Assembly: GCA_963840335.1 (NCBI GenBank)
Contig: CAWIYP010000027.1
Coordinates: 24,892 to 88,891 of the forward strand
Source: an uncultured Chloroflexia bacterium
GTDB taxonomy: Bacteria; Chloroflexota; Ktedonobacteria; Ktedonobacterales; JADMIN01
Reading direction: 5' to 3'
Length of the DNA stretch: 64,000 nucleotides
Part shown: positions 1 to 64,000 of the stretch, one piece after another
Position numbering within the stretch: the stretch's first letter is position 1
Layout: each line of letters begins with the position of its first letter
Program-made: the position numbers and the translations under genes
The notes under the pieces: model-generated
Databases searched by the model: none
The model's input: only the letters and a program-made list of their open reading frames with translations
What the model was told of the DNA's origin: nothing

Positions 1-1304
1 CCCCATGCAGCCGACCCAGTAGAGCACGTCCACATCGGGATCTTCGGCCAGCGTCGGCACGTTCAGACCAGCGGCCCACTCCGCGCGGGTATCGTTGCTG
101 ATCTCCCACGGATTCTGGTTGCGCTCCAGATTGTTGAAGAGCGGCGTCACTTCCTGCGGGAAGCGGCTCTCCTCCATCACCAGATAGCGGCGCATGTCGT
201 CGATCTTCTGCACATGCTCGATGGAGACGGGGCAAATCTCGACGCAGGCGCCGCAGTTCGTGCAGGCCCAGAGCGACTCGTCTTTGATGAGGCCGCCGAC
301 CATCGGCTCGCTTTTCGCGGCTTCCTCTGCCGCGCCCGCGCCCACCAGCGTCATATTGCTCTTGGCGAAGAGCTCCTCCTTGACATTGAGGATGATCTCC
401 TTCGGCCAGAGCGGCTTATCGGTCGCCAGCGCCGGGCAGACGCTATTGCAGCGCCCGCACTCGGTGCAGGCGTAGCCATCGAGGAGCTGCTTCCAGGTGA
501 ACTGATTCACCTCATGCACGCCGTAGTCTTCGCGCTCCTCCAGATTCTCGATCGGCTGGAGCGCGCCGCGCGGGCCGTAGTTGCGGAAGAAGACGTTGAA
601 GGGGGTCGCCAGCAGGTGCAGGTGCTTCGAGTAGGGCAGATACATCAGGAAGCCCAGCACCGTCAGCGCGTTCGCCCACCACGCCACCGAGGCGATGGCC
701 ACCGCCGAGTCGACGGGCAGACTCATCATCATGAGCCAAGCCAGGCGCCGATGGGAGTCCAGTCCTCGCCGCGCGTGGCGACATAGGCGAAGATCTCGAA
801 GGCGGCCAGCGAGACCAGCACCAGCGTAATCAGCGCGAGGATGACGAAGGCGTCGGCCATGCCGTGCGACTCGCTGCGGAGCTGGCGTGGGCGCAGGAAG
901 ACGCGGCGGAAGGTGAAGTAGAGCATGGCGAGAAACGCCATGACAACGAAGAAATCCAGGATGATGGCGAACGGACGGCTGGTGAGCACCGGCAGCTTGA
1001 AGCCGAGGCCCATCGCCCAGAGGTTCAGCGCATCGAGCTGGATGATGATGAAGCCCCAGAAGGTGAAGAAGTGCGCCAGCCCCGGCAGCGGATCGCGCAG
1101 CACGCCCCGCTGGCCCAGCACCATCAACGCGAAATACTTGATGCGGTCGCCGATGCGGTCGAAGCGATTCTCCGGGCGACCGGCGAGCATCAGCCGCACG
1201 AGCGTGCGAATGCGCAGCGCGAAGACCACCCACGCCGTGACCAGCACGATGGCGAAGATGATCGCGCCTACTGGCCCGCCCGACGGCCAGAACTGGAGAC
1301 CCAT
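1..1304 (-). CDS. Membrane-bound Fe-S oxidoreductase (FadF/EtfD-like, HdrD/CCG family); frameshift near 730; runs off the window start
   Basis: N-terminal TM helices with the HFFTFWGF motif. Downstream minus-strand sequence encodes CTECGRC...CP and CTNCGACVEICP 4Fe-4S motifs and VLYWVGC. Follows etfBA. Confidence 0.85.
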
Positions 1305-1314
1305 GTATGTTCCT

Positions 1315-1341
1315 CCGACTATCGCCGACTATCGCCGACTA
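1315..1341. repeat. Tandem repeat CCGACTATCG x2.7 abutting the RBS of the Fe-S oxidoreductase gene
   Basis: ccgactatcg ccgactatcg ccgacta read directly; minus-strand GGAGGA follows immediately. Confidence 0.7.
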
Positions 1342-1460
1342 GCTGCGCGAGGGCCGCGCCGCCTCGTCTCTGCCGATACGCGTTTCACGCTGGAGCACGC
1401 CTGCGGCAAGCACGACGCGGGGCTGGAGATGACCTCCGCAGCCCCGCGTCGTGCTTGCCC

Positions 1461-2509
1461 TTAGCTCCCTTTGCGCTGCTTCACCTTTTCGGTGAGCTGT
1501 GGGATGATCGTGTTCAGATCGCCGACGACACCCAGGTCGCAGAAGCTGAAGATGGGGGCTTCTTTGTCCTTGTTGATGGCGATGATGAGGTTCGAGGAAC
1601 CCATGCCCGCCTTGTGCTGCACGGCGCCGGAGATGCCGACAGCGATGTAGACGGTCGGTTTGACGGTCTTGCCCGTCTGCCCCACCTGATGGCCATAGGG
1701 AATCCAGCCAGCGTCCACCGCCGCGCGTGAGGCGCCCACGCCAGCGTCGAGCGCCGTGGCCAGCGCCTCGATCTGCGCGAAGCCTTGCGGGCCCACCCAG
1801 GCCACGCCCGCCGGAGACGATGATCTGCGCCTCTTCCAGCTTGGCGCGCATGGCGGCGGGCATCCAGATGTCGTGGCCATCGGGCGGCCTTGCCCAGGTG
1901 GCCCGCCTCAGCCGCGCCCTCCGTGCCGAAGGGGCCGCTGAGCTTCGCGCCATTCGCCGGAGCCGCCGGCCGCTGGCACGGCGACCACCTCAGCCGCGCC
2001 GCCGACCCGATTCGTCGGGAAGGCGTTGGAGCGCGCACCGATGAGCTTCGTCCCGTCGCCCTTGAAGGTCGCCTTGACCGACTGCGAGCCGCCGAAGGCT
2101 GGCACGGTCATCACCAGCGAGCCACCATCGACGCTGACCTCGCTGACGTTGTATTCCAGGCCCAGGCCGAGCCGCGCCGCGAGCCGCGCCGCCACATCGC
2201 GCCCATAGTTGGTCACGCCAAAGAGGATCGCCGCTGGCTGATGCTGCTCGTACCAGCGCGGCCAGGGTCTCGACATGCGGCTGGATGAGGTATTCATCGT
2301 AGACCGCGCCATCGGCGGCGTAGACCGTCTTGACGCCGACACGAGCCGAGGTCCTGCGCGGCGGCGGCGGTATTCGTCCCCATCGCCACAGCGGCGGATG
2401 AGCCGCCCATCTGGCCCGCAAGCTCGGCGGCCTTGCTCGCCAGTTGCAGCGAGATGCCCGCCAGTTTGCCATTGGCGATTTCCGCCAACGCCCATACATC
2501 GTTCGCCAT
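1461..2509 (-). CDS. etfA: Electron transfer flavoprotein subunit alpha (several indels)
   Basis: Pieces in different frames: [15 protein letters not shown]..., [36 protein letters not shown]...[23 protein letters not shown]. Confidence 0.93.
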
Positions 2510-2511
2510 GG

Positions 2512-3288
2512 CTACAGCACCTTCTGCTCTACGAGGTACGCGACGATGCGATCCGCCGCGCCATCATTGCCCATGTAGATCTCGCCTTTGCGCTCCGTCG
2601 TGATCGCCTCGGCGCTGAGGGCCTGCTCGCGCGCGCCCGCCATGCCCACCTGGGCGGCGTCGAGGCCGAGGTCGGCCAGCGTGAGCGTATCGATGGGCTT
2701 CTTCTTCGACGCCATGATGCCCTTCATGGAAGGGTAGCGCGGCTCGTTGATGCTCTTCATCACGCTGACGAGCGCGGGCGTGGCGGCCTCGGCCACCTGA
2801 TAGCCAATCTCCGCCTGCCGCTCGATGCGCGCGGTCGCGCCTTCGATGTCGAGCTTGGTGGCGAAGGAGAGCAGTGGCGCGCCAAGGAACTCGGCCACCG
2901 CCGCTGGCACGACGCCGCCGTAGGCGTCCGCCGCCGCGCTGCCAAAGAGCGCGAGGTCGAAGTTGAGCTTCTTGAGGGCGGCGGCCAGCGCGCGCGCGGT
3001 GGCGATGGCATCGGAGCCAGCCAGCGCGTCATCGTTCAGCAGCACGCCACGATCGGCGCCCATCGCCAGCGCCTTGCGGATGGTCTCCGACGCGGTCGCT
3101 GGCCCCATGCACAGGGCGATGACCTCGCCGCCATGCTTCTCCTGTTGGCGCAGTCCTTCTTCAATCGCATACTCGTCGAAGGGGTTGATGACCGCGTCCT
3201 CTTTGCGCCGTTCCAGTCGCATATCCGCGCCGAAGCGCTTCTGCACCGTGGTGGACGGCGTCTCCTTCATGCAGACGACGATATTCAC
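2512..3288 (-). CDS. etfB: Electron transfer flavoprotein subunit beta
   Basis: GTG start at 3288 (NIVVCMKE); INPFDEYAIEE, ALAMGAD and INEPRYPSMKGIM motifs. Confidence 0.95.
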   Translation of the reverse strand: MNIVVCMKETPSTTVQKRFGADMRLERRKEDAVINPFDEYAIEEGLRQQEKHGGEVIALCMGPATASETIRKALAMGADRGVLLNDDALAGSDAIATARALAAALKKLNFDLALFGSAAADAYGGVVPAAVAEFLGAPLLSFATKLDIEGATARIERQAEIGYQVAEAATPALVSVMKSINEPRYPSMKGIMASKKKPIDTLTLADLGLDAAQVGMAGAREQALSAEAITTERKGEIYMGNDGAADRIVAYLVEQKVL

Positions 3289-3761
3289 GAGGTGTATCCT
3301 CTCCCACAAACCAGACCACAAGCCATCGCATCGCAGCGAATAGCCTACCATATCATCACGCCGTCCTGAGCGTGCGCGGCGCCAGACCCACTGCCCGCGC
3401 GCAAGCGCAAGGTGAGGAGTGGGAGGAAGTCGCCGAACGCGCTCGCTCATGGCGGCCTGCTTCTGTGTTAGCTGGCCCCCACCAGCTACATCCGGTGAGC
3501 TGGCGATGGTCATCGCGCGAGGGGAAAAAGAGTGGCGACGCGACGGGCAGCGTCACAATGGCTCGCATCAGTCTACGCCAGCAATCGCGGGCGTCAGGAG
3601 GCGAACACCTTTGTCCCCTCGTATCATGCTAAGCCCATTGTAGCCGGGCATTCTTGGCAGTGTCAACGTGTAGCTGGCTGACGAGAAGGGGGATAGGCGT
3701 GTCCGCAGGGAAGGAATATCGTAGGGCGAGTGCCACATGACGCCGCCTGATTGGCTCTGCC

Positions 3762-4761
3762 TCACGATTCGTCGGCAGCCTGCTCTTGCGTCGACGCGCT
3801 GGCCCGCTTGCGCTTCGGCTTCGGCGCGGGCGCGATGGGTGGCGTGTCGAACTCGCTGACGGCGGGCGCATACTCCTGCTCGCCCGTGGCGCCATCCACC
3901 GCACCCGCGCGCAGCGGGGAGCGTGGGCCGGGCACGATCTCGACTGAGCCGAAGAGCGTCTCTTGCTTGACGATGAGCCGCGACTGATGCCACATCTCCA
4001 GCACCGCGAGGAACGTCACGACCACCGCGAAGCGTGAGGTCGCCAGCAGCAACGCCTCCTCCAGCGTCACGCGGCCACGCTCAGCCAGCAGCCGCTCGAC
4101 CTCCTCCATCTTCTCGGCGACAGTGACGAGGGGCAAGCGTCAGTTGCTCTGGCTGGGAGAAGCGCTGCTCTGTCAGCACCCGCTTGAAGACCGCCGCCAG
4201 CGCGTTGACATTCAGGCCAACCAGCTTCGGTGGCGCCCAGGTCAACATCATATCGGCGTCTACGAGGCGCGTGGAGCGAGTGAAGCTCTGGAGTCCAGCC
4301 AGCTCGCGCGCCCGCAGCGACCGGGCGATCTCGCGGGCAAGCTGATACTCGCGCAGACGTTGCGCCAGCTCCTCGGCGTCATCCAGCGGATCGTCGTCTT
4401 CGAGAGCATCCTGACGAATCTGGCGCGGCAGCAGGCTCCGCGACTTGATGAGCAGCAGCCGCGCCGCCATCGCCACGAACTCCGCCAGACGCGGCAGTGG
4501 TGGCTCATCCCAGATCCGCAGGTACGCCACAAACTGGTCGGTGACAGCCACCAGCGATATGCTGGTAATCTCCATCTGGTTCTTCTCGATCAGGTTCAGC
4601 AGCAGATCGAGCGGCCCCTCGAAGCCGGGCAGATGCACGGTATATGGCTCGTCCTCGACCTCAGCGGCGGGGTCAGGCGCCAGCGGGAGTTGTGTCAGCG
4701 CATCGGCGGCTGGGGTGTCGTGGACACGGATCGCCGTGGGCTTGTTGCGTGTCTGGCCCAT
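3762..4761 (-). CDS. scpA: Segregation and condensation protein A (kleisin); frameshift near 4130
   Basis: FEGPLDLLLNLI, AEFVAMAARLLLIKSRSLLP and C-terminal VVVTFLAVLEM...Q..LFG. Confidence 0.93.
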
Positions 4762-4942
4762 ACCTCGCGCCTCCCATCTACCGCAGCGCTAACATAATCG
4801 CTTGCCCCATTCTACGAACGCCCGACAGAAGCGGTCAAAGAACGACGCCGCATGGGCTAAGACGCCGGGGCGCCGCTTGCGTCGCGCGAAGCCTCGCTGG
4901 ATAATCACAAAGGCGCGGCGAGACGCGCAGTGGAGGAGATAC

Positions 4943-5482
4943 ATGCTGTATATCGCATTCCTGCGAGGCATCAACGTTGGCGGCCATCAGGTGAAGATGG
5001 ATCACCTGCGCGCGCTCTTTACCGAGCTGGGGCACACGCATGTCCGTACCTATATACAGACGGGAAACGTGTTCTTCGAGGCGCCAGAGGGCGACCGCGC
5101 GGCGCTAACCGAGGCCGCTGAGTCACATCTGCGCGCGGCGCTCGGCTACGCCGTGCCTGTCTGCCTGCGCACCGTCGCGGAGGTCGAGCAGACCCTCGCG
5201 CGCGACCCCTTCAAGGGCGCGGTGGTCACCGACGACATGCGGCTCTGCGTCGTCTTCGCGGCGAAACCTGTCCCACAGACGCTGGAGTTGCCCGTGTGGT
5301 CGCCCCGGCGCGACATGGAGATTCGCGCCGTCACCGAGATGGATGCCTTCGTCGTCTGGCATCTGCGCGATGGCAGACCGCCCGCATCATCGAAGTTTCT
5401 GGAGCAGACGCTGGGCAGCGATGTGACGACGCGCTTCGTCCATACCACCGCGAAAATCCTTGATGCGGCGCGGGCGGGCTGA
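4943..5482 (+). CDS. DUF1697 family protein
   Basis: YIAFLRGINVGG...VRTYIQTGNV signature; GGAGG RBS before ATG 4943. Confidence 0.9.
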   Translation: MLYIAFLRGINVGGHQVKMDHLRALFTELGHTHVRTYIQTGNVFFEAPEGDRAALTEAAESHLRAALGYAVPVCLRTVAEVEQTLARDPFKGAVVTDDMRLCVVFAAKPVPQTLELPVWSPRRDMEIRAVTEMDAFVVWHLRDGRPPASSKFLEQTLGSDVTTRFVHTTAKILDAARAG

Positions 5483-5985
5483 GGCATGACAGCTCCCGAT
5501 AGCATGCGTAGGTGGCATCGATATTGCGTACGGTTAGTATTGCATAGTCAAGCTCATCGGGGTAGCGCCTCCGCAAGGGGCTCCACCGATGAGCGCAGTA
5601 TCGCGCAGCATGTCCCTGTAGTATGGATGCGGATGATGCGCAGTACACACCTGGCGTGACGCCGCCTTTCAGCGCAGCCACCTTCTATTTCTTACGGTGC
5701 GGCGACGCTGGGAACTGCGCTCGGCGCGTAGTGTTACCCTAATGGACAGAGACTCTACACTACCAGCGGCTTTGATTCACACGTTCTCTTGTATGCGGAT
5801 TGCTCCAGCGGGTCTCCATGTGGAGGCCATGCCGCGCATCCGCGGTTGGCGACCTTTGCAGCCGCCGTTCCTCGCGTTCGAGCCGCGCACGCGCATGAGA
5901 GCGCGGCCGCCATCGGCCACGGTAGGACTCGTGGTCGCGCTGTGGCGAAAAATACCTATTCACCACAGCGCGAGGAGCGCTGAAC

Positions 5986-6384
5986 ATGAACAGCCTGGTA
6001 GGCTTCGACTGGATGAGTTATTTTCAGAGTCTTTCAGATGACGAGATGCGTAATCTCGCGACCTGGCTTGTCGCCGAATGCCTTCATGTCGGCGAGTTCA
6101 TGGAAGTTGTAGACCGGGTGTACTCCCGGACAGCGGATGAATGGCGTGAACAGCCATCGGTTTTCGTAGTCTGGCATGGGCTTCCTGGCGCTGAGGACTA
6201 TGCCCACCGCAAACAGCGATTTGCCGAGCTCATTGCCGCCCTCGAAGAAGCCTGCATGACGGGCGCTTTACCTGGCGACGTTGCGCCTGACGAGCTCGAG
6301 TTATCGCAGCCATGCCCGTTGGCAGCGCTGTCTATCGGCGAAGTGCTGGGAGCGCTCGAATACGCGCGAAACGGCGCTGACTGA
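5986..6384 (+). CDS. Hypothetical protein (132 aa)
   Basis: GAGGAG RBS and protein-like composition; no family recognised. Confidence 0.55.
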   Translation: MNSLVGFDWMSYFQSLSDDEMRNLATWLVAECLHVGEFMEVVDRVYSRTADEWREQPSVFVVWHGLPGAEDYAHRKQRFAELIAALEEACMTGALPGDVAPDELELSQPCPLAALSIGEVLGALEYARNGAD

Positions 6385-6668
6385 GCGGGGTGGAGCGCCT
6401 CACAGCGCGGAATGGCCGTGCTGCGACCGCTCGCATGGCCCGAAGCCACAATCGTTGACATGCGTCATTGACGTGAGCGCGGCCACCAGCCGCGGCATGC
6501 GTGACGCAGGTATTTGTAGCGTGTGGCCCACGCGCGATCAGGTCTCGATCAACGTGTGGGCATGAGCTGATGCATCTCGCGGAAGCAGACGACTGCTGAA
6601 GATACTGGCAGCGCCCGGCGCAGCGCGCTACACCGCGCGACATTGGCCCACAAATGAGGAGGTACCTC

Positions 6669-8777
6669 ATGGACAACCAGCAGGAAGTTGCTGAGGCGCA
6701 GATCGCCGTCCACTGGAGAGAAGAAGAGTATTACTCTCCCCCGCCGAAGTTCATCGCCCAGGCAAATGCCGGCGATCCAGCCATCCTCGAGCGCTTCCGC
6801 GAAGACCGGTTTCCCGAATGCTTCAAGGAGTATGCCGATCTACTCACCTGGGACCAGTATTGGCATACCACGCTCGATACCAGTAATGCTCCCTTCTGGA
6901 AGTGGTTCGTCGGTGGCAAGCTCAACGCCTGCTACAACTGTGTCGATCGCCACCTGGCGAAGAACCGCAACAAGGCCGCCTTCATCTGGGAGCCAGAGCT
7001 GGAAAATGAAGCGAGTGAGACCATCACCTATCAGGAGCTCTATATCCGGGTGAATGAGTTTGCCGCGCTCCTGCGGGACTTCGCCAAAGTGCAAATGGGC
7101 GACCGCATCACCTTTCACCTCCCGATGCTCCCGGCGCTCCCAGTCTCGATGCTCGCATGCGCTCGGCTGGGGGTCATCCACTCAGAGGTATTTGGTGGCT
7201 TTAGCGGCGCCGCCTGTGGTGATCGGATCGTGGACTCTGGCAGCCACATCCTGGTCACGATGGACGCCTACTATCGCAATGGCGAGCTGATCGACCACAA
7301 GGCAAAAGCTGACCTGGCGGTTCAACTGGCTGAGGCAAATGGCGTGAAGGTGGATAAAGTCCTGGTGTGGCGCCGCTATCCCGGAAAGTATTCTTCTCCC
7401 ACGCCGATGGTGGAAGGACGGGATTTCTTTGTGGACGACCTGCTGGGAGCCTATCGCGGGCAGTTGGTCGATCCCGTTTCGATGCCCGCGGAAGCCCCGC
7501 TGTTCCTGATGTACACCAGCGGGACGACAGCCAAGCCGAAGGGCTGCCAGCATAGCACTGGCGGCTACCTCTCCTATGTCGCGGGAACGTCGAAGTACTA
7601 CCAGGACATTCACCAGGAAGATACGTACTGGTGCTTCGCTGACATCGGATGGATCACTGGCCATTCGTACATCGTGTACGGCCCGTTGGCGCTCGGCGCT
7701 ACGAGCGTTATGTACGAAGGCGCGCCAACCTACCCGGACGCCGGGCGACCCTGGCGCATCGCCGAACGCCTGGGCGTCAACATCTTCCACACCGCGCCGA
7801 CGACGATCCGCATGCTACGAAAAGCTGGGCCAGATGAGCCAAAGAAGTATCACTACCACTTCAAGCACATGACGACCGTGGGAGAGCCGATCGAGCCGGA
7901 GGTCTGGCGCTGGTACTACCAGACCGTGGGGAAAGGTGAGGCGGCCATCGTTGACACCTGGTGGCAAACAGAAAACGGCGGCTTCCTCGGCAGCACACTG
8001 CCCGCGCTGCAGGCGATGAAGCCGGGGAGCTGCGGCCCTGGTGTCCTGGGCATCTATCCTGAGATCCTGGATGAAGATGGGAAGCCCGTCGAAGCTGGAA
8101 GCGGCAAGGCGGGGAATATCTGCATCAGGAACCCGTGGCCCGGTATCTTCCAGACGGTCTGGGGGCAGCCCGAGCGGTACGTGTCGACGTATTACGCGAA
8201 GTACTGCAAAAACCGGGAGAGCAAAGACTGGCATGACTGGCCCTACTTCGCTGGAGATGGCGCCATGCTAGCCAACGATGGCTATTTCCGGATCCTGGGG
8301 CGCGTAGACGACGTGATCAACGTGGCTGGCCATCGCCTGGGCACGAAGGAACTGGAGTCGGCGGCGCTCACCGTCGAAGAGGTTGCGGAGGCCGCGGCCG
8401 TTCCTGTGGTAGATGAGCTGAGAGGCCGCGCTGTCGAGATGTACATCGCCCTCAAGCCGGGTTACACGCCGAGCGATGCCATCGCCGCGAAGGTTCAGGG
8501 CGCCATCGACACGCTCATCGGCAAAATGGCGCGCCCAAAGAATGTCTGGATTGTGCCAGACATGCCCAAGACCCGCTCGGGGAAGATCATGCGCAGGGTC
8601 ATCGCCAGCGTATCGAACTTCATGCCTGTCGGAGATATCACCACGCTGGCGAATCCAGAGGTGGTCGAGAGTATACGCGGTGAGGTACAGGGAGCGAAAG
8701 TCGCGCGAGGAGATCTACCGCGAGAGCTCACACCGCAGGAGCTGGAGGAAATCAGCAAGTTTGGGCATGCCGAATAG
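6669..8777 (+). CDS. acs: Acetate--CoA ligase
   Basis: YTSGTTAKPKG, DTWWQTE, GRVDDVINVAGHRLGT and PKTRSGKIMRR motifs; GAGGAGG RBS. Confidence 0.96.
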   Translation: MDNQQEVAEAQIAVHWREEEYYSPPPKFIAQANAGDPAILERFREDRFPECFKEYADLLTWDQYWHTTLDTSNAPFWKWFVGGKLNACYNCVDRHLAKNRNKAAFIWEPELENEASETITYQELYIRVNEFAALLRDFAKVQMGDRITFHLPMLPALPVSMLACARLGVIHSEVFGGFSGAACGDRIVDSGSHILVTMDAYYRNGELIDHKAKADLAVQLAEANGVKVDKVLVWRRYPGKYSSPTPMVEGRDFFVDDLLGAYRGQLVDPVSMPAEAPLFLMYTSGTTAKPKGCQHSTGGYLSYVAGTSKYYQDIHQEDTYWCFADIGWITGHSYIVYGPLALGATSVMYEGAPTYPDAGRPWRIAERLGVNIFHTAPTTIRMLRKAGPDEPKKYHYHFKHMTTVGEPIEPEVWRWYYQTVGKGEAAIVDTWWQTENGGFLGSTLPALQAMKPGSCGPGVLGIYPEILDEDGKPVEAGSGKAGNICIRNPWPGIFQTVWGQPERYVSTYYAKYCKNRESKDWHDWPYFAGDGAMLANDGYFRILGRVDDVINVAGHRLGTKELESAALTVEEVAEAAAVPVVDELRGRAVEMYIALKPGYTPSDAIAAKVQGAIDTLIGKMARPKNVWIVPDMPKTRSGKIMRRVIASVSNFMPVGDITTLANPEVVESIRGEVQGAKVARGDLPRELTPQELEEISKFGHAE

Positions 8778-8835
8778 CCCTGGATGGTCTGCTGCTGGTC
8801 TGCCGCCACGCGCGTAGCGTAGCGCGCAGCGCGCT

Positions 8836-8876
8836 CTCACCCCTCCTCGCACCCAACAAGCGCGAGGAGGGGTGAG
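8836..8876. terminator. Hairpin between convergent acs and htrA-like gene
   Basis: 15-bp stem CTCACCCCTCCTCGC / GCGAGGAGGGGTGAG. Confidence 0.7.
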
Positions 8877-8886
8877 CTTCGGCCTG

Positions 8887-9930
8887 CTAGCGCCGCTTGC
8901 TGCTGGCGACGACGACGCGCACGGACGCCTCGGCGACGACCGGCCCGCTGGAGCCGTCGCGAATCAGTCCGACGCGCACATTGGCGCCATCAGGCAGGCG
9001 CTCCAGGTGTTTGCGCATGTCGTCTACGGTGCCGACCGGCTTGTCGTCGATCTTGAAGATCACGTCTCCTGGGCGAATGCCCGCATGCGCCGCCGGCCCG
9101 CCTGGCGTCACCTGCATCACCGCGACCGCCGTGGGCTTCTCGATGCGGAGCGCCCGCCGCGCCGCCTGGGTGAGCATGCCCGCCTGCCCCGCGACGCCAA
9201 TCATCGCGCGCCGCACCTCACCATCGCGCATCAGCAGCGCCGCCACCCAGTTCACCGTATTGATCGGGATCGCGAAGGAGAGGCCCTGCGTCTGCTGCAG
9301 GATGGCCACGTTGATGCCGATGACCTCGCCGTTCGCGTTCACCAGCGGCCCGCCGGAGTTGCCAGGATTCACCGCCGCGTCGGTCTGCACGATGTCTTCC
9401 ATCAACCGACCGCCGTAGCCGGGGAGCGTGCGGTGCAGCGCGCTGACGATGCCCGCTGTCACGGTACTCTGGAGGCCCGCCGGGCTACCAATGGCGATGA
9501 CGAGCTGCCCAACATGCAACTGATCGGAGTTGCCCAGCTTCGCCGCTGGCAGGCGCTGGCCATCGGGTGGGGAGATGCGCACGACGGCGACATCTGTCTC
9601 CGGATCATTCCCCACCACCTCCGCGGAAATCTCGCGGCCATCGGCAAGGGTGACCTGAATGCGCAGCGCGCCATCCACCACATGGCTATTCGTCAGGATG
9701 TAGCCATCGGGGGTGAAGATGACGCCAGAGCCTGCGCCCTCCACGACGCGCCCGCCCATGCCTAACGGCATGTTCGAGGGGGCCGATTTCGCTACACCCA
9801 CCTGCACGACCGCTGGCCCGACTCGCTCCACGACGCTCACGATCGAACGCGAATACGCGTCCATCGCCGCGAGCTCATCCGCCGGAACCTGCTCCGGGTG
9901 ATCTTTCTTCGTATTCCCAAACCATGTCAT
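8887..9930 (-). CDS. HtrA/DegP-like S1C serine protease with PDZ domain, no signal peptide
   Basis: TNSHV, DVAVV and NPGNSGG catalytic motifs; C-terminal PDZ. Confidence 0.93.
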   Translation of the reverse strand: MTWFGNTKKDHPEQVPADELAAMDAYSRSIVSVVERVGPAVVQVGVAKSAPSNMPLGMGGRVVEGAGSGVIFTPDGYILTNSHVVDGALRIQVTLADGREISAEVVGNDPETDVAVVRISPPDGQRLPAAKLGNSDQLHVGQLVIAIGSPAGLQSTVTAGIVSALHRTLPGYGGRLMEDIVQTDAAVNPGNSGGPLVNANGEVIGINVAILQQTQGLSFAIPINTVNWVAALLMRDGEVRRAMIGVAGQAGMLTQAARRALRIEKPTAVAVMQVTPGGPAAHAGIRPGDVIFKIDDKPVGTVDDMRKHLERLPDGANVRVGLIRDGSSGPVVAEASVRVVVASSKRR

Positions 9931-10238
9931 TCCGTCATGCGCCTTCCATACTTCGCCGGGGTGTCGCTAGCGCTCGCCAATGTTGCGCGGAGGCCTCGCC
10001 TGGACAACCAGAAACATCGCGCCTCAGGATAGTAGCGGCGTAACGCGCATCTCCTCCGCGACTGGCCGCTCCACCACACTGAGCGCGCAGGGAGTCAGCG
10101 ACGCGCTCACATGGCCAGAGACACGCGGCGCTACTCTCCCAGTTGCTATAATGATGTACGCGCATGCGCATTGCAAGGTTGAGACGCCGCCTCGCACAAA
10201 GATTGCGACACGGCGCGAGCGAAGGGAGGAGAGACGCA

Positions 10239-11171
10239 ATGCTACGACGTTTCAGTGACGCGCGCTCCTATACCCTGCTCTCCATCGCCGCCGCGCTGGT
10301 GACGATGGCGCTCAAGCTTGCCGCCTACAAGCTGACTGGCTCGGTAGGGCTGCTCTCCGACGCGGTGGAATCGGTCGTGAACCTGATCGCGGCGCTGGTG
10401 GCGCTCTGGGCGCTGTGGCTCGCGAGTCGGCCAGCGGATAGCGACCACCACTACGGCCACTCAAAGGCGGAATATTTCTCCAGCGGGCTGGAAGGCGCGC
10501 TCATCTTTGTCGCCGCCGCCAGCATCGCCATCGCCGCGTGGCCGCGCCTGTTCCATCCGCAGCCGCTGGAGCAGGTGGGGCTGGGGTTGTTTATCGCGGC
10601 GGTCGCCTCGGCGCTCAATGGCGGCGTGGCATGGCTGCTCTGGCAGGGAGGCAAGCGCTACCGCTCGGTGACACTCAACGCCGATGCGCGCCACCTGCTC
10701 ACGGATGTCTGGACAACCGTGGGCGTAATCATAGCGGTGGCGGCGGTCAACCTCACCGGCTGGCTCATCCTCGATCCGCTGATCGCGCTGGCTGTGGCCG
10801 CGAACGTGCTGTGGACAGGGCTGCGGCTGATCCGTGAGAGTGGCTACGGCCTGCTCGACACGGCGCTGCCCCAGGTCGACCAGGATACCATCGCGCGCGT
10901 GCTGGAACCCTATCGCAGCGAAGGCATCGAGTTCCACGCCCTGCGCACACGCGGCTCAGGGGCGCGGCGCTTCGTCTCACTGCATGTACTGGTCCCCGGC
11001 TCGTGGTCGGTGCAGCAAGGGCACGACCTCTGCGAGCGCATCGAGTTTGCCCTGCGCCGCGCGCTCTCCGACACGACCGTCTTCACCCACCTGGAGCCAC
11101 GCGAAGATCCCGCCGCCTGGGATGACCAGGGCCTCGACCGCCAGCTAGAAGATAGCGGCACGCAGGTCTGA
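10239..11171 (+). CDS. Cation diffusion facilitator (FieF-like)
   Basis: SVGLLSDAVES, YGHSKAEY, ADARHLLTD and C-terminal HLEP. Confidence 0.93.
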   Translation: MLRRFSDARSYTLLSIAAALVTMALKLAAYKLTGSVGLLSDAVESVVNLIAALVALWALWLASRPADSDHHYGHSKAEYFSSGLEGALIFVAAASIAIAAWPRLFHPQPLEQVGLGLFIAAVASALNGGVAWLLWQGGKRYRSVTLNADARHLLTDVWTTVGVIIAVAAVNLTGWLILDPLIALAVAANVLWTGLRLIRESGYGLLDTALPQVDQDTIARVLEPYRSEGIEFHALRTRGSGARRFVSLHVLVPGSWSVQQGHDLCERIEFALRRALSDTTVFTHLEPREDPAAWDDQGLDRQLEDSGTQV

Positions 11172-11239
11172 GCGAAGCCACGGCACGCGCCCCAGCGAGG
11201 GAATCATCTCCCGCCGGGGCGCGCTGGGACGCTCGCGCG

Positions 11240-11473
11240 TCACGAGGCGACTGGCGCCGTGATGTGCGTCTTGCCTGCCTCGGTCAGGACAAACCGCTCA
11301 CCCTCTTCGCGCAGCAGCGACGCCTGGACAAGCTCGCGCAAGCTGCTGCGGATGCGATAGAGGGGCAGGCCCGTCGCTGCCGCGATTTCCGCTGGCGTGA
11401 GCGGCGCTTGCGCGGCGCGCAGGATGTTGCGCGCGGACGGCGTCACTGTGCCATCAGGATTGATGCAAGCCAT
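11240..11473 (-). CDS. Small winged-helix protein (77 aa) downstream of peroxiredoxin
   Basis: MACINPDG...TPAEIAAATGLPLYRIRSSLRELVQASLL...FVLTEAG wHTH pattern; AAGGAG RBS. Confidence 0.8.
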   Translation of the reverse strand: MACINPDGTVTPSARNILRAAQAPLTPAEIAAATGLPLYRIRSSLRELVQASLLREEGERFVLTEAGKTHITAPVAS

Positions 11474-11484
11474 AGGGATGCTCC

Positions 11485-12198
11485 TTACACCGATGCGGGT
11501 TGCCGCTGCGCTTCTTGCGGCGGGGCCTCTACTGGGAGCGTCTTCTTGCACAGATACCAATCAACGCACTCGTAGCCATCCCGCTCGCTCATGCGCTGCT
11601 CGGCCATCTCAGCGGTATTCGGCGCTGGAACGACGACCTTGTCACCGGGAACCCAGTTGGCCGGAGTCGCGACATGGTACTTGTCACTGGTCTGCAAGGC
11701 GTCAATGACGCGCAAGATCTCGCTCATATTCCGCCCAAGGGAGAGCGGATAGTAGATCATCGCGCGCAGAACGCCATTCGGGTCAATGATAAACACACAC
11801 CGCGACGTCTCCGTCTTGCTCTCGCCAGGCATCAGCATGCCATAGCGCCGCGCGACATCCATCGAGAGATCAGCGATGATCGGGAACGGAATCTTCACAC
11901 CGTTCTTCTCTTCGATGTTGCGCACCCACGCGATGTGGGAATAGACGCTATCGATGCTCAGGCCCAGCAACTCCACTCCGCGCTTTCGCAGCTCTGGGTA
12001 GATCTCCGCGAAGGCCAGGAATTCTGTCGTGCATACCGGGGTAAAATCCGCTGGATGCGAGAACAGAATCAGCCAGCTTCCGCGATAATCCGCGAGGCGA
12101 ATCACGCCGTGGGTAGTCACAGCTTCAAAATCGGGCGCGGCCTCATTCAAGCGCGGCAAGCCATAGGCCTGCGTGGACGTTTCTACAGGGTCAGACAT
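11485..12198 (-). CDS. Peroxiredoxin (Prx6/AhpC family with C-terminal cysteines)
   Basis: HPADFTPVCTTE active site; C-terminal CVDWYLC. Confidence 0.95.
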   Translation of the reverse strand: MSDPVETSTQAYGLPRLNEAAPDFEAVTTHGVIRLADYRGSWLILFSHPADFTPVCTTEFLAFAEIYPELRKRGVELLGLSIDSVYSHIAWVRNIEEKNGVKIPFPIIADLSMDVARRYGMLMPGESKTETSRCVFIIDPNGVLRAMIYYPLSLGRNMSEILRVIDALQTSDKYHVATPANWVPGDKVVVPAPNTAEMAEQRMSERDGYECVDWYLCKKTLPVEAPPQEAQRQPASV

Positions 12199-12463
12199 GG
12201 GAGCCTCCTCATCCTTCGTGGCAGATGCGCACGGCGCGACTCTGGCGCCTGCGCAATGTTGAGTGGATCATGTCCGTTGTCCACTCAGCTATCAGCATCG
12301 CTCTTCCGACTCACGCGCACATCTCGATCGCCAATGGGCGCGTCCCAGCCACATCTCGGCGCGCTGATAGCTATATCGCGTAGACGCTGGCGCCTGGGAC
12401 GCGCGCTAGCCTGGTCGGTAGTTGGCGCACGGTTTGCGGCATCCGTACCGTTCTAAGCATTGA

Positions 12464-12507
12464 TTGACACACCCTTGACTGCATGCTACAGTGTAGGCAA
12501 TCGATTG
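12464..12507 (+). promoter_or_regulatory. Sigma70 promoter of the LacI-family gene with a palindromic operator at +1
   Basis: TTGACA (12464), 17 bp, TGc-TACAGT (12487); CAATCGATTG at 12498-12507. Confidence 0.8.
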
Positions 12508-12557
12508 TTCACTCGTCGTGCCCCTGCCGCATGTGGCGCCTGAGAACGGCAACAAGC

Positions 12558-13619
12558 ATGCCTATTACCCTAAAACAACTCAGCCAACTCGCGGGGGCGC
12601 ACCCCTCGACGGTCGCGCGCGTGCTGCACGCCGACCCTCGACAACGGGTGAGCGCGGAACTGCGCGAGCGCATCCTGACGCTGGCGCGTGAGCATGACTA
12701 CCGACCGAACAGCGTGGCGCGTTCCCTGCGCACGAAACGCACCGCCGTCTTCGGCGCCCTCATCCCCGACATCTCCAATCCCTTCTTCGCGAGTGTGCTG
12801 CGCGGCATGGAAGACGCCGTCGCCGAGCGCGACTACAGCATCATTCTCGCCAACACCGACGACCTGCCCACGCGCGAGGCGCATAGCCTCGCCATGCTGC
12901 GTGATCGCCAGGTGGATGGCCTCCTGCTGGCCACCGCCCGCCTGCATGACACCGCTATTGAGCAACTCGCGGCTGAGCGCGTGCCATTCGTACTCGTCAA
13001 CCGGCACACAGACCCGATCACGCCCAACTGTGTCGTGCCAGACGACTATGCGGGTGGCGTGGCGGCTGTCGAACACCTGCTCGCGCTCGGCCACCGACGC
13101 ATCGCCCATATCGCTGGCTCCAATGACGCCTCCACCGGCTATCTGCGCCAGAAGGCCTATCTCGACACACTGCGTAAGCACGCTGTCTCCGACCTAGATG
13201 CGCTGCTCGTCAAGGGGTCATTCCGCGAGAGCGGTGGCTATGAGGCGATGACGACGCTACTCAACCTCGCTGAGATCCCCACCGCCGTCTTCGCGGTCAA
13301 TGATCTCGCGGCGCTCGGCGCCATCCACGCGATTCTCGCGGCGGGGCTGCGTGTGCCACAGGATATTTCGGTCATCGGCTTCAATGATCTGTTCCATGCG
13401 ACTCACATGATGCCGGGCCTCACGACCATGCAGGTGCCGCACCGCGCAATGGGCGCGCGTGCGGCGCGGATGCTGCTCGATATGGTTATTGATGGGGTCA
13501 TGCCAGAACATCCAATGCTCTTGCCCGCGACGCTGATCGCACGCGAGAGCACCGGGCCAGCGCCTCACCGCCGACACGGTGTACGCGCGCGGCGAACAAA
13601 CGTGGCGTCATCGCGGTAA
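12558..13619 (+). CDS. LacI family transcriptional regulator
   Basis: ITLKQLSQLAGAHPSTVARVL HTH, YRPNSVARSLR hinge, VPQDISVIGFND. Confidence 0.95.
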   Translation: MPITLKQLSQLAGAHPSTVARVLHADPRQRVSAELRERILTLAREHDYRPNSVARSLRTKRTAVFGALIPDISNPFFASVLRGMEDAVAERDYSIILANTDDLPTREAHSLAMLRDRQVDGLLLATARLHDTAIEQLAAERVPFVLVNRHTDPITPNCVVPDDYAGGVAAVEHLLALGHRRIAHIAGSNDASTGYLRQKAYLDTLRKHAVSDLDALLVKGSFRESGGYEAMTTLLNLAEIPTAVFAVNDLAALGAIHAILAAGLRVPQDISVIGFNDLFHATHMMPGLTTMQVPHRAMGARAARMLLDMVIDGVMPEHPMLLPATLIARESTGPAPHRRHGVRARRTNVASSR

Positions 13620-13848
13620 TACAGCGACACATCCACGTCGCAACATATACGCAGACATAGAGGAGAATCGCTGGGTGAGTTGGATCACTCGTCTACTGAC
13701 GGCTAACCGCCGATCAGGCCAGCCAAGCTCCGGCGCTAGCGCGCGTCATGACGCGCAGGAGCAGACTGAACCTGCGATCGCGGATACTACCACTCCATCA
13801 GAGCGTCTGGAAGACACACCGAAATTAGCCGCAGAGGGGAGAGAACAC

Positions 13849-14760
13849 ATGCCAACAGTCGGATACATTGGACTCGGCGCCATGGGTGGTCGTGTCGCCA
13901 AGCGCCTGCTCGACGCGGGCTTCACCGTCACGGGATACAATCGCACGGCATCCAAAGCGCAGTGGCTGGTTGACCTGGGCATGCGCCAGGTGGCGACGCC
14001 GCGCGAGGTCGTCGAAGCTTCCGACATCACCTTCTCGATGGTGACGAATACGAAGGCGCTCGAAGCCTGCTTCGAGGGGCCAGATGGCATCCTCAGCGCG
14101 CTTGGCCCTGGCAAGACATACATTGACATGAGCACCGTAAATCCCGCTGTCTCGCGCGCCCTGGCCGAGCGGGTGGAGGAACGCGGCGCCGACATGCTCG
14201 ACGCGCCTGTCTCTGGCAGCGTGGTGACACTGGAGCAGGGCAAGCTCTCGATGATGATCGGCGGCAAGCGGGAAGTCTACGACTACGCGCTGCCTACCCT
14301 GAACGCCATCGCGCCGACGGTGCAATATGTCGGTGACCACGGTCAGGCCGTGCTGATGAAGATCGCCATCAACCTCAACCTGCAAGTGCAGATGCAGGCC
14401 TTCAGCGAGAGCCTGCTGCTCGCGGAAAAGGGCGGCATTCCGCGCGAAGTGGCGATGCGGGCGCTCCTCGATAGCGTCATCGCCTCGCCCTCGCTGAAGT
14501 ATCGCGCGCCTTTCATTACGCAAGCGCCCGACGAAGTATGGTTCAACGTCGGTATGATGCAGAAAGACATGCTGCTCGCGTTGGAGATGGGCCGCACACT
14601 CGATGTGCCGCTGCCCACCGTCGCCATCAGCAACGAATATCTGACGGCGGCCCGCGCGATGGGTCTGGGCGAGCACGACTTCTACATCACCTTCCAGGCG
14701 CTGGCGAAGATGGCTGGCGTCGACCGCGATGTGGACGCGCTGACCCCCAAGCAGGACTAA
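13849..14760 (+). CDS. Beta-hydroxyacid dehydrogenase (3-hydroxyisobutyrate dehydrogenase family)
   Basis: GYIGLGAMG, DAPVSG, catalytic K-x3-N, F...MMQKD. Confidence 0.92.
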   Translation: MPTVGYIGLGAMGGRVAKRLLDAGFTVTGYNRTASKAQWLVDLGMRQVATPREVVEASDITFSMVTNTKALEACFEGPDGILSALGPGKTYIDMSTVNPAVSRALAERVEERGADMLDAPVSGSVVTLEQGKLSMMIGGKREVYDYALPTLNAIAPTVQYVGDHGQAVLMKIAINLNLQVQMQAFSESLLLAEKGGIPREVAMRALLDSVIASPSLKYRAPFITQAPDEVWFNVGMMQKDMLLALEMGRTLDVPLPTVAISNEYLTAARAMGLGEHDFYITFQALAKMAGVDRDVDALTPKQD

Positions 14761-14875
14761 TCTCGCGACCAGCGTGTCATCGCACGGGGCGCCTTCACCA
14801 CCAGTGATATTCTGAGTGAGGGCTGCCCCGTTTTTGTTCTCGCACGCAGACAACATTCCCACCAGGAGGCCGCAC

Positions 14876-15835
14876 ATGACCAGCGCACCGCTTACGCCGC
14901 TCCGTGTCCGTACCTTCCAGGGCTTGCAGAATCTCCCCATCGTGGCGGCGCAGCGGCGCGGCGCCTTCGCCAGCGCCGGGCTGGAGGTGACGCTGAGCTT
15001 CACGAATAGCTCCGCCGAGCAACTCGCGACCCTGGCGCGGAACGAGGTCGAGTTGATCCACACGGCGCCGGACAATGTGGTGAACTACAACACCCAGCCC
15101 GCCGCCTTTGGCATCGAACTCGCGATGGCGCCGCAGATCGCCATGCTGCTCGGCGGCAGCAATGGCCCGCTCAGCCTCGTCGCCCGACCAGAGTTCGCCC
15201 ACGCCGCCGACCTGCGTGGACGCGCTGTTGGGGTGGATAATCCCGGCTCTGGGTTCGCGCTGGTGCTGCGCGATCTGCTGGCGCGCGCGGGACTGACACT
15301 GGGGACAGACTACAGCTTCACCGTGGCGGGGGGCACGGGCGCGCGGGCGGCGGCGCTGGCGCAGGGGACGCTGGCGGCGACGATTGTCTATCCGCCGTTT
15401 GACATCATGCTCGCGGCGCGTGGCTGCCAGACGCTGGCCACCTCGACCGCGGTCTACGCCGCCTACGCCTCGCAGGCGCTGGCGGCGACGCGTCCCTGGC
15501 TGAGCGCGCACAGCGACCTGGCCACGCGCTACATCAGCGTATTCCTGGAGTCGCTCGCCTGGATCTACACTCCCAGCGAGCGCGCGGCGGTCGAGGCGCT
15601 GCTCCAGGCGGAGCCAGGGCTGGGCGTGAGCGCCGATGTCTCCGCCGCGCAGGCATATGCGGCGTTCACTGATCCGGTGATGGGCTATGGGCGCGAGGCC
15701 ACGCTCAGCGACGCGGGTCTGGCGCAGGTCATCGCGCTGCGCGGGCGCTATGGTAACGCGGCGGGCAGCCTGGGGCAGCCAGCCGACTACTGCGATCTAC
15801 GCTGGTATGAGCGCGCCCGCGCCACCAGAAGTTAG
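14876..15835 (+). CDS. NMT1/THI5/SsuA-like substrate-binding-fold protein without signal peptide
   Basis: GAFASAGLEV...DLRGRAVGVDNPGSGF pattern; AGGAGG RBS; no hydrophobic N-terminus. Confidence 0.8.
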   Translation: MTSAPLTPLRVRTFQGLQNLPIVAAQRRGAFASAGLEVTLSFTNSSAEQLATLARNEVELIHTAPDNVVNYNTQPAAFGIELAMAPQIAMLLGGSNGPLSLVARPEFAHAADLRGRAVGVDNPGSGFALVLRDLLARAGLTLGTDYSFTVAGGTGARAAALAQGTLAATIVYPPFDIMLAARGCQTLATSTAVYAAYASQALAATRPWLSAHSDLATRYISVFLESLAWIYTPSERAAVEALLQAEPGLGVSADVSAAQAYAAFTDPVMGYGREATLSDAGLAQVIALRGRYGNAAGSLGQPADYCDLRWYERARATRS

Positions 15836-15876
15836 GCGGAGCGGGCGCGTAAGGGTGTGTTGTCGCGAATCGCGAG

Positions 15877-16614
15877 CTACTGCGCGGGCGCGCGATTCGC
15901 GGAGACGCTACCACCGAGGTAGAGCGAGCTGATCTCGGGATTGTTGAGGACACCAGCGCTGGGGCCATCGAGGCGCACCCGCCCACTCTCCATCACGATG
16001 CCGTGGTCAGCCAGGCGCAGGCCAGCGCGGGCGTTCTGCTCCACCAGCAAGATGGTGCGTCCCGCCTCTTTCATCGCGATGATCGTATTGAAGACTTCTT
16101 TGAGCGTCTTCGGGTCGAGGCCCATCGAAGGCTCATCGAGCAGCACCAGCTTCGGATCGAGCATCAGACAGCGGGCAAACTCCACCAGTCGCTGCTGGCC
16201 GCCAGAGAGGGCGCCTGCCAGCTCATCGGCGCGCTCGCGCACGATGGGGAACATCTGCTCCACTTCGGCGTAGCGTTGGCGAACTACCGCGCTATCATGC
16301 ACCATATAGGCGCCCAGCTCGACGTTCTCGTGTACTGTCATCGTGGGGAAGAGGCTGTGATTCTGCGGCACCTGCACCAGCCCGCGCATCAAGATTTGCC
16401 GTGGTGAGAGGCCCACGATGTTCTCGCCATTGAAGATCACCTGACCTGTGCGTGGCTTGATGACGCCACTAATCGCGGTGAAGACGGTGGACTTGCCAGC
16501 GCCGTTCGGGCCGACGATGCAGGTGATCGTCCCCTTCTCAATGCCCATGTCTACACCGCGTAGCACATCGCCACCGCCATAGCCCGCGACAATGTTGGTG
16601 AGTTGTAGTAGCAT
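15877..16614 (-). CDS. Liv-type ABC transporter ATP-binding protein (LivF-like)
   Basis: GPNGAGKS, LSGGQQ, LLDEPSMGL, LVEQN. Confidence 0.93.
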   Translation of the reverse strand: MLLQLTNIVAGYGGGDVLRGVDMGIEKGTITCIVGPNGAGKSTVFTAISGVIKPRTGQVIFNGENIVGLSPRQILMRGLVQVPQNHSLFPTMTVHENVELGAYMVHDSAVVRQRYAEVEQMFPIVRERADELAGALSGGQQRLVEFARCLMLDPKLVLLDEPSMGLDPKTLKEVFNTIIAMKEAGRTILLVEQNARAGLRLADHGIVMESGRVRLDGPSAGVLNNPEISSLYLGGSVSANRAPAQ

Positions 16615-16618
16615 CAGG

Positions 16619-17350
16619 TCAGTCTCCCAAATAGGCTTCGAGTACGGCGGGATTAGCGCGCACGGCCTGCGGCGTCCCCTCGGCCAGCTTCGTACCTCGG
16701 TGCATCACCATGACGCGGCTGCACAGGCCCATGACGAATTCCATGTTGTGCTCAACGATCAGAAAGGTCACGCCCTGGCTATTGAGTTGGCGGATGCGGT
16801 CGCCAAGCTGTCCGATCAGCGTCGGGTTGATGCCGCCCGCAGGCTCATCGAGCAGAATTAGCTGTGGCTCGGCGATCAGGATGAACGCTAGCTCCAGCAG
16901 CTTGCGCTGGCCATAGGAGAGGCTGCCCGCTGGAGCGTTCTTCAGGTGCGTGAGGCCAACGAACTCCAGCAGGTTGAGCGCGCGATCATGCTCGCTCGAC
17001 GCGCTCCAGCGCCCCAGAAGCGAAGAGATGCCCTTGCGCTTGATGGCGACGTGCATGTTCTCGGTCACCGTGAGGCGTGGGAAGATGCGTGTGAGCTGGA
17101 ACGTGCGCCCGATGCCCAGATTAAAGATCTTGTCTGGGCCAAGATAGCTGATGTCCGTATCGTTGAAGCGCACGGCGCCTGTGTCCTGGCGTTCGTAACC
17201 GGTCATGACATTGAACAGGGTCGTTTTGCCAGAGCCATTCGGGCCGATCAGTCCAGTAATGGATCCTTTCTCGACCGAAATGGAGCAGGCATTGAGCGCC
17301 TGGATGCCACCAAACGCTTTCGAGATATCCGTCGCTTGAAGCAGGCTCAT
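16619..17350 (-). CDS. Liv-type ABC transporter ATP-binding protein (LivG-like)
   Basis: GPNGSGKT, RTFQ, LSYGQRK, LDEPAGG, EAYLG. Confidence 0.93.
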   Translation of the reverse strand: MSLLQATDISKAFGGIQALNACSISVEKGSITGLIGPNGSGKTTLFNVMTGYERQDTGAVRFNDTDISYLGPDKIFNLGIGRTFQLTRIFPRLTVTENMHVAIKRKGISSLLGRWSASSEHDRALNLLEFVGLTHLKNAPAGSLSYGQRKLLELAFILIAEPQLILLDEPAGGINPTLIGQLGDRIRQLNSQGVTFLIVEHNMEFVMGLCSRVMVMHRGTKLAEGTPQAVRANPAVLEAYLGD

Positions 17351-17412
17351 CGAAGTCTCCAGTGAACGTGAATCGCGTAGGCGCGCATTGCGCGCCCTCT
17401 ATCGCGCGCGGG

Positions 17413-18510
17413 CTACTTGCGCTCACCAGCGCGAGCAGCCGTATCAGGCGCCGCAATCGGCGCCCCAGGGGCGACTGGCGTCTCCGTCTCGGCGGACTTG
17501 CGCTCAAAGAGCAGCTTGCTGACGGCAGGCACGATGCCCTGTGGGAGCAGCAAAATGACCGCGAGGAAGATGATCCCCTCGAAGATCAGGTACAGCCCGT
17601 TATCGGCGAAGGAAAGCGTGAAGTATTGCTGTACTGGTACGATGAGAAGCGCGCCAAGCAGCGGGCCAGAGATAGTGCCCAGACCACCCAGGAAGGCCAT
17701 CAGCGCAACCAGCACATCGAACAGCGGATTGAAGGCGAACGCCGGGAAGATCGCGCCAAGGAAATACGCCCAGACGGCGCCGCACATGCCAACGAAGAAT
17801 GCGGAGAGCACAAACGCGCTCAGCTTCACAAACTCTGTGCGCACGCCCAGACCACGCGCGCGATCCTCATCATCGCGAATCGCGAGCAGCTCCAGCCCGT
17901 ACTTGGAATTGCGCACGTACCACGATGTCGCAATCGCGAGGATCAGAATCACGACCATTACGTAGTAGAACGGCAGGTTGAACAGCACGCCGCCCGCGCT
18001 GGTCCATTGGAGGGGAATCGGCAGACTCAGGCCAGCCGAACCACCCGTCACCCCGCGCAAATTGAACGCAGCGAGCTGGAAGATGAAGAACAGGGCGATG
18101 GTGATGACCACGAAGGTATGGCGCCGGGTGCGCAGGGCAATCGCGCCGAAGGGAACCGCAGCGATGGCCGCAACGACGCCCGCCACTGGAACCAGCAGAA
18201 ACGGCCGCCAGCCAGCAGAGAGATTCAGCCACTCCGAACCGAGCGCGATGGTATAGCAGCCGAGGCCGAAGAAGGCCGCATGCCCCAGGGCGATGTAGCC
18301 CGTATAGCCGGAGAAAATATTCCACGCCGTGCCTGCCGCCGCGAACACCAGCGTAAAGACAGCGATGCTTGTATACGCAGGGTTCGTGATGACCAGCGGA
18401 AACACGCCCACCGCGACCAGACAGGCAAGCCAGAACACGATCTGGATCGGTTTCCACCGACGGGAGTCTGACTGCCCTGAAGTTGTCCGTGAATGCGCCA
18501 CTGTTGCCAT
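17413..18510 (-). CDS. Liv-type ABC transporter permease (LivM-like)
   Basis: WNIFSGYTGYIALGHAAFFG and AIRDDEDRARGLG. Confidence 0.93.
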   Translation of the reverse strand: MATVAHSRTTSGQSDSRRWKPIQIVFWLACLVAVGVFPLVITNPAYTSIAVFTLVFAAAGTAWNIFSGYTGYIALGHAAFFGLGCYTIALGSEWLNLSAGWRPFLLVPVAGVVAAIAAVPFGAIALRTRRHTFVVITIALFFIFQLAAFNLRGVTGGSAGLSLPIPLQWTSAGGVLFNLPFYYVMVVILILAIATSWYVRNSKYGLELLAIRDDEDRARGLGVRTEFVKLSAFVLSAFFVGMCGAVWAYFLGAIFPAFAFNPLFDVLVALMAFLGGLGTISGPLLGALLIVPVQQYFTLSFADNGLYLIFEGIIFLAVILLLPQGIVPAVSKLLFERKSAETETPVAPGAPIAAPDTAARAGERK

Positions 18511-18582
18511 AATCTGAGGCTGCTCTTTCTTCTCGTTGCGCGCGTTGCTACGCCGTGCGCTTCATCGTTCTAACTTGCTCGC

Positions 18583-19458
18583 CTACTGGTTGCGGGTTCC
18601 CAGCTTGCCAAAGAGACCCTGTGGGCGGAACAGCAGGAGGATGACGAGCAGCGCGTAGAACACCGTGCTGGCCCACACGGGCGACCAGACCACCTCGGTC
18701 ACGTCGTAGATGACGAGCATGCTGATCGAAGCGACGAGCGCGCCACCAACGCTCCCCATGCCGCCAAGAATGATGATGACGAGCAGGCGAGAGATGAGAT
18801 CATAGTGACTGCTGGAGTTGAATGCGTTCGTCGAGCCGAAGGCCATGCCACCGGCTGCCGTCAACGCCACGCCGATGCCAAAGGTCAGCGCCGCGACCCG
18901 CTCGACATCGATGCCGATCAGCAAAGCCGCTGTGCGGTTCTGCGTGGTCGCGCGGATGCTGCGTCCAAATTTCGTGCGATAGAGCAGGAAGTAAAGAGCC
19001 GACAGCAGGACGACGCTCATCGCGAACGCCATGAGATAGATGTATGGCAGGTAGAACGAGCCGATGTGGAGTGATTGCGTGGTGTACCAGGCCTGGAGCG
19101 TGACGACGTTGTTGGTGAAGATAAGTCCAAGCGCGCCCTCGATGATGATCGCTATCGCGAAGGTTACGAGGATCGAGAGTTGGGTGCGGTCGCGCTTCAA
19201 TGGGCGAATCAGTGTCCATTCGAGGATCACACCCAGCACGAACATGACGGGAATGGTAATGACCAGGCCAAGAAAGAGGTCCAGACCCAGGTATTGTGAG
19301 AGTACGTAGCTAAGATACGCGCCAAGTATAACAAACGCGCCCTGAGCAACGTTGATGATATCCATGACACCGAATACGAGTGTCAGGCCAGATGCCATAA
19401 GCGCGTAGACAGCTCCAGTCAGGATGCCGGCCACGACAGCCTGTGCAATGAGCGCCAT
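18583..19458 (-). CDS. Liv-type ABC transporter permease (LivH-like)
   Basis: YALMASGLTLVFGVMDIINVAQG, GRSIRA, ILGGMGS. Confidence 0.93.
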   Translation of the reverse strand: MALIAQAVVAGILTGAVYALMASGLTLVFGVMDIINVAQGAFVILGAYLSYVLSQYLGLDLFLGLVITIPVMFVLGVILEWTLIRPLKRDRTQLSILVTFAIAIIIEGALGLIFTNNVVTLQAWYTTQSLHIGSFYLPYIYLMAFAMSVVLLSALYFLLYRTKFGRSIRATTQNRTAALLIGIDVERVAALTFGIGVALTAAGGMAFGSTNAFNSSSHYDLISRLLVIIILGGMGSVGGALVASISMLVIYDVTEVVWSPVWASTVFYALLVILLLFRPQGLFGKLGTRNQ

Positions 19459-19582
19459 ATCAAGCCTCCATCAGGATGTCCTCGCGCGCCTGGGATATGT
19501 CCGAGGTCGGCGTATGGGAGCAACACAGCGGGAGAGGCCAACGCCGCTCCACTATGCTGTATAGGTGTGAATTAGGAGGGGG

Positions 19583-19614
19583 CGCAGTCGGAGCGGTTCG
19601 CCGCTCCGACTGCG
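19583..19614. terminator. Perfect 14-bp stem-loop between the binding-protein and permease genes
   Basis: CGCAGTCGGAGCGG-TTCG-CCGCTCCGACTGCG. Confidence 0.7.
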
Positions 19615-19631
19615 GGTAGGTGACTGGAGGC

Positions 19632-20874
19632 TTAGGAAGCCCAACCAGCCTTCGGATACTCGAACTGAGCGGTGGCGGCGTTGGTCGGGAAGACGACCTG
19701 CTGCGCATTGCTCTGCCACTGGAACAGATACGCGACAGACAGTGTGTTCTGGCCAGTCGAATCGAACTTCACCGAGCCCTGGATACTCTGGAAGGTATCA
19801 GAGTGCAGTGTCTTGATGAGAGCCGCGTTATCGAGGCTGTTGTTCTTCGTGACCGCCTGCGCGACCACCTGACCAACCGAGTAACCCTCAGCCGCGTCAA
19901 TCGAAACCGCATCCACCGTGCCGCCGTACTTGGCGACGTAGGCGCTGACGAAATCAGAGTTGCCAGAAAGCGTTGAGTCGCGGATACCAGCCGTTCGGCA
20001 CCATGATGCCTTCGGTGTTGCCCGCGCCGACCGCGTCGCTGAACTGGCTGCCCTGGTCGGGGCCAGCGGTGGCGACCAACATCTTCGGGCTGTAGTGCTG
20101 CTGGCGGAAGTCCTGGATGAAGGCTGTGATGTCGGGCAGGTGCGTGCCAGCGATCACGAGATCAGCCTTGGAGTTGATCATACCAAGCGCCATTGGCTGG
20201 TAGTCGGTCGTCTCAGCCGGGTAGACCTTGTAGTAGACCGTCTTGAGACCGGCGCTCTCCAGCAGGCCCTTCAGGCGATCAACCTGCGGCTGGGTGAAGG
20301 GATCATCTTCGGTGGCGTAGGCGACCGTCTTGGGGCGCTGGTCGGCGGGCATCGAGGCGATCAGACCAGCGACCGTATCCAGGTTGTTCTGGACGGGCAG
20401 CGACACGTCGAAGATGTTGTTCAGGCCGCGGGTGAACACGGATGGGCCACCACCGGCGCCCTCAACCATCGCGTAGCCGTAGCGAGCGGCGACGACCGAG
20501 GCGGGCTTGGTCAGCAGGGTGGAGAATGGGCCAAAGACGAGGTCGCACTTATCAACGGTAATGAGCTTCTGATAGTTCGTGGCGACCTGCTGCGGATCGC
20601 TATTGTCAGAAACGATGTCAAGCGTCACCTGGCGACCGAGCAGGCCACCATGCGCGTTGACGTAGTTGGCCCAGAGTGTATAGCCCTGCTGGAAGCCTTC
20701 GCCGTCCGACGCGAAGTCGCCGGAGAGGGAAAGAGAGATGCCGATCTTGATCGGCGTCTTGTTGGCGCTTGTGGTGGTGGCTGGCCCGCAGGCCGCCAAC
20801 GTCAACCCCAGGCACCCGAGGATACCAAGGCTACTTAAGACCCGATGAATGCGCGTGGAGTATCGTCCAAACAT
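19632..20874 (-). CDS. Liv-type ABC substrate-binding lipoprotein; frameshift near 19955
   Basis: Lipobox LAAC, IKIGISLSLSG, NAHGGLLGRQV; C-terminal part in ORF 19632..19916. Confidence 0.9.
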
Positions 20875-21103
20875 GGCTCTGCTCCCTGAGCTACACCCAT
20901 GTAGCTCTCTCGTCTTCCGAATTGGGGCCAGCATACCTCTGAACAGTCTCAGAGCGCGTAGCTGACCCGCTATGCCATTTCCTCCGCGCCATGCGTCCCT
21001 GTCGCCATTCAGGTGGCGCCCTAGTGGCGATACACATCGGGGGACAAGGTGGCGTGGGGCGCAGCCCACAGGAAGCTCATCACTTCCATCGAGAAGCGTA
21101 GCG

Positions 21104-22183
21104 CTACGCTTCGACGCCTGCGCGCAATTGCTGACGCATCCAGTCAGCCATCTGTGGGCGATGCTTGTAGGGGATGTTGTTGCAGACATGGTTGCCGTCA
21201 TCGAACATCCACAACTCAGCTACGTCGCCGATTTCTCGCGCCATACGCTCCGCATCGTGTGGGGGAACCACGCGATCCTGGCGGCCCATGATAACCAGGG
21301 TGGGAACGCTGATTCGCTGGAGAATGCCCTCCAGCGTGAACGAACGCAGACGCACGAGCGCGTCGGCGTGTGAGGTGGCGCCACTGCGATGGATGAATGC
21401 CTCTTGAGTGAGGCTGGGCATCTGGTCGAATGCGTCAGGAACGGAATAGGGTCCCGCGACAGCGATTACAGCGCGAATACGCGGCTCAAAGGCGGCTGCG
21501 CGTGGGGCGTAGAAAGCGCCCAGGCTCACACCCAGCAGACCAATGCGGCGCGCGTCGAGGTCAGGTCGGCGCTCGAGCGCATCGATCGCGGCCCGCGCAA
21601 CGACTTCGTAATCGCTACGCATCGGTCGCTCGAACTCCATCTCGCCTTGCCCCGGCCCGTCAATCGCGAGTGTCGCCATGCCCCGACGCAGAAACTCGTC
21701 GGCGTATGCGTGCAGCTCTTCTTTGACGGAATCGAGACCAGGGATGAGGATGACAACGGGGGGCCGTGTCACGCCCAGGGGCGTCCGCAGGATTCCCCAC
21801 ATGGTCAGCCCATCCTCGTACGGGATGGCGAATCGCTCGCCCGGCACATCGAACCAGGGAAGCGCTTTCGCGTAGCAGCCGACAGCGAGGTCGTGCGCTA
21901 CACGCAACCGATCCGGAAATTCAACGGCCAGGAACTTGCCAAAATGGTAGGCCATGGCAGCATGGTAGAAATGGTACGCCATGGATTCATGTTGGCCCGC
22001 GCGCTCAGCCTCCTCGCCCATTGCCTGGTGCATGGCGCCGCAGTCAGACCATTTGCGGAGCCAGTCAGACCAGTCCTGGACGTCAGCGGTCACTCGCTGA
22101 AAATCGTTTGGGTCAATGCCATTCGCGAGAAAGCGGGGCGCCCAGTTGGCGATAGCCGTCTCTACACGTGCGTCACCTGCCAT
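21104..22183 (-). CDS. Alpha/beta hydrolase, 2,6-dihydroxypseudooxynicotine hydrolase-like (FrsA/DUF1100 family)
   Basis: GLDSVKEE, DGPGQGE, GVSLG nucleophile and GNHVCNN...MADW resemble the Arthrobacter DHPON hydrolase as recalled; AAGGAG RBS. Confidence 0.85.
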   Translation of the reverse strand: MAGDARVETAIANWAPRFLANGIDPNDFQRVTADVQDWSDWLRKWSDCGAMHQAMGEEAERAGQHESMAYHFYHAAMAYHFGKFLAVEFPDRLRVAHDLAVGCYAKALPWFDVPGERFAIPYEDGLTMWGILRTPLGVTRPPVVILIPGLDSVKEELHAYADEFLRRGMATLAIDGPGQGEMEFERPMRSDYEVVARAAIDALERRPDLDARRIGLLGVSLGAFYAPRAAAFEPRIRAVIAVAGPYSVPDAFDQMPSLTQEAFIHRSGATSHADALVRLRSFTLEGILQRISVPTLVIMGRQDRVVPPHDAERMAREIGDVAELWMFDDGNHVCNNIPYKHRPQMADWMRQQLRAGVEA

Positions 22184-22280
22184 TGACTTACACTCCTTCA
22201 CATACCCAGTGAACCGACTCTTCTCGTTACTTCGGCTCATCGGGCATGCCCGCGAGGTATCCGCAAGGGGCATCTCGTGT

Positions 22281-22349
22281 TGCGCAATCGTTTGCCTACT
22301 TAGGACAATCGATTGACGCAACAATATCACTGAGCCGGACACGTGTCAA
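22281..22349 (-). promoter_or_regulatory. Sigma70 promoter of the hydrolase-ABC operon with two LacI-type operators
   Basis: Minus strand TTGACA (22349-22344), 17 bp, TGa-TATTGT (22326-22321); CAATCGATTG 22306-22315; GCAATCGTTTGC 22284-22295. Confidence 0.8.
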
Positions 22350-22405
22350 TACCGAAAGGTCAGCAACCGCGTCACCAGAACATAAGAGACCTGGCGACAA
22401 GCAAT

Positions 22406-22648
22406 GGTTCTACCAAAAACCGGGGGTCTGGCGGCAGGCAAGCTGGCGGCTCAAGCCGCGCCTGGAGGGCGTTCCGCCGCGAAGTCCGCCAACGCGGACT
22501 AGGAACCAGACGGCGCGAGACGATCCGTCTGCCCCTGCGTGCGAATGCTCGTCGAGACCCAGCCCGCGTCTGCGGGCTTCGCGGCCCGCGGGCCATCCAG
22601 GCGCGAATTTATTCGCCAGCTTGCCAACCCCCGGTTTTGGGTAGAACC
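22406..22648. mobile_element. MITE-like non-autonomous element (243 bp) with nested REP-like palindromes
   Basis: 21-bp TIR GGTTCTACC[A/C]AAAACCGGGGG (20/21 match) extending to ~90-bp imperfect arms; flanks ACAAGCAAT / GCAAGCAAT. Confidence 0.8.
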
Positions 22649-22665
22649 GCAAGCAATGCGCGTAG

Positions 22666-22694
22666 TTGACACCTCCTTTGACGACCACTAGACT
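22666..22694 (+). promoter_or_regulatory. Sigma70 promoter for the M24-family gene
   Basis: TTGACA, 17 bp, TAGACT. Confidence 0.65.
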
Positions 22695-22702
22695 CCTCTG
22701 CG

Positions 22703-23968
22703 ATGAGCGAGCGGTCGCTGGCCTCTCAGCGAGCGCCGAAAACACAGACGACGATAGCTCAACAAGGAGCGCTACACCTATGGCGACAACTCCGTCTGAC
22801 GAGCGAGCGACCCAACGAGGAGCCGCTCTTTCCGCGCTTTTCCGATGACGAATTCGCGCGGCGACGGGCCGCGACACGCGCGATCATGGCTGACCAGGGT
22901 ATCGAGGCGCTGCTGCTCTATGGGCTGGCGGGCCTCGACAACGAGGTGAGCTATCTCTCCAATTTTCTGGTCACCCGCGAGGCGCTGCTGCTCTTTCCGG
23001 CGAACGGCGAGCCGCTGCTCCTCGTGGAATACTTCAACCATCTCCCCGCCGCGCGGCGGGTCGTCCACCAGTGCGAGATCCGCTGGGGCGGCGACGACAT
23101 CGCCACGACGGCGGCGGAAGCGGCGCGGGCGCTCGGCCTCGCCAGCGCGCGGCTGGGCTTCGCCGGGCCACTGCCCGCGCGCCAGTACCTCACGCTCCAG
23201 CGGGCGCTGCCCCAGGCGACGCTGGTGGATTGCTCCGCCGCGCTGCGCCAGCTCCGCCTCGTGAAAAGCGACGAAGAGCTCGCGTTCTTGCGCCGTGGCG
23301 CCGCGCTCACCGACCTCGCGGCGGTCGCGCTGGAGCGTGAGGCGCGGCCCGGCATGACCGAGCACGAGCTGATCGCGCTCATCGAGAGCGCCTATGTCGC
23401 GCAGGGTGGGCAGACGGGCATCCACTATCTGGCGACGACACCGATGGCGCAGCCCGATCGCTGCGTCCCCGCGCAACGGCCCACGAACCGGCGCGTCGCG
23501 GCTGGCGACGCGCTCATCTTCGAGATCAGCGCGCAGTATCACGGCTACCCCGGCCAGCTCCTGCGCACCTTCACGCTCGCCGCCGAGCCAACGCCCGCCT
23601 ATCAGCGGATGTATGACCTGGCGGTCGAGGTCTTCGACGGCATCGCCGCCATCCTGCGCGCGGGCGCGACCAGCGACGCCGTGCTGGACGTGGCCGAGCG
23701 CATCCACACCGCTGGCTACACGATCTGCGATGACCTCCTCCACGGCCTTGGCGGCGGCTATCTGCCACCGATTCTGCGGACACGGCAGACGAGCGCGGCG
23801 CCGAGCGCGCCCTTCACCTTCGCCGAGAACATGACGGTGGTCATCCAGCCAAATGTCATCGCGCCCGACGAGCAGAGCGGCGTGCAGGTCGGCGAACTGG
23901 TGCGGGTGACGCGCGATGGCATCGAGCGGCTGCACAGCTACCCGATGCGCTTCACCCGCTGTGGGTGA
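22703..23968 (+). CDS. M24 (creatinase/Xaa-Pro) fold hydrolase 1; true start probably ATG 22780 with an early indel
   Basis: FSDDEFARRR, LRLVKSDEE, RPGMTE, HGLG; AAGGAG RBS precedes ATG 22780. Confidence 0.85.
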   Translation: MSERSLASQRAPKTQTTIAQQGALHLWRQLRLTSERPNEEPLFPRFSDDEFARRRAATRAIMADQGIEALLLYGLAGLDNEVSYLSNFLVTREALLLFPANGEPLLLVEYFNHLPAARRVVHQCEIRWGGDDIATTAAEAARALGLASARLGFAGPLPARQYLTLQRALPQATLVDCSAALRQLRLVKSDEELAFLRRGAALTDLAAVALEREARPGMTEHELIALIESAYVAQGGQTGIHYLATTPMAQPDRCVPAQRPTNRRVAAGDALIFEISAQYHGYPGQLLRTFTLAAEPTPAYQRMYDLAVEVFDGIAAILRAGATSDAVLDVAERIHTAGYTICDDLLHGLGGGYLPPILRTRQTSAAPSAPFTFAENMTVVIQPNVIAPDEQSGVQVGELVRVTRDGIERLHSYPMRFTRCG

Positions 23969-23991
23969 CAGCGCGCCTCGCCCGCCAGGGA

Positions 23992-25333
23992 CTATTCCAA
24001 CAAGGCCAATGGTTCTTCGAGCAGGTCGGCGAGCGCGCCCAGGAACTCCGCCCCACGCGCGCCATCAATGACGCGGTGGTCGCAGGAGAGGCTCAGCGCC
24101 ATCATCGGCTGCACGGCAGGCACGCCATGCAGCGGCACGACCCGCTCAACGATGCGCCCGACCGCCAGAATCGCCGCCTGGGGCAGCGGGACAATCGCAT
24201 TGAACGCATCCACGCCATACATGCCCAGGTTGCTGATCGTGAAGGTCGCGCCCGCGAGGTCATCCGACCGCTGCTTGCCCGCTTGCGCCCGCTGCACGAG
24301 CGTCTGGCGTCGCTCGGCGATCTCGGCAAGGGTGAGATGGTCAGCCTGGTGGATGACCGGAGTGACCAGCCCATAGTCGGCGGCCACGGCCAGCGCCACG
24401 TTCACGTCAGGATGCTGAATGATCGCGCCATCGCGCCACGAGGCGTTGATGCGCGGGTGCGCCCGTAGCGTATGCGCGGTCGCCATCACCAGCAGGTCGG
24501 TGTAGGTGACGTTGAGCTGGCGCTGGCGGCGAATCTGCTCGCGCCAGGTGATGAGCCGACTCGCGTTGATCTCGCGCATCAGGAAGAAGTGCGGCGCCTG
24601 CTGCCAGCTCTGCGTCGTGCGCTCGGCCATGATCCGCCAGATGGGATGCAGCGCGGACGCGGGCTGACGCGGGCGCGGAGGCGCGGGCGGTCGCGGCGCC
24701 GGAGCGCGCGACGAAGGCCAGCACGTCGCCCGTGACGACCGCGCCACCGGATGCGCTGCCCGCCACATAGCGCCAACTCCACCCCCTGCTCACGCGCCAG
24801 CCGCCGCGCCTTCGGTGAGGCGGGCAGCAGACGCGCGCCAGGAGGCCACTGGGAGCCGCTGGCTGCTGCGCGTCGCGCGCATCGAGGAACGCGATGACAT
24901 CGGCCTTGCGCGCACGGCGACCATTCGTCGGGATGCTCTCAGGGGGACGCCACGCTCCTCAGCGATGCGGCGGGCGAGCGGACTGATGGCCCCGCCAGCG
25001 CCATTCGCGGGAACGGTGATGATGGGCGGCGTGGGCGCGGCGACGATCATCGGCGTCGGCGCGGAGCCGTGCGCCGGAGCGGGCGGCTGACTCGCCTGGC
25101 GCCAGAATCATGGCGATGACCTGCCCGACTGGCACATCATCGCCCTCGCGCGCCAGCAGGCCGGAGAGCGTGCCGCTCGCGCGCGCCTGTAGCTCCTCGG
25201 TCGCCTTGTCGGTCTGGATCTCGGCGATTGGCTCGCCTTCTTGTACGGCGTCGCCTTCACCTTTGAGCCAGCGCACCAGCATGCCCGTCTCCTGGGCCAT
25301 ACCCAGGGCTGGCATGAACACCTTTGTAGCCAT
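23992..25333 (-). CDS. Dihydrolipoamide acyltransferase E2 (AcoC-like); several indels
   Basis: Lipoyl domain EIQTDKAT, E3-binding ISPLARRIAEE, TFTISNLGM and DHRVIDGA. Confidence 0.9.
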
Positions 25334-25355
25334 CGAAAACTGTCTTCCTCAGGGG

Positions 25356-26705
25356 CTAGCTCTGCCCATTCGACGAATGCGCGCTGCCCGTCAGCTTATA
25401 TTCACGGGTTCCGGCAGCCGTGTTGAGATGCGACTGACTGTCGCGGGTCGTCGTGAGCGGGCCGGTCGCGGTGTAGTAGCGGACACCCGCCACCATCAAC
25501 TCCTCGGCGGGGAAGCGGGTGATGACCTCGCAGCCCGTCTCGGTCACGATCAACTGCTCCTCGATGCGCGCGGCGGACCAGCCATCCGACGCCGGCCAGA
25601 AGGTTTCGAGCGCGAAGACCATGCCCTTCTCGATCACCTCAGGATGGTCGAGCGAGACGAGGCGGCTGAAGATCGGCTTCTCCCAGATGGAGAGGCCAAC
25701 GCCGTGGCCATATTGCAGCGCGAAGGCCGCCTCTTCGTCGGTGAAGCCGAACTCCTCCGCCTTCGGGAAGCTGGCGACGACATCGCCTGTGGTCACGCCG
25801 GGGCGAATCATCGCGATGGCCGTATCGAGAATCTCGCGGCATTTCTTGTAGGCTTCCACCTGCGCATACGAGGCGCTGCCAATGGCGAAGGTGCGATAGT
25901 AGCAGGTGCGGTAGCCGTTGTAGCTGTGCAGGATGTCGAAGTAGGCGGGGTCGCCGGGACGCAGCGCGCGGTCGCTGAAGACGTGCGGGTGGGGGCTGCA
26001 GCGCTCGCCAGAGATGGCGTTGACGCCCTCGACATGCTCCGAACCGAGGTCATAGAGCGTCTTGCTGACGAGGCCGACGCACTCGTTCTCTTTCACGCCG
26101 GGGCGCATGAAGCGATACAGCTCGTCATAGGCCGCGTCCACCATCATGCAGGCGGTGTTGAGCAGGGTCATCTCATCCACCGTCTTGATGATGCGGGCGC
26201 GCTGCATGAGCTGCTGCCCATCAACGACCGTGATGCCCTCTTTCTGCAGCGCGAAGAGCACTGGCAGCTCGATCACGTCCACGCCGAGCGGTGAGCCGAG
26301 CAGGCCGCGCTCCTCCAGCTCGATGCGAATCTTGCGCGCCACATTCTCGGCGCGGCCCGCCTCGGGGGCCATCGCGCCGCGCTGCGTCGAGATGCCCGCG
26401 CGCGAGCGCTCGCCCAGCCAGGGGGAGTAGAGCTGGTGGTGGCGCGCGGCGGAGCCGAAGTCCCAGAGGATCGGCTCATCGTTCTGCGGCAGCAGCGAGA
26501 AACGCGCGACCTTATCCATCGCCCAGGTGCCGATGTGCGTCGCGGTGATGTAGCGAATGTTGCTCATGTCGAAGCAGAGCAGCGCGCCTATCTCCGACTC
26601 AGCCAGCAACGCCTTGATGCGATCCAGCCGCTGGGTGCGCAGGCGGTCGTAATTTACCCGCTCTTCCCAGTCGACGCCCATCGTGCCGTATGTCTTGGTA
26701 CCCAT
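25356..26705 (-). CDS. M24 (creatinase/Xaa-Pro) fold hydrolase 2
   Basis: ARIIKTVDE, RPGVKENE, HGVG, FALET, ARIEE. Confidence 0.9.
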   Translation of the reverse strand: MGTKTYGTMGVDWEERVNYDRLRTQRLDRIKALLAESEIGALLCFDMSNIRYITATHIGTWAMDKVARFSLLPQNDEPILWDFGSAARHHQLYSPWLGERSRAGISTQRGAMAPEAGRAENVARKIRIELEERGLLGSPLGVDVIELPVLFALQKEGITVVDGQQLMQRARIIKTVDEMTLLNTACMMVDAAYDELYRFMRPGVKENECVGLVSKTLYDLGSEHVEGVNAISGERCSPHPHVFSDRALRPGDPAYFDILHSYNGYRTCYYRTFAIGSASYAQVEAYKKCREILDTAIAMIRPGVTTGDVVASFPKAEEFGFTDEEAAFALQYGHGVGLSIWEKPIFSRLVSLDHPEVIEKGMVFALETFWPASDGWSAARIEEQLIVTETGCEVITRFPAEELMVAGVRYYTATGPLTTTRDSQSHLNTAAGTREYKLTGSAHSSNGQS

Positions 26706-26791
26706 GTGATGATGCTCCTTTGCCGCGCTTGCGCGTGGCCCACGGCGCCGCTGTCGTGACGCCGTGGCGCAGTGATGGGATGGGCGGGCGC

Positions 26792-27820
26792 CTATGCGCG
26801 ACCGCAGAGTGTCTTGGCCAGCTCCGTCACCTTCTCCGGCGTGGGGACGGTGAGGTCTTCGAGCGCGGGCGAGAACGGAATCGGCACGTCCATCGCGCCC
26901 ATACGCTTCACCGGCGCATCGAGATAGTAGAACGCGCCGTCGCTGATGACCGAGGCGAACTCCGCCGTGACGCCGTAGCGCTCGTAGCCTTCGTCCAGCA
27001 CGATGGCGCGGCTCGTCTTGATCGCGGACTGGATCATCGCGTCTTTGTCGAGCGGGAAGGTCGTGCGCGGGTCGATCACCTCGGCGCTGATGCCGAGGCT
27101 CTGGAGCTGCTCGGCGGCGGCCAGCGCGACCTGCACCATGCTGCTGGTGGCGACGATGGTGATGTCCTCGCCGACGCGCTTGATGTCGGCGACGCCGAAG
27201 GGAATCGTGTACTCCTCCTCAGGGACAGGCCCCTTGAGGGTGTACATCATCTTGTCCTCGAAGATCACCACCGGGTTGTCGTCGCGGATGGCCGTCTTGA
27301 GCAGGCCCTTGGCGTCGTAGGGCGTGGAGGGCAAGGCGACCTTCAGGCCGGGAATGTGGCTGACCCAGGCGTGGAGGCTCTGGCTGTGCTGCGCGGCGCT
27401 GCGGCGGGTGGCGCCCAGCGTCGTGCGGATGACCATTGGAACCTTCAGCTTGCCGCCGGACATGTAGTGAACCTTCGCCGCCTGATTGGCGATCTGATCC
27501 ATGACGATGCCCAGGAAGTCGCCGAACATGATGTCCACGACGGGACGCATGCCCGTCATGGCCGCGCCAACGCCGATGCCCGTGATGCCCGCCTCAGAGA
27601 TCGGCGAGTCAATGATGCGGGTCTTGCCGAACTCCTCGACGAGGCCGCTGAGCACCTTGAAGGGAGTGCCAGCCTCGGCGACATCTTCGCCGATGACGAA
27701 GACGGAGGGGTCGCGGCGCAGCTCCTCGGCCAGCGCCTCGCGGATCGCCTGGCTGAGCGTGATCTCGCGGGTGGCCTTCGCGCCAGTGCTTCCGGCGGGG
27801 GCAAGGCTAGACGTAGACAT
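26792..27820 (-). CDS. TPP-dependent dehydrogenase E1 beta (AcoB-like)
   Basis: GEDVAEAG, DSPISEAG, AAQHSQS, DAPVKR. Confidence 0.93.
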   Translation of the reverse strand: MSTSSLAPAGSTGAKATREITLSQAIREALAEELRRDPSVFVIGEDVAEAGTPFKVLSGLVEEFGKTRIIDSPISEAGITGIGVGAAMTGMRPVVDIMFGDFLGIVMDQIANQAAKVHYMSGGKLKVPMVIRTTLGATRRSAAQHSQSLHAWVSHIPGLKVALPSTPYDAKGLLKTAIRDDNPVVIFEDKMMYTLKGPVPEEEYTIPFGVADIKRVGEDITIVATSSMVQVALAAAEQLQSLGISAEVIDPRTTFPLDKDAMIQSAIKTSRAIVLDEGYERYGVTAEFASVISDGAFYYLDAPVKRMGAMDVPIPFSPALEDLTVPTPEKVTELAKTLCGRA

Positions 27821-28820
27821 CTTCAGTGACCTCCGACGGATCAGGATAGGGAGCGTCGAGCGCGAAGTCCACGCCCGCCAGCACCTCGGCGTCAACTTCA
27901 GCGCGGATGGCCTCAAGCTCATCGTGGGTGGCCACGCCCTCGGCTTCGAGCCAGGCGGTCATCAGCTTGATGGGGTCGCGGTCGTTGCGCCAGTGCTCTT
28001 CTTCCTCGCGCGGGCGATAGTAGGCGCGCTGGATGTCGCCGACGTGGTGGCCATAGTAGCGGTAGGTGTCGGCGAGCAGGAAGGTCGGCCCCTCGCCAGC
28101 GCGGGCGCGCTTGACGGCCTGCTCCGCCGCATCGTAGACCGCGCGGATGTCCTGGCCGTCCACATGCGCCACGGGGATGCCGAAGGCGGCGGCGCGGGCG
28201 CCCATGTCGCCAGCGTGGGTCTCGGTGTAGTGGGTGTACTCGCCGTAGAGGTTGTTTTCGCAGACGTAGATGATGGGCAGCTTCCAGAGCGAGGCCATGT
28301 TCATCACTTCGTAGAGCAATCCCTGGCCGAGCGCGCCATCGCCGAAGAAGCAGACCGCCACGCGGTCGAGGCCCTTCGCCTTGTTGGTGAACGCGGCGCC
28401 CGTGGCGATGCCCGCGCTGCCGCCGACGATGGCGTTGGCGCCGAGGTTGCCAGTGTTCTGGTCGGCGATGTGCATGCTGCCGCCCTTGCCGTGGCAGTAG
28501 CCCGCCTCTTTGCCCAGCAGCTCCGCGTACATCAGGTCAATCGCGGCGCCCTTGGCGATGCAGTGGCCGTGGCCACGGTGCGTGCTGGTGATGTAGTCAT
28601 CCTGCCGCAGCGCGCCGCAGACGCCGACGGCGACCGCTTCCTCACCGCTGTAGAGGTGGGCCAGCCCGGGCATGCGCGCGGACATATACAGTTCGTTTAC
28701 CTGTTCTTCAAAGAGGCGGATGCGCTGCATCTGTCGGTACAGATACAGCCAGCGCTCTCGCGTCATCGCGGGGTCGGTCTGGCCCGGCGATGACGCCTGC
28801 GTGACATCAGTCTGCGTCAT
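27807..28820 (-). CDS. TPP-dependent dehydrogenase E1 alpha (AcoA-like)
   Basis: HLYSGEEA, THRGHGH, GKGGSMH, GDGA...ENN, TYRYYGH. Confidence 0.93.
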   Translation of the reverse strand: MTQTDVTQASSPGQTDPAMTRERWLYLYRQMQRIRLFEEQVNELYMSARMPGLAHLYSGEEAVAVGVCGALRQDDYITSTHRGHGHCIAKGAAIDLMYAELLGKEAGYCHGKGGSMHIADQNTGNLGANAIVGGSAGIATGAAFTNKAKGLDRVAVCFFGDGALGQGLLYEVMNMASLWKLPIIYVCENNLYGEYTHYTETHAGDMGARAAAFGIPVAHVDGQDIRAVYDAAEQAVKRARAGEGPTFLLADTYRYYGHHVGDIQRAYYRPREEEEHWRNDRDPIKLMTAWLEAEGVATHDELEAIRAEVDAEVLAGVDFALDAPYPDPSEVTEDVYV

Positions 28821-28906
28821 CGCGCATACCTCCAAATCACTTCTGTCGTATCAGGAACGCGACCACCAATGGTCGCGCGTCGCCAGCATGCATGAATAGG
28901 ATCGGA

Positions 28907-29611
28907 TTATTCCTGGTCTGATTCGGCTATGGCCACATCCACGCTGACCTGCGTGAGGTGCGCGCGCATGGCCGTGCGGGCCTGCTCCACATCGCGCCGC
29001 TCAATCGCTTCGAGCAGCGTCTTGTGATAGACCTGGCCGCGCTCCGGGCCACCCGGCACGGTGAAGATGAGCGAGCGCTGCTCGGCGAGCAGGCCGACGA
29101 TGGAATCAATCAGCGAGACGATCAGCGGATTGCGCGTGGCGAGGGCGAGTGTGCGGTGGAAGCGGTTATCCGCCGCGATGTAGTCCGTGGCCTGCTGGAG
29201 CGAGCGCTCCATCGTCTCCACGGCCTCGCGCAGCGCGGCGATCTGCTCGGCGCTGGCGCGTTCGGCGGCCAGCGCGGCGATCTCCGGCTCGATGATCGCC
29301 CGCAGCTCGACCAGCGCATCGGGGCTGCTCAGCACGCCGACGCGCATCATCAGGCCGAGCGAGGAGCGCATCGCGTCGGAGGTGTTGTCGGTGACGATCG
29401 TGCCGCGCCCTGGCCGCATATCCACGAGTCCCATCTGCGCCAGCGTCTTGAGCGCCTCGCGTACCGCCGTCCGGCTCGCCCCGAACGACGCCGCCAGCTC
29501 GCGCTCCGGCAGCAGGCGGTCGCCCGCGCGCAGTTCCCCACGCACGATCCGCCCCTGTATCTGCTCGACGATCTGCTCGTAGAGCTTGCTCCGCTCGACG
29601 GGTGTATACAT
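28907..29611 (-). CDS. GntR/FadR family regulator with FCD domain
   Basis: GDRLLPERELA...SRTAVREAL; NRFH...NP...H FCD motifs. Confidence 0.95.
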   Translation of the reverse strand: MYTPVERSKLYEQIVEQIQGRIVRGELRAGDRLLPERELAASFGASRTAVREALKTLAQMGLVDMRPGRGTIVTDNTSDAMRSSLGLMMRVGVLSSPDALVELRAIIEPEIAALAAERASAEQIAALREAVETMERSLQQATDYIAADNRFHRTLALATRNPLIVSLIDSIVGLLAEQRSLIFTVPGGPERGQVYHKTLLEAIERRDVEQARTAMRAHLTQVSVDVAIAESDQE

Positions 29612-29656
29612 CTGCGCCTCTTCGCTGACGCGCGCCTCAACCAGCTCTAGTCAATA

Positions 29657-29674
29657 GGTATGATGGTCATACCA
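29657..29674. promoter_or_regulatory. Putative FadR-type operator upstream of gntR-acoAB-M24-acoC
   Basis: GGTATGA-TGG-TCATACC inverted repeat overlapping TGGTCATACCA. Confidence 0.6.
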
Positions 29675-29719
29675 ATTGCCCTGATGTGAAGTATACGGAT
29701 GCCGGACGGTTGTCAAGCA

Positions 29720-31894
29720 TCAATCAGCGCGGTCAGCCGAACCCGCCGCCAGCGCCTCCTTCACGCGCGTTGGGGTGAAAGGAACCTGCCGCAGACGGAC
29801 GCCCGTCGCGGCGGCGATGGCGTTGGCGATGGCGGGCGCGATGACGACGGTGGCAGGCTCGCCCGCGCCCACTGGCGGCTCATCGGGTCGATCGATCAGA
29901 ATGACCTCGATCTCAGGGATTTCCGAGAACTTCAGGATGGGGTACGTCTCCCAGTCGCGGCTGAGGACGCGCGTGGTATCGAAGCGCACCTCCTCTTTGA
30001 GCGCGCGGCTGGCCCCCTGGATGATGTTGCCCTCGATCTGGTTGCGCACACCGTCGGGATTGATGATCAGGCCGCAGTCATGCGCGACGGTGACGTGGCG
30101 CAGGCGGGTCGCGCCGCTCGCGGGATCGACGGCGACCTCAGCGACGACGGCGACATACGCCTCGTCGTTTTCGTAGCGCGCGAAGGCGATGCCACGCCCC
30201 ACCCGCTCGCCCGCGGCGCCTGGCTCCGGCGGCTCGTCCCAGTGGGCGGCGCTGGCGACGGCCTCGACCACGGCGCGGGCGCGCGCATCCTCCAGGTGGC
30301 GCAGGCGGAAGGCGACGGGATCAGTCTCCGCCGCCAGCGCCAGCTCATCCATCAGCGACTCGTTGGCGAAGGTGTTGGCGGTCGCGCCGAGGCTGCGCAT
30401 CGAGGAGACACGCAGCGGCGCGCGGGCCAGCGCGTGGACGGTGACGCGGGTGTTGGCGATGGCGTAGTTCGTGGGCGCGTTGCGCTCGCCGCCGAGGGAG
30501 AAGCGGCTTCGGCGCGGGCCGCTCGCCGCGTGTAAGCTGCCCGGCGAGCAGGTCAATCGCGCGGCGCGGGCGGTTGGCGTGCGACGGCGACCAGACATCG
30601 TACTCCCAGGCGATGACGCGCCCCTCGCCATCGAGTCCGGCGCGCGTCTCCATCACCATCGCGGGCGACTTCGGCTCCCAGACGAACTCATCCTCGCGCG
30701 ACCACTGCACGCGCACGGGGCGCCTGGTCGCGCGGGCCAGCAGGGCGGCGTCGGCGGCGGCGTCATCCCCGCCATTGTGGCCGTAGCAGCCCGCGCCCTC
30801 CTGGAAGATCACGCGCACCGCTCTTTGGGTAGCTCCAGCAGGTCGGCCAGCGCGCCACGCAGCGCAAAGACGCCCTGCGAGGTCGCCCAGACCGTCAACG
30901 CGCCGTCCTCCTCGAAGCGCGCCACGGCGCAGGACGGGCCCATCGAGGCGTGCGCCTGGAACGGCTGGTAGTAGCGCGCGGAGATGACCCTGGCCGCGCC
31001 CGCCAGCGCCGTCGCCGTCGCGCCGCGCTCCTGCGCCACCTGATCGGTCGTCGGCTGCTGACGAATGTTCGTGTAGAGGTCGTCGTAGGCGGGGAGGGTC
31101 GGCGTCTCGTCCCACTCGCAGCGCAGCAGCCCCGCCGCGCGCACGGCCTGCTCCTCGCGCTCGGCCACCACGGCGACGAAATCACCGATGTGGATAGCCC
31201 GCGCGCTGGGGATCGCGGCGAGCGGGGCATCGTCGAGGGCGCGCAGGGTGGCGCCGGGGCTGGGCGGGCGCACGACGCGGGCATGCAGCATGCCGGGCAG
31301 GCGCACATCGTGGACGAAGCTGGCGGCGCCGAAGAACTTCTCGGCGAGGTCGAGGCGCGGCGCAGCGGCGCCGATGGCCGCGTAGTCGCTGGTAGACTTG
31401 AGGGGCGCCTGGCCCGTCACCACGCGCTCGCCGAAACCGCCGCCGCCCAGCAGATCGCCATAGCTGACACGGCGCTGGGGATCATCGCGGCGCGCGACGG
31501 CGCCATCCGTCGTGAGCAGGTCGGCGGGGGCGGCGTCGAGACGCTCCGCCGCGAGCGCGAGCAGCGCCTGCCGCGCCTCCGCCGCCGCGACGCGCGCGGC
31601 GCCCCAGAACGTCTGGATGCTCTTGCTGCCAGCGGTGTAGCCTTCGTTGGGGCTGCGGTCGGTGTCGCCCATGACGATCCGCACGCTGACGAGGGGGACA
31701 TCCAGCTCGTCGGCGATGACCTGGGCGAGGGCGGTGCGGATGCCGGTGCCAAGCTCCACCTTGCCGCTGAAGACCGTCACGACGCCATCGGGCGCGATGG
31801 CCAGCCAGTCGTCGAGGCGGGTGGTGGACATCGGCTGGAGGGGGGAATGGTTCTCGCCAGTGACTTCGGCGTTGCGCCAGGCGGGAGTGGACAT
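29720..31894 (-). CDS. Molybdopterin hydroxylase large subunit (NicB/IorB-like); several indels
   Basis: SGKVELGTG, TAGSKS, QAHASMGPSC, GAGCYGHNG, RPVRVQWSRE, ANESLMDELA, NQIEG, GAGEP. Confidence 0.9.
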
Positions 31895-32372
31895 CAGGCT
31901 TCCTCCTCTCCCAGAGCAGCGCCGCCGCCCGCTTGACCGCGCGGAGAATGCGCTGGTGCGAGCCGCAGCGGCAGAGGTTGTCGTCGAGCGCCTCGCGGAT
32001 CTGCTCATCGGTGGGATGCGGCGTGCGCCAGATGAGCGCGGCGGCGGTGATCATCATGCCATTGGAGCAGTAGCCGCACTGCGCCGCCTGTTCTATAAGG
32101 AACGCCTGTTGCACGGGATGCGGCTCGTCGGGCGTGCCCAGGCCCTCCAGCGTGGTGATCTGCGCGCCGACGGCCTCGCCGACGGGCAGACGGCAGCTCG
32201 CCACCGCCTCGGCCCCGCGCAGCACCTTGCACGCGCCGCACTGCTCCAGCCCGCAGCCGAAGAGCGGGCCGTTCAGCCCCAGCTCATCGCGCAGGACGTA
32301 GAGCAGCGGCGTTTCGGCGGGCGCCTGCGTCTCGTACGGCTTCCCGTTCACGGTGATGACCAGCCCAGCCAT
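31894..32372 (-). CDS. (2Fe-2S) small subunit of the Mo-hydroxylase (NicA/IorA-like); indel near the C-terminus
   Basis: GCGLEQCGAC, QCGYC, NLCRC; likely TGATG coupling to the large subunit. Confidence 0.92.
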
Positions 32373-32420
32373 CGGCATTCCTCCTGATACGACCCGCGCG
32401 ACGACCTTACGACATAGACA

Positions 32421-32449
32421 AGTGTAGCGACTGCGCAATCGTTTGTCCA
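32421..32449 (-). promoter_or_regulatory. Promoter of the Mo-hydroxylase operon overlapped by a LacI-type operator
   Basis: Minus strand TGGACA, 17 bp, TACACT; TGCGCAATCGTTTG at 32432-32445 is identical to 22281-22294. Confidence 0.72.
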
Positions 32450-32462
32450 TAGGGTAGCGCGC

Positions 32463-32583
32463 GTCGCGGCCATGAATGGCCGGCGCACGGTGGGATGGGC
32501 ATAAATGCCCTGCGCGCTGCATTCGGCGGTGTCGTCGGACTTCAGTCCGCGTCCGCGTGCGCCGGCCTTTTCAAGGCCGCGAC
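32463..32583. repeat. REP/REPIN-like palindromic element, copy A
   Basis: Inverted arms GTCGCGGCC-n-GGCCGGCGCACG with internal GGACTTCAGTCC and GGGCATAAATGCCC hairpins. Confidence 0.75.
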
Positions 32584-32777
32584 TGCAGCCATTACTTGAC
32601 ATAATGTTGACATTGCGTCAGTCTGCTTCTGCCTGTGACAGCCCTGTGTGCGCGGGTGGGCGGATGTGACAGGGGTGTGAGTGGCGCGCCATACGCTGCT
32701 GTACAGGAGCGGAGTTTCTGGCGCGATCTCGTGGGATGCGCGCGGAAGCGACCGATGAGGAAAGGAGTGGGTGCGCC

Positions 32778-33230
32778 ATGTTGAGCACACCACAGACACC
32801 ACTACCTGAGCAGCCGACGACGGGACAGGAGCAGGTTCAGCAGCCGATCCCAGCAACCGGTTCAGCAGCAGGCGCAGCAACCGATACCACAGACCGGTGC
32901 AGCAGCCGATACCGCAGGCGCCCATGCAGCAGCCGAATGTCTGGCAGCCGATGCCACCGATGGGCGGCTATGGGACAGTGGCGCCGCCGATCTCGCAGGC
33001 GAGCCTACCTGCAGCCGACGGGCGGGCAGCGGATGGGGCTGGCGATTGCCTCGCTGGCGCTGATGATCCCGCTGATCGCCATCGCGCTGGGGATCATGAC
33101 GAGCCTGATGCAATATGTCGCGTCGGGTGTCGCGATTACCGTGGGGGTCTTCGCGTTCACGCTGGTCTGTCTGACCGTCTTCGCCGTGAACCTCCTCTTC
33201 AATTGGGACGCCCTGCGCCGCCGACGGTAG
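32778..33230 (+). CDS. Gln/Pro-rich protein with two C-terminal TM helices; indels
   Basis: AAGGAG RBS; repeated VQQPIP; hydrophobic C-terminus. Confidence 0.65.
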   Translation: MLSTPQTPLPEQPTTGQEQVQQPIPATGSAAGAATDTTDRCSSRYRRRPCSSRMSGSRCHRWAAMGQWRRRSRRRAYLQPTGGQRMGLAIASLALMIPLIAIALGIMTSLMQYVASGVAITVGVFAFTLVCLTVFAVNLLFNWDALRRRR

Positions 33231-33529
33231 CCGACGGTAGCGCGGAATAGCCGGAGCGCCAGCGCGTACACGAGCGCTCTGCCAGCGCTCGAATATAGAG
33301 CGCCGCTATCGGAAGCGCACTTGTTCTTCCGCTGGCGGCGCATCCACTCCAGCGTCGTCACAATCATCCCTGCGTAGTGAGACGCGCGCTGAAGTCTTGC
33401 GCTGTGACCGCATGGTGATGCCGAGGTGGTATGCTGACAGTGTCGCGTGGCGGCGAGCGAGACAGGAGATGCGCGCCGCGGCCAGCGACGGACAGGATGC
33501 TGTGGAGCGCTCGCATCAGGGGATGTGAG

Positions 33530-33545
33530 TGTTTCACGTGAAACA
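33530..33545. other. parS site 1
   Basis: Perfect TGTTTCACGTGAAACA, intergenic. Confidence 0.93.
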
Positions 33546-33604
33546 GTCCCGCCCCGCCACCGTGGGAGGCGCCGCTCTCTCCCTCAGCGCGCCTGGCAGG
33601 TCGT

Positions 33605-35360
33605 GTGAAAAGAGGGCGCAGTGGACACAGATACGTCAACAGCCGCCGCGCAGGTGGCGTCGCAGGCGGCGCGAGCGATGAGGCCATCGCCACCACGCTC
33701 AGCGGCGCGGCGCTGCTGGGCAATCCCCGGCTGAACAAGGGCAGCGCGTTTCCGGAGGATGAGCGGACGGCGTTTCACCTGCATGGTTTGCTGCCGCCCG
33801 CCGTCATGACCATCGAGCAGCAGCTCACCCGCACCTACGAGAGCTTCCGCGCCAAGACGACCGACCTGGAGCGCTACATCTATCTGGCGTCACTCCACGA
33901 CCGCAACGAGACGTTATTCTTCCGCCTGCTGCAAGAGCACATCGCCGAGATGAGTCCGATCATCTACACGCCGACGGTCGGGCTGGCCTGCCAGAACTTC
34001 AGCCACATCTACCGCCGCCCCCACGGCCTCTACATCGCCTATGAGCGGCGCGACGCCATCGAGGAGATTCTGCGGGCGGCGCCTGTCCCCGACCCGCGCG
34101 TGATCGTCGTGACCGATGGCGAGCGCATCCTGGGGCTGGGCGATCTGGGCGTCGGCGGCATGCTCATCCCCATCGGCAAGCTCGCGCTCTACACGCTCTG
34201 CGCGGGCATCGCGCCCAGCACGACGCTGCCCATCATCCTCGACGCTGGCACAGACAACCAGCAGCTCCTCGCCGACCCGCTCTACCTCGGCTCGCGACAC
34301 GAGCGTGTACGCGGCCAGGAGTACGACGCCTTCGTGGATACCTTTGTCGCGGCGGTGAAGCGTGTCTACCCGCAGGCGGTGCTGCAATGGGAGGACTTCG
34401 CCCGCGACAATGCGCGGCGCCTGCTCGACCGCTACCGCGACCAACTCTGCACCTTCAACGACGACATCCAGGGGACGGCCGCCGTGACGGTGGCCGGGCT
34501 GCTGGCGGCGGCGGACGCGACGGGAACGCCACTGCGCGAGCAACGGGTGGTGTTCCTCGGCGCTGGCTCGGCTTCCACGGGCATCGCCGACCTGCTCATC
34601 ATGGCGATGGTGGAGGAGGGCGCGAGCGAGGCGGAGGCGCGCGGGCGCATCTGGCTGCTGGATCGCCACGGCCTCGTCCACAGCGGACGCGCGGACCTCG
34701 ACGCCGAGAAGGCCAGCTTCGCCCAGCCCGCATGGCCGCTGCCCGATGGCGCGACGCAGGGCTACGACCTGCTGGAGGTGGTGCGGCATGTCCGCCCGAC
34801 GATCCTGATCGGGGCGGCGGCGCGCAAGGGCGCCTTCAGCGAGGAGGTGGTGCGCGAGATGGCGCGGCACGTCCAGCGCCCGGTGATCTTCCCGCTCTCG
34901 AATCCGACGGAGAAGAGCGAGGCGACCCCCGCCGACCTGCTCCGCTGGACGGATGGGCGGGCGCTGGTCGCGACGGGCAGCCCCTTCGCCGATGTGGAGG
35001 TGGACGGGCGGCCCGTGCGTATCGGCCAGTGCAACAACATGTTCATCTTCCCCGGCATGGGGCTGGGCGTGCTGGCCTCTGGCGCGCGGCGTGTGACCGA
35101 TGGCATGTTCCTCGCGGCGGCGCGGGCGCTCAGCGCGGTGGCCCCCAGCCGGAGCGATCCGCAGGCGCCGCTGTACCCGCATGTGGCGGATGTGCGCGCG
35201 GCCTCGCGGACGGTGGCGCTGGCGGTGGCGCATGAGGCGCTGCGGGCAGGGCTGGGCCAGCTCGAAGGCGGCGCCAGCATCGAGCAGCGAGTGGATGCGC
35301 TGATGTGGGAGCCACGCTACCGCCCGCTGATCCGGCAAGAGGCGGTGGGGGAGGTGGAGA
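33605..35360 (+). CDS. maeA: NAD-dependent malic enzyme; both ends approximate, stop apparently lost so the ORF reads on to 35800
   Basis: [58 protein letters not shown]. Confidence 0.92.
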
Positions 35361-35368
35361 GGCACGCG

Positions 35369-35570
35369 GTCGCGGCCATGAAAGGCCGGAGCACGCGAAC
35401 GCGGCCTGAAGGCCGATACGGCACCACGATCTGGGGGATGGAGCCGCGGCCTGAAGCGGCAGGTGGCTTGGACGCGGCCCTGCAGGTCGATCCCGACGCA
35501 CGACTGTGGCCGCGCCTCCAGGGGCTTCAGCCCCATCGTCCCGCATCGCGCCGCCTTTCAAGGCCGCGAC
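35369..35570. repeat. REP/REPIN-like palindromic element, copy B (inverted relative to copy A)
   Basis: GTCGCGGCCATGAAAGGCCGGAGCACGCGAACGCGGCCTGAAGGCCGA ... GGGGCTTCAGCCCC ... TTTCAAGGCCGCGAC. Confidence 0.72.
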
Positions 35571-35581
35571 CTCTCACCCAC

Positions 35582-35620
35582 AACAAAAAGCGGCAGCCAG
35601 CGATGGACTGGCTGCCGCTT
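35582..35620 (-). terminator. Intrinsic terminator after tRNA-Lys
   Basis: AAGCGGCAGCCAG / CTGGCTGCCGCTT stem followed by a T-rich tract on the minus strand. Confidence 0.85.
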
Positions 35621-35624
35621 GCGG

Positions 35625-35696
35625 TGAGGCCGGTGGGATTTGAACCCACGACACGAGGCTTAAAAGGCCCCTGCTCTGCCCCTGAGCTACGGCCCC
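35625..35696 (-). tRNA. tRNA-Lys (TTT); CCA not encoded
   Basis: GGGGCCG TA GCTC..GAGC A GGGGC CT-TTT-AA GCCTC .. GTGGG TTCAAAT CCCAC CGGCCTC A. Confidence 0.96.
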
Positions 35697-35788
35697 TCAG
35701 TGGGGGAAGCGACGATATTGTATCACCTGCGCCACTGTCGCCGCCAGTAAGCCAGGCGACTACAATTGCTCGTGGTGGTTTTGCCCGG

Positions 35789-35804
35789 TGTTTCACGTGA
35801 AACA
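35789..35804. other. parS site 2
   Basis: Perfect TGTTTCACGTGAAACA, intergenic. Confidence 0.93.
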
Positions 35805-35837
35805 CTTCCCCTATCGACGTGGCGTCGTCGGGATACG

Positions 35838-36985
35838 CTAGCGCTGTGAAGCCGCCGCGAGCGCCTGGTCGAGGTCTTCGATCAGGTCGTCGGGATGCTC
35901 CAGGCCGATGGAGAGTCGGAGCAGGTTCTGCGGCGTGCGCGACTCTGGCCCCTCGATGCTGGCGCGATGCTCGATCAGGCTCTCGACGCCGCCGAGGCTC
36001 GTCGCGCGGGTGAAGACGCGCGTGTGCGCCGCCACCGCCAGCGCCGTCTCCGCGCCGCCGTGCGTCTGAATCGAGAGCATCCCACCGAAGAGCGCCATCT
36101 GCCGCGCCGCGATCTGCGTGGCCGGGGTGGTCGGGCAGGCCGGGATAGTGGACGGCGGCGACGGCGGGATGCGCCGCCAGGAAGCGCGCCACCGCCTGCG
36201 CATGCTCCGTGTGGCCGCGCATGCGGTAGGCCAGCGTGCGGACGCCGCGCATGGTGAGCCAGCTATCGAAGGGAGCGAGGACGCCGCCGACGCTGCCCTG
36301 AATCTGCCGGACGCGCGCGAACCGCTCATCGTCCTTCCGCGCGATGACCGCGCCACCCAGCGTGTCGCTATGCCCGCCGAGGTACTTCGTGGTCGAGTGG
36401 ACGACGAGGTCAGCGCCCTGCTCCAGGGGTCGCTGCCCGACGGGAGTCGCCCAGGTGTTGTCGGCCACCAGCGATCGCGCCTGCGCCATGCGCTAGCGCC
36501 GCGACGCCCGCGACATCGGTGATCTTCAGCAGCGGATTGGAGGGCGTCTCGATCCAGATGAGGCGGGTGTTGGGACGCAGCGCCGCCGCCACCGCCTCCA
36601 GGTCGCTCATGTCCACGAAGTCGAACGCCAGCCCCCAGGGGCCAAAGACCGTGCGCAACTGTTTCGCTGTGCCGTGGTAGACATCGCTGGGCGCCAGCAC
36701 ATGGTCGCCGGGCGCGAGCGACTGGAGGACCGCCGCCGTCGCCGCCGAGCCAGACGCGAACGCCGCCGCCTCAGCTACATCCTCGGCCCCAGCCTCCAGC
36801 GCCGCGAGCAGTCGCTCCAGCGCGTTGCGGGTGGGGTTCTCGGTGCGGATGTAGATGTAGCCGTGGGGATAGGTTCCATCGGGCGCGCGCTCGAAGGTGG
36901 TCGCGAGGTGCAGCGGTGGCGTCACCGCGCCCGTCGCGGGATCGCTCTCATGGTCAGCGTGAATCGCCAGTGTCTCGAATCGCAT
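35838..36985 (-). CDS. Cys/Met metabolism PLP enzyme (cystathionine gamma-synthase/lyase family); indels
   Basis: FETLAIH, YIRTENPT, IETPSNP, DNT, HSTTKYLGGHSD, SLGGVESL, RLSIGLE. Confidence 0.9.
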
Positions 36986-37025
36986 CTCGTCAACCTCCTC
37001 GCGCCGTTCGCGCCTGGTCACTCAG

Positions 37026-37430
37026 CTAGTCATCCGCCGAGCGCTCCCAGAAGCGTCGCAGCAGCAGATTCACCTTCAAGATACGCAGGGCAAGGGCCAG
37101 CGCCAGCAGCGCGTTCAGCGGCGCGATCAGCCGTATAGTTCCGTGCGCCTGACGGCTGAGCGCCCAGCGCGAGCGCGCCCCAGAAGGCCAGCCCCGCAGC
37201 CGCGAGCAACTGGGGTGAGGGATTGTTTCTCGTGCTCCAGCGCCTGCCGCAGCGCCTCATACTGGCGCAGCGCCCACTGGCTTTCGGGGTCGCCGCGTCC
37301 ACTGGCGGCCCGCGCCCGGCGCAGGGTATCGGGCAGGCTATGCTCACCGGGAAGCTCGGTCGCGCGGCAGAACGCCCGCCAGACGGCGCCAGGCGCGCCC
37401 ACCACCGCTCCCAGGCTCGCGCTTCAACAT
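37026..37430 (-). CDS. Hypothetical small membrane protein; indels
   Basis: AGAGGA RBS; joined frames give LLAAAGLAFWGALAL and LIAPLNALLALALALRILKVNLLL helices. Confidence 0.5.
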
Positions 37431-37509
37431 GACGCATTCCTCTGAAATCTTGCCGCATACGATCACTTCACCAGTGGACGAAGTAGCGCACAGGTGTGAT
37501 GCGCTGGGG

Positions 37510-38244
37510 CTAGCCCTCGCGGCAGGCCTGCGCGAAGGCGGTGAAGAGGCGCCGACTCAACTCGTCCGTCGCTACAAGCTCCTCGGGATGATACTGCACG
37601 GCGACGGCGAACCGCTGGTCGGGTAGCTCCATGCCCTCGGCGACGCCATCGCTCGACCACGCCACGATACGCGCCGAGGCCCCTGGACGCTTCACGGACT
37701 GGTGGTGCAGGCTGTTCACCTGAAGCTCCGTCGCGCCGAGAATCTCGCCCAGGCGTGAGTCGCGCTCGACGAGGACGCTGTGCGCGCGATAGTCGCGGGG
37801 CATCTCGCTGTGCGCGTGCGGCGCGGCGCCCGGCTGCAAGGCCTCGATATCCTGATAGAGCGTGCCGCCAATCGCGACGTTGAGGGTCTGCATGCCCCGG
37901 CAGATGCCCAGGATCGGCAGGTCGCGACGCAGGGCCATATCGGTCAGCGCCAGCTCCAGTTCGTCGCGCTCCGGCTCGATGTGGCCGCACTCCGGGATGC
38001 GCGCCTCACCGTAGCGGGCGGGGTCAATGTCGGCGCCGCCAGGGAGGAGCAGGCCATCGAGACGCGCGCAGAGCGCTTCGAGCGCCGCCGTGGAGAGGCC
38101 GGGGGGAATCAGGAGAGGGGTCGCGCCCTCCGCGATCAGGGCATTGGCATAGGTTTGATTGACGCCATAGATGGGGCGATGGGTTCCCGTTAACGCGCCG
38201 CTAAAGCAGGGCACGCCGATCAGTGGCGCCGCTCCAGCTCGCAT
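37510..38244 (-). CDS. Gamma-glutamyl-GABA hydrolase family (peptidase C26, PuuD-like)
   Basis: LLPGGADIDP, GICRGMQ, VNSLHHQ, QYHPE. Confidence 0.92.
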   Translation of the reverse strand: MRAGAAPLIGVPCFSGALTGTHRPIYGVNQTYANALIAEGATPLLIPPGLSTAALEALCARLDGLLLPGGADIDPARYGEARIPECGHIEPERDELELALTDMALRRDLPILGICRGMQTLNVAIGGTLYQDIEALQPGAAPHAHSEMPRDYRAHSVLVERDSRLGEILGATELQVNSLHHQSVKRPGASARIVAWSSDGVAEGMELPDQRFAVAVQYHPEELVATDELSRRLFTAFAQACREG

Positions 38245-38284
38245 GGTTCCACTCTCTCGCGCGTCTGGATGAATGCCTGACTCG

Positions 38285-38452
38285 CTAGACGCCAACACCC
38301 GCCGACGCCTCGTCCACCGCGCCCTGCGGAGCGCCCGCTACTGTCGCGGATTCCTCCGCCCGCGCCTCTTCACTCTTCCCAGAGAATACTGTTAAAATCG
38401 CTATAACGCCAAACCAGCCCAATAACATGCTCAAGACGATCGTGCCCATCAT
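38285..38452 (-). CDS. Putative 55-aa single-TM small protein (below the ORF-track cutoff)
   Basis: MMGTIVLSMLLGWFGVIAILTVFSGKSEEARAEESATVAGAPQGAVDEASAGVGV*; AAGGGG upstream. Confidence 0.6.
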   Translation of the reverse strand: MMGTIVLSMLLGWFGVIAILTVFSGKSEEARAEESATVAGAPQGAVDEASAGVGV

Positions 38453-38657
38453 CCGGCGCAACCCCTTACAGTGGACAGCATCAGAGAGACAGCATCAATA
38501 ACTGTGTAGACGGCCCATCCCTGGGTGACGCTATGCGCCATGCCCTGAGGAAAGGTATTCAAAACTGGCAACGGGCGCCCCCCGTCCCAGTAACGGACGC
38601 CGGGACGTTCATGCGTCCCATGCGCTCATGGCGCACACACGGCGCAGACCGCTCCTA

Positions 38658-38673
38658 TGTTTCACGTGAAACA
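38658..38673. other. parS site 3
   Basis: Perfect TGTTTCACGTGAAACA, intergenic. Confidence 0.93.
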
Positions 38674-38689
38674 CAGTGATGCGCAGACA

Positions 38690-40136
38690 CTAGTGGTGGT
38701 GAGTAGAACGGCCACCTCCCCGGTCGCGATCTGAGCGCAAGACATGTATATGCGACTCCGGCGCATAACGGAAAGCTGTGGCGGATGGCGGCGCCGCGCG
38801 GGTGTGGCGAGGCTCCGGCGCTGTGAAGCGCGCGCTTGGGCCAGCGCTCTCCGGTCGCGGCTGCTCATCAAGCTCCAGCGCGAGCGGCTGCGAGACCCGT
38901 GTCGGATCCGTCGCATCCGCCAGCGCCGCGCCATCAGGAGATCGCAGCACACGCGCCTCGCGGGGACGTCGCTGCGGCATATCCTCCAGCACCGGAACGA
39001 TCTTCACCGGCGGCGCGGATGGCAGCGCTTCTATCGGCGTGGGTTGCGTCGTGGCCTTCAGTGGCACTGGGCGGCGCGACAGGCGCGACGATGGGCGCCA
39101 CTGGAGCGGCCTGCGCGGTGCGAGACACCGACGCCACCTGGGGAACTGGCTCATAGCGTGTCACACGGCGGGCCAGCCAGCGATGCAGGGTATGGACGAA
39201 GAGCGTGGGCTGGTCGAGAAACACCGTCTCGCCCGCATTCGCGATCACTTCCAGGTCGGCGCGCGGGTTCAGCGCGACCAGCCCCTCCATCGCATCCAGC
39301 GGGCGCTGCGGGTCGCGGGCGCCGACGATGATCAGTGTGGGCGTGCGCATCAGCGGAAAGACCTGACGTATTGGCAGATCAAGCTCGCCCGTCAACAGCG
39401 CGAGCGCGGCATACTCGCCACCGAACTGGTGCGCGCTGGCGTAGAGATGGTCGATGGTCTGCTCGTCAACCTCCATCGGCCCCACGGCGCTGCGCCGACT
39501 CGCCGCGAGACGCAGCGCGGGGCGCAGGGTGAGGATGGCGTAAGGGGTGACGCCCAGCGACACCTTCTGGAAGAGACGCGCGACCGTCTGGCCCAGCGTC
39601 GGCTCAGGATGCGTCCCCAGCTCCGCATCTGGCGCGACCAGCGTGAGGCGGTCGAAGAGCGCGGGCGTGTCGGTGGCGACCCGAGCGGCGATGTTGGCCG
39701 CGCGCCCATACGCGACGACCGCCGCTGGCGCCTTGACGACATCGCGCAGGAATCCTGTTAGCATCGCGGCATAGAACTCGCCCGTGTGGCTGAGCGCGGG
39801 GCGCTCCGACATCCCGAAGCCCAGCCAGTCTGGCGCATAGACGCGATGCGTCTCGGCCAGGCGCGCGAAGATAGCGTGATATTCATAGTTGGAGGCGCCA
39901 GGGTAGAAGCCGTGGAGCAGCACGACGGGGCGGGCGTCCACTGGCCCGGCGACGGTGTAATACATCTCGCCGCCATGCGCCCGATCAACGCGCCCTTCGC
40001 CCGGCAGTCCATTTTCGAGCGGCTGCGGTGTCATCAGCAGATGGCGCGCCGTCACCAGCGCCGCCCCACCCGCCAGACCAATCCCAGCCAGCGCCGCGCC
40101 ACGCCAGAGCGTGCGCGCCACACGCATTGGTCGCAT
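38690..40136 (-). CDS. Alpha/beta fold hydrolase-like protein with a Pro-rich tail; probable indel near 39060
   Basis: VVLLHG and VYAPDWLGFGMS; nucleophile elbow degenerate (AYGRAA); GGAGG RBS. Confidence 0.8.
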
Positions 40137-40423
40137 CGTCCTCCGTCCTTCCCATCTCTCGCCGCCCGCGTCTCCGCTAGATAATCGCACTCTAGCGCCA
40201 CTCACCGCACACTCCGGGCCAGAGCCACACGCGACGCGGCAATCTTCGCATATCCAGACGAGTCAGCGAGCGCTCTGGCGACACTTTCACCCACCCAGCC
40301 GGACAGGGCGCAGGTGGTAGAATCTCATCACTACCGCGGACGAACTTCGCTTGTCCGCGGTCCTTGATACCACGACCACCAACGGCGGCGCTGTCAGCCG
40401 CCTGTTCAATGAGGACATCCACC

Positions 40424-41327
40424 ATGCGTCTCATCTCCACCCTCGACGAGCTACGTCACGCGCGCCTCGACTGGGTTCGGCGGGGCAGTGTCGGCCTCAT
40501 CCCGACGATGGGCTATCTGCATGCGGGGCATCTCTCGCATGCCCGCGCCGCACGCGCCGAGAATGATACGGTCGTCGTCAGCATCTTCGTGAACCCGACG
40601 CAGTTTGGCCCCCACGAGGATCTGGCGCGCTATCCCCGCAACCTGCCCCGCGACATGGAACTGCTCGCCGATGCCCAGGTTGACGCGATCTTCGCGCCCG
40701 AGGCGGCGGAGATGTATCCGTCAGGCTTCGCGACCTGGGTCGAGCCAAACGGCCCGCTCACCGAGAATCTCGAAGGCGCGCGACGACCGGGGCATTTTCG
40801 CGGCGTCGCGACGGTGGTCGCCAAGCTGCTGCTGCTGATCTGTCCGGAGCGCGTCTACTTCGGCCAGAAGGATGCGCAGCAGGTCGCCGTCGTCCGTCGC
40901 ATGATCGCCGACCTCAACATCCCCGTGGAGCTGCGGGTCGGCTCGACTGTACGCGAGGCGGATGGCCTGGCGATGAGCAGCCGCAACGTCTACCTGAAAG
41001 GCCCTGAGCGTGCGGCGGCAACGATCCTCTATCGCGCGCTGCTGGCGGGCCGCGACGCGCTCGATGTCGCACTACGCATGCCAGCGCCTCCCAGCCGATG
41101 TGACAGCGGACATCGAGCGACTGATGGCGGAGGTAGTCGCGACTGAGCCGCTGGCCACGCTCGACTACGCCGCGCTCTGCGACCCCGACACTTGCGCGCC
41201 GCTCACCACGCTCCAGGCGCCCGCGCTGCTCGCCATCGCCGCGCGGGTCGGCGCGACCCGCCTGATCGACAACCTGCCGCTCCACGCCGACGGCGTATGG
41301 GATCTCGGCATCACCAGCGAAGACTGA
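40424..41327 (+). CDS. panC: Pantoate--beta-alanine ligase; indel near 41085
   Basis: PTMGYLHAGH, SIFVNPTQF, RPGHFRGV, FGQKDAQQ, GLAMSSRN, TRLIDN. Confidence 0.96.
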
Positions 41328-41353
41328 ACGCGATCCCCCGGTCAGTGACAAAA

Positions 41354-41395
41354 GCGAAGCGTCCGATGTTTCACGTGAAACATCGGACGCTTCGC
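41354..41395. other. parS site 4 (41367-41382) at the centre of a perfect 42-bp palindrome
   Basis: GCGAAGCGTCCGA-TGTTTCACGTGAAACA-TCGGACGCTTCGC between convergent panC and lepB. Confidence 0.93.
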
Positions 41396-41424
41396 GCATC
41401 TGTGGCGCATGCGGGAACCGCGCG

Positions 41425-42039
41425 CTATGGCGCTGGGACGCTGGCGAAGATGCTCGACCAGTTCGTCAGAATATGCGCCTGCGTGATGGGCCAGTAGACA
41501 AACTCGGCCCTGCCGATGATGTCGGACGCCGGAACCGGCCCCCATGCGCGCGAGTCGGAGCTATCGCCACGGTTATCGCCCAGAACGAAATACTCGCCTG
41601 CTGTCAGCTTCCAGGTTTCGGGGCCATAGATGTTGGTGAGGTCGTTCGTATACGGCTCTGTCAGCTTGACACCGTCAACGCTGACGATTCCAGAGTCGGT
41701 GATGGTGACCGTGTCACCTGGCACCCCAATGACCCGCTTCACAAAGTCTTTGGAGGGATTCTTTGGGTAGCGGAAGACAATCACATCGCCACGACTCGGC
41801 CCATGGAAAAAGTAGTCCGCTTTGTTCACCAGGATGTATTGGGTATTGAGCAGGGTCGGCGTCATGCTGGGGCCGTCAACCTGGTAGTTCTGGACAAAGA
41901 CACGCGCGATCAGAAAGACCAGCATCGTGATGATCGCCACTTCCAGGGTATCGAGCAATAAGCGCCCGGCCCACCCTTCGCCCTGCTCGTCCTGGTAATT
42001 ATAGGTCTCATCACGAGACGCCACACTGCCGCGCGCCAT
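41425..42039 (-). CDS. lepB: Signal peptidase I
   Basis: GPSMTPTL, FVKRVIGVPGD, GDNRGDSSDSR. Confidence 0.95.
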   Translation of the reverse strand: MARGSVASRDETYNYQDEQGEGWAGRLLLDTLEVAIITMLVFLIARVFVQNYQVDGPSMTPTLLNTQYILVNKADYFFHGPSRGDVIVFRYPKNPSKDFVKRVIGVPGDTVTITDSGIVSVDGVKLTEPYTNDLTNIYGPETWKLTAGEYFVLGDNRGDSSDSRAWGPVPASDIIGRAEFVYWPITQAHILTNWSSIFASVPAP

Positions 42040-42368
42040 CTAATTGTCCTTCTCGCTCGCCATTGTCCGTCTCTCAATGACACTATACTGACCTGGCCCC
42101 CAATGCGCAAATACCGCCGCCGTCTCTACCACGCGCCAGGCGAGAGGTCCTGTCCGTCATGACGCATCGCGCCCACGCTTCGTATCAATACCAGGCGGTA
42201 TACCGCGCATGGATAGCGCCGAGACGACACGCCAGACGGATAACTTCAATTGTAGGCGCTGGCGACTGATGATAGAATAACCTGCGACCTGCCATGTCGC
42301 AGACCCCAAGATGAGCGCGGCGGTGAACCAGAGCCTCGGCGCCCGCCGGAGACGGAGGATAGACGACC

Positions 42369-44392
42369 TTGGATCAGGATTTCGCGCGACAGCGTCAACA
42401 AGCCGGGTCGCAGGAGCGGCAGGCGCAACCGAACCAGTCCAATGCCTTCCCTTCCGATGACGACGAGTTGAATCCACCCTGGGATCATGCGAGTGGGCGC
42501 TGGCCGATTCCACCCCAGCCGAACGTGGCGCGCGGCGAGGATTCCTCGTCGCTGGCTGATCCGTATATGGCGCCGCTGGTGGAGCGCTCGCTGCCAAACA
42601 CCAGCATGCAGGACTTCACGGCGACCGGCAAGATCAGCGCGCTGCCAACGCTGCGCCCTGGAGTCTCATGGAGTCGTGGGCTAAAGGCGCCCAGGGCTAG
42701 CGCCAACGCAGTGAGCGCGGGCCGCGTCAATCGCGCTGGCGTCGAGATGGACGAACAGCCCTCAATGCACATGGCTGCGCTCAGGAGCAGCACACTGCTG
42801 CGCGCCACCACCATCGTCTCGCTGGCGCTGCTCATCAGCCGCATCTTTGGCATGCTGCGCACGTTCCTCTTCGCCTATACCTTTAAATATGGCGCGACCA
42901 CCGACGCCTATACCCTTGCCTTCACCTTGCCCGACGCCATCTTCAATATCATCGCGGGTGGCGCGCTGGCTTCGGCGATCATTCCGGTCTTCAATGACTA
43001 CATGGTGAAGAAGCGTGACCGCAAGTCCGCCTGGTATATCGCCAGCGCCGCCATCAATACCTCGATGATTCTGCTCGTCATCTTCTGCGTCATCTCGATC
43101 ATCTTTACTGAGCCCGTGATGCGGCTGGCGTTTGGTGACATCTTCCGCAACTGCCCCGACGGATCAAATTGCAGTGGGCCACTGGCGGTACAGCTCACAC
43201 GCATCATGCTGTTGCAGCCGATTTTCCTGGGCGGCGCGACGGTCGCCATCGCGCTGCTCCAGGCGCGGCAATCCTTCCTCGCGCCCGCGATCGGACAGGT
43301 GGTCTACACGCTGAGCATCGTCGGCGGCATCGGCGCGACCCTGCTCGATGGCAAGACGGCATCTTCGGCGGACACCTCGGCATCTACGGCCCCACGTGGG
43401 GTGTCGTCGTCGGCGCCGTCCTGCAGTTGCTGATCCAGATTCCCGCGCTGGTACGCGCCAAGATGGAGTATCGGCCCGTCGTGAGCGTCAGCCACCCCGG
43501 TGTGGTCGAGATCGCGAAGCTGATGGGGCCGCGCGTCCTCAACGCCGCCGTGCTCTATACCTCCGTCTTCATCAACCGCTTCCTGCTGATCGAGACGGCG
43601 GGTGTGCTGACGGGCTACAACACCGCGATGACGCTGATCTTGCTGCCCAACGGCGTCATCGGGCAGGCGCTCGCACAGGCGGCCTTCCCGACGCTCTCGA
43701 CGCTGGTCTCGGCGGGCGAGTGGGATCGCCTGCGCCAGACCGTCCTGCGCAGCATCCAGACGATCATCTATCTGGCGATTCCCGCTTCGCTCGGGACGAT
43801 GGTGCTCGCGCAGCCGATCGCCACCGCACTGCTCGACTATCATAACTTCGACCCTAAGGCGCTGCCTCTGGTCTACGAGCCGCTGATCTTCTTCGGCATT
43901 GGCCTCACGGGGCTGGCTCTGGTAGAAATCCTCACGCGCTCCTTCTACGCGCTGGAGAACACGCGCACACCTACCCAGGTAAGTCTGCTGCAGTTTATGT
44001 TCGTCATCGGCATGAGCATCCTGCTGGATCCGTGGGGCGGCCCCGGAATCGCGCTGGCGTCGAGCATCGCGTGGACAGGCGAGGCGATTGTGCTGCTGGT
44101 GCTGCTCCGCCAGGAGATGGGCGGCCTCGACTTCAAGGCGCTGGGCATCTTCACGCTCAATGTGCTGGCCGCGAGTGTCGCCGCGAGCCTGACCGCGCTG
44201 CTGGTCTACATGCTCGGCGAGTTCCTGCTGCCAGCGGGAACGCACTCGATCATCGAGTCAGCCAAGATGCTGGTGCGCCTGATCATGGCGATCATCGTCG
44301 GCGGCGGCGTCTACTTCAGCTTCGCGCACTTCCTCAAGATCGACGACGTGCTGCCGCTGCAACGCATCCTCCAGCGCATGCGGCGTCGGTAG
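42369..44392 (+). CDS. murJ: Lipid II flippase MurJ/MviN with a long disordered N-terminal extension; indel near 43355; start uncertain
   Basis: SRIFGMLR, DAYTLAFTLPD, GGALASAIIPVF, AAFPTLS, RSFYALENTRTP. Confidence 0.9.
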
Positions 44393-44410
44393 CGGCGCGA
44401 CAGCGAACGA

Positions 44411-44458
44411 CGAAACGCCCCCTGATCTGGCGAGAGGCGTCAGATCGTGGGGTGTTTC
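44411..44458 (+). terminator. Hairpin after murJ
   Basis: GAAACGCCCC..GATCTGGCG / CGTCAGATC..GGGGTGTTTC. Confidence 0.6.
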
Positions 44459-44771
44459 TCGTTCACCAGTGCGACCATTGCGCTACTTTCAGCATGCACG
44501 CTGCGTCTACACATCAAAGGCGTCGTAGCGGAGGATGGGCTGATGGTAGCAGGCGCACTGGACAACCACCAGCGCTCCTGCTACCATCAGGGTACATGGC
44601 ATCAGGAGCTGTCGTCGCGCCGGGTCATCACAGCGCCTCCCGCTGTCCCTCCTCTGGTAGCCGCGCTCCCGACGTCGTCGCGCTCGCTCTCGACGCGGGG
44701 AGCCATGCGCGCCATCGAATAGCGCCGCTCGTCATCTCGCACCAGGCGTCATAGAAAAGGAACGCTGCTCC

Positions 44772-46329
44772 ATGACCCACGAGAATGCTTCCGTTGATAC
44801 CGCGCTCGCTTACATTGATAAGCACCAGGATCGCTTCCTCAACGAACTGTTTGACTTGCTGCGGATTCCCAGCATCAGCACGTTGCCCAGGTACAAGAAG
44901 GATGTGCGGAAGGCGGCCCGGTTTGTCGCCGCCAAGATGGAGAGCATCGGCCTGAAGAAGGTCAAGGTCATCAAGTCCGATGGGCATCCGCTGGTCTATG
45001 GTGAGTGGATGGAGGCTGAGGGCAAACCCACCGTCCTGCTCTATGGCCACTACGACGTGCAGCCAGTCGATCCGCTGGAGCTGTGGAATAGCGACCCCTT
45101 CGAGCCTGTCGTGCGTAACAACAACATCTATGCGCGCGGCGCCGTGGACGACAAGGGACAGATGTTCGGGCTGCTCCAGGCGCTCGAGGCCCTCATGCGC
45201 GCCTACCACGGCTTGCCCGTGAACGTGCGTTTGCTGATCGAGGGTGAGGAAGAGGCTGGCGGCGAGTCCATCGAGGAGTATGTCCGCACGCACCCGCAGA
45301 AGCTCAAGTGCGACGTGGCGTACATCGCCGATACGGGCATGCCCGCACCGGGCGTCCCCGCGATCATCTATGGCCTGCGTGGCATTACCTATACGGAGTT
45401 CGTGGCGAAGGGCGCCACGCATGACCTGCACTCTGGCGCGTTCGGTGGCGTGGCGCCCAATCCGATCCACGCGCTGGCGCTCGTGCTGGCCGGGCTGAAG
45501 GGCGCCGATGGGCATATCACCATCCCGGAACTCTATGAGCGGCTGAAGGGTGTCACTGAGCAGGAGCGGGCGCTGTGGAATCGCAGCCCGGTGGACGTTT
45601 CAGCTATCCTGAAGAAGGAAATGGGCGTGGATGTTCTCCCTGGTGAGGAAGCAGATCGACCCACGCGAACGGCTGGCCGCGCGCCCCACGCTGGAGGTTC
45701 ACGGCATTCGCGGCGGCTTCGTGGATGAGGGCGCCAAGACGGTCATCCCGGCGGAGGCGGTAGCGAAGGTCAGCCTACGCCTGCCACCCGAGCTACGCCC
45801 GCAAGAAGTGCTGCCGCTGCTGCGCAAGCGGGTCGCGGAGCTGTGCCCGCCAGGGGTGACGATCGAGGTACGCGAGGTACATAGTGGCGATGGCGTGAGC
45901 GTGCCGCTCGATAACGTCTATGTCCGCGCGGCAGAGCAGGCGGTGGAGCAGGAGTGGGGCGTCGCGCCAGTCTTCGAGCGCGAAGGCGGCTCCATCCCCA
46001 TCGCGGCGCTCTTCGACCAGGTGCTAGGCGCGCCTGTCGTGTTGGTTGGTGTCGGCCTGCCCGACGATAACATCCATGCGCCGAACGAGAAGATTCACCT
46101 GCCCAACTACTACCACAACATCCGCCAGGCGACGCGCTTCCTCGACATCGTGGGGCGCGATCCCGCCATCCTGGCACGTCCGAAGCAGATGGGCATGGCG
46201 TCACAGGCGGTCAAGGCGAAGGCCACGGCCAATGGCGCCAAGGCAAACAACAAGGCGAACAGCAAGGCGAGCGCGAACAATACTACGCATGGCGCTCACC
46301 GCAAGCACGCGACGGAGAACAAGGCATGA
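44772..46329 (+). CDS. M20 family dipeptidase; indel near 45650; basic low-complexity tail
   Basis: YGHYDVQP, ARGAVDDKGQ, EGEEE, DLHSG, GGSIP, HAPNE. Confidence 0.92.
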
Positions 46330-47253
46330 CAGCAGCGCGCGCGTCCCTTGATGTTGGCGGCATCTACCCACCCGTTCCCACCTTCTTCCATGAAGATGAG
46401 TCGCTGGATCTGGCGACGATGCGGAAACACATCGAGCGGCTGCGTGAGCAGGGCATCGCGAATATCGTGGCGCTTGGCTCCAATGGCGAGGCGGTTCACC
46501 TCGACCGTGATGAACGGCGCGCGGTGATCGCGGCGATTCGTGAGGCGGCAGGCGCGGAGGCGCAGATCCTCGCGGGCGCGAGCGGGCAATCCACCCGCGA
46601 GACGATCGCGCTCTGCGAGCTGGCCGCGGAGGCGGGCGCGATGTGGCGCTGATCCTGCCGCCGAGCCACTATGGCGGCAAGATGGGCATGCCAGTCCAAC
46701 GCGCGCACTTCCTGGCCGTCGCCGACGCCAGCCCGCTGCCGGTGATGATCTACAACATGCCAGCCAACGCGGCGGGCGTTGACCTGGACGCCGAAACGGT
46801 CATCACGCTTTCGACGCACGCGAATATCATCGGCGTGAAGGATAGCTCCGGCAATGTGACGAAGATGGCCGAGATCGCCGCAAACGCGCGCGAGGGCTTT
46901 GCTGTGCTGGCGGGGAGCGCCGGATTCCTGCTGCCAGCGATGGTCGTTGGCGCGCGGGGGGCGATTGCGGCGCTGGCGAATGTCGCGCCGCGCGAGTGCC
47001 TGCAACTGATGAACCTCTACCAGCAGGGCGCGCTGGATGAGGCGCGGGCGCTCCAGGCGCGGCTGATTCCAGTGAATACCGCCGTGACCTCTGGCTATGG
47101 CGTCGCGGGGCTGAAGGTGGCGCTCCAGTTCGTCGCGCACTATGGCGGGGATCCACGCCGACCGCTCGCGCCACTGGGCGAGGGCGAGCGTGTGCGTCTG
47201 CGCTCACTGCTGGCGCAGGCTGACCTGCTCCCACGATGCGCCCCGGCCACTAG
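46326..47253 (+). CDS. DHDPS/HOGA-like class I aldolase; indels; end approximate
   Basis: GIYPPVPT, LGSNGE, IYNMP, GVKDS. Confidence 0.88.
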
Positions 47254-47281
47254 CCCGCCTGCTCACTACCAGCGCACCAAG

Positions 47282-47323
47282 AAACCGCGCGCCTCCAGTC
47301 GTGAGACCGGAGGGGCGCGGTTT
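47282..47323 (+). terminator. Hairpin after the aldolase gene, adjacent to parS site 5
   Basis: AAACCGCGCGCCTCC...GGAGGGGCGCGGTTT. Confidence 0.65.
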
Positions 47324-47330
47324 GCCGTTG

Positions 47331-47346
47331 TGTTTCACGTGAAACA
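47331..47346. other. parS site 5
   Basis: Perfect TGTTTCACGTGAAACA. Confidence 0.93.
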
Positions 47347-47696
47347 CCATTTGGACGATTGACCTGGGCGCGAGCGTAGGTTATAGTGCCTGCGACCGCT
47401 CAGCCGTGTTGGCTGTGGCGCTACCTCCCCAGCCCGATGCAGCGCTCTATACCAGCGCGTCGTCGCGCGGATGAAAGGTCTTGAGCAATGACAGTCTTCT
47501 CTCTGTGTGACGTAGCGGCATCGCTTGGCGCCTGTGGGGCGTCGCTGGCCAATCGCACTCGGAGCTAGCGGACGCGCGACCTTTCCCTTTCGCCCCCCAA
47601 CCTCTCTGGCGCCACGGCGGCATGATCTCCCATGCCGCTGTGCCTGCCGCTGCGTCCATCCCACAACACTAAACTCATCGATGTGAGTGAACGGGA

Positions 47697-49110
47697 ATGG
47701 AACGTATGCTTTCGCGTATCAAAGACCGCCCTATGGCCGTGTACCTGTCGCTGGAGGGCGCGCTCGCGCTGCTGATGTCGCTCTATGGCACGGTGACAGC
47801 GATCTATCGTGTGCAGACGGCGGGGCTGAATCCGCTGCAACTGACCCTGGTGGGAACCGCGCTCGAAGGCTCCGTCTTCCTCCTGCAAGTGCCGACAGGC
47901 GCGCTGGCCGATGTCTTCAGCAGGCGCGGCTCGGTCATCGTGGGTGTCGCGCTGACGGGCGTGGGCTTTCTGGTGGAGGGACTGTTTCCCAGCTTCGGGC
48001 CGATCTTGCTGGCGCAGGTGCTCTGGGGCGCGGGCTACACCTTCATCAGCGGCGCCGAAGAAGCCTGGATCAGCGATGAGGTCGGCGTCGAGCGCGCCAA
48101 CCGTGGCTTTTTGCGCGCGCAGCAGATCGGCATGATCACGGGGCTGGCGGGCGTGGCGGGCAGTGTGGCGCTGGCGAGCTGGCGCATCAACGCGCCGATG
48201 CTGCTGGCGGGCGTCCTGGCGCTGGCGCTCACCGGCGTCGTCGCCCTGACCATGCGCGAGACTCCACGGCCACACGCACGGCTGGCCTCGAGTAGCGGAG
48301 GAACGTATCAGCACGGCGCGGCTGCGTGACCTGCGCGCGACCATCGGCGCGGGCTGGCGCCTGCTGAGGAGCCGTCCAACGCTGTTGCTGATCCTGGGCA
48401 TCGAGCTCTTCGTCGGGCTGTCGAGCGAGGGCTTCGACCGGCTCGGCGACGCGCACATCCTGCTCAACATCGGCCTGCCACCTCTCGGCCCGTTTCAGCC
48501 TGTCGTGTGGTTCGGCGTCTTCTCGGCGAGCATCCTGCTGCTGGGGCTGCTGGCGACTGAGCTGGCGCGGCGGCGGGTGGACGTGAACAGCCACCGCGCG
48601 GTCTCGCGGGCGCTGCTCGCGCTGACCATCGTGATCGTCGTGGGGATGATTGCCTTCGGGCTGACGAGCGCGTTCTGGTTCGCGGTGACGACCTATCTCG
48701 TGGTCAATGTCGCGCGCCGCGTCACCGGGCCGCTCTATACCGCCTGGCTCAATCAGCACACCGAGTCGGCGACCCGCGCGACTGTCCTCTCGCTGGAGGG
48801 GCAGGCCGACGCGCTCGGCCAGATTCTCGGCGGCCCGGCGGTCGGAGCCATCGGCTCGGCGGTGTCGCTGCCCGCGGCGCTGGTGGTCGCTGGCCTGGCG
48901 CTCACCCCCGCGCTGGCGCTCTTCACACGGGCGACGCCTCAGTCGTGCCGCTCCCGGCGCCCGCTGGCGAGAGCGCGGAGCCAGCGGAACCCACGGAGAC
49001 CATTCGCGGATAGTTCGCCCCAGCGGGAAGCGTCGAGCGCCGCCCTGCCCAGGATATATCTGAGTATAGGCGGCGCTCGTGTTGTCCTGCTCAATTGTAG
49101 CGTGCGCTAG
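47697..49110 (+). CDS. MFS transporter, TetA(P)-like family; indel near 48300; 3' end uncertain
   Basis: LNPLQLTLVGTALE...VPTGALADVFSRRGS; WGAGYTFISGAEEAWISDE; SEGFDRL; RATVLS...QADALGQILGGP. Confidence 0.85.
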
Positions 49111-49131
49111 CGCACCCCCGGCGCGGCAAGG

Positions 49132-49881
49132 TCATGCTTGCGGGCGCGCTCGGCCAGCGCGAACTTCGGCGATGGATGGCGAATGGGCGCAATGCGGCTT
49201 GAAGGGGCTGCGAAGTAAACCGCGTGTCCAGGCGGTCAGCTTCTCCAGCGACTTCCTCACGATACACGGTGAAGTCGTGCCGCTCACCAGGGAAGATGAC
49301 CAACTCTTTGGGATCTGCCGCGCGGGCGTAGAGGTCACGGGAAATCGCGACAGGGGCGATGGTATCAGCCGACTCCATGCAGCAGTAGCAGGCGACGCGG
49401 CGCGACATCGGCGACAAACTCGATGGCAGTGATGTTCGGCGCTACTCCCGCCACACACTGTCACCGCATCGCAGACGGAGCCAGCGCCAATCGCCAGCGA
49501 GGCGCCCGAACCCATCCCAATCAGCGCCATCCGGTCAACACCCTGGCGGCGCAATGAGGCCAGCGCCGAGAGCAGGCAAACCAGCCCATCATAGAATTCT
49601 CGCGGACACACATCCAACTGGAGTGTACTGACACCCGCCTGTTGGAGCCGCGCGCTCAGATCGTCGAGTAGCGGCGTTTCGTCGGTAAATGGGCTGGCAA
49701 CGCCAGGCAAGAGAATCGCCGCCGCGCGTGTCACGCTGGTGGGCCGCCATGTGCCCTGAAGAGTACCAAGTGAGGTGGAGATTGTCATGGAAACAGATGG
49801 CATAGTAACAATTCCTGGCACGGAGTCTTCCTTTCGACGCATGGTCGCGCGACCAGCCGCGCCCGACACGCTGGCCTCCAC
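49132..49881 (-). CDS. Degenerate alpha/beta hydrolase-like protein; indels
   Basis: MALIGMGSGAS elbow-like segment; another frame gives DTIAP...PKELVIFPGERHDF. Confidence 0.55.
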   Translation of the reverse strand: MEASVSGAAGRATMRRKEDSVPGIVTMPSVSMTISTSLGTLQGTWRPTSVTRAAAILLPGVASPFTDETPLLDDLSARLQQAGVSTLQLDVCPREFYDGLVCLLSALASLRRQGVDRMALIGMGSGASLAIGAGSVCDAVTVCGGSSAEHHCHRVCRRCRAASPATAAWSRLIPSPLSRFPVTSTPARQIPKSWSSSLVSGTTSPCIVRKSLEKLTAWTRGLLRSPFKPHCAHSPSIAEVRAGRARPQA

Positions 49882-50428
49882 AGAACGTGCGCTGCACCGC
49901 GCCCTTACCGTTTGCGCTCATCGACATTGAGCGCGCCAGAGCTATCCCCTGAGCGAGCAGGCCCAGAGCCTGCGCAGGGTGATCTCCTCAAATGCCCGCG
50001 TCTGTGCGGGTACGCCGAACCACCAGCGCAAACTGGAGGCCAACATCTACGGGATGTCGCGGGAAAAATCGTCCTCGCCGCTCTCACTACCTTGTCGCGT
50101 CGCATGCTCGCGCCCGCCAAGCCACGGCGTCTTTCGCGCGAGCGATCGCATCAGAGCGGCTACAATAACGCCTGATAGCTCAGGCGTTTCTGATGTAATT
50201 ACTTTCTCATTGTACCTGACTGCCATCCCAGACGCTAGTGCGCAAGACCTCTTTCGCGCCAATCTTAGCTTCGTCTCAGTAGCATTGCTGGGAGGCGACG
50301 ATGCGCCGTTGCGAGCCGACCGCGACATCATCAATTGCGCAGCCAGCGTCACACTTTCACTCACCTGATCGCGCATGCTATTCTACGTTACTCACCACAT
50401 TCGCCAGCAGAAAGGGGAAAGTCTGTCA

Positions 50429-51054
50429 ATGCTTGATGCGCCCGATTCGTTCTATCCAACGCTCATCCCTGTCGCCGAGGAGTTGCGCGGGCCGCGCATC
50501 GTCCTGCGGCGCCACCGCGCGGACGACGCCGCCGACCTCTTCGCCGCGCTGAAAGCCTCGCGCGAGCGGCTGGCGCCCTGGCTGGGCTTTCCGAATCAGC
50601 TCGTAAGCATCGAGGCGACGCGCGATTTTCTGATCCGCCGCGAGGCAAAGTGGCTGCTGCGCGAGTTATTGGGGTACGCTATCTGGCACGGCGAGACACA
50701 GGAGTACTTGGGCGGCGTTGACTGCACTCCATCGCATGGGAGCGGCGCTTCTTCGCGCTCGGCTACTGGCTGCGTGACGGCGCCGAGGGACAGGGCTATA
50801 TGAATGAGGCGGTGCGGCTCGTGACGGACTACGCCTTCACCACACTCAGCGCCAACAAAATCGCTCTGTGCTGCGACGCCCGCAACACCCGGAGCGCCGC
50901 GGTAGCGGAGGCGCTGGGCTTCGTGCTTGAGGGACGGCTGCGTAGCGAGATGCTCGCGAAAGATGGGACACTGGCCGACGAACTACAGTATGCGCGCATA
51001 CACGACGATCCCCGCTGGTCGAGCGCCAACATCCCACATGGCGCCTCGGTGTGA
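50429..51054 (+). CDS. RimJ/RimL family GNAT N-acetyltransferase; indel near 50722
   Basis: SRERLAPWL; GYWLR...GQGYMNEAV; CDARNTRSAAVAEALGFVLEG. Confidence 0.88.
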
Positions 51055-51089
51055 CGATGTTGGCGGCAATGAGTTGGCGGCGCTACTCC

Positions 51090-51880
51090 AAAGAAATTTT
51101 ACATAATTACAGAAAAAGTCAGCCAAAGTCGTCCACATCTGGCGGAGTTGTCCACTGGTCAAGTGGATAACTCGCACGCATGACGCTGACGCGGATCACC
51201 TGGCGGCGTGGTGGCGCGCAACGTGTTAGCTGGCGCCACCACATCGCCTTCGCCAGCGCATCGAGCAAATCACGCGATTCGTGGATAAATGGCCAATTCT
51301 TGTGGAAAAGTGACCGCAACTGTAGATAACTATTGGCGAAGTCTGATGTTTCTGGACTCCACCTGGGGCCAGCGCTATCCTACTTTAAGTTGTGGATAAC
51401 CCTGTGGATAACTTTCTGTGGATGTGGATAACTGGTGGGAATGTCGGGGCGCCGCTGGTGGACATCTGGATACCCTCACGTTGGCTGTGTGGATGAGTCT
51501 GTGGAGAGGTTGGGGATGACGGTGGATAGTTCTCGCGCCATCCACATCCGCTGTGGATGGCATTGGGGATAGCCTGGGGATGCTGTGGATGGCGCTCAGG
51601 AGTTATCCTCAATCATCCACAAAAGGGCGGCGCCTATCCCCGCGTTCCGCAGGACTTGCCCACGAGTGGAACGGCTACCAGTCAAGCGCGTGTAAGTGTG
51701 CCATCCTGACAGGCTCAGGGCTTGCACCCCCACACACAGACCCCTGCAAGCGGTTATCCCCACTATCCACCGGCCCTAATACTACGACTACTATTCTTAT
51801 ATCCTTCTATTAAATATAAAGAAAGAGAAGAAGAGGAGATGACGACGCTGATGACTTATCCCCAGACGTCATCCACAAAC
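51090..51880. other. Probable chromosomal replication origin oriC
   Basis: Perfect TGTGGATAA at 51391, 51403 and 51423. Single-mismatch boxes at 51162, 51280, 51301, 51321, 51488, 51603, 51613, 51754, 51856 and 51869. Unwinding module at 51754-51832. Confidence 0.9.
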
Positions 51881-52082
51881 GGACACCGACCGCTTCACAT
51901 CTCCCGTTGCCTGATATGTCTCCTGCCCAGATGGCCAGGGTGGCGCCTGCTCCAACGCGGGGCGCACACACATCGCCATTCGCGGTACCGTTCTGAGGGT
52001 AACACCTGGCCGCTCCAACTCAGAGGCGGCGTGGAGATCATACCCCGTGGCTGCGGCTACGCGGGAAGGAGTAGAGCAAACA

Positions 52083-53015
52083 ATGTCAGATGAGACGACA
52101 CAGGCAAGCGCATTGAGCGCATTTTCCGATCAACTCGCGAATGCTGTCGAACAGGCGTCGCGTTCGATTGTCTCGATCTCCGCGCGTCCGCGCCAGTCGG
52201 CAAGCGGCGTTCTCTGGCAGGCGGATGGCGAAGTGGTGGTGGTGACGGCGGATCATGTGGTCGAGCGTGAAGAGGACATTACGCTGACCATGCCCGATGG
52301 CCGCGTGCTGCGTGCGACCCTCGCAGGGCGCGACCCCAACACCGACCTCGCCGTCCTGCGCCTGCCGAGCGCCGACCTCGGCGCGAACGCTGCCGCCATC
52401 CAGCTCAACGAGGGGCTGCGGGTGGGGCATCTCGCCCTCGCGGTTGGCCGACCTACTGAGGGCGGGCCGCGCGTCTCCTTCGGCGTCGTCAGCGCCATCG
52501 AGGGGCCACGGCGCGCGGGCCACGGCGCCCAGATCGAGGGGATTATCTTCGCCGATGTGACCCTCTACCCTGGCTTCTCCGGTGGGCCACTGGTTGATCT
52601 CGATGGCAAGATGGTTGGCCTCAACAGCTCCCGCCTGACTCGCCAGAGCGCCGCGTTGCCGCTGGCCACGGTGCGTCGCGTCGTCAGCTCACTGCTGACC
52701 CATGGGCGCATGCGGCGCGGCTACCTCGGCGTTGGCACGCAGCAGGTCGCTCTGCCTACCGCTTTCGCGCAGAAGGTCGGTGGCTCGCAGGAGAGCGCCC
52801 TGCTGGTGGTGACAGTCGAGACGGACAGCCCTGCTGAGCGTGCGGGCATGTTCATCGGCGACCTGATCGTGGGGATCAATGGGCAGAACGTGAGCGGCGT
52901 GGACAGCTTGCGCAGCGCGCTCGCCGCCTCGCTTCCCGGCCAGGCGATCACCTTGAAGGCGCTGCGCGCCGGTGAGCCAACCGACATCGCCGTCACCGTT
53001 GGCGAGCGCGCGTAG
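52083..53015 (+). CDS. S1C serine protease with PDZ domain, no signal peptide
   Basis: TADHV, DLAVL, YPGFSGG; C-terminal PDZ. Confidence 0.9.
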   Translation: MSDETTQASALSAFSDQLANAVEQASRSIVSISARPRQSASGVLWQADGEVVVVTADHVVEREEDITLTMPDGRVLRATLAGRDPNTDLAVLRLPSADLGANAAAIQLNEGLRVGHLALAVGRPTEGGPRVSFGVVSAIEGPRRAGHGAQIEGIIFADVTLYPGFSGGPLVDLDGKMVGLNSSRLTRQSAALPLATVRRVVSSLLTHGRMRRGYLGVGTQQVALPTAFAQKVGGSQESALLVVTVETDSPAERAGMFIGDLIVGINGQNVSGVDSLRSALAASLPGQAITLKALRAGEPTDIAVTVGERA

Positions 53016-53114
53016 GTGGGTCTCGCCCTCAGCGACAGTTCCAGCCGCAGCCTCACGCACGTCTGTGGATGATCGCGTGAGGCTGCGGCGCCTCTGGAAA
53101 GGACATCATCGGCA

Positions 53115-54119
53115 ATGGCTGATGTGAGAGATACGAGTGGCATGTCGGCGCTAGGCGCCCTCTCGGAGGCGACCGCGCGGCTCGCGGAGCAGGCGAGCGC
53201 CAGTGTGGCGCAGATTCGCGCGGGCGCCCATGGCCTTGGCGCGGCGATCATCTGGGAGGTGGGCGCCCCAGACGCGACCGGTGAGGCGGATGCGACCGTC
53301 ATTACCAATGCCCATGTCGTCGCGGCAGGCCGTAGTGAGCAGGTGACGCTGCGCCTGCGCGATGGCCGCGAGCTAGCGGCGCAGGTCGTGGCGCTGCACC
53401 CTGAGCACGATGTCGCGGCGCTGCGGACGCGGGGGCGTAACCTGCAAGCGGCCACCATCGGTGACTCCAGCGCGTTGCGCGTGGGCGAACTGGTCGTCGC
53501 GATTGGACATCCGTTTGGAATCGAGGGCGCGGTGACGACTGGTGTCGTGGCGGCGCAGTCACCGGCGGATCCCGATCTCGATCTGGAGCCAGCGCTCCCG
53601 CGTGGGCCGGGCTGGCTGCCACGCCGTTTCGCGCGGGTGGACCTGGTGCAGGCTGACATCCGCCTCTACCCTGGCAACTCTGGCGGACCGCTGCTCGATG
53701 CGCAGGGTCGCGTGGTCGGCGTGAACGCGATGGTGGGCGGTGGTCTGGGCTTCGCGATCCCCAGCAACACGGTCAGACGCTTCCTCGATGAGACTGCTCG
53801 CACCGGCCAGCGTGTCTACATCGGTGTGCAGGCGCAGACGGTTCCGCTCTCGCCAGTCCAGCGCCAGCGCGTCGGCGTGGAGCATATCACCGTGCCACTG
53901 GTCATCGCGGTGGAGGCGGATGGGCCAGCGGCGACGGCGGGGATGCTGGTCGGCGATGCGCTGCTCGCGGTGGATGGCCGTCCGACCTACACCGCCGAGA
54001 CGCTCGCGCGTCTGCTCAATCGCCCCGGTACGCCAGGCCAGGCGCGCACGCTGGAGATTCTACGTGGTGGCCAGCGCATCATCATCACGCTGACCCCTGC
54101 GCAGCGCGCGGCGGCCTGA
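53115..54119 (+). CDS. S1C serine protease with PDZ domain, no signal peptide
   Basis: TNAHV, DVAAL, YPGNSGG; C-terminal PDZ. Confidence 0.9.
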   Translation: MADVRDTSGMSALGALSEATARLAEQASASVAQIRAGAHGLGAAIIWEVGAPDATGEADATVITNAHVVAAGRSEQVTLRLRDGRELAAQVVALHPEHDVAALRTRGRNLQAATIGDSSALRVGELVVAIGHPFGIEGAVTTGVVAAQSPADPDLDLEPALPRGPGWLPRRFARVDLVQADIRLYPGNSGGPLLDAQGRVVGVNAMVGGGLGFAIPSNTVRRFLDETARTGQRVYIGVQAQTVPLSPVQRQRVGVEHITVPLVIAVEADGPAATAGMLVGDALLAVDGRPTYTAETLARLLNRPGTPGQARTLEILRGGQRIIITLTPAQRAAA

Positions 54120-54295
54120 TTGGGTCAGCAGGGCGGGGCCACATACGCGCCCTTGCCAACCCGATTCCTTCGCTATCCCCTCCTCTGGCGTCGCTGCGGC
54201 GGCGCTCAGGCGAGGGGGTTGTGTATCATGTGCCCACAGGAATGTTCACGAACTCGCGTTGATCTCGCTGTGGCTAGAGGCAAAGGTGCTCCATC

Positions 54296-55006
54296 ATGCG
54301 CATCTATATCATCTCGCCATATCCCACCGTGCGGGCGGGGTTGGCGGCGTTGGCGCGCGAGCAGCCAGACTGGGTGGTCGTGGGAGCCAGCGCTCCCTCG
54401 GCGCTGAGCGCAGTCACCGTAGCGGGCGAAGCGAGCGCGCCGCCAGCGTATGATCTGGATGTGGCGCTGGTTGATCTGGAGCCGGATACCAGCGTGGAGA
54501 CGGTGGCGGGCTGGATGGAGCGCCTGCATCCTCACGGCGGCCTGGTGGCGCTTGGCGTGAGCGATTCGGCGGGCGGACGCGACGCTCCAGAGCGTCTCCC
54601 ACGACAGGCGCTAGAGTTGGGGCGGCTGGTCACGGCGGAGGGCCTGGGCTTTGGCGCGCTGCCACGCGATGCGGCGACCGAAGAAATCGTCGCGGCCATT
54701 CAGGCGGTCGCGAGTGGGCTAACTACGCTCGACCGTGAGCTGGCGCGGGCGGCGTTCGCTGGGCTGGCGCACGGGCGCGCGCAGGCGGAGCCAGTCGGTG
54801 AGCGTGAGGAGCCACTGACGGCCCGCGAGCGTGAGGTGCTTCAGCTACTAGCCCAGGGTATCCCCAACAAGCAGATCGCCCAGCGGCTCAGCATCAGCGA
54901 GCATACCGTGAAGTTCCACGTTTCCGCCATCATGACGAAGCTGGGCGCGGCCAGTCGCACCGAAGCCGTCACTACCGCTGCGCGACGCGGTCTGCTGCTG
55001 CTCTGA
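54296..55006 (+). CDS. NarL/LuxR family regulator with an atypical receiver domain
   Basis: LTAREREVLQLLAQG.PNKQIAQRL.ISEHTVKFHV HTH; receiver has IISPY instead of the acidic pocket and LPRD instead of K. Confidence 0.9.
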   Translation: MRIYIISPYPTVRAGLAALAREQPDWVVVGASAPSALSAVTVAGEASAPPAYDLDVALVDLEPDTSVETVAGWMERLHPHGGLVALGVSDSAGGRDAPERLPRQALELGRLVTAEGLGFGALPRDAATEEIVAAIQAVASGLTTLDRELARAAFAGLAHGRAQAEPVGEREEPLTAREREVLQLLAQGIPNKQIAQRLSISEHTVKFHVSAIMTKLGAASRTEAVTTAARRGLLLL

Positions 55007-55108
55007 GCGCCGCCGCATCGCGCGGGCATGGATTGGGGCCTGTGTCTGCGCGTAAGCGGGGCGTGTTAAAATACCTGCGAAGAAATGCGTAGCTGGCGCA
55101 ATCTGGCC

Positions 55109-55371
55109 ATGAAAGAGGATGCGAGCTTCCCATGCCCAAGCAGCGGAACCACCAGCATCATCGTCAGCGCGGGGATCGCCCAGCGCATCTACAATTGCCG
55201 CAGACGTATTCTCATCTCTCCCCGTTTCAGAGCAATATCTATCCTGAAGGCTGGACGACGAACGCGCCCAATTTCAGGAAGCTCGCGCTGGCGTACCTCG
55301 GCATAGGGGCGGGCTTCCTCGTCTTCGTCCTGCTCGTGACGCTGGTGATCTATCTGCTGGGCCAGCGCTGA
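55109..55371 (+). CDS. Small protein with a C-terminal TM helix; probable indels
   Basis: Hydrophobic C-terminus LALAYLGIGAGFLVFVLLVTLVIYLL; the alternative N-terminal frame has CP..G and NCRR. Confidence 0.5.
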
Positions 55372-55377
55372 GCATGA

Positions 55378-55416
55378 AAGAGCGCCCAGCCGCGACTTGC
55401 GCGGCTGGGCGCTCTC
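55378..55416. terminator. Hairpin between convergent genes
   Basis: AGAGCGCCCAGCCGCG / CGCGGCTGGGCGCTCT. Confidence 0.7.
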
Positions 55417-55427
55417 GCTGGGGTTCG

Positions 55428-56201
55428 TTAGTTGCCGCGTCCGAAGATGCGCAGCATGCTGATGAAGAGGTTCACGAAGTCGAGGAAGAGTCGGAAGGCG
55501 CCGAGCAGCGCGACGCGGTGAATCATCTCATCGTTCGCTCCGGAGCTAGCCGAGAGCGAGAGCGCCTGGCGCTTGATCCACTGCGTGTCGTAGGCCGTCA
55601 GCCCGCTGAAGATGATGACGCCGCCGACGCTGACGATCCAGTAGAGCACGCTGCTCTGCATGAAGAAGTTGACGACGCTGGCGACAATGAGGCCGATCAG
55701 CGCCATCAGAAAGATCGCCCCCAGCTTCGAGAGGTCGAGGCGGGTTGTGAAGCCAATCAGCGACATGGCGCCAAACATCGCCGCCGTCGTCAGGAACGCC
55801 GTCCAGATGCTAGACGAGGTGTACTGGATGAAGATGGTCGAGATCATGAAGCCAAAGAGCGCCGTGAACACGAGATAGAGCGCAGCGCCAGCGGTTGGCG
55901 AGGCGCGGCGGACGACAGGGTAGAAGGCGAACCCCACGGCGATATAGGCGATGATCGAGCCAAACATCACGATGGGATTCTGCTTGAGCGCGACGATAGC
56001 TGGCTGCCCTGCCGCGAGCTGCTGCCCGATGCCCAGCGCGACCCCAAAGCCAAGCAGAAGGCCCACGGCTAGCCAGAGATAGACTTGCCGCATGACTGCC
56101 GAGAAGTCCACACCGCCGGCGTAGGTTCCCGGCGCCGCGCCATATCCCTGACCATATCCCTGACCATATCCCTGACCATATCCCTGATTGTACGGATTCA
56201 C
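55428..56201 (-). CDS. Bax inhibitor-1/YccA family membrane protein
   Basis: MRQVYLW, TAYDTQWIK, LFLDFVNLF; multiple TM helices. Confidence 0.93.
   Translation of the reverse strand: MNPYNQGYGQGYGQGYGQGYGAAPGTYAGGVDFSAVMRQVYLWLAVGLLLGFGVALGIGQQLAAGQPAIVALKQNPIVMFGSIIAYIAVGFAFYPVVRRASPTAGAALYLVFTALFGFMISTIFIQYTSSSIWTAFLTTAAMFGAMSLIGFTTRLDLSKLGAIFLMALIGLIVASVVNFFMQSSVLYWIVSVGGVIIFSGLTAYDTQWIKRQALSLSASSGANDEMIHRVALLGAFRLFLDFVNLFISMLRIFGRGN
56140..56187. repeat. Perfect 12-bp tandem repeat x4 encoding QGYG
   Basis: (CCATATCCCTGA)4. Confidence 0.95.
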
Positions 56202-56397
56202 CTGTCACTCCTTCACTGTGTCTCGCACGGTGTCTCGTGGCGCTGCTACATGGCGGAGGCCGCGCTAGCTGGCAGCCTCCGCTCTACCGTCAGTATACAC
56301 CCGCGTATATCGCAACGCAGGCGCCATGTGGGATGCCCCCAGCGCGCCATCTCGGGCGTAGCGCTGGGGGCTATCCGTTCGCGGAGGCGGCCTGACG

Positions 56398-57498
<1,101 letters not shown>

Positions 57499-57693
57499 AC
57501 TTCTCTCCTCATTCACGGCGCTCGTCACGTATCCGCATGCGACGCGCAGGCCGTCTTTCCTGTGGGTTCGCTCCTCCGCCCGCGCGGATGGGAGATTCTC
57601 TGAATGTGTCGTGTCAGGGGCGCCACGCGCCGATCATTTGGATGTTGTCTGGCTCGCGCGCGGGAGGGTAAGTAGCATCTGTGTGAAAATAGT

Positions 57694-57737
57694 CGAACAT
57701 ACGTACTAATTGTACGCGATTGTCCCCCTGTCGTCAA
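57694..57737 (-). promoter_or_regulatory. recA promoter with a LexA (GAAC-N4-GTTC type) box over +1
   Basis: Minus strand TTGACG (57737-57732), 17 bp, TACAAT (57714-57709); CGAAC-ATAC-GTACT at 57694-57707. Confidence 0.8.
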
Positions 57738-57809
57738 CGCTCTATTCTGACGCGCGCGCGCTGAAACGGAAAGCGAACAGGACGTTCAGGCGGACGGCGT
57801 GGCCGCGCC

Positions 57810-58387
57810 TCACGCCTGGCCCTGCGCCCTGGGTTCGCCGGTGAGATCAGCGCGCAATTGTTCCAGGTCTACCCGCACATCAAATGCCGCGCTGATTTCC
57901 TCGCCATGCTCCTGTTCGTGCGCGCGCATCAGCCGCAGCAGCCCGCCCACGGTTGGCCCACGCGAAGGCGGCGCGTCGGCGGGCGCATCCCGTGGCGGGG
58001 CGGCGCTAGCTCGGCGATGCGCCGCTGCGCCCACTCGCCGCCTCCGACGGCAAGCGCGCTGGAGGTGACACGCATGCTGCTGCCCTGGAGGCTCGCCATC
58101 AGGTCGTCGCGGCTGATATGCGCCAGGCGCGCGATCGAGCGCGCGTTGAAGCCATCCACATCGCGGTAGGCGGCGATGAGTCGCGCTGGCAGCTCGCGCA
58201 CGGCGCTGACCTCCAGCGCGGCGATCAGCCACTCATCCCAGCCGAGCAGGTGCGAGAGCAGCGCGTGCAGTGATCCGCCACCCGGCAGCGCAGGCTCATC
58301 CCAGCGTGCGCCCGCGATCTGGTCGGCCAGGGTGAGCGTCACGAGCCGTTGCTCGCGCGACCGCTGGATGGGATCATCCTCTGGCAT
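57810..58387 (-). CDS. DinB/ClbS-DfsB-like four-helix-bundle protein; indel near 57990
   Basis: SLHALLSHLLGWD..., DGFNA, and HEQEH in the second frame. Confidence 0.7.
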
Positions 58388-58426
58388 GGGATTGACCTCC
58401 TTTGCGCTGGTGGCTGGCGTGCGGCG

Positions 58427-59044
58427 CTACAGCTCACGGCGGCCTTCGAGGGCGCGGCTCAGTGTCCCCTCGTCGGCGTATTCCAGGTCGCCGCCGATGG
58501 GCAGGCCGCGCGCCAGACGGGTGAGCAGCAGCCCAGGCCGGGCGATGGCCTGCGAGATGTACGTCGCGGTGTAGTCGCCTTCCTGGTTGGGATTCGTCGC
58601 CAGGATCACCTCGCGCACTGGCTCGCCCTCGGCGTTGGCGCCCACCCGCACACGCGCCGCCAGCTCGTCGATCTTCAGGTCGCGCGGGCCGATGCCCTCC
58701 AGCGGCGAGAGCGCGCCATGCAGCACATGGTACACACCCTTCAGCACGCCCGTCTTTTCCAGCGCCAGCACATCCAGCGGCTGCTCGACGACGCAGATGA
58801 TGGTGTGGTCGCGTTCAGGGCTGGCGCAGATCGGGCAGGGGTCCGACTCGGTGATATTGCAGCAGATCGAGCACTGGATGGCGTTCTCTTTGACCCGCGT
58901 AATCGCCTCCGCCAGACGCCGCGCCTGATCGGCGGGACTGCGCAGGATATAGAACGTCAGCCGCTGCGCGCTCTTGGGGCCGATGCCGGGCAGTTTGGCC
59001 AGTTCCTCGATGAGCGCCGTGATGGACGCGGATGTTGTCTGCAT
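58427..59044 (-). CDS. recR: Recombination mediator RecR
   Basis: LPGIGPKSAQR, C4 zinc finger, YHVLHG, EVILAT, LEYADEGTL. Confidence 0.98.
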   Translation of the reverse strand: MQTTSASITALIEELAKLPGIGPKSAQRLTFYILRSPADQARRLAEAITRVKENAIQCSICCNITESDPCPICASPERDHTIICVVEQPLDVLALEKTGVLKGVYHVLHGALSPLEGIGPRDLKIDELAARVRVGANAEGEPVREVILATNPNQEGDYTATYISQAIARPGLLLTRLARGLPIGGDLEYADEGTLSRALEGRREL

Positions 59045-59116
59045 GACTCGGTATCGTCCCCACGATAGTCGGACAGTGCGCCGACCGCGTCTGGTCGGGC
59101 GCGCGCATACGTGGCG

Positions 59117-59425
59117 CTAGAAGCCCATGCCTGGTGGCAGCTTCATGCCACCCGTCATCGCCTGCATCATCTGCGCCTGCGCTGCCATTACTTTCCCAAA
59201 GCCGTCCTTGAAAGCGGAGAGGACGAGATCTTCGAGCATCGTCACGTCCTCAGGATCGACCGCTTCGGGGCTGATCTTGACAGCGGTGACCTCAAACTTG
59301 CCGTTGATGGTGACGGTGACGACGCCGCCACCTGAGACGCCCTCGAATACGCTGTTATGCAGGTCGTCCTGCATCTTCATGAGTTGGGCCTGCATCTTCT
59401 GCAGATCTTTCATGTTAAATCCCAT
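59117..59425 (-). CDS. ybaB: YbaB/EbfC nucleoid-associated protein
   Basis: SGGGVVTVTING...VDPEDVTMLEDLV; directly upstream of recR. Confidence 0.95.
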   Translation of the reverse strand: MGFNMKDLQKMQAQLMKMQDDLHNSVFEGVSGGGVVTVTINGKFEVTAVKISPEAVDPEDVTMLEDLVLSAFKDGFGKVMAAQAQMMQAMTGGMKLPPGMGF

Positions 59426-59773
59426 GGCGGTCTCCTGTGAGATGTCGTCTGGCTCTGCGCTCACGGCAAGCGGGCGCGCGGCCATCGGGTAAATGTGGCG
59501 TGATCACTGCGCGTATTATACGCCAGAGGGTGTTCATGGTCGCTATGCGCGCCATATATCCACCCATCGCGTCTCACATGGAAGGATTGTCGCTGATGCT
59601 TGCTGCGTCCTGAGTGGCAGGGCGCGGCGCGTGGCGATACCTCACGGCGCGTGCTATACTCTCAGCCTGATGGGCGTGGTGGGCGCATGTGGGGCCGCTC
59701 GCGTGGCTACGCGCCTGCGGAGGAGGATGCGCTCCTGGCCCCAAGGGGTTGTGGATGAGCGCGGGAGTCAATT

Positions 59774-60211
59774 GTGGCGAATGACGGGGAGCCGATCGAG
59801 GAGTCATTCACGGTCGGCCTGGCGCCGACTGTCGGCGCGACAAAGACACTGACGCGCGCGCTCTCCGAGGCCGATCTGGCGCTCTTTGCGTTGGTGATGG
59901 GCGACGCCGAGCTTGACGGCGAGGCGCATCTGGACATGGAGCCGCGCTACCAGCGAGTGGCCTCGCCAGCGCTGCTCGGCGCGCTGCTGACCTCCTGCGC
60001 CGCGCTGCATAGCGGTCAGCCCGCGTCGGCGCGCTTCGCCAGCGCGCAGATGCGCTTCATCGCGTCCGCCCTGGCCGAGGAGACGGTACGGGTGAACGCG
60101 ACGGTGACGGGCCACGACGAGCCGACGGGCGCGCTTCAGATCGCGGCGGTCTGCGAGGCTGAGGATGGCCGCAAACTCGCCGAGGCGGAGTTCCTGCTGC
60201 GCAACGACTAG
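59774..60211 (+). CDS. MaoC-like hotdog-fold protein
   Basis: TRALSEADLALFALVMGD...H...AQMRFIA pattern. Confidence 0.7.
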   Translation: MANDGEPIEESFTVGLAPTVGATKTLTRALSEADLALFALVMGDAELDGEAHLDMEPRYQRVASPALLGALLTSCAALHSGQPASARFASAQMRFIASALAEETVRVNATVTGHDEPTGALQIAAVCEAEDGRKLAEAEFLLRND

Positions 60212-60217
60212 CGCGTC

Positions 60218-60431
60218 TCAGTCGTCAGCGGCGCACGATGAGCAGATGTACGGCGTCACACGGGCGACCCCATCGGCGTTCGCGCAGGCCCGGCAGCGCG
60301 GCGCCCCGCATAGCTCGCAGGTATCGGCAAGCTGGCCGCGATCAACCTGCAAGCCGCACTCAGCGCAGATGAACGGCTGCCCCTGAATACGTTGTGGCGT
60401 TTGGCTAGCTGGGTTGAGTGCTCTCTGACAT
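60218..60431 (-). CDS. Small protein with four CxxC motifs; probable early indel
   Basis: CAEC, CELC, CRAC, CSSC; GGAGG RBS before ATG 60431. Confidence 0.6.
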
Positions 60432-60584
60432 GGCGACGCCTCCCGCGCGTCTGGCTCGCTCCCGCTGCCAGCCAGTGTGGCGCCGAGGGACGAGCGGCGA
60501 TGCGCCAAACGCTCCGCATCTCTGGCGCCCAGGAGTGAAGCGGCCAGTGTTCAGTCGCCAAATGTGACACTGAAGAAGATGATC

Positions 60585-61362
60585 TCATGGAAGGATTCTC
60601 CGTCGAGCTGGATGCCGTAGCAGCCGGGCGTCTGCATCCGCAGGTACGACATCCAGTTGGCCCAGGGCGCGCCGAAGTCCGGCGCCACCCTGCATGCGCA
60701 TCTCGCGGAGCAGCGTGGGTGTGGTGAAAGTAAAACCCGCCTGCTGATCTATCCCCCCGTTGAAAAGGAGTGGACGTCCGTCGTCGAGCCGCGCGCCACG
60801 CGCCAGCACTGGCCCGCTATAGGTCGGCGCGATGATGAAGAGGCTGAACTGATAGCCCCAGGAGCCGACTCCGTGCGAGGTCGCCAGGCGTCGGGCCGAC
60901 CGCGTGCAGCACGCCATCTGTCCCCATGCCGACGATGTAGACGGGGCCGCCGCCGATGGCCGCGCCAAACCCTGCCTGCACGCTGCGTCCCTGCGCGGCG
61001 GGGCAAGCGGCGCCGGGCGCCAGCGTGGGCAGCGTCAGTGGCTGCGCGCGGAGCTTATCCCACACGGCGGGCGCGATGTCTGAGCCACCACTGGAGGCAT
61101 CCGTGATAGTGATGGCGCTGGCGGTTGGCGAGGCCAAATCAATCGGCGTGGGGCTGCCAGCGAAGAGCGCGCCAATGGCCCCGCGTGTGGGCGAGAGGCT
61201 GAGGAGCGGAACGGCGACCGCGCAGACAATCACGCAGACCGCCAGCGCCACGCGCCGACGCCTGCTCAGCCGGGGCCAGCCACCCATGCGCCGCGCTGTG
61301 GGCCGCGCGTCGAGCGACGTCACCTCCAGCCCGCCATCGTCCATTTCGTCGGGAGATCGCAT
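60585..61362 (-). CDS. Hypothetical membrane-anchored extracytoplasmic protein; indels; 3' end uncertain
   Basis: RRRR followed by a TM helix; continuation frame IIAPTYSGPVLARG. Confidence 0.6.
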
Positions 61363-61385
61363 CGCCAGCCCCTCCCTGCCCGCGC

Positions 61386-61784
61386 TCAGGCTGTTACTCG
61401 TCGCAAGATGAAGTGAGTTGGCCCAGAACCGGTATGCGATTCATACCGAAATCGTCCCTCATAGCGAAAACCTGCGCCGGGATGTTCGAGTTTCTTTGTT
61501 CGGTAGAACACGAGCAGTTCTTGCCCATGACGTTCATGAGCGATGATACTTTCATCCTTGCGACCAGAGATTTGCCCGTCCCAGTACAACATATCCCCAG
61601 ACAGCATATCACTGTACTCTGTCATATCTCCCGATTTCCGCTCGGTCACGAAGAGCCAGATTGAATCATGATTCTTTGGTTTGAATATGCCAGTGTAAAT
61701 AGTTTGGTCGTTGATGTTGAACATTTGACGAAGTGATTCACGAGTGTAGATGTCGCCTCGGCACAATTTGGATGAGGTGAACAC
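61386..61784 (-). CDS. Stand-alone SRA/PUA-like (DUF3427-like) domain protein, low GC
   Basis: IWLFVT..K.....YSD......YWDGQ......IIAH...G.ELLVFYR.....FRYEG..RY..H.G..P pattern; AAGGAGG RBS. Confidence 0.65.
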   Translation of the reverse strand: MFTSSKLCRGDIYTRESLRQMFNINDQTIYTGIFKPKNHDSIWLFVTERKSGDMTEYSDMLSGDMLYWDGQISGRKDESIIAHERHGQELLVFYRTKKLEHPGAGFRYEGRFRYESHTGSGPTHFILRRVTA

Positions 61785-61945
61785 AGAGCCTCCTTTAGCG
61801 CGACAACTTTCTCATCATTGGCGGTTATCCCTCAATGCTGTGTCCCCATTCAATCACATCATGGGATGCGCGTGTATCGTCGTGTTGTTGTATACTTTGT
61901 CACTGATGTAGGTGTTGTGCATGAATGGCGAGAGAGGAGCGCGGG

Positions 61946-62377
61946 ATGTCACAGGTCATCAGTCTGCGCCTGCGCGACGAGCAGATGGAGCGCGTGCGGC
62001 GGATCGCGCGGCGCATGAACAAGAGCGCCAGCGAGACAGCGGCCATGCTGCTCGAAGAGGCGCTACGAACCGCGGAGTTCGCGTTCATTCAGTTTCATGC
62101 CTCCCCGGTCGGGCGCCAGGCCTATATCCAGGGGTCGGGACTGGCGGTGTGGGAGGTCGTGAAGTTGGCGCGGGCCTACGGCGGCGACGTGGCGCGCACG
62201 GCGGAGAGCCTGGACTGGCCGGAGGTGAAGGTGCGCGCCGCGCTCAACTACGCCGCCGCCTATCCCGAAGAGATCGAAGCCGCCATCGCCGACAGCCAGC
62301 CCACCTATGAATCGCTCGCAGCCTTGCTGCCTGGTCTGGAGCGCTTCGGAACGCATGAGCCGGAGCCAGACCAGTGA
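61946..62377 (+). CDS. Antitoxin-like protein: RHH plus DUF433-like domain
   Basis: SQVISLRL RHH N-terminus; GRQAYIQGSGLAVWEV...VRAALNYAAAYPEEIE. Confidence 0.82.
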   Translation: MSQVISLRLRDEQMERVRRIARRMNKSASETAAMLLEEALRTAEFAFIQFHASPVGRQAYIQGSGLAVWEVVKLARAYGGDVARTAESLDWPEVKVRAALNYAAAYPEEIEAAIADSQPTYESLAALLPGLERFGTHEPEPDQ

Positions 62378-62736
62378 AGTTGCTGCTCGATGCGCATATC
62401 TCGCCAGCCGTCGCGCGCAGCCTGAGCAGCGCCGGAATTGATGTGACGCCGCTGCGCGACTGGCAGGGTGGCGCCTATCTCGAAGCCGTCGATGACCTCA
62501 TCCTGCAAGCGGCGCATGGCGCTGGCTGGACGCTCGTGACCTACGATCTACGGACAATTCCGCCGCTCCTCAAGCTCATGGCGGAACAGGGCGCCAGTCA
62601 CAGCGGCGTCGTGCTCGTGGATGAGCGTAGCCTGGCGCAAAACGACATCGGCGGCCTCATCCGCGCGCTCACCCGCCTGGCCGCTTCCCTCGGCGCCGCA
62701 TCGTGGGAGAATCGCGTCGTGTTCCTCTCCCGCTGA
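62374..62736 (+). CDS. DUF5615 PIN-like toxin
   Basis: MKLLLDAHIS, DDLIL, LVTYD, HSGVV; GTGA overlap with the upstream gene. Confidence 0.85.
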   Translation: MKLLLDAHISPAVARSLSSAGIDVTPLRDWQGGAYLEAVDDLILQAAHGAGWTLVTYDLRTIPPLLKLMAEQGASHSGVVLVDERSLAQNDIGGLIRALTRLAASLGAASWENRVVFLSR

Positions 62737-62755
62737 CAGGCGCCCGCACGCCGAA

Positions 62756-62805
62756 TGTGCGTCGCGTCACAGACGCTCCCTCGCTGTGACGCGACGCACA
62801 CTTTT
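62756..62805 (+). terminator. Intrinsic terminator after the toxin-antitoxin pair
   Basis: 17-bp stem TGTGCGTCGCGTCACAG / CTGTGACGCGACGCACA followed by CTTTT. Confidence 0.8.
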
Positions 62806-62948
62806 CCGATTCATCCCCACTGTACACTCTGCGCAAGCTCAGACGCCTGATTGTTGGCGCATAGCCAGCGGTGTCATCAGCCACAACCGCAGTAATGGCA
62901 CGAGACGCAACACCATTCGCTGTGAGCACATGCTTATTGGGGGGATGT

Positions 62949-64000
62949 ATGGAAATCAAAGGCGCACACAATGGATTCCCAGCAAAAATCGTTCTGTTGT
63001 TGCTGTTGAGTGCGGCGGTTCCCATCCTGGGCTGTTCCCTGGGGACGGTCACAGGCGCCAGTAGCTCCGCGACGGGCGGCGCCACGACTGGCGGCTCCTC
63101 ATCCAGCGCGCCGACCGCCACGGCGACGCACGCCAGCGTAGCGCCGACGGCGACCACGGCGCCCGCTTCGGCGCCAGCGCATGCTTTTGCCTGGTTTCAG
63201 TACGACAGCCACAACGCGCCGCAAATCTGGGCGAGCCTGAATGGTGGCGCTCCCCAGCAGATCACGCATATCGGGCCGCCATCCACGACTGGCTGTAATG
63301 TCGAAGTCGCATGGAGTCCGCCGGTCTTTTCCCCCGATCTGACGCATATCGTCGCGGCGCTGGGCAGCTATCAGTGCGGTGACGGCGATATGTATGGCCC
63401 GGCCAGCATCATCTCGGTCTCCAGCGGCACGATCACGCAGCTACCGGGTGGCCCCTCCGCCAACGCGATGCGGGTGACGGAGCGCGACGCGGGCTGGCTC
63501 AACAACTCAACGATCTGGTACATCGGCGACAACGGGAACGCCTACACCTACCATCTCGGCGCCGCCAGCAAGGCGCAGCTACCAGGCATCGCGAACGCGG
63601 TCGAGGGGGCCGTGCGCGGTTCGACCCTCTTCTGGGACAGCATCAATACCTCGAACAGCGCCGCCTGGTACTACACCCTGCGTCGCTATAGCCTGAGCAC
63701 ACATAGCGCGCTCAGCGGCTCCGTCAATCTTGGAGGGGTGGGAACCTGCAAGTGCTCGCCTGGCGACTTCCACACGCCCGGCTGGGACGCCTCGCCCAAT
63801 GGCGCGCATGTCGCCTACCAGGTGGTCACGCCAAGCACTTCCATCAATGGCGGCATCGCCAGTTCGCACATCTACTACGCCAGCGCCAGTTTCTCTGGCG
63901 TGACACATATCGCGCAAGCCATGATCACCAACCAGCTCGTAAAGATGCAATTCTCGCCGAATGGCCAGTGGCTCGCCTTCACGAATGCGCTGCCCTCGCC
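62949..64000 (+). CDS. Putative lipoprotein with Ser/Thr linker and TolB/PD40-like repeats; runs off the window end; absent from the ORF track
   Basis: Manual translation: MEIKGAHNGFPAKIVLLLLLSAAVPILGC (lipobox), then FSPD, ASPNG and FSPNGQWLAF motifs; open to 64000. Confidence 0.75.
   Translation, partial: MEIKGAHNGFPAKIVLLLLLSAAVPILGCSLGTVTGASSSATGGATTGGSSSSAPTATATHASVAPTATTAPASAPAHAFAWFQYDSHNAPQIWASLNGGAPQQITHIGPPSTTGCNVEVAWSPPVFSPDLTHIVAALGSYQCGDGDMYGPASIISVSSGTITQLPGGPSANAMRVTERDAGWLNNSTIWYIGDNGNAYTYHLGAASKAQLPGIANAVEGAVRGSTLFWDSINTSNSAAWYYTLRRYSLSTHSALSGSVNLGGVGTCKCSPGDFHTPGWDASPNGAHVAYQVVTPSTSINGGIASSHIYYASASFSGVTHIAQAMITNQLVKMQFSPNGQWLAFTNALPS

Follow-up and report, generated by a model that had tools for sequence, protein, structure and literature searches.

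A predicted chromosomal replication origin with a Bacillus-type unwinding module, unlinked from dnaA, in an uncultured Ktedonobacterales bacterium

The intergenic gap at positions 51100-51880 of the window (the whole stretch of 64,000 nucleotides analysed here) is very probably the chromosomal oriC of an uncultured, soil-dwelling member of the Ktedonobacterales (phylum Chloroflexota), with an unwinding module of the Bacillus type and no linkage to dnaA; its activity as an origin we infer from its sequence and that of its relatives. An earlier note on this DNA had read the gap as an active origin unlinked from dnaA, and that reading gains support from the presence of a full core, from conservation in 12 of 12 genomes of the genus, from the single copy of the core, and from a switch in strand composition at the core in two relatives. 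A replication start point can accordingly be proposed for this uncultured lineage.

The assembly comprises 3.38 Mb and is 67% complete, with a GC content of about 65%; the window lies in contig C27, where the predicted oriC occupies 76.0-76.8 kb. A gap of about 1 kb separates the end of a GNAT gene at 51054 from the start of a protease gene at 52047 (GTG) or 52084 (ATG), and the Pfam matches (Acetyltransf_3 on the left, Trypsin_2 and PDZ on the right) agree with the earlier placement of the gap between a GNAT gene and a protease operon. Both pieces of the GNAT gene match Acetyltransf_3 (E = 5.7e-4 and 9.9e-9), at profile positions 1-77 and 97-138 respectively. The features of the locus are as follows.

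50375-51054, plus strand: GNAT acetyltransferase gene, left flank, outside the origin; two overlapping frames, 50375-50803 and 50800-51054
51129-51156, plus strand: two weak boxes, each with two mismatches, on the left edge of the gap and next to DNA of 68% AT
51162-51592, minus strand: left array of 16 DnaA boxes, of which 3 are perfect, 5 have one mismatch and 8 have two; a further box, at 51538, faces the other way
51603-51621, plus strand: first box pair of opposite orientation, one mismatch each, where the orientation of the array turns; conserved (alignment columns 780-807)
51754-51771, plus strand: box pair of the putative unwinding module, 51754-51762 with one mismatch and 51763-51771 with two, directly adjoining
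51772-51775, no strand: GC spacer GGCC; the better box is separated from the first trio by 13 bases, made up of the second box (9 bases) and GGCC
51776-51799, minus strand: putative DnaA-trio array of eight triplets (3' to 5'), with a central A in seven and an exact GAT in four
51777-51840, no strand: putative AT-rich unwinding element, overlapping the trios; the most AT-rich 50-mer of the window is at 51777 (78% AT)
51856-51877, plus strand: two one-mismatch boxes past the AT-rich element, near which homology to the origins of most relatives stops
51920-52014, plus strand: conserved non-coding DNA ahead of the protease gene, with which it travels, and not with the origin
52047-53015 and 53115-54119, plus strand: two tandem genes for HtrA-like serine proteases (Pfam Trypsin_2 and PDZ), right flank, outside the origin

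The conserved stretch at 51920-52014 and the box cluster match different contigs in four relatives (G005, G012, G004 and G010), and a search of 50800-52300 against Rfam returned nothing beyond a microRNA match at chance level (E = 0.26). Short contigs from relatives in four environmental public runs match parts of 50300-53300, with 0.05-0.21 of the sampled words in common; one contig of 497 bases spans 51391-51886 and another of 151 bases bridges 51779-51930. A misassembly at the gap had been named earlier as a point to check, and we note that a short independent contig spans the junction of oriC and protease gene, with no joint reported. Depth in these runs over the 3 kb is uninformative on a coverage peak, and the uncovered parts carry no evidence. 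A role of the boxes as regulators of the protease operon was considered and rejected: no boxes lie upstream of the orthologues in L037, L039, L040 and L041, and four of the six close protease orthologues have at least 3 kb of upstream DNA with zero boxes in it.

The window contains 19 matches to TTATCCACA with no more than one mismatch, against 3.57 expected from 100 shuffles (sd 2.12, largest 10), none of which reaches 19. Thirteen of the 19 lie within the 716 bases of 51162-51877, three of them perfect (51391, 51403, and 51423) and ten with one mismatch, exactly as the earlier note had counted, and its two opposed groups are likewise present: eight boxes reading TGTGGATAA on the plus strand (51162-51496) and five reading TTATCCACA (51603-51877). 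When two mismatches are allowed, 25 of the window's 105 boxes fall in the 800 bases of 51100-51900, the density elsewhere being 1.27 per kb. The whole assembly holds 16 perfect and 324 one-mismatch boxes; its densest 1 kb is the oriC gap, with 13, and the runner-up has four. The cluster stands well above background, as expected for a DnaA-dependent oriC. Box triplets repeat every 96-97 bases in the left array, and among the six families of direct repeats in the gap, four are built on DnaA boxes and one consists of copies of a one-mismatch box, which leaves a single pair of 17 nt. The left edge (51129-51156) is poorly kept in relatives (alignment columns 1-100); the second most AT-rich 50-mer of the window is at 51089.

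The elements of the gap follow in the order: 16 same-orientation boxes, boxes of the opposite orientation, a box pair, a 4-base GC spacer, GAT-type trios, and the AT-rich 50-mer. The published rule for a basal unwinding system calls for a box with no more than two mismatches, a second box with no more than four, a spacer of 0-16 bases (13 being the commonest) and at least three consecutive NAN trios with the consensus 3'-GAT-5' (PMC8287927), and TTATCCCCACTATCCACCGGCCCTAATACTACGACTACTATTCTTA (51754-51799) conforms to every one of these search rules. Counted from 51776, the trio register consists of three consecutive NAN triplets (two of them GAT), one deviant triplet, and four more NAN triplets; in most relatives one extra base breaks the register after the third trio. 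The relative strand of boxes and trios at 51754-51799 is provisionally taken to be that of the published convention. The box pair is nearly invariant in nine of ten aligned sequences and is part of a class-wide single-copy core. By its sequence the AT-rich element lies next to boxes as expected of an oriC; it is only 44% identical among relatives, but its AT-richness is kept (60-72% AT over the 60 bases after the core in nine sequences).

These elements suggest how the origin may work. DnaA would fill the array of about 25 boxes, and the box pair at 51754-51771, which faces the AT-rich element, would seat DnaA-ATP as an oligomer on one strand, at the adjacent trios of the GAT type; this oligomer would stretch and open the AT-rich DNA at about 51777-51840, where DnaB helicase would be loaded by DnaD-like and DnaI-like proteins, whose genes lie elsewhere in the genome. 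We propose that the left array (51162-51592) is a DnaA-oligomerisation region, and this long opposed array could act as a platform for oligomerisation and delivery.

The incC part of the Bacillus subtilis oriC contains DnaA-box 6/7, DnaA-trios and an AT-rich region that together form a 'basal unwinding system' (PMC6669920, PMC8287927). The window origin resembles it in having a box pair, a short GC spacer, GAT-type trios and AT-rich DNA in the same order, as well as a 13-base spacer, at least three NAN trios, and more boxes upstream in either orientation; it differs in not lying beside dnaA and dnaN, in its far larger upstream array (16 same-orientation boxes), in a host with two DnaA paralogues, and in being a sequence-based prediction. 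Like the E. coli origin, it is a predicted chromosomal origin unlinked from dnaA, with two opposed box arrays beside a single unwinding element. The E. coli oriC lies at the gidA-mioC position and has 13-mer, IHF, and GATC features. The window origin, unlike that of E. coli, is not enriched in GATC, the mark of control by Dam and SeqA, with one GATC in 51100-51900 and 21 in a locus of 4029 bases against 21.4 expected. The E. coli oriC is also separated from dnaA (PMC8287927), and its trio score is called weak in the same paper, whereas the trio module of the window origin is clear. With this predicted origin, a deep-branching phylum joins the evidence for the box and trio unwinding module as ancestral.

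Conservation of the gap follows its predicted functional elements. Its DNA matches all 12 same-genus genomes and 18 of 24 of the same family, the matches spanning query positions 205-811 (window 51259-51865). Identity to the window in eight relatives is 80% on average in box columns, 90% in the spacer and trios (51772-51793), and 43% in other columns (Mann-Whitney p 8e-35; one alignment row dropped). The conservation of boxes and trios across the 12 genomes of the genus argues for continued use. The core of box, spacer and trios is found in 87 of 169 Ktedonobacteria genomes (85 of 167 if the two unpublished genomes G080 and G118 are left aside) and occurs once per genome in 86 of the 87; a reversed-pattern control matches 14 genomes. 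The core pattern is absent from 82 of the 169, including two of the 12 from the same genus. As expected of a feature present once per chromosome, it is single-copy in the target assembly (67% complete), and even in relatives of 9-14 Mb. This 19-base signature locates the putative origin in half of the genomes of the class, and could help to orient assemblies, to estimate growth rates from metagenome coverage, and to build shuttle vectors for these natural-product producers, which resemble actinomycetes.

In this genus the predicted oriC is not linked to dnaA, dnaN, or dnaG. The earlier note had found the usual origin genes missing nearby, and this extends to the contig: dnaA, dnaN, gyrB, parB, and rpmH are all absent from C27, and the gap does not adjoin dnaA or dnaN as origins commonly do. 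The two dnaA copies of the assembly are on C20 and C15, gyrB is on C8, and rpmH is on C25; dnaN and parB were not found in the 67%-complete assembly, where there is no ParB_N match either. Inspection of the dnaA flanks, which the earlier note had called for, shows no box cluster beside either copy, the one-mismatch boxes within 5 kb being scattered and numbering 0 and 4. The separation of oriC and dnaA holds in all six single-contig relatives examined, from four genera of the class. Two dnaA paralogues are present in every relative examined, at 0.38-1.0 Mb from the core, and the nearer dnaA is 376-685 kb away in all six with the core and both copies on one contig, the G040 distance assuming a circular contig. 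For the two sister-family genomes examined, G040 and G111, the core lies 0.46-0.78 Mb from both copies. Linkage of oriC to dnaA is therefore not the rule in Ktedonobacteria; the unlinked arrangement, already known in other bacteria, is the usual one in this class. A published survey (PMC13289182) gives Ori-Finder 2022 origin predictions for cultured members of the same class, located where the cumulative skew forms its main V, and reports dnaA and dnaN contiguous with parA and parB on chromosome-like contigs; its available sections do not describe origin anatomy. By comparison, dnaN of G040 is more than 800 kb from either dnaA, and the origins of G040 and G111 are beside dnaG-rpoD.

The same two relatives provide compositional evidence, with the core exactly at the sign change of GC skew in both of these single-contig genomes. 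The single 5.61-Mb contig of G040 has positive skew in the samples between 0 and 2.24 Mb; between 2.52 and 5.32 Mb the samples are negative or close to zero, one of the eleven, at 3.92 Mb, reading +0.005. The skew passes from -0.028 to +0.031 inside a 20-kb piece centred on the core cluster, which has 33 boxes, 14 of them perfect. For G111, a single contig of 4.86 Mb, skew is -0.067 over the 20 kb to the left of the core and +0.103 over the 20 kb to the right; nine of nine samples left of the core are negative and ten of 11 to the right are positive.

Skew support for the origin from the window's own contig is weak. Plain GC skew on C27 is -0.008 left of the gap and +0.011 right of it, a low amplitude, and because the plain cumulative skew is too noisy to locate a switch we used a hexamer strand-bias score instead; trained on 14 contigs picked for constant skew sign, this score is amplified skew and not independent evidence, and its sign is correct for 300 of the 316 held-out windows of 5 kb. 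Along C27 the score is negative in nine of nine windows at 5-50 kb and positive in four of five at 70-95 kb, with minima at 50 kb and 70 kb, 26 and 6 kb to the left of the gap. Judged by eye, C27 is the only one of 16 non-training contigs of at least 25 kb to show a minus-to-plus turn; the dnaA contigs of the assembly hold one skew sign throughout, with no switch. A clean switch is absent from two long same-genus contigs that bear the orthologous cluster: the bias is patchy and near zero on either side in G005:C21 (350 kb, cluster at 142 kb), and in G009:C6 (319 kb, cluster at 162 kb) the cumulative curve bottoms out at 180 kb, with a left arm that is not negative overall. As a separate observation, a single-contig genome of the same family, G019, was tried as an origin locator and set aside, as both skew and hexamer bias flip sign at high amplitude across its 20 samples; it does not have the core pattern, and the two small clusters of boxes that it does have, at 2583 and 2653 kb, adjoin phage-like and glycosyltransferase genes.

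The assembly also contains two terminus-type bias switches, on C24 at about 35 kb and on C32 at about 95 kb, and these, together with the two dnaA genes and a subset of contigs with lower GC, could be accommodated if the gap were the origin of a second replicon, either a chromid or a megaplasmid, as the earlier note had offered in the alternative. Large secondary replicons are indeed reported in 10 of 20 Ktedonobacteria genomes (PMC13289182). We regard this as very improbable, however, since the core occurs once in 86 of 87 genomes, the 9-14 Mb ones included; in G040 and G111 it shares a contig with both dnaA copies, dnaG, and rpoD; and the GC content of C27 (65.0%) is the same as that of the assembly bulk. 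Pfam scans of 101 ORFs of the window (29 and 72) revealed no dnaA, dnaN, gyrB, parB, rpmH, Rep, ParA, or ParB family, and the gap was not found to combine iterons of a kind other than DnaA boxes with a neighbouring rep or par gene in the manner of plasmid- or chromid-type origins. The secondary replicons described in the available sections of PMC13289182 are without canonical Rep initiators or dnaA, with dnaA and dnaN on chromosome-like contigs.

DnaA boxes clustered away from dnaA are also a feature of DnaA-regulated promoters and of non-origin clusters, such as datA and DARS in E. coli and the DnaA-box clusters of B. subtilis. Non-origin clusters are not known to have a trio or AT-rich unwinding module or to lie at a skew switch. 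The gap could be a locus of this kind, either a titration site like datA or the Bacillus clusters or a DnaA-controlled promoter region, with the true oriC in the unassembled third of the genome, although we think this distinctly unlikely. With an assembly only 67% complete, a bigger cluster could lie in the missing part; moreover, Ktedonobacteria carry several DnaA-box clusters (G040 has three), one of those in G040 and the runner-up of this assembly precede an operon encoding DnaB, DnaD-like, and DnaI-like proteins, and skew on C27 and the two same-genus contigs fails to pin a switch at the cluster. Such regulatory clusters, however, have 4-9 boxes, and the assembly's own example, a 4-box cluster before dnaB on C13, has no trios after its box pair, whereas the oriC gap combines 25 boxes with a trio module that obeys the published rule and with the window's most AT-rich stretch. 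The core in the gap is single-copy and orthologous to that at the skew switch of G040 and G111, and the protease orthologues found elsewhere without boxes likewise speak against a regulatory site. A scan of same-genus genomes that are 87-90% complete, for perfect boxes only, found no larger cluster, the orthologous origins themselves scoring just 1, 2, and 3 in it.

Within the genus the cluster has varying neighbours, namely GNAT and protease genes in the window and G003, methyltransferase and inositol-phosphate synthase genes in G005, and PspA and hydrolase genes in G008; differing neighbours are unusual for an origin, and we count them against the oriC reading. The sister-family site in both genomes examined is between a glycogen-debranching gene and dnaG-rpoD, whereas dnaG in the window's genus is on another contig than the origin. 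Together with strand bias that is weak or patchy at the cluster in all three genus contigs examined, this is what might be seen if the origin had recently moved or were under replacement in the genus, its module intact and its firing shifted or the composition not yet adjusted. The strong conservation of boxes and trios across 12 genus genomes makes this extremely improbable, as does the failure to see an alternative cluster in the assembly or in the same-genus scan for perfect boxes. Because an origin that has moved and still fires remains the origin, such a move would mostly qualify, and not replace, the interpretation of the gap as the chromosomal oriC.

Both DnaA paralogues retain the N-terminal, AAA+ and helix-turn-helix domains, and they form two orthologous groups, with 68-92% and 53-59% identity to copy 1 of this genome. 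The available text of the literature found on origins, oriC, dnaA, and dnaA paralogues of Ktedonobacteria gives no account of this origin or of paralogues in the class, and PMC4072686 concerns another phylum. One speculative and rather doubtful idea is that a single chromosomal origin of Ktedonobacteria is served by a pair of ancient full-length DnaA paralogues with divided tasks, one perhaps occupying the long degenerate array and the other forming the unwinding filament on the trios, and that the origin of this genus is a self-contained module that has moved to new neighbourhoods without replication genes. An experiment would be best spent on the two DnaA paralogues, which occur class-wide and are both distant from the origin; in four of the six relatives examined, the two dnaA genes lie on opposite sides of the origin.

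The DnaA-box cluster in the ~1-kb intergenic gap at ~51100–51900 is very probably the chromosomal oriC of an uncultured bacterium belonging to the class Ktedonobacteria, its sequence predicting an origin with a Bacillus-type unwinding module that is unlinked from dnaA, dnaN, and dnaG. Scoring a DnaA box as TTATCCACA with no more than one mismatch, we find 19 in the window versus 3.57 expected, and not one of 100 shuffles of the window reaches 19. The count in the earlier note is exact: 51162–51877 holds 13 of these boxes, of which three are perfect and the other ten carry a single mismatch. The minus strand has eight (51162–51496) and the plus strand five (51603–51877). When two mismatches are allowed there are 25 boxes in 51100–51900, and 1.27 per kb in the rest of the window. 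The gap is also the 1-kb stretch with the highest box density in the whole of the window's own assembly, G000 (40 contigs, 3.38 Mb, rated 67% complete), with 13 boxes against four in the runner-up. The features of the gap and its borders are as follows.

50375–51054, GNAT gene, split over two frames; left border of the gap
51162–51592, minus strand, left array of 16 boxes (box scan, no more than two mismatches)
51603–51621, turn in box orientation (box scan)
51754–51799, core TTATCCCCACTATCCACCGGCCCTAATACTACGACTACTATTCTTA: a one-mismatch box, a two-mismatch box, GGCC, then triplets
Following GGCC, complementary strand, eight triplets reading as GAT-type DnaA-trios: seven with a central A, four exactly GAT, the first three consecutive
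51777, the window's most AT-rich 50-mer, 78% AT (the genome is 65% GC)
51856–51877, two further boxes (box scan)
From 52047, two tandem Trypsin_2+PDZ protease genes; right border of the gap

Relative to the 5′-TTATCCACA-3′ reading of the boxes, the trios are on the complementary strand, which would agree with the customary way of writing these motifs. A published search for basal unwinding systems (PMC8287927) allows up to two mismatches in the box and up to four in the second box, a spacer of 0–16 bases (13 being the commonest), and requires at least three NAN trios; the gap core conforms to every one of these rules, with a spacer of 13. Of the six direct-repeat families in the gap, four are built from boxes, one more repeats a one-mismatch box, and the last consists of just one 17-nt pair; the recurring box triplets are spaced 96–97 bases apart. 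Within the gap we found no enrichment of GATC, and an Rfam search of it gave no family match.

Matches to the gap DNA, spanning 51259–51865, are present in 21 of the 41 genomes searched (G000 included), with 12 of 12 genomes matching at the level of the genus and 18 of 24 at that of the family, and the orthologous loci contain 9–18 boxes and retain the two-orientation layout. In an alignment of ten sequences (the G001 row, with only the left half at its locus, was excluded from the identity figures), identity to the window is 80% in box columns, 90% in the GC spacer and trios, and 43% in the remaining columns. The AT-rich stretch is just 44% identical, yet its composition stays at 60–72% AT. 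Such a pattern marks selection that acts on protein-binding sites and on base composition rather than on a sequence coding for protein or RNA.

A 19-base core pattern, consisting of the end of the second box, the spacer, and the first trios, is present in 87 of the 169 genomes of the class that we scanned (the 87 include two unpublished genomes, G080 and G118), and in 86 of these it is single-copy; the reversed pattern, used as a control, matched 14 genomes. Two single-contig genomes of the sister family, G040 (5.61 Mb) and G111 (4.86 Mb), place the core relative to GC skew. In G040 it is part of a cluster that packs 33 boxes (14 perfect) into 1.1 kb, and the skew changes from −0.028 to +0.031 inside a 20-kb piece centred on this cluster; sampled skew is positive over 0–2.24 Mb, whereas the 11 samples over 2.52–5.32 Mb are below or close to zero, one of them reading +0.005 (at 3.92 Mb). 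In G111 the 20 kb to the left of the core has a skew of −0.067 and the 20 kb to the right +0.103, with nine of nine samples negative on the left and 10 of 11 positive on the right. The reading of the gap as an origin unlinked from dnaA, put forward in the earlier note, is thus supported by a box/trio core that is orthologous to those at the skew switches of G040 and G111.

We note that the G040 origin (L048 10380–10510; G040:C1 ~5481.2 kb) is mirror-symmetric, with a box pair, GC spacer, and inward-facing trios on both sides, the two modules flanking one short AT-rich centre. In the sampled skew, the sign change at the origin is the only one over the entire 4.86-Mb G111 contig (G111:C1, L118–L137), as would be expected if the chromosome were linear and its origin central, or if the contig had been cut at the terminus. 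A further single-contig genome (G019:C1, L016–L035) has strong skew whose sign flips between samples 250 kb apart, and this looks like either a chromosome that has undergone heavy rearrangement or pieces joined without regard to orientation.

Most large G000 contigs have a constant skew sign, and a replication-linked bias therefore exists in this genome. A hexamer strand-bias score trained on 14 constant-sign contigs was tested on 316 held-out 5-kb windows and gave the right sign in 300. For C27, the contig whose positions 24892–88891 make up the window, the score is negative in nine of nine windows at 5–50 kb and mixed at 50–70 kb; at 70–95 kb, four of five are positive. The earlier note expected skew to map the origin near the gap, which is at 76.0–76.8 kb of the contig; C27 does turn from minus to plus, but its cumulative minima fall at 50 and 70 kb. 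Among the 16 non-training contigs of at least 25 kb, no other has such a turn when judged by eye. The bias is consistent with an origin somewhere on C27, without placing it at the gap. Elsewhere in the genus, bias is patchy and near zero on either side of the G005 cluster (C21), and the cumulative minimum of G009:C6 is 18 kb past its cluster, with a left arm that is not negative overall; rearrangement around the origin may have blurred the signal. Two G000 contigs, C24 (~35 kb) and C32 (~95 kb), have plus-to-minus, terminus-type switches, and a subset of large contigs (C12, C20, and C24) has lower GC (60.5–63%) and stronger skew; these could reflect one terminus plus rearrangement, or hint at a second replicon.

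As the earlier note claimed for the window, the whole of C27 lacks dnaA, dnaN, gyrB, parB, and rpmH, and a Pfam scan of 101 window ORFs found none of these families. In G000, C8 carries gyrB and C25 carries rpmH; neither dnaN nor parB turned up in this 67% complete assembly, and there are two copies of dnaA:

G000:C20:289606–291546 (L001), dnaA copy 1, 646 residues, intact
G000:C15 ~94504–96094 (L002), dnaA copy 2, read in two frames

Both retain the N-terminal, AAA+, and helix-turn-helix domains, the skew sign stays constant along the full length of each contig, and within 5 kb one copy has four scattered boxes and the other none. Two full dnaA genes are present in nine of nine relatives examined, forming two orthologous groups (68–92% and 53–59% identical to the C20 copy) that are common to other Ktedonobacteria families. 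In the six relatives with the core and both copies on one contig (G040 treated as circular), the distance to the core is 376–685 kb for the nearer copy and 685–1016 kb for the farther, and in four of the six the copies are on opposite sides of the origin, 0.4–1.0 Mb off; dnaN is at yet another location, apart from both dnaA and the core.

Origins apart from dnaA are already known, E. coli being one example named in PMC8287927, and the gap oriC would resemble that of E. coli in this separation. For Ktedonobacteria, a 2026 paper (PMC13289182) puts origins at the skew V by Ori-Finder, and describes dnaA/dnaN as contiguous with parA/parB on chromosome-like contigs. In the literature on Ktedonobacteria origins and dnaA paralogues we found no account of this origin's anatomy or of a dnaA paralogue pair in the class. 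Of more interest are the by-products: a core that is single-copy across the class, a pair of ancient DnaA paralogues, and the shifting neighbourhood of the origin in the genus.

A synteny comparison shows that the genes flanking the cluster vary between species of the genus:

G005, methyltransferase and inositol-phosphate synthase
G008, PspA and hydrolase

In G003, the closest relative, the protease side is as in the window, and dnaG is not on the origin contig in any of four genus genomes examined. In G040 and G111, which represent two sister-family genera, the origin has a glycogen-debranching enzyme gene on one side and dnaG-rpoD on the other (L048, L126, L127). Within the window, recA and recR (56398–57528 and 58427–59044, both on the minus strand) are 4.5–7 kb rightward of the origin, and an scpA-like gene (4084–4788) is close to the left end. 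The non-coding stretch at 51920–52014, upstream of the protease gene, is 74–80% conserved in six same-genus genomes; because it is on a contig other than that of the origin cluster in four of the six, we take it to belong to the protease gene, as a putative leader or regulatory element.

The assembly was also examined around the gap. Four environmental runs contain short contigs, from related strains, that overlap portions of 50300–53300, one corresponding to 51391–51886 and another bridging the origin/protease junction (51779–51930), and no joints were reported in them over this region; independently, the right half of the G003 origin adjoins the protease gene. Single-base length differences from the related environmental contigs occur at eight places in 3 kb, and the window's MoCoBD, Cys_Met_Meta_PP, MurJ, M20 peptidase, and GNAT genes are split over two or three overlapping frames (29723–32050, 35530–37021, 42369–44392, 44772–46329, and 50375–51054), as are dnaA copy 2, dnaB, and dnaG elsewhere in G000. 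These are probably assembly indel errors rather than pseudogenes, and they leave the conclusion about the origin untouched.

The four-box runner-up in G000 (L117 7194–7348; G000:C13:109193–109348) is directly upstream of a dnaB/DnaD-like (DnaB_2)/DnaI-like (IstB) operon and has a box pair with no trios after it. A nine-box cluster in G040 (L049 9921–10068) likewise directly precedes a dnaB/DnaD-like/DnaI-like operon, and both are likely ordinary candidates for DnaA-regulated promoters. A perfect-box scan of same-genus genomes that are 87–90% complete, which is blind to clusters of mismatched boxes, turned up nothing beyond the orthologous origin, the cluster at the dnaB operon, and a single paired site. 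The DnaB of G040 contains an intein.
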